Source of the DNA: Verrucomicrobiota bacterium
GTDB taxonomy: Bacteria > Verrucomicrobiota > Verrucomicrobiia > Opitutales > LL51
NCBI GenBank assembly: GCA_021294815.2
Contig: CP095464.1
Coordinates: 846,462 to 878,461 of the forward strand
Direction: 5' to 3'
Length of the DNA: 32,000 nucleotides
This document shows, piece after piece, positions 1 to 32,000 of this stretch. Made by a program: the position numbers and the translations under genes. Within the stretch, counting starts at the first letter, position 1. Each line of letters starts with the position of its first letter. The notes under the pieces were generated by a model. The model had not been told where the DNA came from. It made no database searches and was given only the letters and a program-made list of their open reading frames with translations.

Positions 1-955
1 TACTGCTCGTTTTCGGTGAAGCTTCCAAGAGATCAATTGGTGGGAAAAAGTAGTTAGTATCACGTTTTTTAAGCGGTGCACCTGTTTTATCGATAGGCTT
101 TTCTTCGAAAATCTGGAGATTTGTTTTTTGTGGAAAATTCTTTTCTGAGGTTGGAATAAGTGGCTCATCTATGGCTACTGGGACCTCTGGCACTAACGGT
201 ATTTCTTCCGGCTCATTAATGGGCTGGAGGGGCGTTGGAAGGAGTTCAGAAGACGCTTCCTCTGTTCGTTTTTGTTTTTTCAAAAGTTTGTTGATCGGAA
301 GCCCGCGGATACTTCGGATTACAAAGGAACACAAATTTTTCAGGAGTTCAGCGATTTTGCGCAAAAGAGGATGTTGGAATAATAGCGCAAAATAGAGACC
401 CAATAAGAAAATCAAGGTCCCGAGGAGAAGCAGAAGTGTGCCAATTTTTCCTATAACGGGGAGACAAAAACGTTCAACGACGATGGTTCCTAAAATTCCG
501 CCGGAACCCGCGGAGAGACGTAGCGTCGAGATTGGAAGTGGCCGATAATGCTGTATCCAAGCGGATAGAAGCATGGATAGAAAAACAACGCCACTTACGA
601 GAAAAACGTGCCAGGTCGGACATCGCGTAGGTCGGATGCAGGAAATTGCTAAAACTAGAGGAATCAGTGGCAATAGGTAGCTCGATAATCCCACGAAACG
701 CAGAGACCAAAACGCGAGCGATGAGCCGAGGGTACCCGCTAAATTGCCATTTGCATCGCAATGCGTAGTAATATAGTGCGATTGTTGCGGGGTGTAGTCG
801 AAGATCGCGAGTGTGATAAATGTGGCGGCGAGTGCAAAAATAAGCGCAAAAAATATTCTTTTCGGAAGCGATAATGCCGCAAACATAGCGACGACGATAG
901 CCAGTATGCGCGCTAGGTACAACAATTTTTGCGCATCGGCGAATTTTTCTTGCAC
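1..955 (-). CDS. ftsK: DNA translocase FtsK/SpoIIIE, N-terminal membrane domain and linker (gene continues beyond position 1)
   Basis: Not in the ORF track because it has no stop in the window. Hand translation of the minus strand is open from 985 to 1: VQEKFADAQKLLYLARILAIVVAMFAALSL..HCDANGNLAGTLGSSLAFWSLRFVGLSSYLLPLI..GGILGTIVVERFCLPVIGKIGTLLLLLGTLIFLLGLYFALL. That gives several hydrophobic helices, then a Pro/Glu-rich linker ending KKRDTNYFFPPIDLLEASPKTSS, the Y..P...LL segment that precedes the FtsK motor. The start is uncertain: GTG 955 is preferred and TTG 985 is the alternative. Confidence 0.7.
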   Translation of the reverse strand, partial: MQEKFADAQKLLYLARILAIVVAMFAALSLPKRIFFALIFALAATFITLAIFDYTPQQSHYITTHCDANGNLAGTLGSSLAFWSLRFVGLSSYLLPLIPLVLAISCIRPTRCPTWHVFLVSGVVFLSMLLSAWIQHYRPLPISTLRLSAGSGGILGTIVVERFCLPVIGKIGTLLLLLGTLIFLLGLYFALLFQHPLLRKIAELLKNLCSFVIRSIRGLPINKLLKKQKRTEEASSELLPTPLQPINEPEEIPLVPEVPVAIDEPLIPTSEKNFPQKTNLQIFEEKPIDKTGAPLKKRDTNYFFPPIDLLEASPKTSS

Positions 956-986
956 GGCTTCAGGGGATCGTTTAGCTGCGGCCAAC

Positions 987-1063
987 GGGGGATTAGCTCA
1001 GTTGGTTAGAGCGTTTGCATGACACGCAAGAGGTCACTGGTTCGAGCCCAGTATCTCCCACCA
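987..1063 (+). tRNA. tRNA-Val, anticodon GAC, with genomically encoded CCA
   Basis: Hand-folded cloverleaf: acceptor GGGGGAT/ATCTCCC (one G-T pair), D arm GCTC-AGTTGGTTA-GAGC, anticodon arm TTTGC-AT GAC AC-GCAAG (U33, A37), variable loop AGGTC, T arm ACTGG-TTCGAGC-CCAGT, discriminator A, then CCA. Confidence 0.9.
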
Positions 1064-1081
1064 CTAAGCCAGGATAGGCGT

Positions 1082-3241
1082 TTAGCTGTGGTAGTTGAGG
1101 GCTGGGAGCCTGTCGAAAAATGGAACGCCACCCTCTAAGATGTTTTTGAGCGAGTTTGATTTAGGTGTTGTGCCGTCATCGATAAAGATTGTCCGCTGCT
1201 GTTGGCGTGTGAGAGCAACATAGAGTAGGCGCTGAGCGTTGTTGCGGGTCTCGACAGAAAGATTTGGAAACATACGTTCCTGTTGGGCCTTATTGAGCAC
1301 GACTTGTCCGTGAATAAGATTAGGGAATATGGATGGTGCCGGATAAGGTTCGCGGTTGATAAAGGGAATAAAAACGACGGGCCACTCCAGCCCTTTGGCT
1401 TTGTGAAAGGTGTAAAGTTGGAGCGCGTTTTCGTTAATGCTCTCGGGCTCATGACTCATTGAGACAAGCTGATGGAGCTGGCATTTAAACTCGAAAAGCG
1501 TTGGACATTGGGCCGCAAGCCGGATGACGGTTCGCTCAATGTCGCCATGGTAGCACGGCTGGACAGCTAAAATACGACTACGTAATTCTAATTTTTCAAG
1601 TAACGTATCGATAATCGCCAGTGGCATATTTTCGTTCAGTTCCTTGGCAAGATGATGGAGCTGTATGTAGCAAGAATGCACAGGACTAGTAGGATCTGGG
1701 GATGGAGTGGTCAGGTAAGAGGCGATCGCATCATCAGAACAGCCAAAAATCTCTCGTAAAATGCCTGCCAGTTCAAAGGTGTTTTGTGGATCCCATAAAA
1801 ACTCAACCAACGCTTCGATCCATGCAAACTCGCGAAATTCGCGGTATGTTGTTGTCTTCGAATGGATTTGCATTTCTGGCAGACCAGGTCGTGCAAAAGC
1901 TTGCTGAAGTTCTTGTAACCAGGTCCGCCGGGGAGCCAAAATCGCTATTTCACTCCAATGTGTGACGCCAAAATCTTTTGGGGTTTTATTTTGGAAGAGT
2001 GTTACGAGTGCCTCTTCATCGGATTGCGTTGTGCGAAGGCATTGCCACAAGGCATTGGCGTCTTTTTTAATGGCGGTTATGGGCACAAAATCAACTTGTT
2101 GCCCGGAGTGTTCGAATAACGGCTGAAAAACCCGGTTCACATGAATTGCGATGGCTTCAGAAAAACGCATCGTTACGGAAAACTCGAGCGTTTTCAGCGC
2201 ATTTTCTTGAGTCAAGCGATGGCAGAGATTTTGGTAAAATCTAACGTTGGCACGGGATTCGTAGATCGACTGCTGCGGATCACCAACCATACAAAAGTGT
2301 CCAGATTTCGGCTTGCTTAGAGGCGAATCACTTGCAATTTGTAGCAATAACTGAAATTGTTCTGGATCTGTGTCCTGTGCTTCATCGAGAAGAACGTAGG
2401 CTCCCGATCGGCGCGACTGCATCGCAAGTGCTTGTTGGGCAAAAACAATGAGATCCGAGTATGTGAGTCGGCCATTTTGAAGGCGAAATCGGGAAAATTG
2501 CTCCCGAACTGCTTCGTATTGTTGTTGAAAATAGCGCGCACAAGACGCCTCAACAGGTTCCATTACAGAGCGATAAAGTTCAACAAAATCCTTTGCCATT
2601 GACGACATCGAAGGAAAGGGAAGCGTCGGTTCCTGAATCCAGCGACGTAGATTATTTTGAAATTCTGCGATCGTTCGGTTGTTTTTAGCAGGAAAATCCA
2701 AAAGGAGGTTCCAATTAATTGTTGGAAATGGAATCGGATCCGTGGGCGTTAGTGCGGACGACTGGTCTTCGGAATGCATTTGTACGAGGCGCTCGATATC
2801 TTCAAGTTCGATAAAGGCGGTATAGGGAGGAAGAATGGATATTTCCTGTTTGTCCTGGTATAAAAAATCCTGCCATAGGGAATCCATTTGTGTCTCAATT
2901 TGGAAGTCCGAAGGCAGGTCGATAAGGGATCCATATTGGCGTAAAATGCGATCGGCTAAGGCGTGAATTGTCCCGAAAAAGATTTTTTGTATGGATGTTT
3001 CGGGATTATCCCCTTGCGTGAAAAGTCTCGAAAGAGTCCGATTGTAGAGTTCTTGTGCGGCTTTCTTGGTGTAGGTGACTACGTAGAGTTGGTCAAATGG
3101 TATGAAACGTTGCTGGATGATCGCAACAATACGCGCCACGATTGCTGTCGTTTTTCCAACACCGGCGGGGGCGATGACAGAAAAATTCGTGTGATGGTCG
3201 TGAATAAACTGCTGACGAGCTGCGTCATCGGCAAGCTTCAT
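1082..3241 (-). CDS. UvrD/Rep/PcrA-superfamily (SF1A) ATP-dependent DNA helicase, 719 aa from ATG 3241
   Basis: Walker A APAGVGKTTAIV. Motif II VLLDEAQDTDPEQFQLL. Motif III MVGDPQQSIY. YTFHKAKGLEWPVVFIP. Motif VI RLLYVALTRQQQRTIFI. The track ORF starts at TTG 3277. ATG 3241 (MKLADDAARQQFI) has AAGG just upstream and overlaps the rsmE stop by 17 nt. No C-terminal nuclease domain is evident. Confidence 0.8.
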   Translation of the reverse strand: MKLADDAARQQFIHDHHTNFSVIAPAGVGKTTAIVARIVAIIQQRFIPFDQLYVVTYTKKAAQELYNRTLSRLFTQGDNPETSIQKIFFGTIHALADRILRQYGSLIDLPSDFQIETQMDSLWQDFLYQDKQEISILPPYTAFIELEDIERLVQMHSEDQSSALTPTDPIPFPTINWNLLLDFPAKNNRTIAEFQNNLRRWIQEPTLPFPSMSSMAKDFVELYRSVMEPVEASCARYFQQQYEAVREQFSRFRLQNGRLTYSDLIVFAQQALAMQSRRSGAYVLLDEAQDTDPEQFQLLLQIASDSPLSKPKSGHFCMVGDPQQSIYESRANVRFYQNLCHRLTQENALKTLEFSVTMRFSEAIAIHVNRVFQPLFEHSGQQVDFVPITAIKKDANALWQCLRTTQSDEEALVTLFQNKTPKDFGVTHWSEIAILAPRRTWLQELQQAFARPGLPEMQIHSKTTTYREFREFAWIEALVEFLWDPQNTFELAGILREIFGCSDDAIASYLTTPSPDPTSPVHSCYIQLHHLAKELNENMPLAIIDTLLEKLELRSRILAVQPCYHGDIERTVIRLAAQCPTLFEFKCQLHQLVSMSHEPESINENALQLYTFHKAKGLEWPVVFIPFINREPYPAPSIFPNLIHGQVVLNKAQQERMFPNLSVETRNNAQRLLYVALTRQQQRTIFIDDGTTPKSNSLKNILEGGVPFFDRLPALNYHS

Positions 3242-3959
3242 ACCTTGACGAAGGTAACATTTGCAGCTGGTCGACAAGGCTTAATAAATAGAGCGCTGCC
3301 GTTTCAGAGCGTAGGATGTGTTGTCGGCTGAGGGTGACAAATCGAAGTTTTGGCGCCTCAAAATCCTTATATTCACGCTCCGAAAAATCACCTTCTGGAC
3401 CGATGACGACTCCGATTTCTGTATCCGTTTGGAATTGTCTTAGTTCTTGGTAATAATCCAAAATTGGACGCGCAGACGGGTGAAGTGCGGCAACAAACGT
3501 CAGTGAAGGAAGGATAATTTTTGACGATTTTTGAGGTGGTTCAATCGCGGGAAGGAAAGCATTCCCCGACTGTTTGCAGGCCTCGCGAGCAATGTCGTTC
3601 CAATGCCGTAGTTTATTCTCCAAATCGTGAATTTTGACCTCGCTGTGATCGGTAATGAGTGGGGAAATTTTTCGGACACCAATTGCTGTCGCCTCTCGGA
3701 TCAGAAAATCCATCGCCTTACTTTTGAGCAGCGCAGGATAAAAGTTGATGCGTGATGCCGTTGCGTGCTGAATTTTTTGAATGTGAACCGTTTGGTCCGG
3801 CTCCACTAAGCCTGTTGCAATGGTGCCATGGCCATCTAGAAGCTGAATGGTTTCTGACGGTTGAGCCCGCAAAACTCGAAATACATGATGCGCCTCGTTA
3901 CGTTCCAAGTGGCAACATTTTCCAACTTCCAATTCTCCATCGTAAAACGCCCGGATCAC
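3225..3959 (-). CDS. rsmE: 16S rRNA (uracil1498-N3)-methyltransferase RsmE
   Basis: 244 aa with a GTG start. The N-terminus MIRAFYDGEL..NEAHHVFRVLR and the C-terminal VIGPEGDFSEREY...ILRSETAALYLLSLV are the RsmE (SPOUT) signatures. Confidence 0.8.
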   Translation of the reverse strand: MIRAFYDGELEVGKCCHLERNEAHHVFRVLRAQPSETIQLLDGHGTIATGLVEPDQTVHIQKIQHATASRINFYPALLKSKAMDFLIREATAIGVRKISPLITDHSEVKIHDLENKLRHWNDIAREACKQSGNAFLPAIEPPQKSSKIILPSLTFVAALHPSARPILDYYQELRQFQTDTEIGVVIGPEGDFSEREYKDFEAPKLRFVTLSRQHILRSETAALYLLSLVDQLQMLPSSRYEACR

Positions 3960-3962
3960 GTC

Positions 3963-4637
3963 TTACTCCTGGGGAGGCAGAATAAAAGCGACGTCGTTAA
4001 CAGCGATCCAGCCATTTTTCCCTTGCGGCAATTTCGCTAGTAAAAAATCGCCATGGCGCTCTAAAGCCGTAATGGGTTTCCCTCGTTCAAGAAACATAAG
4101 AACACTTGCCTGCGATGTCGGCGATACACGCAACGGCGCCTCATTACGAATGATAACGCATTGGCGTTGAGCCTGTTTGAGATAGTAACCGTAGCTGATA
4201 AAAGAAGTACTTAGCAGCCACAACAATACGTAATAAAACTTTGATCGACGCCGAAGGACAAGGAAACCAAGCAAAACAAACAGGATTAGTAAAACGCCAA
4301 CTGCCACATCGGCATAAAACTTGGTAGCCAGAAGGGGCGTTAGTGGGCCCTGTTCCGAAGCCCTAGGAAGGGCCTGATATGCGGCGTCGAGGGCCGAGCG
4401 ATAAGGCGCGAGATCGCGTGCCCGCTCAAATGAAATCCGGGCGTTGACTTCATCTCCCTGCTGCAGATACGCGCTGCCCAAGTTAAAATATTTCGCGAAT
4501 GAATGCGTCGGGATGGCGTTGAGATGCTCAATCGCCTCTGCATACTCCTGGCGCTCAATCGCGTCATTGGCATCGAAAAAATCGTCGCCGTAGAGTGATG
4601 AAAGCGACAGAAAAAGACTAAAAATGAGACGTTTCAT
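3963..4637 (-). CDS. batE: BatE-like protein (signal peptide, TPR, two TM helices, C-terminal SH3b-like domain)
   Basis: Signal-like MKRLIFSLFLSLSSLYG. TPR-like YAEAIEHLNAI..NLGSAYLQQGDEVNARISFERARDLAP. Hydrophobic VAVGVLLILFVLLGFLVL and YYVLLWLLSTSFISYGYY. Tail VRVSP..GDFLLAKLPQGKNGWIAVNDV. The position after BatD matches Bat operon order. Its start overlaps the BatD stop as ATGA (4634-4637). Confidence 0.6.
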   Translation of the reverse strand: MKRLIFSLFLSLSSLYGDDFFDANDAIERQEYAEAIEHLNAIPTHSFAKYFNLGSAYLQQGDEVNARISFERARDLAPYRSALDAAYQALPRASEQGPLTPLLATKFYADVAVGVLLILFVLLGFLVLRRRSKFYYVLLWLLSTSFISYGYYLKQAQRQCVIIRNEAPLRVSPTSQASVLMFLERGKPITALERHGDFLLAKLPQGKNGWIAVNDVAFILPPQE

Positions 4638-6367
4638 GAGGATTTTTTAAGGAGTGGGATGATGCGAAGAAGGGTATCGATTTGCCGCGTCGCGTATAAC
4701 TTGAGTACGTGTTTTTGGCCAAAAACGACGTCGTCTGCCTCGTTTAAAAATTCTTCAAGCCACTTACGCTGCTCTGGTGCGACCGCTTGGCATCGATCGA
4801 GGATTTTCGCACGCGAAATTTCTTTTTCGAAGTCATTGCCCGTGACGGTGCGATTGAGCAATTGGAGCGCCGCTTTGTAACCGCTATCGACATCATTGTT
4901 ATGGAGCATTTTAACCAACTGTTGGCGTTCCTTCTTTAAATTGAGTCGAGGCAATTTTTTAGATTTCTGAGGCGCTACTTGTGAATGCTTTTTCCAAAGG
5001 CTCAGCGTTGTGATGAGTAGGAATGCGGCAATGATCGCTATCAACCAACGTTGGATGCAAGATTGCAAGATCCAAGGGGAGAGTGAGCGATAGGGCCATG
5101 TATCTTGCGTGAGTAAATGGAGCGCCGGAGCGGCAGAGGAAGACGACACAGAACCCGCAACCGGAGCCGGTGGTGCGACCAATGCGTTAGTTGAGCGTGA
5201 GACGAGAATTTTCGTGGTATCGGCAACCTCCAACTCACGGTAGGCATGTTCGGTTGGGGAGAAGTAGCCAAACTTGATTGTCGGCAGTACGAGCTCACCG
5301 GTCTTTTGCGGAATAATGACGTATTCGAATGTTTTTTGACCATTCGACGGTCCCATTTCTTTAAACTTCGTTTTAGGTTCGAAGCATTTCCAAGTCTCGT
5401 CGGCAAGAAGTGCGGGCGCTTGAATGCGATCAAAGTTGCCTTCTCCGCAAAGATCAATCGAAAGGGTAATCGGCTCACCTGCGAGCGTACGATCTGACGA
5501 TAGATGGAAATTTTGGAATGAAAAATCACCGATAGCGCCGCTAAAAGATTCGGGTGCTGGTGATGGCAATGCAGCAACTTTTAGAGGAATGATGTTGGTC
5601 TCGAGCTCACGCTGCACCTGGCTGGCCATCGCAAATAAGCCGAGAGGTTGTACAACCTTGCATAAACAGGTTGTTTTGAAGGCGAGAGAAAGATCCCCAC
5701 TCTTAATCGGAGTAACCCAAGTCGTCCAGGTAAAGACTTCCGCACCGTTTTGATACCCTTCCTTAGGTTCTTTGCCTAAAGGCCCCAAAATACAATGGCC
5801 ATTAACGGTTTCTGGAGGAATGCAACGTAGAAGTTGGGTGTCATCTCCCGTTATCCGAAGTGCAATCTGTATCGGAATGCGTTGACCAACATACGCTTCT
5901 GTGGTTGCGACATTCAACGTTGCTTCGATACCACCGGCCATTTCTTGACGTGTCTGGTGCCCATGAGCATCCTCCGTAACCGTCAATGTGGAAGGCGGAA
6001 TGGTGATAACCTCGTCCTCGGCTGCGATATCGAAAGCGGGCATTGTAAACGTTCCGGTATGTTCGGCGACGAAGGAATAGATGATATGCGTTTTACGCAC
6101 TACGCGGCCATTGGCACTAAAGACCGATTGTTGTGTATTTTCGCCAAACTGTTGGAGTCCAGGAACGTTGGGTAAGCGGAAAGACGAGGGAACGATATTG
6201 GTAAACGCGATAACATAACGGGCTTCATCGGAGAGTGTGATCCGATTAGGTTCAAAACGTGCTTCGACGCTACCTTCGGCTAATGTTTTAGATGCCCCTG
6301 CTATGGCCGAAGTGCTGATTACAAGCCATGTCCACAAAAAAACGATCAATGACGACAAACACCTCAT
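4634..6367 (-). CDS. batD: BatD-family protein (oxygen-tolerance/aerotolerance operon protein)
   Basis: 577 aa with a signal peptide (MRCLSSLIVFLWTWLVISTSAIAG). A long beta-rich extracytoplasmic region is followed by a late TM helix (WLIAIIAAFLLITTLSLW) and a helical tail. This architecture and the operon position are typical of BatD. Confidence 0.65.
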   Translation of the reverse strand: MRCLSSLIVFLWTWLVISTSAIAGASKTLAEGSVEARFEPNRITLSDEARYVIAFTNIVPSSFRLPNVPGLQQFGENTQQSVFSANGRVVRKTHIIYSFVAEHTGTFTMPAFDIAAEDEVITIPPSTLTVTEDAHGHQTRQEMAGGIEATLNVATTEAYVGQRIPIQIALRITGDDTQLLRCIPPETVNGHCILGPLGKEPKEGYQNGAEVFTWTTWVTPIKSGDLSLAFKTTCLCKVVQPLGLFAMASQVQRELETNIIPLKVAALPSPAPESFSGAIGDFSFQNFHLSSDRTLAGEPITLSIDLCGEGNFDRIQAPALLADETWKCFEPKTKFKEMGPSNGQKTFEYVIIPQKTGELVLPTIKFGYFSPTEHAYRELEVADTTKILVSRSTNALVAPPAPVAGSVSSSSAAPALHLLTQDTWPYRSLSPWILQSCIQRWLIAIIAAFLLITTLSLWKKHSQVAPQKSKKLPRLNLKKERQQLVKMLHNNDVDSGYKAALQLLNRTVTGNDFEKEISRAKILDRCQAVAPEQRKWLEEFLNEADDVVFGQKHVLKLYATRQIDTLLRIIPLLKKSS

Positions 6368-6388
6368 CTCTCTTAATTTTCTATATTA

Positions 6389-8554
6389 TTACCAAAATTT
6401 TTCGATTTGGCGAGTGGTAATTTGTTCCGGTGCTGCATAAAGCGGTAGAATTTTTTCATCGCCCTCAAGGCCATCGAGAAGTTGTTTCGCTTCCGCCGCG
6501 GATAAACCTGAAGGAGAAGGTTGTGGTTGAGCGGGATTTTGCTGGGGCTCTCCTTGTTGTGGGTCAGGATTTTTAGGCTGTCCTTGGTCCTTGTCCTTGT
6601 CCTTGTCCTTGTCCTTGTCCTTGTCCTTGTCCTTGTCCTTGTCCTTGTCCTTGTCCTTGTCCTTGTCCTTGTCCTTGTCCTTGTCCTTGTCCTTGTCCTT
6701 GTCCTTGTCCTTGTCCTTGTCCTTGTCCTTGTCCTTGTCCTTGTCCTTGTCCTTGTCCTTGTCCTTGTCCTTGTCCTTGTCCTTGTCCTTGTCCTTGTCC
6801 TTGTCCTTGTCCTTGTCCTTGTCCTTGTCCTTGTCCTTGTCCTTGTCCTTGTCCTTGTCCTTGTCCTCCGGTGCCTCCTTATCCGAATTTGCCTCTTTGT
6901 CAGCGTTATTTTCTGGATCTTCCTTTTGTTCGGAGTCTTTGTTATTCTCGTCAGATTCTGACGGATTCTGGTCGTTCTGGTCGTTCTGGTCGTTCTGGTC
7001 GTTCTGGTCGTTCTGGTCGTTCTGGTCGTTCTGGTCGTTCTGGTCGTTCTGGTCGTTCTGGTCGGGATCCTTTGGGGGCGTCAGGTCCTCTAATTTTTTG
7101 ATGCAATCGTCAACGTATTTCCAATTCTTTTTCGCGTCATCAAAGTTTTGATTTAATCCGATAGCATTAGAAAATGCGTCGCGGCTTGCCTCCCATTGTG
7201 CGCGCTTTTCTTGGGCAGTTGGAAGAGTTTCTCCGTACTTGAAGAGCGCGTTCCCGAGGTTGTAATAAATTTTTTCCTGAAGATTAATGGGAGCTTCTTG
7301 GAGCGCTTTCTGAAACGTTTCAATAGCCTCAGGATATCTCTGTAATGCGGTAAGTGTCGTGGCCTGGTTAAAGGTTTTTTCTTTAGTATCCGTACTAGTT
7401 TGCTCATAAAAATGGAGCGCATCCTCGTATTGTCCCCGCTGGAAAAGCTTTTCTCCAATACTTTCGCGTGCTAAGGTTTGCGAAATAGACAATGTCCAGA
7501 GAAGCCCAGAAACCAAGAAAATCGAAAGTTTATAATAGGCTGAGATTCCGTAGCGGGGGGGGCGCCGAGCAGTCCCAATGAGCATTTCCATTAATAACAG
7601 CACGAATGCTGGCAGTAAGAACCACAGATAGCGTTCGCAGGGAATGTGTTCAACTGACATATCGGCCTCTTGGGTAAGGTTGAGCGGAAATTGTTTTTTT
7701 AGTTCCTGGAGCAATAATGAACCCAAGTCGGCGGTGAATGGGTGATAATGTCCTCCTGTTTCATCGGCTAACTTTTTTAATGTCGCCTCATCGAGTACCG
7801 TCTTGACGACATTGCCATAGCGATCCTGAAGATCTTGAACCCTTCCGTCATCTAGCGTAATGGGAATGGTTGTTTCTTCCGTTGAACCGATACCGACGCT
7901 GTAGACATAAACGTCTTTGGGGAGGTTGATGCTCAAACTTTGCCCTTCGACTAGATCTTCACCGTCGGAAAAGACAAAAAGCACCTTTTGATTAGGAGAG
8001 GATTCGTAGACCGTTTCTGCGATACGTAACATCGTACTCAACGACGTTCCAAGAACAGGAATAATATCGGTGTCGAGCATCTGTAGACTGTGCGCAAACG
8101 TGGCATAATCTAAAGTTAGCGGGCACTGCAAAAAGGCCTCTCCGGCAAAGGCGATGAGCCCCACGCGATGGCCAGGAACTTGGCGTAAAAAATCAAGAAT
8201 CAGGAGTTTCGTGCGTTCGAGACGATTGGGGTTCATATCCTCGGCCAACATGCTTTTGGAAACGTCAACAGCGAATAGCAGATCGACGCCTCTCGGTTTC
8301 GTTGCGCGTTCTTCCTCTCCGAACTGAGGGCGACAAAGCGCGACACCCACCAATAAAGCCGCGGCGACAAATAAAAAGTGCTTCCACTTTCGACGTACAG
8401 GGCTATCGTTGGCCATCAGGATTGGTGCCAGCCGTTCTGTAGCAAAACGAGCGAGCCGACGTTTTCGGCGTGCCGCGGCGTAAGTGCTACCGAAGAAGAG
8501 AAACAAGATCAGCAGTGGTAAAAAGATAAGCGCAATGTCACGGTTCAAGCTCAT
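6389..8554 (-). CDS. batB: BatB-BatC fusion: TM + von Willebrand factor A domain + TM, then TPR repeats, (DQN)11 and (DK)46 low-complexity spacer and a short conserved tail; 721 aa
   Basis: The vWA MIDAS region is VDLLFAVDVSKSM...FVFSDGED. TPR-like repeats are EKLFQRGQYEDALHFYEQ...YYNLGNALFKYGE. The start is set to ATG 8554 (MSLNRDIALIFLPLLILF) because it forms an ATGA overlap with the BatA stop (8551-8554). The 28-codon upstream extension in the track has no support. Confidence 0.75.
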   Translation of the reverse strand: MSLNRDIALIFLPLLILFLFFGSTYAAARRKRRLARFATERLAPILMANDSPVRRKWKHFLFVAAALLVGVALCRPQFGEEERATKPRGVDLLFAVDVSKSMLAEDMNPNRLERTKLLILDFLRQVPGHRVGLIAFAGEAFLQCPLTLDYATFAHSLQMLDTDIIPVLGTSLSTMLRIAETVYESSPNQKVLFVFSDGEDLVEGQSLSINLPKDVYVYSVGIGSTEETTIPITLDDGRVQDLQDRYGNVVKTVLDEATLKKLADETGGHYHPFTADLGSLLLQELKKQFPLNLTQEADMSVEHIPCERYLWFLLPAFVLLLMEMLIGTARRPPRYGISAYYKLSIFLVSGLLWTLSISQTLARESIGEKLFQRGQYEDALHFYEQTSTDTKEKTFNQATTLTALQRYPEAIETFQKALQEAPINLQEKIYYNLGNALFKYGETLPTAQEKRAQWEASRDAFSNAIGLNQNFDDAKKNWKYVDDCIKKLEDLTPPKDPDQNDQNDQNDQNDQNDQNDQNDQNDQNDQNDQNPSESDENNKDSEQKEDPENNADKEANSDKEAPEDKDKDKDKDKDKDKDKDKDKDKDKDKDKDKDKDKDKDKDKDKDKDKDKDKDKDKDKDKDKDKDKDKDKDKDKDKDKDKDKDKDKDKDKDKDKDQGQPKNPDPQQGEPQQNPAQPQPSPSGLSAAEAKQLLDGLEGDEKILPLYAAPEQITTRQIEKFW
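6587..6862 (-). repeat. Perfect hexanucleotide tandem array (GTCCTT)46 on the plus strand, equal to (AAGGAC)46 on the coding strand, encoding alternating Lys-Asp
   Basis: Counted directly: units start at 6587 and run uninterrupted to 6862 (276 bp). A degenerate unit lies at 6580-6585 and a partial unit at 6863-6867. The protein context is PE(DK)46DQGQ. Confidence 0.95.
6965..7063 (-). repeat. Nonanucleotide tandem array (GTTCTGGTC)11 on the plus strand (first copy ATTCTGGTC), encoding (DQN)11
   Basis: Counted directly: 11 units of 9 bp, 99 bp in total. Coding strand is GACCAGAAC (Asp-Gln-Asn). Confidence 0.95.
7555..7562 (-). repeat. G8 (plus) / C8 (coding strand) homopolymer inside the batB-batC fusion
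   Basis: Sequence is tagcGGGGGGGGcgcc. The coding strand reads cgg cgc ccc ccc cgc (RRPPR). It is the only G/C run of 8 or more that I found by eye in the window. Confidence 0.9.
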
Positions 8555-9579
8555 GGGATGCGTTGTAGTTTTGTCGCTCGAAGGAGAAATTCGAGGAGCA
8601 GTAATAACATCGCGACGGCAACAAGCCACGGGAACCATTCATCGACGATCGCGTACTGCTGTAATTTTACGTCTGTTTTTTCAAGTTGATCGATGGTTTC
8701 GTAAATTTGGGAAAATTCCTCGCGATTTTCGGCCCGAAAGAACTGGCCCTGGGTTTGTTCGGCGATTGCGCGCAACGGGGCTTCATCGAGCTCTGTCATG
8801 TACTGAACTGCGATGTATTTCCCGTCGTAATCCGTCTGTATGTGTCCTTGCTCATCGGTAACAGCGAAGGGGACGAGGCCAGATTTCCCGACGCCAATCG
8901 TATAAATTTTAATTCCAAGTGCTGCCGCTGCTTCGGCCGCGACAACCGGCGATAGCGTACCACAGTTGTTGTCGCCGTCGGTAACAAGTACGATAATTTT
9001 GCTTTTAGCCTGGCTATTTTTGAGACGATTGGCACACATGCAGATTGTGTCGCCGATTGCTGTGCCATCCTCGATCAACTTCACGTGAAGCCGTCGTAGA
9101 TTGTCTTTGAGCCAGGTGTGGTTGAGTGTGAGAGGGCTCACGAGGTACGGTTCTCCGGCAAAAGCACACATTCCGAGGCGGTCATTAGGGCGATTTTCGA
9201 TAAACACCTTTGTGACCTCTTTGGCAATGTCGAGGCGCGTGATCGTCTTTTCCCGATCGCTAAAATCGAGACCCATCATCGATCCCGAAACATCGATCGC
9301 GAGCATGATATCGACGCCGCTTGAATTAACTTCCGTGAATTTCGATACCCACTGAGGGCGCGCCAGAGCGATAACAATGGCCGAAAGCGCTCCGAAGCGA
9401 AGCATAGAAAGAATCGGGCGTTGTTTTGGTTTTTTGGTAAAGCATCTTTTTATGCCATCAATCGACGAAAATTTGAACGTGGCATAACGGACATATTTTC
9501 GCTTCAATGCGAAAAACAGTGGCAGTAGCAACAGCAGCCACAAAAAATATGGGTCATGAAATGTAAAGCTTTGGGTCAT
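8551..9579 (-). CDS. batA: BatA-family vWA domain membrane protein
   Basis: The N-terminus FTFHDPYFLWLLLLLPLFFAL is typical of BatA. vWA MIDAS is VDIMLAIDVSGSM...VLVTDGDNN. A C-terminal TM is WFPWLVAVAMLLLLLEFLL. ATGA overlaps occur at both ends (9576-9579 and 8551-8554). Confidence 0.8.
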   Translation of the reverse strand: MTQSFTFHDPYFLWLLLLLPLFFALKRKYVRYATFKFSSIDGIKRCFTKKPKQRPILSMLRFGALSAIVIALARPQWVSKFTEVNSSGVDIMLAIDVSGSMMGLDFSDREKTITRLDIAKEVTKVFIENRPNDRLGMCAFAGEPYLVSPLTLNHTWLKDNLRRLHVKLIEDGTAIGDTICMCANRLKNSQAKSKIIVLVTDGDNNCGTLSPVVAAEAAAALGIKIYTIGVGKSGLVPFAVTDEQGHIQTDYDGKYIAVQYMTELDEAPLRAIAEQTQGQFFRAENREEFSQIYETIDQLEKTDVKLQQYAIVDEWFPWLVAVAMLLLLLEFLLRATKLQRIP

Positions 9580-10184
9580 GTCGCGGGAGTCGATTTAGGT
9601 TTGCTGTGGTGGATCCGTACAAAGCGCGCAAAGCGACAGGTTTTAACAAAAAGTTCCTTTTGGATATCCTCAGTCAGCGCCTCTCGGGCAAATTTCGCGA
9701 CGTCGGAGGACTGTAAAACGTCGGACAGTAGGGCGACCTGTTGCCATGAAAACTGTGTTGATTTACTGAAAAGGTTGAGAAATTCTTCCGTCGTCCGGCA
9801 GGTCAGAGAAAGGTGATATTCGCGCTGAAGATATGACTTTAGAGCGAAACACAGAGCGCTACAAAAATGAGGCGCTTTTCCAAGCAGTTGGCGAGATTTT
9901 TTGAGGTCGCTCAGAAGCTGTTGATACGAGGTAAGCGGTAGGGTAGGACGCGCGGTAGAACGACGGTACCAACGCCATAATATTCCGAGTAAAAATAATC
10001 CCAATAAGATACCCAGCGTTGTCAAAATAGGGACACGATAATCTCCAATCGGCAAAGGGGGAATCTCGGGTAAAAGCTCTTTGGGAACCTCGAAGTCTTC
10101 CGTAACAACCGCGGAGCTCGCCATTAACGGTGAAACTGAGCCGCATGCTACTGCATAAAAAAAACCGAATCGAGAGATTCCCAT
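9576..10184 (-). CDS. DUF4381-like single-pass membrane protein, first gene of the Bat-like operon
   Basis: 202 aa. The segment LPEIPPLPIGDYRVPILTTLGILLGLFLLGILWRWYRR followed by a helical cytoplasmic part matches the small protein usually found just upstream of batA. Its stop overlaps the batA ATG as ATGA. Confidence 0.55.
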   Translation of the reverse strand: MGISRFGFFYAVACGSVSPLMASSAVVTEDFEVPKELLPEIPPLPIGDYRVPILTTLGILLGLFLLGILWRWYRRSTARPTLPLTSYQQLLSDLKKSRQLLGKAPHFCSALCFALKSYLQREYHLSLTCRTTEEFLNLFSKSTQFSWQQVALLSDVLQSSDVAKFAREALTEDIQKELFVKTCRFARFVRIHHSKPKSTPAT

Positions 10185-10196
10185 GGGTTGGCCTGT

Positions 10197-10224
10197 AGGG
10201 TAGGAGGGATGAGGAAATTGTCAA
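10197..10224 (-). promoter_or_regulatory. Candidate sigma70-type promoter for the Bat-like operon
   Basis: On the minus strand: TTGACA (10224-10219), a 16-nt spacer, then TACCCT (10202-10197), 12 nt before ATG 10184. The -35 is perfect and the -10 is poor. Confidence 0.3.
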
Positions 10225-10263
10225 TACATGCGCTTGTTTCACAGAAATTTTCGCGACACATAC

Positions 10264-10290
10264 TTGAACTTTTTGGGAAAATTCTATAGC
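10264..10290 (+). promoter_or_regulatory. Candidate promoter for pheS, with the -10 ending 7 nt before the ATG
   Basis: TTGAAC (10264-10269), a 15-nt spacer, then TATAGC (10285-10290), then tgagcgc and ATG 10298. There is no SD-like purine run in between. Confidence 0.35.
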
Positions 10291-10297
10291 TGAGCGC

Positions 10298-11341
10298 ATG
10301 GAGTTGTTGCGGAGTGATCTCGTTAAGAAGGCGCGCGAAAAAATTGCCATAGTTGATTCGCTATCGACGCTGGAGTCGTTAAAGGCGGAGTTTTTAGGTC
10401 CGAATGGAGTGATTCGAAAAGCGAGTCAGGCTGTGCGGGAGCTGTCGCCCTCAGAACGACCAGCATTTGGACGTCAGTTAAACACATTAAAAGACGCGAT
10501 TGAGTCGCTCTTTGTTTCCAAGGCGCAAGAACTCTCCGATCGAAATCTCTTAAGTCAGCTGCCGCAATCACTTGATATCACACTCAACGCGCGAGATTCG
10601 TGGCGTGGAAGTATTCATCCATTAACCCAGGTTCGCGAAGAGTTAGAGACGATTTTTCATCACATTGGGTTTGTAACCGTTGATGGTCCGGAGGTCGAAA
10701 CGGAGTGGTTTTGCTTTGATGCGCTCAATACGCCGCCGTCGCACCCAGCCCGCGATGCCATGGATACCTTTTTTTTACCCGAAGATGTGACGATGCGTAC
10801 GACGAGTAAGCACGCTGACGAGCGCTATATTTTACGTTCCCACACCTCAACGGTCCAGATTCGGACGATGCTTAAAGAAAAACCTCCGTTACGTGTTGTT
10901 TCTCCCGGACGGACTTTTCGACGCGATACGGTAGATGCCACGCACAGCGCAAACTTCCACCAGTTTGAGGCCCTCTATGTCGACGAACACGTTTCCGTAT
11001 GCGATCTTTACGCAACTCTTGACTATGCCCTGAAGCGATTTTTTGGGAAAAATACCCGAACACGGTTACGTCCGAGCTTTTTCCCGTTTACCGAGCCGAG
11101 TTTTGAAATGGATTTTCGCGCACAAAATATCGGTAAGCTCAGTGATCAGTGGATCGAAGTTTTGGGATGTGGCCTTGTCGATCCCAATGTTTTTGAGGCC
11201 GTCGGGATTGATCCAACTCGCTATACCGGTTTCGCAGCGGGATTTGGCATTGAACGCCTCGCTATGTTACGTTACGGTATTGATGACGTACGCCTGTTTT
11301 ACCAAAACGATCTTCGCTTTCTGGATCAGTTCGCTCGGTAA
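10298..11341 (+). CDS. pheS: Phenylalanine--tRNA ligase alpha subunit
   Basis: 347 aa. Class II aaRS motifs are present: RSHTSTVQIR, PGRTFRRDTVDATHSANFHQFEALYVD and GFAAGFGIERLAMLRYGIDDVRLFYQNDLRFLDQF. Confidence 0.95.
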   Translation: MELLRSDLVKKAREKIAIVDSLSTLESLKAEFLGPNGVIRKASQAVRELSPSERPAFGRQLNTLKDAIESLFVSKAQELSDRNLLSQLPQSLDITLNARDSWRGSIHPLTQVREELETIFHHIGFVTVDGPEVETEWFCFDALNTPPSHPARDAMDTFFLPEDVTMRTTSKHADERYILRSHTSTVQIRTMLKEKPPLRVVSPGRTFRRDTVDATHSANFHQFEALYVDEHVSVCDLYATLDYALKRFFGKNTRTRLRPSFFPFTEPSFEMDFRAQNIGKLSDQWIEVLGCGLVDPNVFEAVGIDPTRYTGFAAGFGIERLAMLRYGIDDVRLFYQNDLRFLDQFAR

Positions 11342-11345
11342 TGAA

Positions 11346-11702
11346 TTAGGATGCGCGCTGGAAGTAGCTGACGGAGTTGTAATCGACGAGCGTGATTTTA
11401 ACGAGTTGAGAAACGCTCAATTCGACGCTATTGACCTGCTTTCCAATCCGCTTTTTAAGCTGTGTTTTCGGTACATTGGGAACCGGAACGGTTTTTGAAA
11501 GACTGTGGAGCGAGGTTAACGGGGGGATTTTTGTTTCCTTGGAATTTTTGCGATCGCGGTAGATGGCCGCTTTACGGTGCTGTAGTTTGCGATGAGGAAC
11601 GACCTGCCAACTGTCACTCGGAATTTTGGGTCTTTTCCTGACGATAAATTCATCTTCGAATTCATTAGTTTCATCGACAATCTTTTTTCTTCTTCCCATC
11701 AT
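11346..11702 (-). CDS. Small basic hypothetical protein (118 aa) translationally linked to the upstream chaperone-like gene
   Basis: The track ORF (151 aa, start 11801) overlaps the upstream gene by 92 nt. The in-frame tandem ATG ATG at 11702/11699 is preceded by TAAGGAGGAC, which is the upstream stop TAA plus a consensus SD. The product MMGRRKKIVDETNEFEDEFIVRKRPKIP... is Lys/Arg rich and I recognise no family. Confidence 0.55.
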   Translation of the reverse strand: MMGRRKKIVDETNEFEDEFIVRKRPKIPSDSWQVVPHRKLQHRKAAIYRDRKNSKETKIPPLTSLHSLSKTVPVPNVPKTQLKKRIGKQVNSVELSVSQLVKITLVDYNSVSYFQRAS

Positions 11703-11704
11703 GT

Positions 11705-11711
11705 CCTCCTT
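11705..11711 (-). promoter_or_regulatory. Shine-Dalgarno site AAGGAGG
   Basis: The minus strand reads TAAGGAGGACATGATG. The TAA is the stop of the chaperone-like gene. The SD lies 2 nt before the first ATG and 5 nt before the second. Confidence 0.7.
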
Positions 11712-12198
11712 AATATTTCCATGAACCGTACTCTTTTTCTTCCGTTTTAGGCTTGGAATCTTCTTCGAGTAGTAGTTCCGCTTCGCTGCAGATGTCGTCA
11801 ATTCGCTTCATCCAGGCCTCAGCAACATCGACAAAAACCGCGATGTCGTCTTCGAAATTTTCGACTTCGCGCAACGGTAACTCAAATTTGCGCTGCAATA
11901 CCAGAGTTTGTGTCTGTTTGTCGAGTGCAAAGGTAGAACCGTTTGAAATCCGCCAGAAGAAGTTTGCTTCCAGTAAAATCCCTAAAACTAACTCTTTAGC
12001 CGCAAATGGGACGACGCTGATGTACGCATACACGATGAGTTCATGGCGCTCCTCATCGAGCTCTAGATTGAGTACAATTTTTTCATCTAAGAGGATTAAA
12101 CATCGGTTATTCGCGTCTAGTTCAAGGGGTAAATCGAGCACTTTCCCCAGTTGCCTCAGTAAACCATTGACTTCCGTTTTGTCCTCCGCGTTTCCCAT
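11710..12198 (-). CDS. CesT/SycE-like (class I type III secretion chaperone fold) protein, 162 aa
   Basis: The pattern LLRQLGKVLDLPLELDANNRCLILLDEKIVLNLELDEERHELIVYAYISVVP...LGILLEANFFWRISNGSTFALDKQTQTLVLQRKFELPL..FEDDIAVFVDVAEAWMKRI follows the CesT/Tir-chaperone layout as I recall it from chlamydial Slc1/Mcsc-type chaperones. The start is set to ATG 12198 because the TTG-initiated extension to 12261 runs through an intrinsic terminator. A YbjN-like non-T3SS homologue cannot be excluded. Confidence 0.55.
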   Translation of the reverse strand: MGNAEDKTEVNGLLRQLGKVLDLPLELDANNRCLILLDEKIVLNLELDEERHELIVYAYISVVPFAAKELVLGILLEANFFWRISNGSTFALDKQTQTLVLQRKFELPLREVENFEDDIAVFVDVAEAWMKRIDDICSEAELLLEEDSKPKTEEKEYGSWKY

Positions 12199-12245
12199 CT
12201 TCCCTGTGCCCTGACGGAGATAAAATTGATTTTTACAATTTTCGC

Positions 12246-12277
12246 AATAAAAAAACGCCAAATTAACATTGGCGTTT
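12246..12277 (-). terminator. Rho-independent terminator after the lipoprotein gene
   Basis: The minus strand reads AAACGCCAA-TGTTAAT-TTGGCGTTT followed by TTTTATT. It has a perfect 9-bp stem (12277-12269 pairing with 12261-12253), a 7-nt loop and a U-tract. It begins 22 nt after the stop at 12300. Confidence 0.6.
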
Positions 12278-12299
12278 CGTCGTTTAAAATGTGGGGCCT

Positions 12300-13610
12300 T
12301 TAGTTTGCGATCACGAGGCTTGGAACAGCCGTATTGGGATCTCCAGAGAGAAGGTCAAATAGGTGCTTAAGAAGCATAAATGTGGTCTTTGAATCGAGAT
12401 CATTATCGGCGATATAGAACCACTTACCGCGATGCCGGACACAAACCGCTGAATTTTTGGGTGCTTGGCGTTCTGTCGAACAGAGTACATGGAGCCATTT
12501 TCCAGAAAGTTGATGTTCCCAGTCGAAAATACTACCATCTTTGGCGATTGTTTGGCTAACTAAACCGTTGACGACATCTTCCTCCGGTACTTGGACTGCA
12601 TGGGAGAGGAAGAATAAAATCTCCATGAGGGAGCGTGTTCGCACAAGAAGGTCTTTTCCACTTCCGAGATGAGAAAAATTCGAAGTAAGCTTAAACTCAG
12701 ATTTTTCGGGATTTAGCTCGAGAGATTTCTTTAATTCGAGGATATCGGATTGCTTGGGGTCATTGGAATTAAACCTCATAATCAGGTCTTTATCCGGTCC
12801 CAAAACAAGTTTTATGCCCTTATACAGACGTTTCAACTCTTTAACATACTGTGCCAAAGGGGTGTCCTGTTGGGATGATAGAGATGGCAAACCAGTAATT
12901 TCCTGACTAACCATTTTCCTCACTCCATGGACGAAATAGTCCCAGATTTGTGAACACTGCCGAAGAAACGCATTACCGGGGACAGGGCCCAGAGTTTCCT
13001 CAAGATCCTTACGACCAACACCGAAAATGAGCAGATCTTCTTTATAGAGATGGTTCAATAATTTAACGCATTGCTCAAAGGACTCGTATTCCGGAGGGCG
13101 TTTGGGGGTGGGCCCGGAGGCCTCCGAAGCATTATCGAGCCGATTAAGTCGCTCGACACAAATGTTAAACACGCGCTTAGGCGACCAACCGGTTTGAATG
13201 AGTCCTAGAACGAGTGGGATCGGAATGGGTGTCGCAATCGCTTTGGTGAATTTTTCCCCTTTTAGTGGAGAGAATGTGATACTGGGATTTTGGAAATTTT
13301 CCATGTAGGCGACGCCGAGCGAGACGTCGAAATTGCCGTGCTTACTAATTTTAGAGCCCTGAGGACCGACACGCGTCGTGAATTTGCGATTTTCAACAAT
13401 GTTGCTCACCTCGAGGAAACAGGTCGTCTCGCGATATTTTAAGCGTACGAGATTTAATAATAGCTGCTCGTTATCGGTTTTAACGATACTCTCGTTATAA
13501 CTCGGTTTGACCTCCTGAATCACCTTAGGACCAACCGATTCACAGCCACCAAGTAGCAATAGCGCGCCCACACAGCCACCCAACTTCCCCAATCTACTTA
13601 CTGATCTCAT
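12300..13610 (-). CDS. Hypothetical lipoprotein (436 aa), conserved-looking but with no family I can name
   Basis: MRSVSRLGKLGGCVGALLLLGGC carries a lipobox-like LGGC. The start is set to ATG 13610 because TTG 13646 lies inside the predicted promoter spacer. The C-terminal RGKWFYIADNDLDSKTTFMLLKHLFDL looks like a conserved module. Confidence 0.5.
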   Translation of the reverse strand: MRSVSRLGKLGGCVGALLLLGGCESVGPKVIQEVKPSYNESIVKTDNEQLLLNLVRLKYRETTCFLEVSNIVENRKFTTRVGPQGSKISKHGNFDVSLGVAYMENFQNPSITFSPLKGEKFTKAIATPIPIPLVLGLIQTGWSPKRVFNICVERLNRLDNASEASGPTPKRPPEYESFEQCVKLLNHLYKEDLLIFGVGRKDLEETLGPVPGNAFLRQCSQIWDYFVHGVRKMVSQEITGLPSLSSQQDTPLAQYVKELKRLYKGIKLVLGPDKDLIMRFNSNDPKQSDILELKKSLELNPEKSEFKLTSNFSHLGSGKDLLVRTRSLMEILFFLSHAVQVPEEDVVNGLVSQTIAKDGSIFDWEHQLSGKWLHVLCSTERQAPKNSAVCVRHRGKWFYIADNDLDSKTTFMLLKHLFDLLSGDPNTAVPSLVIAN

Positions 13611-13628
13611 CTTTACAGAACCCCGGCG

Positions 13629-13657
13629 ATTCTGAAGAAGTATCAATTTGTTGTCAA
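13629..13657 (-). promoter_or_regulatory. Candidate sigma70-type promoter for the lipoprotein gene
   Basis: On the minus strand: TTGACA (13657-13652), a 17-nt spacer, then CAGAAT (13634-13629), followed by an 18-nt leader to ATG 13610. Confidence 0.4.
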
Positions 13658-13682
13658 CGCCAATTGGGCATTGAAAGCGCTC

Positions 13683-15350
13683 TTAAAAAGAGAATGGCGC
13701 GTTGTGTTTTCGAAGCGCTTGAGAAAAGTAGAGAGAGGCGATCATACGATACTGTGCGTCAACTGACGGAGCACCTTTGACACCAAGTTCTTGGAGGATG
13801 ATTTCCAAAAGACACTCACTATAACTTTCACCGTCGACTTCTTCGAGTTCTGTTAATTTTGCAGCAACTGCCTTAGCATCGGCAGGCGGTGGTGTCAATT
13901 TTTGCGCTAGAAAGAGCACCTCATAAGCACCATCGTCAGTCTTGAGTATAGATGAGACTTCGCCATTATGGAGCGACTGTAGCGCCTCTTGTTCTTCCGG
14001 TGAGAGCTTTAACTCAGAACGCTTTTTTTGTTCAAAAACTTCGATTGTTCCATCGTTTTCCTTAATGTCGTTTCGGAATTTTTCCAACGAAAGATCGTTA
14101 GCAACCCATGACTGGTGCAGCGATTCAATTTTTTCAGATAATTGTGCCTTTGCCTCTGAGTAGCGATAATCGTCAATGACACGATCACGGACACTTTCGA
14201 GCGGCGAATACAATGACGGAATGATGTCACGGGAAAAGAGGACGCATACTTGTTGTTGGTTATCCAATACTGGATCGGAGTAATAACGATCGTCAGCATT
14301 GAGCTGAGAACACTGTGATAAGACCGCTGCGGAAAATTGTTTATGGTTGCCGAGTTGATCTAACGCAACGGGCTCGAGATTGTGTATTTTCAATCCATTT
14401 TGTTCAAGCAATTGCGTAAATTCGAGTGAGTGAGGCGCGATATTTTTCTCGTAAAGCTCATAGACGAATTGATCGGCCGCATGCATGGCCCGCTGACGCG
14501 TTTCTTGGTTTTGGTAAGACCTGACGATTGCCTGCTTGAGCTCCTCAGATCCCTCTTCCATGCCCGTAAATTCTGAAGCGTGTTCCTGATAAAATGCCTT
14601 TAACGTTTCTTTTGAAGGTGTTGGCAAATCGGCTAGGAACTGCTCGTTAGAAAACACAACATAATCCAAAACAATCTGTTCGCTGAGTTTGTAATCTTCA
14701 CGGTGTTGTTCGAAGTATTCCTTGAGTTTCGCTTCGTCGACAGCAATGGTTTCTAAATTTTCGGGAATCTGAAAACATGCGACAGCACCGTCGTAGCGTT
14801 GGTCTTCGATCGATAATAGATACCGCGCCTCTGCCGGTAGTGCAACACCACGACCCAGGAGGAGATTTTCGACGGCAGCACATCGGTAATCGTTGCGAAC
14901 AGTTTGTTCTAAAATTCCTTGTTGAAATGCATCGTGACTAAACTCTTCGATGCAGTCGTTGTACCGGTTGACGTCAAATTTCCCCTGAGCGTCTTGAAAT
15001 GCGGGGTAATGCTCAACAAATTGCTCAATCTGGGTTTTGTTGGGCTCCGGGATGCCGAGTTGATCCGCGAGTTTTAGCTCAACCAACCGTGTAAATAGCG
15101 CAAATTCGCGCATCTGAGGAAGCCAAAGAAAAATCTGTCGCAGCTGTGTACTTAACTCTGTTTCACGTTGCCACTGCGCAAGCGTTTGCCGAGATCCGAG
15201 GTCAATGCCGCAAAATTTTTGGTGCCATTGTCGCCCACGACCGATACCGGGCGACGAACCAACCGTAAAAACGAAACTAACGACGACGGCGACGAGAAGA
15301 AGGCCAAATAGCCATCGTTTTTGTAGAATCCTTCCAAGGGATGAAATCAT
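13683..15350 (-). CDS. PpiD/SurA-N-like periplasmic chaperone with an N-terminal membrane anchor; no clear parvulin domain
   Basis: 555 aa. The N-terminus MISSLGRILQKRWLFGLLLVAVVVSFVFTVG, followed by long helical regions, resembles the PpiD architecture. I could not find the parvulin PPIase signature. Confidence 0.45.
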   Translation of the reverse strand: MISSLGRILQKRWLFGLLLVAVVVSFVFTVGSSPGIGRGRQWHQKFCGIDLGSRQTLAQWQRETELSTQLRQIFLWLPQMREFALFTRLVELKLADQLGIPEPNKTQIEQFVEHYPAFQDAQGKFDVNRYNDCIEEFSHDAFQQGILEQTVRNDYRCAAVENLLLGRGVALPAEARYLLSIEDQRYDGAVACFQIPENLETIAVDEAKLKEYFEQHREDYKLSEQIVLDYVVFSNEQFLADLPTPSKETLKAFYQEHASEFTGMEEGSEELKQAIVRSYQNQETRQRAMHAADQFVYELYEKNIAPHSLEFTQLLEQNGLKIHNLEPVALDQLGNHKQFSAAVLSQCSQLNADDRYYSDPVLDNQQQVCVLFSRDIIPSLYSPLESVRDRVIDDYRYSEAKAQLSEKIESLHQSWVANDLSLEKFRNDIKENDGTIEVFEQKKRSELKLSPEEQEALQSLHNGEVSSILKTDDGAYEVLFLAQKLTPPPADAKAVAAKLTELEEVDGESYSECLLEIILQELGVKGAPSVDAQYRMIASLYFSQALRKHNAPFSF

Positions 15351-15394
15351 AACTTCAGGCGCTCGACGATAAAATCTCTAGAAATTTTTCAAGC

Positions 15395-15868
15395 TTAACT
15401 CTTTTGTGTTTCGGGTGTCGGAGCGTTGCCCTTAAAGTAGTGAAAAATTTCAAATTGATCGCTGAGGATGTCAGAGGCCGGGCTCATAGCGTATTCATCG
15501 AGATCCTTCCAAACCTCAATGGCGAGCTTATAAAGGCCCTCGTGGTCTGCATTCCCCGGACAAATCTCGGCTTTTAGGGGATCGATTTTTTTAATAAAAT
15601 TGGGATCGACGCGAAGGTGCCAAACCTCGGTGCCACTGGCAGTTTTGAGTGGAATTGCAATGTTTTGAGCGACGCGTTCATCGACGCCCTCAAGTTTGAG
15701 GTGGTTCATGAGGGTTGTTGTCATGATGACGCGATCTTCGTTGCAAACGCCGAGTTGACGTGCTTTAAGCCCGAGAAGAAACGCATTCGAAACCTCTGCG
15801 GCTGTGACCGCAAAAACCGCTAGTGCAATCATGGTCTCGATAATCACTGACCCTTGCCGCTTCCTCAT
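15395..15868 (-). CDS. Pseudopilin-like protein with a prepilin-type N-terminal segment
   Basis: MRKRQG|SVIIETMIALAVFAVTAAEV has a basic leader, then Gly, Glu at +5 and a hydrophobic helix. The motif is degenerate (SVIIE instead of FTLIE). Confidence 0.4.
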   Translation of the reverse strand: MRKRQGSVIIETMIALAVFAVTAAEVSNAFLLGLKARQLGVCNEDRVIMTTTLMNHLKLEGVDERVAQNIAIPLKTASGTEVWHLRVDPNFIKKIDPLKAEICPGNADHEGLYKLAIEVWKDLDEYAMSPASDILSDQFEIFHYFKGNAPTPETQKS

Positions 15869-15908
15869 GCGCTAACGCTAGCAAATTCCCTGAAAAACGC
15901 AAGTGTGA

Positions 15909-17357
15909 TCAGCGATCGTAACGTTGTTGGTAGGTACGTAATTCCGAGGCGAGCGCAATGAGTTGATCAAACTGCTCTGGTGTCATACGCCATTGCCAAT
16001 TGTGGCCAATCGTTCCCGGGGTGTTTAATCGTGCTTCGGAGCCGAGTTTTAAGAGGTCCTGTACGGAAAGCATCGCCAAAAAGCAGGGCGCGCGGTAGGC
16101 CTCAGTGATCCACTTCCACGTCAGTTGCGTATCGTTGATTCCAAAGTACTGTCGGACTTGATCATGAGTTGCCTCGTCGCAGTGTTGATACCAACCCAAG
16201 AGCGTATCGTTATCATGTGTGCCAAGATAGAGAACATTATGGCGCTCTAAGTTATGAGGTAAGTAATGATTTTTCGGATCGCCAGAAAAGGCGAATTGTA
16301 GGACGCTCATCCCTGGAAGTCGGAGTTTTATTTTGAGCTGTTCTGCGCTTGTATCGACATCGCCCAAATCCTCAGCAATCATCGGTTGGTTTAAAAATGG
16401 CTTTAAGACCTCCGCGCCATGAGCTTTGGCCCAAGTCCCTCGAGTCGCATCAGACGCGTTCGCGGGAATTTTCCAAAAGCGATCTAATCCCCGAAAGTGA
16501 TCTAAGCGTACGACATCAAAAAGCTCGAAGTTACGCTCTAGCCGCTGATGCCACCATCGATAGCGATCGCTTTTTAAAAATGCCCAGTCGTACACAGGAT
16601 TGCCCCAGAGTTGCCCCGTGGGTGAAAAATAGTCCGGCGGGACTCCAGCGACATACCGAGGGCGCCGCTGGCGATCGAGCAGAAAATTTTGGGGATTAGC
16701 CCAGACATCCGCACTGTCATATCCAGGAAACATCGGAAGATCACCGATAATTCGAACCTGATGATCATTGGCGTATTTTTTGAGGCGAAACCACTGCTCA
16801 TGTGCAACGTATTGCAATGCCAAATAGCCATTGCAAACGGGCGTTAAGAATTCGGGTAGAGCGCAATTTTTATCCCAAAAGATTGGGTCCCATTGATGCC
16901 ATTCCTGTCCCTTAAAATAATGCTTCAGCGCGGCAAATTTAGCGTAATTTTCGAGCCAATGGTGATGATGTTTGAGGAATTTTGGAAATGTTTCCTTTTT
17001 ACGAATTTGCTCATAGAGTGTGGTGCCTAAGAAGGAAATTTGATCTTGGAGCCACTGATACCAGCCACAAAAGTTGACGGCAGCTGCATTGGAAGATACT
17101 GGTGGGGCGATCCCGATGGCTTCGTAATCGATGAAATAGGGGTTAAGGGCGAAAGAGGCGATCGGTTGATAGGGTGAATCGCCGTAGCCGGTGGGTCCCA
17201 GAGGGCAGACTTGCCAGTAGCGCATACCCGCAGAAGAGAGGAAGTCGACAAATTGATACGCGGTTTCTCCGAAATTCCCAATGCCGGTTTCACCCGGTAA
17301 ACTCGAAATGTGCAAAATGACGCCAACCGCGCGCTCTTCACTCCATTGTCGCTCCAC
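15909..17357 (-). CDS. malQ: 4-alpha-glucanotransferase (amylomaltase, GH77)
   Basis: 482 aa with a GTG start. GVILHISSLPGETGIGNFGETAYQFVDFLSSAGMRYWQVCPLGPTGYGDSPYQ, VRLDHFRGL and LGTHDNDT are GH77 hallmarks. Confidence 0.9.
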   Translation of the reverse strand: MERQWSEERAVGVILHISSLPGETGIGNFGETAYQFVDFLSSAGMRYWQVCPLGPTGYGDSPYQPIASFALNPYFIDYEAIGIAPPVSSNAAAVNFCGWYQWLQDQISFLGTTLYEQIRKKETFPKFLKHHHHWLENYAKFAALKHYFKGQEWHQWDPIFWDKNCALPEFLTPVCNGYLALQYVAHEQWFRLKKYANDHQVRIIGDLPMFPGYDSADVWANPQNFLLDRQRRPRYVAGVPPDYFSPTGQLWGNPVYDWAFLKSDRYRWWHQRLERNFELFDVVRLDHFRGLDRFWKIPANASDATRGTWAKAHGAEVLKPFLNQPMIAEDLGDVDTSAEQLKIKLRLPGMSVLQFAFSGDPKNHYLPHNLERHNVLYLGTHDNDTLLGWYQHCDEATHDQVRQYFGINDTQLTWKWITEAYRAPCFLAMLSVQDLLKLGSEARLNTPGTIGHNWQWRMTPEQFDQLIALASELRTYQQRYDR

Positions 17358-17371
17358 GGCGATATTTTAAA

Positions 17372-19543
17372 TTAGAAAAAATCCGAAGCAAATAAAATCT
17401 CCCGCCGGAGGTAGACGCCATACGTTTCAAAAACTTTTTGGCGACAAGTTTTGAGCAAGTATTTGACGTCATCTGGTGTCGCATTTCCGGTATTGACGAT
17501 GAAGTTGGCGTGCCGTTCGGAGACTTTTGCATCTCCGTGGGCGAGACTCTTAAGTCCGCATTGATCGACCAGGGAACCTGCGGAACTCTGTGGTGGATTT
17601 TTAAAAATACACCCGATATTGGGTTCTCTAGGTTGTGATTGCTCCCTCCGTGTGCGCGAGCATTTCATCGTGGCGATAATTTCTTCTGGAGATTGCCGCT
17701 GACTTTGAGAAAAGTCGAATTGGGCACTTAAAATAATACCGTCTCTAAAACCTTGGCGATAAGAATGTTTGATCATAGACTTCGTGTGCCGTTCCAATGT
17801 GTTTCCATTAAAAGGCAGTACTTCGAGCTCCGTGAGTCGGTTGAAAATCTCTTGCCCATACGCCCCAGCGTTCATACGCAGGGCGCCCCCAAGTGTTCCG
17901 GGAATGCCTGCCAGTGATGCATAGCCAGCGATTCCAACTTTTGCCAAACAACGGCAAAAATAGGGGAGGGGGAGATTCGCAGAGGCAATAACGCGATTCT
18001 CTAGAATCTGGATTTCGCGGGGGAGTTGTCGCAGCGAGACAAACACGCCCTCATCGTAGTCCAAAAGCACATTGGTTCCGTTGCCCAAAAGCATCCATTT
18101 CACTTGATATCGCTTTAGCGCCACATTCAAGCGCATAAGTTGCGTTTTGTCGTTGGGAAAAATCAGGAGACGCAGCTGTCCGGCGATATGGATACTCGAA
18201 AAAAATCGGGATGAAACGTTGGTTTGATAGGGAATATTTTCCTGAGCAAGCCACTGAATCAGTGATTCAATCCGTTGCTCTCGGAACCAGCGTTCTGCCT
18301 GAGCATGAATACTCCCCGCACCAATAAGTACCACCGCTTGGTTTTTTTTATTCGGCTTCCGAAGTTTGCGAACGTGTGGGATGAGCCGAACATTGTGTTG
18401 CTGCGGAAGTTTTTTGAAAATTGTTTCAGATTTCCCCGATGAAATCAATTGTTCTCCGGCGGCATAGACCGGCAGCAGATCGACCTGTCGCGTTCCCAAA
18501 ATATCAGCAAACTCTTGGGCATATTGTGCCGTACGAGTATAGCGATGGGGTTCGAATACGAATGCGACATCTTTATAGCGCGACTCCATCGATCGCATGC
18601 AGTGTAAAACCTCCGTCGGATGATGAGCGTAATCACTCCAATAATCAACCTCATCAAGTGTTCCCAAAAACTGATTACGCCGAGCGATCTTGTTAGACTG
18701 CCTGTGAGAAAAGTCGATTGCAATTTTCGGATCCTTTGCGTGCAACCAATATAGCACAGCATAGGCCAGCCGCTGATTTTCCGTTAGAGAATCATTTTGA
18801 GGCCATGTAATTTCAGAAAGAGAATCGAAAATTTCCGAGTTTGAGCTCCCGAAAAAAACATGGTCAATGATTTTCCCATGAAGCCCGGCCCGATCGGCGA
18901 TAGCGTACAAACGCGAATCGTTTTCGGGAAAAATGACGACGCCACGTGTATTCTGAAAAAGTGTTTGAAATGTGGCATCGAGCTGTGCGGAGTTTCCATA
19001 ATTCACGAGATGATCATCCTCAAGGTTGAGCGCTACCGTTATGTCGGGATGATAATCTTCGACGGTCCGATCGCTTTCATCAACTTCACAAATGAGGTAT
19101 GGATCATCGGGACGATACTGTGCGGGACTTTTTCTAAAAGAATCCTGAAAGTAACCACCGAGAATATAGCCGCATTCTGGAAGATGATCGATCAGTAAAC
19201 CTGTTGTCGTTGTTTTCCCGTGGGAGCCTGTAACCGCGATCATCTTTTTGTCTCTGCAGAACTGCGCTAGTAACTGGCCACGCTTGATTTGTTGAATTCC
19301 TTGTCGAGTGGCCATCTGCCGCCATGGATGAGCTTCAGCAATGGCACTCGAGTAGACAACAAGGTCAATGCTCTTTGGAAACTGCGTACAAATTATAATT
19401 TCCTCACGTTCGAAAATGGGCCCCCATAGCGACGTATCGCCATCGTCAAAGCCATAAATTGTGTGCCCCTGTTGTCGTAAGTAGAGCGCCAACGGTGCCA
19501 TTCCCATACCACCAATACCCAGAAATAAAAATTGCTTGCGCAT
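17372..19543 (-). CDS. murC: Bifunctional MurC-MurB fusion: UDP-N-acetylmuramate--L-alanine ligase (N-terminal) and UDP-N-acetylenolpyruvoylglucosamine reductase (C-terminal), 723 aa
   Basis: MurC part: FLGIGGMGMAPLALYLRQQGH, VTGSHGKTTTTGLL, YAHHPTEV. MurB part from about residue 440 (junction near 18250): LLGNGTNVLL, AGIPGTLGGALRMNAGAYGQEI, GCIFKNP, VSERHANFIVNTGNATPDDV. The reading frame is single and uninterrupted. The start is set to ATG 19543 (track: TTG 19567). Confidence 0.85.
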   Translation of the reverse strand: MRKQFLFLGIGGMGMAPLALYLRQQGHTIYGFDDGDTSLWGPIFEREEIIICTQFPKSIDLVVYSSAIAEAHPWRQMATRQGIQQIKRGQLLAQFCRDKKMIAVTGSHGKTTTTGLLIDHLPECGYILGGYFQDSFRKSPAQYRPDDPYLICEVDESDRTVEDYHPDITVALNLEDDHLVNYGNSAQLDATFQTLFQNTRGVVIFPENDSRLYAIADRAGLHGKIIDHVFFGSSNSEIFDSLSEITWPQNDSLTENQRLAYAVLYWLHAKDPKIAIDFSHRQSNKIARRNQFLGTLDEVDYWSDYAHHPTEVLHCMRSMESRYKDVAFVFEPHRYTRTAQYAQEFADILGTRQVDLLPVYAAGEQLISSGKSETIFKKLPQQHNVRLIPHVRKLRKPNKKNQAVVLIGAGSIHAQAERWFREQRIESLIQWLAQENIPYQTNVSSRFFSSIHIAGQLRLLIFPNDKTQLMRLNVALKRYQVKWMLLGNGTNVLLDYDEGVFVSLRQLPREIQILENRVIASANLPLPYFCRCLAKVGIAGYASLAGIPGTLGGALRMNAGAYGQEIFNRLTELEVLPFNGNTLERHTKSMIKHSYRQGFRDGIILSAQFDFSQSQRQSPEEIIATMKCSRTRREQSQPREPNIGCIFKNPPQSSAGSLVDQCGLKSLAHGDAKVSERHANFIVNTGNATPDDVKYLLKTCRQKVFETYGVYLRREILFASDFF

Positions 19544-19582
19544 GCCCACCGCTTCGCCATGAATCAACGCGGGAAATTCCGC

Positions 19583-20458
19583 ATGGCGAGGATAATCGAC
19601 GGTAAAATAATCGCAAATGATATTTTAACTGAAATTAAACAAACCGTCAATCGTTGTACTCGTCCGCCACATGTTGTTTTTATCCGTGTTGGTGAAGATC
19701 CGGCGTCGGTTATTTATGTCAATCGAAAGCAGAAGGTTGCTTATGAAGTTGGGATTCGGAGCACAACATTGACTTTCCCAGCGGATGTTACGCTAACAGA
19801 ACTTCTGGCAACAATTGACAGGTTGAATCGCGATCCGGAGGTGGACGGGATTTTAGTCCAAGCGCCATTGCCAAGGGAGGCGATACAACGCGCAGCCTTT
19901 TTAGCGCTCGATCCCCAGAAAGACGTCGATGGATTTCATCCCTACAATGTGGGGTTGTTGGCACAGGAAGATGATCAGGGATTTATTCCTTGTACGCCGG
20001 CCGGAATTTTAGAATTAATTCGCTCCACAAGACAAGACTTTACCGGTCGACATGCCGTTGTTTTAGGCCGAAGCAGTATTGTTGGAAGACCTATGGGAAT
20101 GTTGTTAATGCAGCGGAAACCGTGGGGAAATGCAACTGTGACATTTTGCCATTCCAAGACTCATAATATTGCGCATTACACACGAGAGGCAGATCTTCTT
20201 GTTGTCGCTATTGGTCAACCCCATTTTGTGACGGCTGATATGGTGAAGTCCGGTGCAACAGTGATCGATGTGGGTATTAACCGTATTGCCGATCCACAGC
20301 GATCTAAAGGATATCGCGTGGTTGGTGATGTCGATTTTGAACATGTCCAAGAGGTTGTAGATTTCATCACTCCGGTCCCCGGCGGTGTGGGACCGATGAC
20401 GATCGCGATGTTAATGAAAAACACATTGCTTGCTTATCAGCGCCATGCTTGTTGCTGA
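19583..20458 (+). CDS. folD: Bifunctional methylenetetrahydrofolate dehydrogenase / methenyl-THF cyclohydrolase
   Basis: The N-terminus MARIIDGKIIANDIL is family-typical, so the start is set to ATG 19583 rather than 19532. Other signatures are DGILVQAPLP and PVPGGVGPMTIAMLMKNT. Confidence 0.9.
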   Translation: MARIIDGKIIANDILTEIKQTVNRCTRPPHVVFIRVGEDPASVIYVNRKQKVAYEVGIRSTTLTFPADVTLTELLATIDRLNRDPEVDGILVQAPLPREAIQRAAFLALDPQKDVDGFHPYNVGLLAQEDDQGFIPCTPAGILELIRSTRQDFTGRHAVVLGRSSIVGRPMGMLLMQRKPWGNATVTFCHSKTHNIAHYTREADLLVVAIGQPHFVTADMVKSGATVIDVGINRIADPQRSKGYRVVGDVDFEHVQEVVDFITPVPGGVGPMTIAMLMKNTLLAYQRHACC

Positions 20459-22640
20459 AGTTGCGATTTTTGCGCCACTTCTGCGCCCATTGACGTATCA
20501 GGTTTCGGATGAATTGCTTCATACGCTGAAGATTGGGGCTTTGGTCAACGTCTTTGTGGGGCGTTCGAAAAAGGTGGGTCTTGTGATTGGGATCCAAGAG
20601 CTCGAACAGCCGCCGACTTATCTCGTGAAGCCGATCGTGAGCATGCTTTACGATGTCCCTGTGACCGATTCCCTGCTCATAGAGCTCTACCACTGGATTG
20701 AGCGCTATTATTTTGCCTCTTTTTCGGACGTTTTGGAGGCAGCTATTCCCCAGGCAATCCGAAAAAATACCGCGATAAAGCTCCAATCGTTACTTCATGC
20801 GGAGGAAAATGTGGGCCCAGATGCGAAAAAGTTCCCCAAGCAGTATGAAGCTTGGTGTTTCTTACGGCAAAATCCGGGGATGCGAAAGGAAGAGTTTCTT
20901 AAAAAATTCTCGCGTAATGTTTTTGATGCGCTTCTCAAGAAACACTTTTTGTACGAGGTGTTTCAACGCCAAGAGCGCCAGGTCTACGAGCAGCTTCTAC
21001 CTCAAATTGGGATGACGGAAGCGGTAACATTAACAGAGCCACAACAAGAGGTTTGTGCAATCATTGGGCAAAATCTAGAAAAAAGAACTTTTGGCGTTTA
21101 TCTCCTGCACGGAGTAACCGGTTCTGGAAAAACCGAGGTCTACATTAAGATGATCTCAAAAATCATCCATGAGGGTGGTTCCGTGCTTTACCTTCTTCCC
21201 GAAGTAACACTGACGGCACAGACTGTTAAAAAGCTCCGCCAGCGTTTTTCCAATATCCCAGTTCATGTTTGGCATAGCGGACTATCCGAAGGTGAGCGGC
21301 GCGATACCTGGTTTCACATCATGGATCATCCCGGAACGTTAGTCGTCGGCGCGCGATCAGCAATTTTTTTGCCCCTCAAAAATCTAAGGCTTGTCATTGT
21401 CGACGAGGAGCATGAACGTACTTACAAGCAAGAAGAAAACCCGCGTTATCATGGACGTGATGTTGCCGTTTATCGGGCTAAACTCGCACAAGCGACCTGT
21501 ATTTTAGGCTCTGCGACGCCTTCACTCGAGTCCTACTACAACGCATCGAAAGGAAAATATACATTAGTCACGCTGCCGCAACGCGTCGATCACCGCGCAT
21601 TACCGCAAGTTACGATCGTTGATATGCGCTACGAAAAAGGGGCGGCTTTTTCAAAAATCTTGCAGGATAAAATGGGGGAGCGTTTCGAACGTCAGGAACA
21701 GGTGATGCTTTTTTTGAATCGCCGAGGGTTTGCGCCGACTGTTTTATGCCCGTCTTGCGATTATGTAGCGACGTGTCCGCATTGTAGTATTCCTCTAACT
21801 TACCACAAGTCGCGACAAACACTCCTATGCCATTTTTGTGGATATGAAACTGCGCCTACAAAAGTATGCCCAAAATGTGGCGCTCCGGAAATTCTTTACC
21901 GCGGGCTAGGAACGCAGCGCGTCGAAGAGGTTGTCCAAAAAATTTTTCCGCAAGTACGCTTTGCACGTCTGGATTCGGATATTCTCCAGAAAAAATACGC
22001 TTTTATTGAGGTTTTAGAGCGATTTCAAAAACGTGAACTCGATCTATTGATCGGTACGCAGATGATCGCCAAGGGCCTCGATTTTCCCAACGTAACGCTT
22101 GTAGGGCTTATCAATGCCGATGGGAGCCTTTCGCAACAGGATTTTCGGGCTAATGAGCGGACTTTTCAGCTCTTAGTCCAGGTTGCAGGACGTTCTGGGC
22201 GCGGCGACCTCCCCGGTGAAGTTGTTGTCCAAACGCGGATCCCGGGAAATGAGACGCTTTATTTTGCTAAAAATACCGATTACAGCGCATTTTTCGAAAA
22301 AGAACTTACGGAGCGCGAGATGTTCCACTATCCCCCATGTCGGCATATGATCGCACTTCATATTTCGAGTCGAAATGCGTCGCTTGCTGAGCTATGGAGT
22401 CAGGATTTTTTAAAAAAAACACTGCAACCATCATATAGTTGTTTTCCACCGCAAACGGATATCCGTGGCCCTGTGCCATCGCCGGTTGAAAAGGTCCAAG
22501 ATCGCTACCGCTTCGTTCTTTACTTTTTAACGCCGCAAGTCAGTCGCACGGTTCAAACGCTCAGAGCTCTTCTTGAAACGTGTACAATTCCTAAAGAAAT
22601 TACACTAGCGTGGGATGTCGATGCCTACGACTTTTCTTAA
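20445..22640 (+). CDS. priA: Primosomal replication protein N' (PriA helicase)
   Basis: LLHGVTGSGKTEVYI (Walker A), VIVDEEHE (DEXH), and the Cys-rich zinc module CPSCDYVATCPHCSIPLTYHKSRQTLLCHFCGYETAPTKVCPKCG. ATG 20445 (MLVAEVAIFAPL..) overlaps the folD end by 14 nt. The track start is TTG 20430. Confidence 0.9.
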   Translation: MLVAEVAIFAPLLRPLTYQVSDELLHTLKIGALVNVFVGRSKKVGLVIGIQELEQPPTYLVKPIVSMLYDVPVTDSLLIELYHWIERYYFASFSDVLEAAIPQAIRKNTAIKLQSLLHAEENVGPDAKKFPKQYEAWCFLRQNPGMRKEEFLKKFSRNVFDALLKKHFLYEVFQRQERQVYEQLLPQIGMTEAVTLTEPQQEVCAIIGQNLEKRTFGVYLLHGVTGSGKTEVYIKMISKIIHEGGSVLYLLPEVTLTAQTVKKLRQRFSNIPVHVWHSGLSEGERRDTWFHIMDHPGTLVVGARSAIFLPLKNLRLVIVDEEHERTYKQEENPRYHGRDVAVYRAKLAQATCILGSATPSLESYYNASKGKYTLVTLPQRVDHRALPQVTIVDMRYEKGAAFSKILQDKMGERFERQEQVMLFLNRRGFAPTVLCPSCDYVATCPHCSIPLTYHKSRQTLLCHFCGYETAPTKVCPKCGAPEILYRGLGTQRVEEVVQKIFPQVRFARLDSDILQKKYAFIEVLERFQKRELDLLIGTQMIAKGLDFPNVTLVGLINADGSLSQQDFRANERTFQLLVQVAGRSGRGDLPGEVVVQTRIPGNETLYFAKNTDYSAFFEKELTEREMFHYPPCRHMIALHISSRNASLAELWSQDFLKKTLQPSYSCFPPQTDIRGPVPSPVEKVQDRYRFVLYFLTPQVSRTVQTLRALLETCTIPKEITLAWDVDAYDFS

Positions 22641-23123
22641 CTAAATTTTCAGTAACAGACAAACGGCATAACAGGCAATCGCCTTGTCGCCACCAATACT
22701 ATCCAGTCCTTCATTGGTTTTCGCCTTAATGCTGATATTGTGAGGTTCCGTATCGAGGATTGGTGCGAGATGATGACGCATCGCAGAGGTGTAGGGAGCC
22801 AATACAGGTGCTTGGGCGATGATGGTTGTATCGATATTGCTGATTTGATAGCCTTTGGGTTGGATCATTTCTGCGAACACCGTACGCAACAAACCGCATG
22901 AATTTTCACCTAACAGCTTTGGATCTTGATCGGGGAAAGTTTGCCCAATATCCGGAAGCGCAAGGGCCCCAAGTAAAGAGTCGATAATCGCATGGCAAAC
23001 AACGTCGCCGTCCGAATGCCCTAATAATCCCCTAGGGTAGTCGATGTGTTGCCCTCCGAGGACTAGTACTCGCCCCTCAACGAGACGGTGAATATCGTAA
23101 CCATGGCCAACTCTCAGCTCCAT
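22641..23123 (-). CDS. ispF: 2-C-methyl-D-erythritol 2,4-cyclodiphosphate synthase
   Basis: 160 aa. RVGHGYDIHRL and GHSDGDVVCHAIIDSLLGA are the IspF metal-binding signatures. Confidence 0.9.
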   Translation of the reverse strand: MELRVGHGYDIHRLVEGRVLVLGGQHIDYPRGLLGHSDGDVVCHAIIDSLLGALALPDIGQTFPDQDPKLLGENSCGLLRTVFAEMIQPKGYQISNIDTTIIAQAPVLAPYTSAMRHHLAPILDTEPHNISIKAKTNEGLDSIGGDKAIACYAVCLLLKI

Positions 23124-23773
23124 CGTTCGATAATTTTTAGGGCGGCAGCGTAGGTATCCGGTAGCGGCGCGTCAATGGTGTAGTTGTTACCACACAGAGG
23201 GAATGAAACGGAGCTCAAGTGAATCATTACGGAGTCGTAAATGGGCTCGGGCGGACCTTTGCGATTTTCTTTGACGTGCGACTTTAAATCAGAAAGCGAA
23301 GGAATGGGAGTTGTATTGTAAAGGGACTCTCCGAGGACCGGAATTCCAACTTCGTACGCGTGAATTCGGATTTGGTGTGGGCGGATAAAATGCGTTTCTG
23401 CTGACCAAAGCGTGAAAGATTTGCCGATATTGTTCTGCTTTTGAAACTTCGTTTGGGCCTGTTTCCCCATCCGGTGTGAGATTTTCATACCGTTGCCATC
23501 AGCACTCTTTGCAATGGGCAAAGAACATGTAATGGATTCCTCCAGTACCTGTTTTTGTGCCAGTACGGTCCAATGGAATGTAAACTGCTGCGACCCATAA
23601 GCATTGCGCAACTCGCATAGACTTCCTTTATTTTTTGCATAAAGCACTACACCACTTAACTCCGGATCGAGGGGATAGATTCCTTGCGGAAAAATTTCGT
23701 TGGGATGCTTCAACACCCCCTGCCAACCATCAGTAGCATCAAGTACATGACGATGTGGCAGTTCCGTAAGCAC
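23114..23773 (-). CDS. RluA-family pseudouridine synthase-like protein with divergent motifs
   Basis: 219 aa with a GTG start. It has the C-terminal RPHQIRIHAYEVGIPVLGESLY and a central IYPLDPELSGVVLYAKNK in place of the usual HRLDxxTSG. The catalytic Asp is kept but His-Arg is replaced. There is no S4 domain. Confidence 0.6.
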   Translation of the reverse strand: MLTELPHRHVLDATDGWQGVLKHPNEIFPQGIYPLDPELSGVVLYAKNKGSLCELRNAYGSQQFTFHWTVLAQKQVLEESITCSLPIAKSADGNGMKISHRMGKQAQTKFQKQNNIGKSFTLWSAETHFIRPHQIRIHAYEVGIPVLGESLYNTTPIPSLSDLKSHVKENRKGPPEPIYDSVMIHLSSVSFPLCGNNYTIDAPLPDTYAAALKIIERWS

Positions 23774-23849
23774 GCAAATGACTTTGAGATCTCACACTTA
23801 AGAGACAATAAAGATTTACGTCAATGGGCGAGAATCTACACTCCGCAAC

Positions 23850-24455
23850 GTGTCAAAGCGCCAGAATTACAGCGGATTTACCTTTATCGAGATGATTGCC
23901 ATAATTGCGACGATTGCGTTAATATTACTTTTTCTGGGGCGTTTTCATTGGAAGAATGGGGAGCCGCGGCAAATTCAAATTGCGACAAAAATGGTGACCA
24001 CGGTGCTCAACCAGGCGCGTCACGAGGCTATAAACCAAGGGTGCGATGTCTTTGTTGCTGTCGATTTGTCGACGACTTTCGCCCAGCGGCGCCTTGTGCA
24101 ACTCGTACGTTCAGAGGATCATTGTCGCATCATCCGAGAAATTTTACTGCCGGAGCACTGTTTTATTTTAACGGCACAGGATCTAAAAATATTTAATTTA
24201 AGCGATTTCGATATGCCGGAGGAAGAGGAAGTGATTGTAGGATCCCAAAAGATTCTCGGTTATTGCATTCGCTTTGCCGAAAATGGTTCGCATGCGGGCG
24301 ACGAGTCAAGCACCCTACTCGCACTAGGCTATGGCCATCGAAAATCGGGAAAAGATGAAGTAAAGATTGTTTTTGATCGCACCATTTCACCGGCTATTAT
24401 TGTGGTCAACCGTTTTGGACGTACTTTTGTGTCTTCAAAAAACATTAATAAATGA
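23850..24455 (+). CDS. Prepilin-type N-terminal cleavage/methylation domain protein, GspH/FimT-like pseudopilin
   Basis: MSKRQNYSG|FTFIEMIAIIATIALILL is a canonical prepilin signal. The following TTVLNQARHEAINQGCDVFVAV resembles the GspH/FimT region. The start is GTG. Confidence 0.6.
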   Translation: MSKRQNYSGFTFIEMIAIIATIALILLFLGRFHWKNGEPRQIQIATKMVTTVLNQARHEAINQGCDVFVAVDLSTTFAQRRLVQLVRSEDHCRIIREILLPEHCFILTAQDLKIFNLSDFDMPEEEEVIVGSQKILGYCIRFAENGSHAGDESSTLLALGYGHRKSGKDEVKIVFDRTISPAIIVVNRFGRTFVSSKNINK

Positions 24456-24880
24456 CGAAACGCGGATTTTCACTGCTTGAGGTTGTTTTGGCAATTGGGC
24501 TATTAGGGAGTGTTCTGGTTGTTCTGCTTGGTTATATGGTCGATTCGGCCAAAAATACACGGAATACTGCGGAAAAGATTTTGTTGCAAAATGCACAAAG
24601 AAATTTCGAAAATTACTTTCTTGTCGCCCGTAAGCCACTAATGTCAGAGGGAGAAACTTTATATTATGGCCGTCGCGGAGACTGTTGGCAACTCAACGCC
24701 CAGTCTGTAAACTTCGATGGAGAAGTTTTTCTGCTCAAACACATGAAGACAGAGCAATCGAAAAATATTGCGTTCATAACTTATGGACTGCTGCCGTGGA
24801 GTGCAGGCAATAGAAAGACCGTCAATAGTCATCCAACCGAAATCGTTCAGGCTGTTGCGGTATCGGATCTGGAAAATTGA
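24452..24880 (+). CDS. Prepilin-type N-terminal domain protein (minor pseudopilin-like)
   Basis: MTKRG|FSLLEVVLAIGLLGSVLVVLL. Its ATG overlaps the upstream stop as ATGA (24452-24455). Confidence 0.6.
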   Translation: MTKRGFSLLEVVLAIGLLGSVLVVLLGYMVDSAKNTRNTAEKILLQNAQRNFENYFLVARKPLMSEGETLYYGRRGDCWQLNAQSVNFDGEVFLLKHMKTEQSKNIAFITYGLLPWSAGNRKTVNSHPTEIVQAVAVSDLEN

Positions 24881-24935
24881 GCAAGGAAAACACTTAAACT
24901 CATCATCGGTGTGGTTTTCGTTTGCCAAAGTACGT

Positions 24936-24960
24936 AAAGCCGTCAGCATCGGCTTTTCTT
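24936..24960 (+). terminator. Weak hairpin plus T-rich tail after the pseudopilin pair
   Basis: AAAGCCG-TCAGCAT-CGGCTTT followed by TCTT. The stem is 7 bp. It ends only 5 nt before the CaCA ATG at 24966, so a terminator role is doubtful. Confidence 0.25.
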
Positions 24961-24965
24961 CGGGC

Positions 24966-25919
24966 ATGTGGTGGAGTTGTTTTGAGGTTCTGCTCGGGTT
25001 TGTCCTGCTTTTTTACGGAGGTGGGCGCGTTTGTCGCAGCGCGTCGGCATTGGCTGTAGCATTGGGGGTAAGCCGCTTTGTGATTGGTATGACCCTAGTC
25101 GCGCTTTCGACTTCAGCTCCGGAGTTCATTACCTCGCTGTTAGCGACGATCGATCATCATCCAGAGCTTGTTTTAGGGAATGTTATTGGCAGCAATCTTC
25201 TCAACATCGGCTGTGCCGCGGGGTTGGTTGCGCTCATTTGTCCTTTTTCAATTACCTCACGCGTGATTGAGATTGAGATGCCATTTCTTTTCGGCGTCAC
25301 CTTTGTCTTCGCGCTTCTTATATTGTTTTCAAAAGCCAATCTAATGGCGGGAGCTCTATCGCTATTGGTGGGTATCATCTATTTGTATCGCATCTGTAAG
25401 GCTGATGTTTTAGAAACACCGGAGGCCGTAGAGGCAATAAAAATTTCGGTAGGGTCCAGGCTCATATCGTTTGCCGTTGGGATTTTGGGTTTATTTTTAG
25501 GGGCACATTGGGTTGTTTCTGGTAGTCTCCATATGGCCCAAATGCTAGGGTGGAGCGATACTTGGGTTGGCTTGACAATTGTTGCGTTCGGAACGAGCCT
25601 TCCGGAGATCACGACCTCGCTTGTTGCAGCGCTTCGGGGGTACGGGTCAATTTGCACTGGAAACATCGTCGGATCGAATATTTTTAACATTCTTTTTGTC
25701 GCTGGTACCTGTGCGTGTCTTTGTCCGCTAACCACAAGTCAACACTGCATCCGCTGTCTCGCGCTTCCAGGTCTCATTTTCCTGACCGCGTTGTTATGGC
25801 GATTTTTTACGACAAAACGCGAGGTTTCGCGCTTTGAAGGTTTTTTGTTATTGGCGATCTATCTCCCTATCCTCTACGGCCTTCATGCACTTGAAGTGGC
25901 CTCAAGAGAAAATTTTTAA
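24966..25919 (+). CDS. CaCA-family Na+/Ca2+ exchanger (YrbG-like), 317 aa
   Basis: Two alpha-repeat signatures are present: GMTLVALSTSAPEFITS with GNVIGSNLLNI, and GLTIVAFGTSLPEITTS with GNIVGSNIFNILFV. There are about 10 hydrophobic helices. The start is set to ATG 24966 (MWWSCFEVLLGF); the 61-codon upstream extension overlaps the pseudopilin gene. Confidence 0.8.
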   Translation: MWWSCFEVLLGFVLLFYGGGRVCRSASALAVALGVSRFVIGMTLVALSTSAPEFITSLLATIDHHPELVLGNVIGSNLLNIGCAAGLVALICPFSITSRVIEIEMPFLFGVTFVFALLILFSKANLMAGALSLLVGIIYLYRICKADVLETPEAVEAIKISVGSRLISFAVGILGLFLGAHWVVSGSLHMAQMLGWSDTWVGLTIVAFGTSLPEITTSLVAALRGYGSICTGNIVGSNIFNILFVAGTCACLCPLTTSQHCIRCLALPGLIFLTALLWRFFTTKREVSRFEGFLLLAIYLPILYGLHALEVASRENF

Positions 25920-25923
25920 TTTT

Positions 25924-26658
25924 TTAGAGCCAAGGAATATTATTCCATCCGTGCTGACGCTCTTGTTGTGAGAATTCATAAAGGATCGGAAGCAATATTT
26001 GGGCTCTATTAAAGATCCTGTTGATTTGTTCTATGACAGATCTGATAGTGGCTAGGGTGATAGCGATGAGCGCAGAAATGTCAGGAGTATTTGGAAGCAT
26101 TCTTAGTGTTTGATCCAATGAACGTACCCGATTATTGAGAGCTTCAAGTGTTCCATGGAAAGTTTTGAGCCACAAGATGCAGTCCACATAGGCACTTTGT
26201 GCGGTATTTTTTGGAAGTTGTCGTAGTTTATCCAGGCAATCTTCATAACAAAGCTTTAAGATTTCTAAATCATGGGCGTCGAGACCGGGTTTATTATTAA
26301 TGCGAACGATCGATCGAATTCCATCTTGAATGCTTTGAATATCGTCTCGAAGGGTTTCAAGTTCATTTTGGAGTGTCCGTGAAAAGGTCGCACAAGTATT
26401 GAGTGCACCATGAACACGGATGTAACGTCGAATGTCATCGGCTGTCCAAATACGAACTTCGGGATCGGTGTTCCCTTGAGAAAGCGTGCTGGCGGTAACC
26501 GGCGGCGTTTTGACTGCCGGAGCTTCTTTGGGAAGAGAAACAACTTGAGTATCTTGCATCTGCGGTGTTACTGAAGCGGTTTGCAACTGGATATGCTCGC
26601 CGCTGACGAAATGCGCAGAAAAGCCCAAGAAAAATAGCGAAAGGGTGAAATGTTTCAT
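25924..26658 (-). CDS. Secreted hypothetical protein (signal peptide plus helical domain)
   Basis: 244 aa. MKHFTLSLFFLGFSAHFVSG is a signal peptide. A Pro/Thr/Val-rich linker follows, then heptad-like helical sequence. No recognisable family. Confidence 0.45.
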   Translation of the reverse strand: MKHFTLSLFFLGFSAHFVSGEHIQLQTASVTPQMQDTQVVSLPKEAPAVKTPPVTASTLSQGNTDPEVRIWTADDIRRYIRVHGALNTCATFSRTLQNELETLRDDIQSIQDGIRSIVRINNKPGLDAHDLEILKLCYEDCLDKLRQLPKNTAQSAYVDCILWLKTFHGTLEALNNRVRSLDQTLRMLPNTPDISALIAITLATIRSVIEQINRIFNRAQILLPILYEFSQQERQHGWNNIPWL

Positions 26659-26738
26659 TACACGATAATATAAAAATTAATTGTAAAAAGTAAAATATAT
26701 TGATTAAAATTTAGCAATTTGGCGGTGTTTTTTCATCG

Positions 26739-26768
26739 TTGACGTTGCCAGGCCGCGATTTGTATAGT
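26739..26768 (+). promoter_or_regulatory. Candidate promoter for dnaE, with the -10 ending 7 nt before the ATG
   Basis: TTGACG (26739-26744), an 18-nt spacer, then TATAGT (26763-26768), then agggcct and ATG 26776. No SD is present. Confidence 0.4.
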
Positions 26769-26775
26769 AGGGCCT

Positions 26776-29700
26776 ATGGGAGTTTCTTTTGTCCATCTAC
26801 ACGTGCATACGGATTATAGTTTGTTGGATGGTGCTTGCCGGATGGACCGCCTGTTCGCGCGCGCCAAGGAGCTTGAAATGCCGGCGATCGCGATGACCGA
26901 TCACGGAAATCTATTCGGAGTTCCCGATTTATTGCGTTATGGAAAGAAGTTTGACCTCCAACCCATCATTGGTTGCGAATTTTATACCACCTACGACCAG
27001 GATTATACCCAACGGGAAAAATTTCCACTTTATCATCTTGGCCTCCTAGTGATGAACGAAGCGGGATACAAAAATATCTCCAAACTGGTTTCGCTCGCGC
27101 ACACGCAGGGATTTTACTACAAGCCGCGTATTAATTGGCAGGCGATTGAACAGCACGCAGAGGGCCTCATTTGTCTAACAGGATGCTATCAGGGATACCT
27201 ATCCTCGATGGCGTTACAAAATCGTGAAGATTTAGCGCAGTCGGGCCTCGAATGGTTGCTGAGGATTTTCGGCAAAGAGCGGCTTTTTATCGAAGTCCAA
27301 GAACATGGAATGCCGGAAACGCGAGCAACGATTCAACCGGCGCTTTTTCGTTTGGCGAAAGCGTACGATTTGCGGGCGGTCGCAACCAACGACTCACACT
27401 ACGTGATGCAGGAGGATTGGGAGGCCCATGACGAACTTTTGTGTATTCAAACCGCATCCAAAGTCACCGATGTCAATCGTTTCCGGATGCCGATGCACCA
27501 GCTCTATCTTAAGTCGGCTGATGAAATGGCGGCGCTTTTTCCTCAAAATCCCGAAGTTATTGAAAATACACTGCTCATTGCTGACATGTGTCATTATGCG
27601 CTCAAATATGGCGAGAACCATTATCCGGTATTTCACCGCCCACAAAATGACGCGTACAAAGACAATCTCGAAATGCTTAAAATTCTTTGTTTAGAGGGGC
27701 TTCAGGAACGCTATAATTTGACCTATGTGGATCCGGGAACGCTAGATCCGAAAAGTCAACAGGGGGTTATTTGTAAACGTCTTGATTACGAATTATCGAT
27801 CCTCATCAAGACTGGTTTTGTCGACTATTTTCTAATTGTTTGGGATTTTATCAATTGGGCAAAGGATCAGAAAATTCCTGTGGGTCCGGGACGAGGCTCC
27901 GGAGCGGGTTCGTTGATCGCTTATCTAATTCGAATTACCGATGTCGATCCTATCCGATTTGGGTTGTTATTTGAGCGTTTTTTGAACCCAGAGCGGGTTT
28001 CGCCACCAGACTTCGATATCGATTTTTGTATGCGTCGTCGCGGAGAGGTGATCGAGTATGTCCGCCGAAAATATGGGAGCGACCACGTCGGAAATATTAT
28101 TACATTTGGCACGTTTGGGGCCAAAATGGTCATTCGTGACCTCTGTCGCGTCAACGATATTCCATATTCCGAAGCTAACCGAATCGCAAAAATGGTCCCC
28201 GATGACCTCAATATTTCTATCGAAGCGGCAGTCGAAAAATCGCAGGAACTGCAACAAGAGATCCGTATTAATCCTAAAATCGGTAAACTCCTCGAGGACG
28301 GAAAGATTATTGAAGGTACGGTTCGGAATACGGGGACGCACGCAGCAGGCGTGATTATTACCGAGGATACCGTCGAAAACATGCTTCCTGTAACCCTCCA
28401 GGATGGTGCGCTGACAACGCAGTACGCCAAGCAAGCAGTTGAAGATCTAGGACTCCTTAAGATGGACTTTTTAGGCTTAAAAACCCTAACGGTGATTGCC
28501 GATGCTGAAGCCTATATTCAAAAAATTCGCCCAGAGTTCAAAATCGATGCGGTTCCATTTGACGATAAAAAGACCTATCGGTTGCTCAACAGTGGTAATA
28601 CCATCGGAGTCTTTCAACTTGGGGAATCGGCGGGAATGCGGGCACTCTGTAAGCGTTTTGCGATTGGGAGTGTTGAAGAAATCAGTGCGATCAGCGCCCT
28701 TTATCGCCCGGGGCCAATGGAGTGGATCAATGATTATATTGCCGGGAAGAAAGATCCAAAGAAAATCAAGTATCCACATCCGCTTCTCGAACCTGTTTGT
28801 AAGGAGACTTATGGGATTTTAGTTTATCAAGAACAGGTGATGGAAGCGGCCCGGGTCATTGCGGGATATACGCTTGGTGGTGCGGATATTTTACGGCGTG
28901 CGATGGGGAAAAAGAAAGTCGAGGTAATGAACGCCCAGCGCAGTGTCTTTATCGAGGGTGCGAAAAAATACCACGATATCCCCCAAGAAAAGGCGGAGGA
29001 AATTTTTTCCATACTCGAAAAATTCGCGGGCTATGGATTTAATAAATCTCATTCCGTGGCCTATGCTATCATCGCTTACCGCACCGCCTATTTGAAAGCC
29101 AATTACCCCGTCGAATTCATGGCCGCGATGCTCTCAGCCGAGTTGGGTAATGCCGATCGAGCAGCGTATTATATCGCGGAATGTGCCCGAATGAAAATCC
29201 CTTTGAGGAGCCCGGATATCAATCAATCGCTCCAAAGTTTTACACCGGATCACCAAGAAGGATGTATCCGTTTCGGTCTTGCGGCCATTAAGGGCGTTGG
29301 TGACGTCGCGGCGGAAAATATCATCCAAGAGCGGGAGGAGCACGGTACTTACAAGAACTTTTCGGATTTCATCACGCGCGTCGATTTACGGATCGTCAAT
29401 AAGCGCGTTTTGGAGTGTCTCATCCACAGCAGCGCATTCGATAGCTTTGGGATCGATCGCCAGCACCTAGCGCAATCCCTCGAAAAAGTCATGAACGAAG
29501 CAGCATCGGTACAGAAAGATCGCGAGGCAGGGCAATTTCAACTGTTTAATTTTTTGGATGACAGGGCTACCGAAGACACGGCCCAAATGACGATTGATCA
29601 ATCCGGGCCTAAGATGAGCAAAACGGATAAATTGAATTATGAAAAATCACTGTTGGGGTTTTATGTTACAGGACATCCGCTCGATGACTATCGTTCGGTA

Positions 29701-30219
29701 CTCGACGCGATTGATACCGCCAAAAATCTTGAAGCAATCGGGGAAGAATTCCGTCTCTGTGGTGTTGTTTCATCGGTTGAAAAACGCATTACGAAAAAAG
29801 ATAATCGTCTTTGGGCGAGTTTTCAGCTTGAGATGCGGATAGGGCAGCTTTCACTTAGTTGCTTCCCGAGTACTTTTGAAAAGTACGGCGATCTGCTGGT
29901 AGAGGGTAATATTGTGGTTGTAACGGGGACACATCGTGTAACCGAGGGCGACGAGCGCTTCACAATCCAGGAAATTATTACCGCTCCACAATTTCTCAGC
30001 CAACACACGCGACAGATTTTTTGGGAAATTTCGTCAAAAAATGCAACCTTCTTAGAACGAATTTACGACTACATTTCACAGCATACCGGGACAATGCGAA
30101 GTATTTTGTGCTTTAAAGATACCGGAATTCAACGGGCGATACCGGAAGTGCTCAATTGCCAGTTTGATTTCGACAAAATCCAGTCCCTGCAAATACCCTA
30201 TCACATTGCCATAGAGTAA
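26776..30219 (+). CDS. dnaE: DNA polymerase III alpha subunit
   Basis: 1147 aa. The PHP N-terminus is FVHLHVHTDYSLLDGA. GPGRGSGAGSLIAYLIRITDVDP, PDFDIDF and FNKSHSVAYA are also present. Confidence 0.95.
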   Translation: MGVSFVHLHVHTDYSLLDGACRMDRLFARAKELEMPAIAMTDHGNLFGVPDLLRYGKKFDLQPIIGCEFYTTYDQDYTQREKFPLYHLGLLVMNEAGYKNISKLVSLAHTQGFYYKPRINWQAIEQHAEGLICLTGCYQGYLSSMALQNREDLAQSGLEWLLRIFGKERLFIEVQEHGMPETRATIQPALFRLAKAYDLRAVATNDSHYVMQEDWEAHDELLCIQTASKVTDVNRFRMPMHQLYLKSADEMAALFPQNPEVIENTLLIADMCHYALKYGENHYPVFHRPQNDAYKDNLEMLKILCLEGLQERYNLTYVDPGTLDPKSQQGVICKRLDYELSILIKTGFVDYFLIVWDFINWAKDQKIPVGPGRGSGAGSLIAYLIRITDVDPIRFGLLFERFLNPERVSPPDFDIDFCMRRRGEVIEYVRRKYGSDHVGNIITFGTFGAKMVIRDLCRVNDIPYSEANRIAKMVPDDLNISIEAAVEKSQELQQEIRINPKIGKLLEDGKIIEGTVRNTGTHAAGVIITEDTVENMLPVTLQDGALTTQYAKQAVEDLGLLKMDFLGLKTLTVIADAEAYIQKIRPEFKIDAVPFDDKKTYRLLNSGNTIGVFQLGESAGMRALCKRFAIGSVEEISAISALYRPGPMEWINDYIAGKKDPKKIKYPHPLLEPVCKETYGILVYQEQVMEAARVIAGYTLGGADILRRAMGKKKVEVMNAQRSVFIEGAKKYHDIPQEKAEEIFSILEKFAGYGFNKSHSVAYAIIAYRTAYLKANYPVEFMAAMLSAELGNADRAAYYIAECARMKIPLRSPDINQSLQSFTPDHQEGCIRFGLAAIKGVGDVAAENIIQEREEHGTYKNFSDFITRVDLRIVNKRVLECLIHSSAFDSFGIDRQHLAQSLEKVMNEAASVQKDREAGQFQLFNFLDDRATEDTAQMTIDQSGPKMSKTDKLNYEKSLLGFYVTGHPLDDYRSVLDAIDTAKNLEAIGEEFRLCGVVSSVEKRITKKDNRLWASFQLEMRIGQLSLSCFPSTFEKYGDLLVEGNIVVVTGTHRVTEGDERFTIQEIITAPQFLSQHTRQIFWEISSKNATFLERIYDYISQHTGTMRSILCFKDTGIQRAIPEVLNCQFDFDKIQSLQIPYHIAIE

Positions 30220-30243
30220 CGTTACGGAAGCGGCGACCAAAGG

Positions 30244-30271
30244 TTGACATCTTTCGTTGTTTTTTTACAAT
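30244..30271 (+). promoter_or_regulatory. Candidate strong sigma70-type promoter, with the -10 ending 6 nt before the ATG of the substrate-binding protein gene
   Basis: TTGACA (30244-30249), a 16-nt spacer, then TACAAT (30266-30271), then aaatgc and ATG 30278. The track's TTG start (30257) lies inside this promoter. Confidence 0.5.
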
Positions 30272-30277
30272 AAATGC

Positions 30278-31414
30278 ATGCTGGATGGGTTTAATCGAAG
30301 GGCGCTTTGGCGGCTATATTTTTTGATATTGACCCTTTTCCTACAGGGATGTGCACATGGTGATCGACAGCCAGTTGCAGAAGAAGTTTTGAGCGCGTCT
30401 AATCCTTCAAAAAAAATAATTGGCGAGTTTATTCCGGAAGTAGTTGTCGACGAAAAAAGTTTTGTACGCCCAAAAGAATCGCCATCAATCAGGATACTTA
30501 TGCTCTTATGGCACGGTGAGACGGAAGTCGAAAAAGTTCTACTTTCGACATTAAAACAGTTGGGATATACCGTTGAGCGCAACACAATCGACGCAAAGCG
30601 TGATCTGAGCCGCTTGAAGCAAGAACTCCATAGCTTTAACGCCTATTCTCAGGATTACGATTATGTCTATGCCTCAGGGGCTGTTGCGGCATCACTTGCA
30701 ATCACGTGTGCACAAGAGCAAACACCCGTTATATTTAGTGGGGTCGATTTCCCGATGGAGACAAGCCTTGATTTCAACCCCCTTTCAGATCAAGACAACG
30801 TATCGGGTATTGCGAATGCGGCACCAATCGAAGAACAGCTGCGCTACATCCAAAACATTGCCCAGCTCGCGCACCTCAAACTCAGCCGCCTGGCTGTTGT
30901 GGTAAACCTTAAAGAACAAAATTCTGTGGATACTTATAGGGCCTTAGAAAGAATTTGTTCCCTCGAAGGCATCGAGTTGCAGCAGTTTCAAATTGAAGAA
31001 AACGATAACGGTAAAAATCTCACCGATGCGCTTGAAAAGGAGAAATTTTCCTTCGATGCGATTTTCATCACAGGGGACGCACTGACAGATGCTCAGGCGG
31101 CGACGTTTTCAGAATTCACTAAAAAATCGACAATTTTAACGATCGCCGAACGGCTACAGACGATCCGCCAAGGCGCGGCGTGCTTTGGCGTAGTCACCGA
31201 TCCACGGTCAATTGGAACGAAGGCGGCCAAAATAATTCACGCACACCGAGACCTCAGCATCGACTTCAAGCATATCCCGCTCCAGTTTGGATATTACGCG
31301 CCAGTATTTAACTCATTGGTTGGAAACCTCGGCCTTTCTGTAAACGAGTTGAAGCAAAAGGGTTTTGTGTTTGTTCCCCTAGCGAAACAAGACAATTTAC
31401 ACAGCTCTTTGTAG
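30278..31414 (+). CDS. ABC transporter substrate-binding lipoprotein (ABC_sub_bind/BMP-like family), with no adjacent permease or ATPase
   Basis: MLDGFNRRALWRLYFLILTLFLQGC has a lipobox-like LQGC. The body has an alternating beta-alpha periplasmic-binding-protein pattern (IRILMLLWHG..., YVYASGAVAASLAI, PVIFSGVDFP, LAVVVN). The family assignment is from memory of PF04392-type proteins. Confidence 0.5.
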   Translation: MLDGFNRRALWRLYFLILTLFLQGCAHGDRQPVAEEVLSASNPSKKIIGEFIPEVVVDEKSFVRPKESPSIRILMLLWHGETEVEKVLLSTLKQLGYTVERNTIDAKRDLSRLKQELHSFNAYSQDYDYVYASGAVAASLAITCAQEQTPVIFSGVDFPMETSLDFNPLSDQDNVSGIANAAPIEEQLRYIQNIAQLAHLKLSRLAVVVNLKEQNSVDTYRALERICSLEGIELQQFQIEENDNGKNLTDALEKEKFSFDAIFITGDALTDAQAATFSEFTKKSTILTIAERLQTIRQGAACFGVVTDPRSIGTKAAKIIHAHRDLSIDFKHIPLQFGYYAPVFNSLVGNLGLSVNELKQKGFVFVPLAKQDNLHSSL

Positions 31415-31882
31415 CGCCTGATCGAGGGTATGCCACGCGAGAGTAGCACACTTGATCCGCATGGGGAATTGTTTAACGCCAGCAAGTGCCTGTAAATCAC
31501 CGCAGCCTTTTTCTGCTAACGACGCATCCTCTTGATTGAGCCACTGCTGGATTTTCGAAGAAAATTGCTGAGCCTCCGAAACGGTCATGCCTAAGATAAA
31601 ATCGGTCATAATTGAACCTGATGCACGCGAGATTGCACAGCCTTGCCCGTAGAATTTAATGTCTACAATCTTTCCATCTTCAACGACAAGCGATACCTTA
31701 ATCTCATCCCCGCAAGTTGCGTTGTAGCCCTCTGCTTGACATGTGGGGTTTTTTATGATCCCCTCGTGATGCGGGTGCCCACTGTGATCGATAATGATCT
31801 CCTGGTACAACTCGCTCACTTCACTCACGCCTGTATTCTTGCCGGAGAGAGTGCTAGTGCAAGTGGAAATTCGCGCATTCAA
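31397..31882 (-). CDS. sufU: SufU/IscU-type Fe-S cluster assembly scaffold
   Basis: LYQEIIIDHSGHPHH, NATCGDEIKV, GQGCAISRASGSIMT and FPMRIKCATLAWHTL are present, giving the three conserved Cys. The maximal ORF starts at TTG 31882. The true start is probably the in-frame GTG at 31828 (VSEVSELYQ) or the one three codons downstream. The 3' end overlaps the convergent SBP gene by 18 nt. Confidence 0.8.
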   Translation of the reverse strand: MNARISTCTSTLSGKNTGVSEVSELYQEIIIDHSGHPHHEGIIKNPTCQAEGYNATCGDEIKVSLVVEDGKIVDIKFYGQGCAISRASGSIMTDFILGMTVSEAQQFSSKIQQWLNQEDASLAEKGCGDLQALAGVKQFPMRIKCATLAWHTLDQALQRAV

Positions 31883-32000
31883 AGGTGGTTTCTTTGTTCT
31901 AAAAGTTATTCACATTGAATTGTTGATAACTTGGGAATATCTTCGGCTCTGCTCAAATGCCTATCGTAAAAAATGTTGTCGGGCGGGATAATTTTATGAA

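Follow-up and report, generated by a model that had tools for sequence, protein, structure and literature searches.

The BatB-BatC fusion gene of a Puniceicoccales-like verrucomicrobium contains a nucleotide-perfect hexanucleotide array encoding (DK)46, which is probably an in-frame coding microsatellite expanded by replication slippage inside a disordered linker of the protein. The gene is part of a cluster with the order DUF4381-BatA-BatB/C-BatD-BatE, located in the window (the whole 32-kb stretch of DNA that was analysed), with pheS upstream and divergent. The Bat genes are co-oriented, and their stops and starts overlap or abut. The genes of the cluster are:

9576..10184, minus strand: DUF4381-like small membrane protein, first cluster gene (weak Pfam match, E = 0.0056)
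8551..9579, minus strand: batA, BatA N-terminal domain and VWA (Pfam PF07584 and VWA)
6389..8554, minus strand: BatB-BatC fusion gene, 721 aa (ORF list, upstream sequence, homologue alignment)
4634..6367, minus strand: batD (Pfam BatD PF13584, E = 3.3e-16)
3963..4637, minus strand: BatE-like TPR and SH3 protein (Pfam TPR_2, SH3_3)

The product of the central gene combines a VWA_2 match with a TPR domain and is encoded among BatA, BatD and a TPR/SH3 BatE-like gene, in agreement with the BatB-BatC fusion proposed by the first-pass annotation. Fusions of this type are documented (PMC3557215), and the protein shares the VWA and TPR combination with those of Leptospira biflexa, Borrelia burgdorferi, Spirochaeta thermophila and Francisella tularensis. 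The membrane helices and the BatA, BatD and BatE-like neighbours also resemble those of Bat systems, for which a periplasmic complex has been proposed (PMC3557215). Unlike the known Bat fusions, the verrucomicrobial version shares no more than 48% identity with any protein-database entry and carries two nucleotide-perfect microsatellites in its linker; in addition, a scan of 23 ORFs of the window gave no match to MoxR or DUF58. The genes for the MoxR AAA+ ATPase and DUF58 typically adjoin in the extended Bat operon, and could sit elsewhere in this genome. The NCBIfam Leptospira models scored below their cut-offs (BatA_Lepto with batA, 216.9 bits against 380; BatB_Lepto, 135.8 against 350; BatC_Lepto, 28.3 against 175). 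Since these models are lineage-specific, missing their 'exception' cut-offs indicates that the protein is not a Leptospira orthologue, rather than that it is not Bat-like.

Translation of the fusion gene probably begins with the ATG at 8554. This codon and the batA stop overlap in the sequence ATGA, and the homologues align from its Met; the longest ORF extends to 8638. From the N- to the C-terminus, the protein is organized as follows:

7685..8329, minus strand: von Willebrand factor A domain, residues ~76-290 (Pfam VWA_2, AF2)
7082..7459, minus strand: TPR domain, residues ~366-491 from the 8554 start (Pfam TPR_1/TPR_2/TPR_11, AF2)
6966..7064, minus strand: perfect period-9 array of GACCAGAAC, 99 bp, encoding (DQN)11 (TRF, run extension, sequence)
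6868..6965, minus strand: acidic, non-repetitive low-complexity spacer between the arrays, PSESDENNKDSEQKEDPENNADKEANSDKEAPE (translation)
6587..6867, minus strand: perfect hexanucleotide array encoding (DK)46 (string test, run extension, TRF, translation)
6509..6586, minus strand: distal linker, P/Q-rich, QGQPKNPDPQQGEPQQNPAQPQPSPSG (translation; pLDDT below 50)
6392..6508, minus strand: conserved C-terminal module (homologue termini, alignment, AF2)

The Pfam VWA_2 match covers residues 120-227 (E = 2.8e-17) and the TPR_1 match has E = 6.8e-11; both domains are modelled by AF2 with a pLDDT of about 90-98 (94-98 in the TPR helices). Hydropathy and AF2 place hydrophobic helices around the VWA domain at residues 7-25, 60-78 and 310-328, and a weaker, borderline one at 339-358 (~1.55 by hand against a threshold of 1.6). 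Thus, as in BatB and BatC, membrane helices precede the VWA domain and the TPR domain follows a membrane or signal anchor. Positively charged residues are found in the loop 26-55 (9 K/R) and in the stretch past helix 310-328 (RRPPRY). From hydropathy and the positive-inside rule, the protein is predicted to be membrane-anchored with its VWA and TPR domains in the periplasm.

By exact string test, positions 6587-6862 are (GTCCTT)46 with no variant unit, precisely as first described. Run extension carries the perfect period-6 run to 6867 (281 bp or 46.8 units), and TRF reports 6579-6867 with period 6, 48 copies, 99% matches and a score of 569. The codon phase is (GAC AAG)46, read from 6865 to 6590 on the minus strand with partial units on either side, and this is the sole long open frame there on that strand. 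The (DK)46 tract corresponds to residues 564-655 from the 8554 start, or to 592-683 in the longest ORF, 6389..8638 on the minus strand. Antisense (LV)n and (SL)n ORFs on the plus strand (6521..6961 and 6591..7151) were rejected as mechanical by-products of the repeat. GAC (35% usage) and AAG (32%) are minority codons, and both are used throughout the DK array, as expected if one founder unit was amplified rather than if translational selection had acted. The second array, (DQN)11, spans residues 498-530 from the 8554 start, was found by TRF in 11.0 copies with 100% matches, and closes with a unit ending in the synonymous codon AAT. It lies ~100 bp from the DK array in the same linker, so that perfect runs of period 6 (281 bp) and period 9 (99 bp) occur within one gene; TRF found no further notable tandem array in the 32-kb window, which points to instability local to this linker rather than to chance. 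The hexamer array is a real and striking microsatellite that looks like the extreme form of a habit found throughout the Bat family. A perfect array of 281 bp exceeds short-read length, and the source assembly was probably built from long reads.

Both arrays lie between the TPR domain and the conserved C-terminal motif, the placement given by the first-pass annotation for the DK array. AF2 predicts disorder for the ~185 residues that separate the TPR domain from the C-terminal helix: residues 498-683 mostly have a pLDDT below 50, which is a proxy for disorder only, and no predicted secondary structure, while short stretches inside the DK array reach about 50-53. The fractions of positive and negative charge over the whole linker are 0.26 and 0.37, respectively. 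In its strictly alternating acid-base pattern the DK tract resembles synthetic and simulated (KD)n and (EK)n polyzwitterions, which are strongly hydrated; in simulations, well-mixed polyampholytes that contain Lys favour expanded, self-avoiding-walk ensembles (PMC9171777). The tract differs from these polymers in being natural and genome-encoded, with 46 units within a longer acidic linker. The flexible, extended polyampholyte suggested earlier is compatible with the predicted disorder and with the published simulations of (KD)25-type chains (PMC9171777). Polyzwitterions containing Asp also adopted metastable necklace-like states in simulation (PMC9171777), so an extended form of (DK)46 is not guaranteed.

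Every homologue examined has a low-complexity, hydrophilic D/E/K/Q/N/S linker at the same place, and the low-complexity charged tails mentioned in the first-pass annotation are thus a family-wide trait. Linker length ranges from 56 to 242 aa across the family, with a median of 132; the window protein has 211 aa, or 119 aa, near the median, when (DK)46 is subtracted, and its composition and net charge are within the family range. TRF detected arrays in the linkers of 50 of 74 relatives, mostly degenerate or of long period. The longest perfect run is 281 bp in the window and 59 bp in the next-best of 80 relatives, so that the rarity of such nucleotide-perfect arrays was rightly pointed out. Throughout the family, constraint on the tether seems to act on its general character alone, which is polar, charged, slightly acidic and poor in hydrophobic residues, with a length of ~60-240 residues.

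The C-terminal module consists of a short helix, LSAAEAKQLLDGLEGDEKILP, followed by ~17 variable residues and a terminal Trp (..EKFW). The family consensus of the helix is MTxEEAxxLLDSLxxxEKKLP and the family terminus is ..KDW, with the terminal W present in 103 of 120 homologues; an alignment of 65 sequences shows no variation at A689, L693 and W721. AF2 models a helix at residues 686-695 and gives no confident docking of it onto the TPR domain. Searches of the module against Pfam and PDB returned nothing significant. A SHOCT-like resemblance (PF22746) in three family members scored 13-16 bits against a gathering threshold of 27 (E = 0.01-0.08) and may serve as a lead only. A conserved helix and terminal Trp carried on a hypervariable leash are notable; no Pfam family or solved structure covering the module was found.

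The sole close relative of the window, L001 (CAMWJR010000055.1, positions 5360-5587; reads SRR14411247), is a short-read MAG of a different species-level lineage with 92.2% nucleotide identity. At the same sites it has 5 copies of GACAAG compared with 46 in the window, and 6 copies of GACCAGAAC compared with 11. Its contig stops 38 bp past the DK run, which is 34 bp long. The 9-mer run measures exactly 55 bp and could reflect collapse at k=55; at worst, then, the L001 copy numbers are minimum values. The spacer between the arrays aligns to its L001 homologue with substitutions, and the P/Q-rich distal part differs from the L001 sequence past its array. The divergence between the two is 8.3% overall and 18% at third positions, so that 92 static codons should have accumulated ~23 differences, whereas no variant unit is present in the 276 bp of the array. 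This homogeneity points to turnover since the split and, together with the five copies in the relative, supports the recent expansion put forward at first, or turnover. A metagenome scan with a flank pattern common to the window and L001 gave no match, a protein-guided metagenome scan returned only relatives at 31-32% identity, and a search for a second assembly of the window species found none, so that within-species copy-number variation was not observed. The literature search for DK or KD repeats returned essentially noise.

Several known proteins offer partial parallels. The R/SD region of the staphylococcal Clf-Sdr adhesins is likewise a long, Asp-containing dipeptide repeat that serves as a flexible stalk from a functional domain to an anchor. 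The number of SD repeats differs among strains, and their coding unit of 18 bp is imperfect, in contrast to the pure hexamer of the DK array. The NCBIfam models SdrC, SdrD, ClfA and ClfB gave weak compositional matches to residues 524-689 (28-38 bits); identity with these adhesins was rejected, as the scores are far under the cut-offs of 999-2500 and limited to the low-complexity region, and the C-terminus (...IEKFW) has no LPXTG. The Gram-negative host and the predicted periplasmic location are further differences. The (Glu-Pro)n-(Lys-Pro)n spacer of TonB and the Q-rich linkers of the FtsN/DamX type carry a small C-terminal module across the periplasm. The fusion protein would share their layout of inner-membrane anchor, charged or low-complexity spacer and conserved C-terminal module by analogy only. 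Pfam finds no TonB or SPOR domain at its C-terminus, and the DK array, unlike the TonB spacer, is proline-free and would not be expected to form a rigid rod. With the Mycoplasma Vlp genes and the simple sequence repeats of Neisseria and Haemophilus, the array has in common a pure short-unit repeat in the gene of an envelope protein, in which copy-number change by slipped-strand mispairing is expected. It differs from these contingency repeats in that its protein is predicted not to be surface-exposed and in that 6- and 9-nt units keep the frame at any copy number, leaving no on/off phase variation by frameshift.

These features are probably best explained by slippage in a tolerant tether. The sequence of the tether would be largely free, so that tandem duplications would keep arising and decaying in it, and in the lineage of the window GACAAG and GACCAGAAC would have turned into pure microsatellites. 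Mismatch repair of the MutS type recognizes loops of 6 and 9 nt poorly; gain and loss of units in a long array should therefore outpace point mutation and preserve its homogeneity. Simple slippage would suffice, as neither array has the potential to form a hairpin or slipped DNA structure on either strand (0 kcal/mol), and structure-driven expansion was rejected on this basis. The array RNA folds with an MFE of -43.6 kcal/mol, formed by isolated G-C pairs, 2x2 loops and degenerate registers, while the centroid is unstructured; the value was treated as an artefact of repetitiveness and of the energy model, and RNA structure was likewise rejected. The product would be an alternating Asp-Lys polyzwitterion, probably a well-hydrated, expanded and flexible chain, within a hydrophilic tether of ~185 residues that would run from the TPR domain to the short helix and C-terminal Trp. 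The (DK)46 tract would lengthen this reach without creating a new function.

An adaptive role, in which an in-frame contingency locus would change the tether length heritably and reversibly, adjusting the Bat complex within a population, is considered unlikely. Both units are multiples of three and every slip stays in frame, the linker holds two independent pure arrays whose copy numbers are 9-fold and ~2-fold off those of the short-read MAG, and strong conservation is seen in the C-terminal module but not in the tether. Linker length, however, varies 4-fold in the family with no visible pattern, which suggests tolerance and not tuning; the C-terminal module, undocked in the AF2 model, has no known partner, and Bat function itself is unsettled, with dispute over its aerotolerance or oxidative-stress phenotype even for the species that have been studied (PMC3557215). 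Length tuning fits no better than neutral slippage that stays inside a tolerated range, and the evidence favours neither neutral drift nor selection on length. There is little likelihood of a slippage-driven molecular ruler, in which heritable and reversible in-frame changes in the number of DK and DQN units would reset the reach of the conserved, Trp-terminated peptide from the inner membrane, possibly to a groove in the TPR domain of BatE or BatC or to an outer-membrane or peptidoglycan component. If true, clonal populations would hold a range of envelope-sensing set-points, and length-phase variation would occur in a periplasmic housekeeping system, not in a surface antigen. That the array exists but owes its length or purity to assembly or polishing is improbable. 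Perfect arrays are classically troublesome for assemblers, and the linker coincides with contig ends in four relatives (L001, L004, L006, L027) and with N-gaps in three (L038, L054, L070), as anticipated by the annotation, which had flagged the array as a likely assembly-collapse site. GACAAG is nevertheless present at the same site and in the same frame in the independent L001 assembly, the frame is kept through the array into the conserved C-terminal motif, and the intact state of all surrounding ORFs in the 32 kb speaks for a consensus of high quality; moreover, the collapse of short reads shortens arrays rather than lengthening them.

A role in translation, by which the AAGGA motifs would pair with the anti-Shine-Dalgarno sequence of 16S rRNA and slow or stall ribosomes, for example for membrane insertion or export, is very improbable. 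The 46 AAGGAC motifs in the mRNA had been counted correctly, since GAC follows every AAG, the last GAC being the Asp codon past the array, and a clear AAGGAGG-ATG is present at 11711-11705. Apparent pausing linked to Shine-Dalgarno sequences was reportedly ascribed by Mohammad et al. in 2016 to a bias in footprint size selection. Ribosomes of bacteria can base-pair with SD-like sequences inside ORFs, and internal SD-like motifs are linked to longer footprints, for which narrow size selection introduces a bias (PMC6377232). In the window, the proposed pairing found no backing: besides the example given, an SD-like motif lies within 18 nt of only 1 of 22 longest-ORF starts, and coding sequence shows no depletion of SD-like pentamers and hexamers (internal AAGGA, AGGAG and GGAGG observed 33, 15 and 26 times, against 28, 24 and 21 expected). 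AAGGA is also a weak, A/U-rich match of 5 bp, and slippage alone accounts for the purity of the array. Scarcely any weight is given to a specific function of the Asp-Lys polyzwitterion, such as the buffering or binding of divalent cations, electrostatic attachment to peptidoglycan or LPS, or the formation of a hydrated periplasmic brush that resists fouling. The extreme charge density of the linker and the distinctive necklace-like states of Asp polyzwitterions would fit such a role, but homologues fill the position with chemically different Q/N/S/E-rich sequences and L001 has only five DK units.

Slippage in a tolerant tether, the preferred reading, changes no concept, as it describes a low-complexity linker that holds a pure coding microsatellite. 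In practice, the array marks a point of breakage or collapse for short-read assemblies of this clade, and it could serve as a strain-typing marker. If its copy number is real and variable, the locus would test how free in length and sequence a disordered periplasmic tether of the Bat family can be.

A string test at 6587-6862 returned GTCCTT × 46 exactly, as the first-pass annotation had described; the perfect period-6 run reaches 6867 (281 bp in total), and the TRF call extends over 6579-6867 (48 copies, 99% matches). This DK array is genuine at these coordinates and lies well past chance. It is in frame with a long minus-strand ORF (6389..8638) and is read in codon phase from 6865 to 6590 as (GAC AAG)46, residues 564-655, which bears out the proposed (DK)46 coding. 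Besides the DK array, just one further notable TRF array is present in the 32-kb window, about 100 bp upstream, and both lie in one linker, the hydrophilic segment that joins the TPR domain of the protein to its conserved C-terminal module.

3963-10184, co-oriented and abutting ORFs: bat cluster DUF4381-batA-batB/C-batD-batE, by Pfam
6966-7064, minus strand: perfect array of 9-bp units (GACCAGAAC) × 11, 99 bp, in frame, coding (DQN)11, residues 498-530
6392-6508, minus strand: C-terminal module of the BatB/C family (homologues P0001-P0120)

The start of batB/C is probably the ATG at 8554 rather than the longest-ORF start at 8638, because this ATG overlaps the upstream batA stop as ATGA (8551-8554) and homologue alignments begin there. 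The overlap suggests translational coupling, and the start yields a 721-aa protein with Pfam matches to VWA_2 and TPR repeats. Neighboring ORFs match DUF4381 (weakly), BatA (PF07584 plus VWA) and BatD (PF13584), and a TPR+SH3 BatE-like protein is also encoded in the cluster. The NCBIfam Leptospira BatB and BatC models match with scores under their lineage-specific cut-offs. Its architecture and context make the protein a BatB-BatC fusion of the Bat type, as annotated earlier. Such fusions are recorded in several bacteria, with a proposal that Bat proteins form a periplasmic complex (PMC3557215). Neither a MoxR nor a DUF58 gene was found within the window or adjoining the bat cluster. Upstream of the cluster lies the divergent pheS, and chromosomal housekeeping genes (pheS, dnaE, priA, a murC-murB fusion, folD, ispF, malQ) are found in the remainder of the window. 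The top database homologues reach just 43-48% identity and come from Puniceicoccales (Verrucomicrobiota) MAGs. Other features of the window are:

987-1063, plus strand: tRNA-Val (anticodon GAC)
11346-11801, minus strand: small Lys/Arg-rich ORF
11710-12261, minus strand: CesT-family (type III secretion chaperone) gene
12300-13646, minus strand: ORF without Pfam hit
17372-19567, minus strand: murC-murB fusion, a single 731-aa ORF with Mur ligase (MurC-like) and MurB domains

The CesT-family gene in this verrucomicrobial chromosome (Pfam E=1.6e-19) may hint at a host-associated lifestyle. The ORF upstream of it is 448 aa long, and the small ORF downstream is preceded by the only strong AAGGAGG Shine-Dalgarno (SD) motif of the window.

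AlphaFold2, run with a 65-sequence alignment as input, gave pLDDT values of ~90-98 for the VWA and TPR domains. Residues 498-683 are mostly below 50, with short stretches of ~50-53 in the DK array, and carry no secondary structure in the model; a short helix at 686-695 is undocked. From hydropathy and loop charges, loop 26-55 (9 K/R) and the RRPPRY loop are assigned to the cytoplasm, and the VWA domain, TPR domain, linker and C-terminal module would be periplasmic, a topology whose weak point is the borderline hydrophobicity of the fourth helix. The (DK)46 product is a strictly alternating polyzwitterion. In simulations of polyzwitterions, (KD)25 among them, well-mixed Lys-containing polyampholytes tend toward expanded, strongly hydrated ensembles, and Asp-containing ones, for example (RD)25, also enter metastable necklace-like states (PMC9171777).

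Comparison of 120 homologous proteins and 80 genomic loci revealed a common layout of TPR domain, hydrophilic low-complexity segment and conserved module, in agreement with the low-complexity tails that the first-pass annotation attributed to BatC-type proteins. The module reads MTxEEAxxLLDSLxxxEKKLP, after which come ~17 variable residues and Trp as the last residue (103 of the 120 homologues); the protein usually ends in KDW, and in EKFW in the window. A689, L693 and W721 do not vary in the 65-sequence alignment. The module matched no solved structure and, in Pfam, nothing above threshold; the only matches were SHOCT-like and sub-threshold (13-16 bits vs 27). Counted between the invariant landmarks N477 and A689, linkers measure 56-242 aa (median 132); that of the window, at 211 aa, is exceeded in length by three of the 65, and is 119 aa long minus (DK)46. 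Pooled homologue linkers are slightly acidic and consist of Q, E, K, D, N and S to 74%, with ~6% hydrophobic residues (4% in the window linker). The net charge per residue is -0.11 in the window linker and spans -0.03 to -0.20 in the first eleven homologues listed. A Klebsiella pneumoniae MAG label is attached to a 177-kb contig (CAMBZJ010000001.1) that codes for a verrucomicrobia-like BatB/C with a KDW-type tail and 35% identity to the query; this record may be mislabelled or contaminated.

TRF repeats (score ≥40) occur in the linkers of 50 of 74 relatives, and repeat birth is therefore a habit of the family. These repeats are degenerate or long-period, such as (DQDQK) in L006 (~26 copies, 91% match) or an 87-bp unit in L004. 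The nucleotide-perfect length, earlier called unusual, is indeed so: 281 bp vs 59 bp for the longest in any relative, a comparison subject to ascertainment bias in that short-read assemblies are unable to carry longer ones. The linker coincides with contig ends in L001 (5516-5587), L004, L006 and L027 and contains N-gaps in L038, L054 and L070. It routinely breaks short-read assemblies of related MAGs, and the warning of assembly collapse was therefore well founded.

L001 (CAMWJR010000055.1), from an uncultured verrucomicrobial MAG, is the only close relative. It aligns collinearly to the window, at 92.2% nucleotide identity across 5.4 kb and 95% amino-acid identity in BatB-BatC, and shares both repeat units in matching frame and positions, with different sequence after the DK array. 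It carries 6 copies of GACCAGAAC vs 11 in the window and 5 of GACAAG vs 46, a comparison limited by a 9-mer run of exactly 55 bp (possible k=55 collapse) and by a contig that stops 38 bp past its DK run. Flanking codons diverge by 4.0%, 2.4% and 18.3% at first, second and third positions, so that a static 92-codon array would be expected to hold ~23 differences since the split; the window array holds none. It was therefore expanded or homogenized after the split from L001, in line with the recent expansion or maintenance suggested before.

Neither array forms DNA hairpins on either strand (minimum free energy 0 kcal/mol), which makes simple slippage during replication the economical mechanism. 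MutS-type repair recognizes six- and nine-base loops poorly, so that units could be gained and lost faster than point mutations accrue. Both codons of the array are in the minority (GAC makes up 35% of Asp codons, AAG 32% of Lys codons), which fits amplification of one founder unit rather than selection for translation. The DK array is likely a slippage-expanded, in-frame microsatellite in a tether whose composition is under constraint but whose sequence is free, lengthening the leash from the TPR domain to the C-terminal module. RNA folding of 6560-6900 (minus strand) gave a minimum free energy of -43.6 kcal/mol (z = -11) with an unstructured centroid; the fold alternates between isolated G-C pairs and 2x2 purine loops, its registers are degenerate, the value with DNA parameters is 0 kcal/mol, and the structure is probably a model artefact.

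An adaptive length switch is unlikely, its sole positive points being the conserved C-terminal module and the frame-preserving units. Less probable still is an assembly artefact, since an independent assembly has the GACAAG unit at the matching site and the frame continues past the array into the conserved motif; an artefact is unlikely as to the existence of the array, and the count of 46 is an assembly figure. A specific chemical role of the Asp-Lys stretch is highly improbable, given that homologue linkers use very different polar chemistries and L001 has only five DK units. Equally little credence is given to an action of the AAGGA motifs in translation. The mRNA does hold 46 AAGGAC units, as counted before, but the anti-SD pairing built on them found no backing: AAGGA is a weak five-base match, an SD-like motif lies within 18 nt of just 1 of 22 starts (taken as longest ORFs, unrefined; the AAGGAGG example at 11711-11705 comes on top of this), and in-gene AAGGA, AGGAG and GGAGG are not depleted (33, 15 and 26 observed vs 28, 24 and 21 expected). 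Mostly SD-independent initiation is suggested for the source organism. Apparent SD-linked pausing was reportedly ascribed by Mohammad et al. in 2016 to size-selection bias. Internal SD-like motifs carry longer footprints and narrow size selection biases profiling data (PMC6377232), which weighs against SD-linked pausing at the DK array.

In its working the array resembles flexible repeat stalks of other proteins, without being a member of any of these groups. The weak compositional HMM matches of the linker to staphylococcal SD-repeat regions fall far under cut-offs, and the LPXTG signal of those proteins is absent here; the TonB EP/KP spacer is no more than an analogy. Frameshifting, by which classical contingency loci turn genes on and off, is impossible with the DK and 9-bp units. 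The DK array is a real coding microsatellite of unusual purity and length, the most extreme case in a linker that is hypervariable throughout the family, and of more interest than the array is a by-product of its analysis, the conserved Trp-terminated C-terminal module carried on a leash of variable length.
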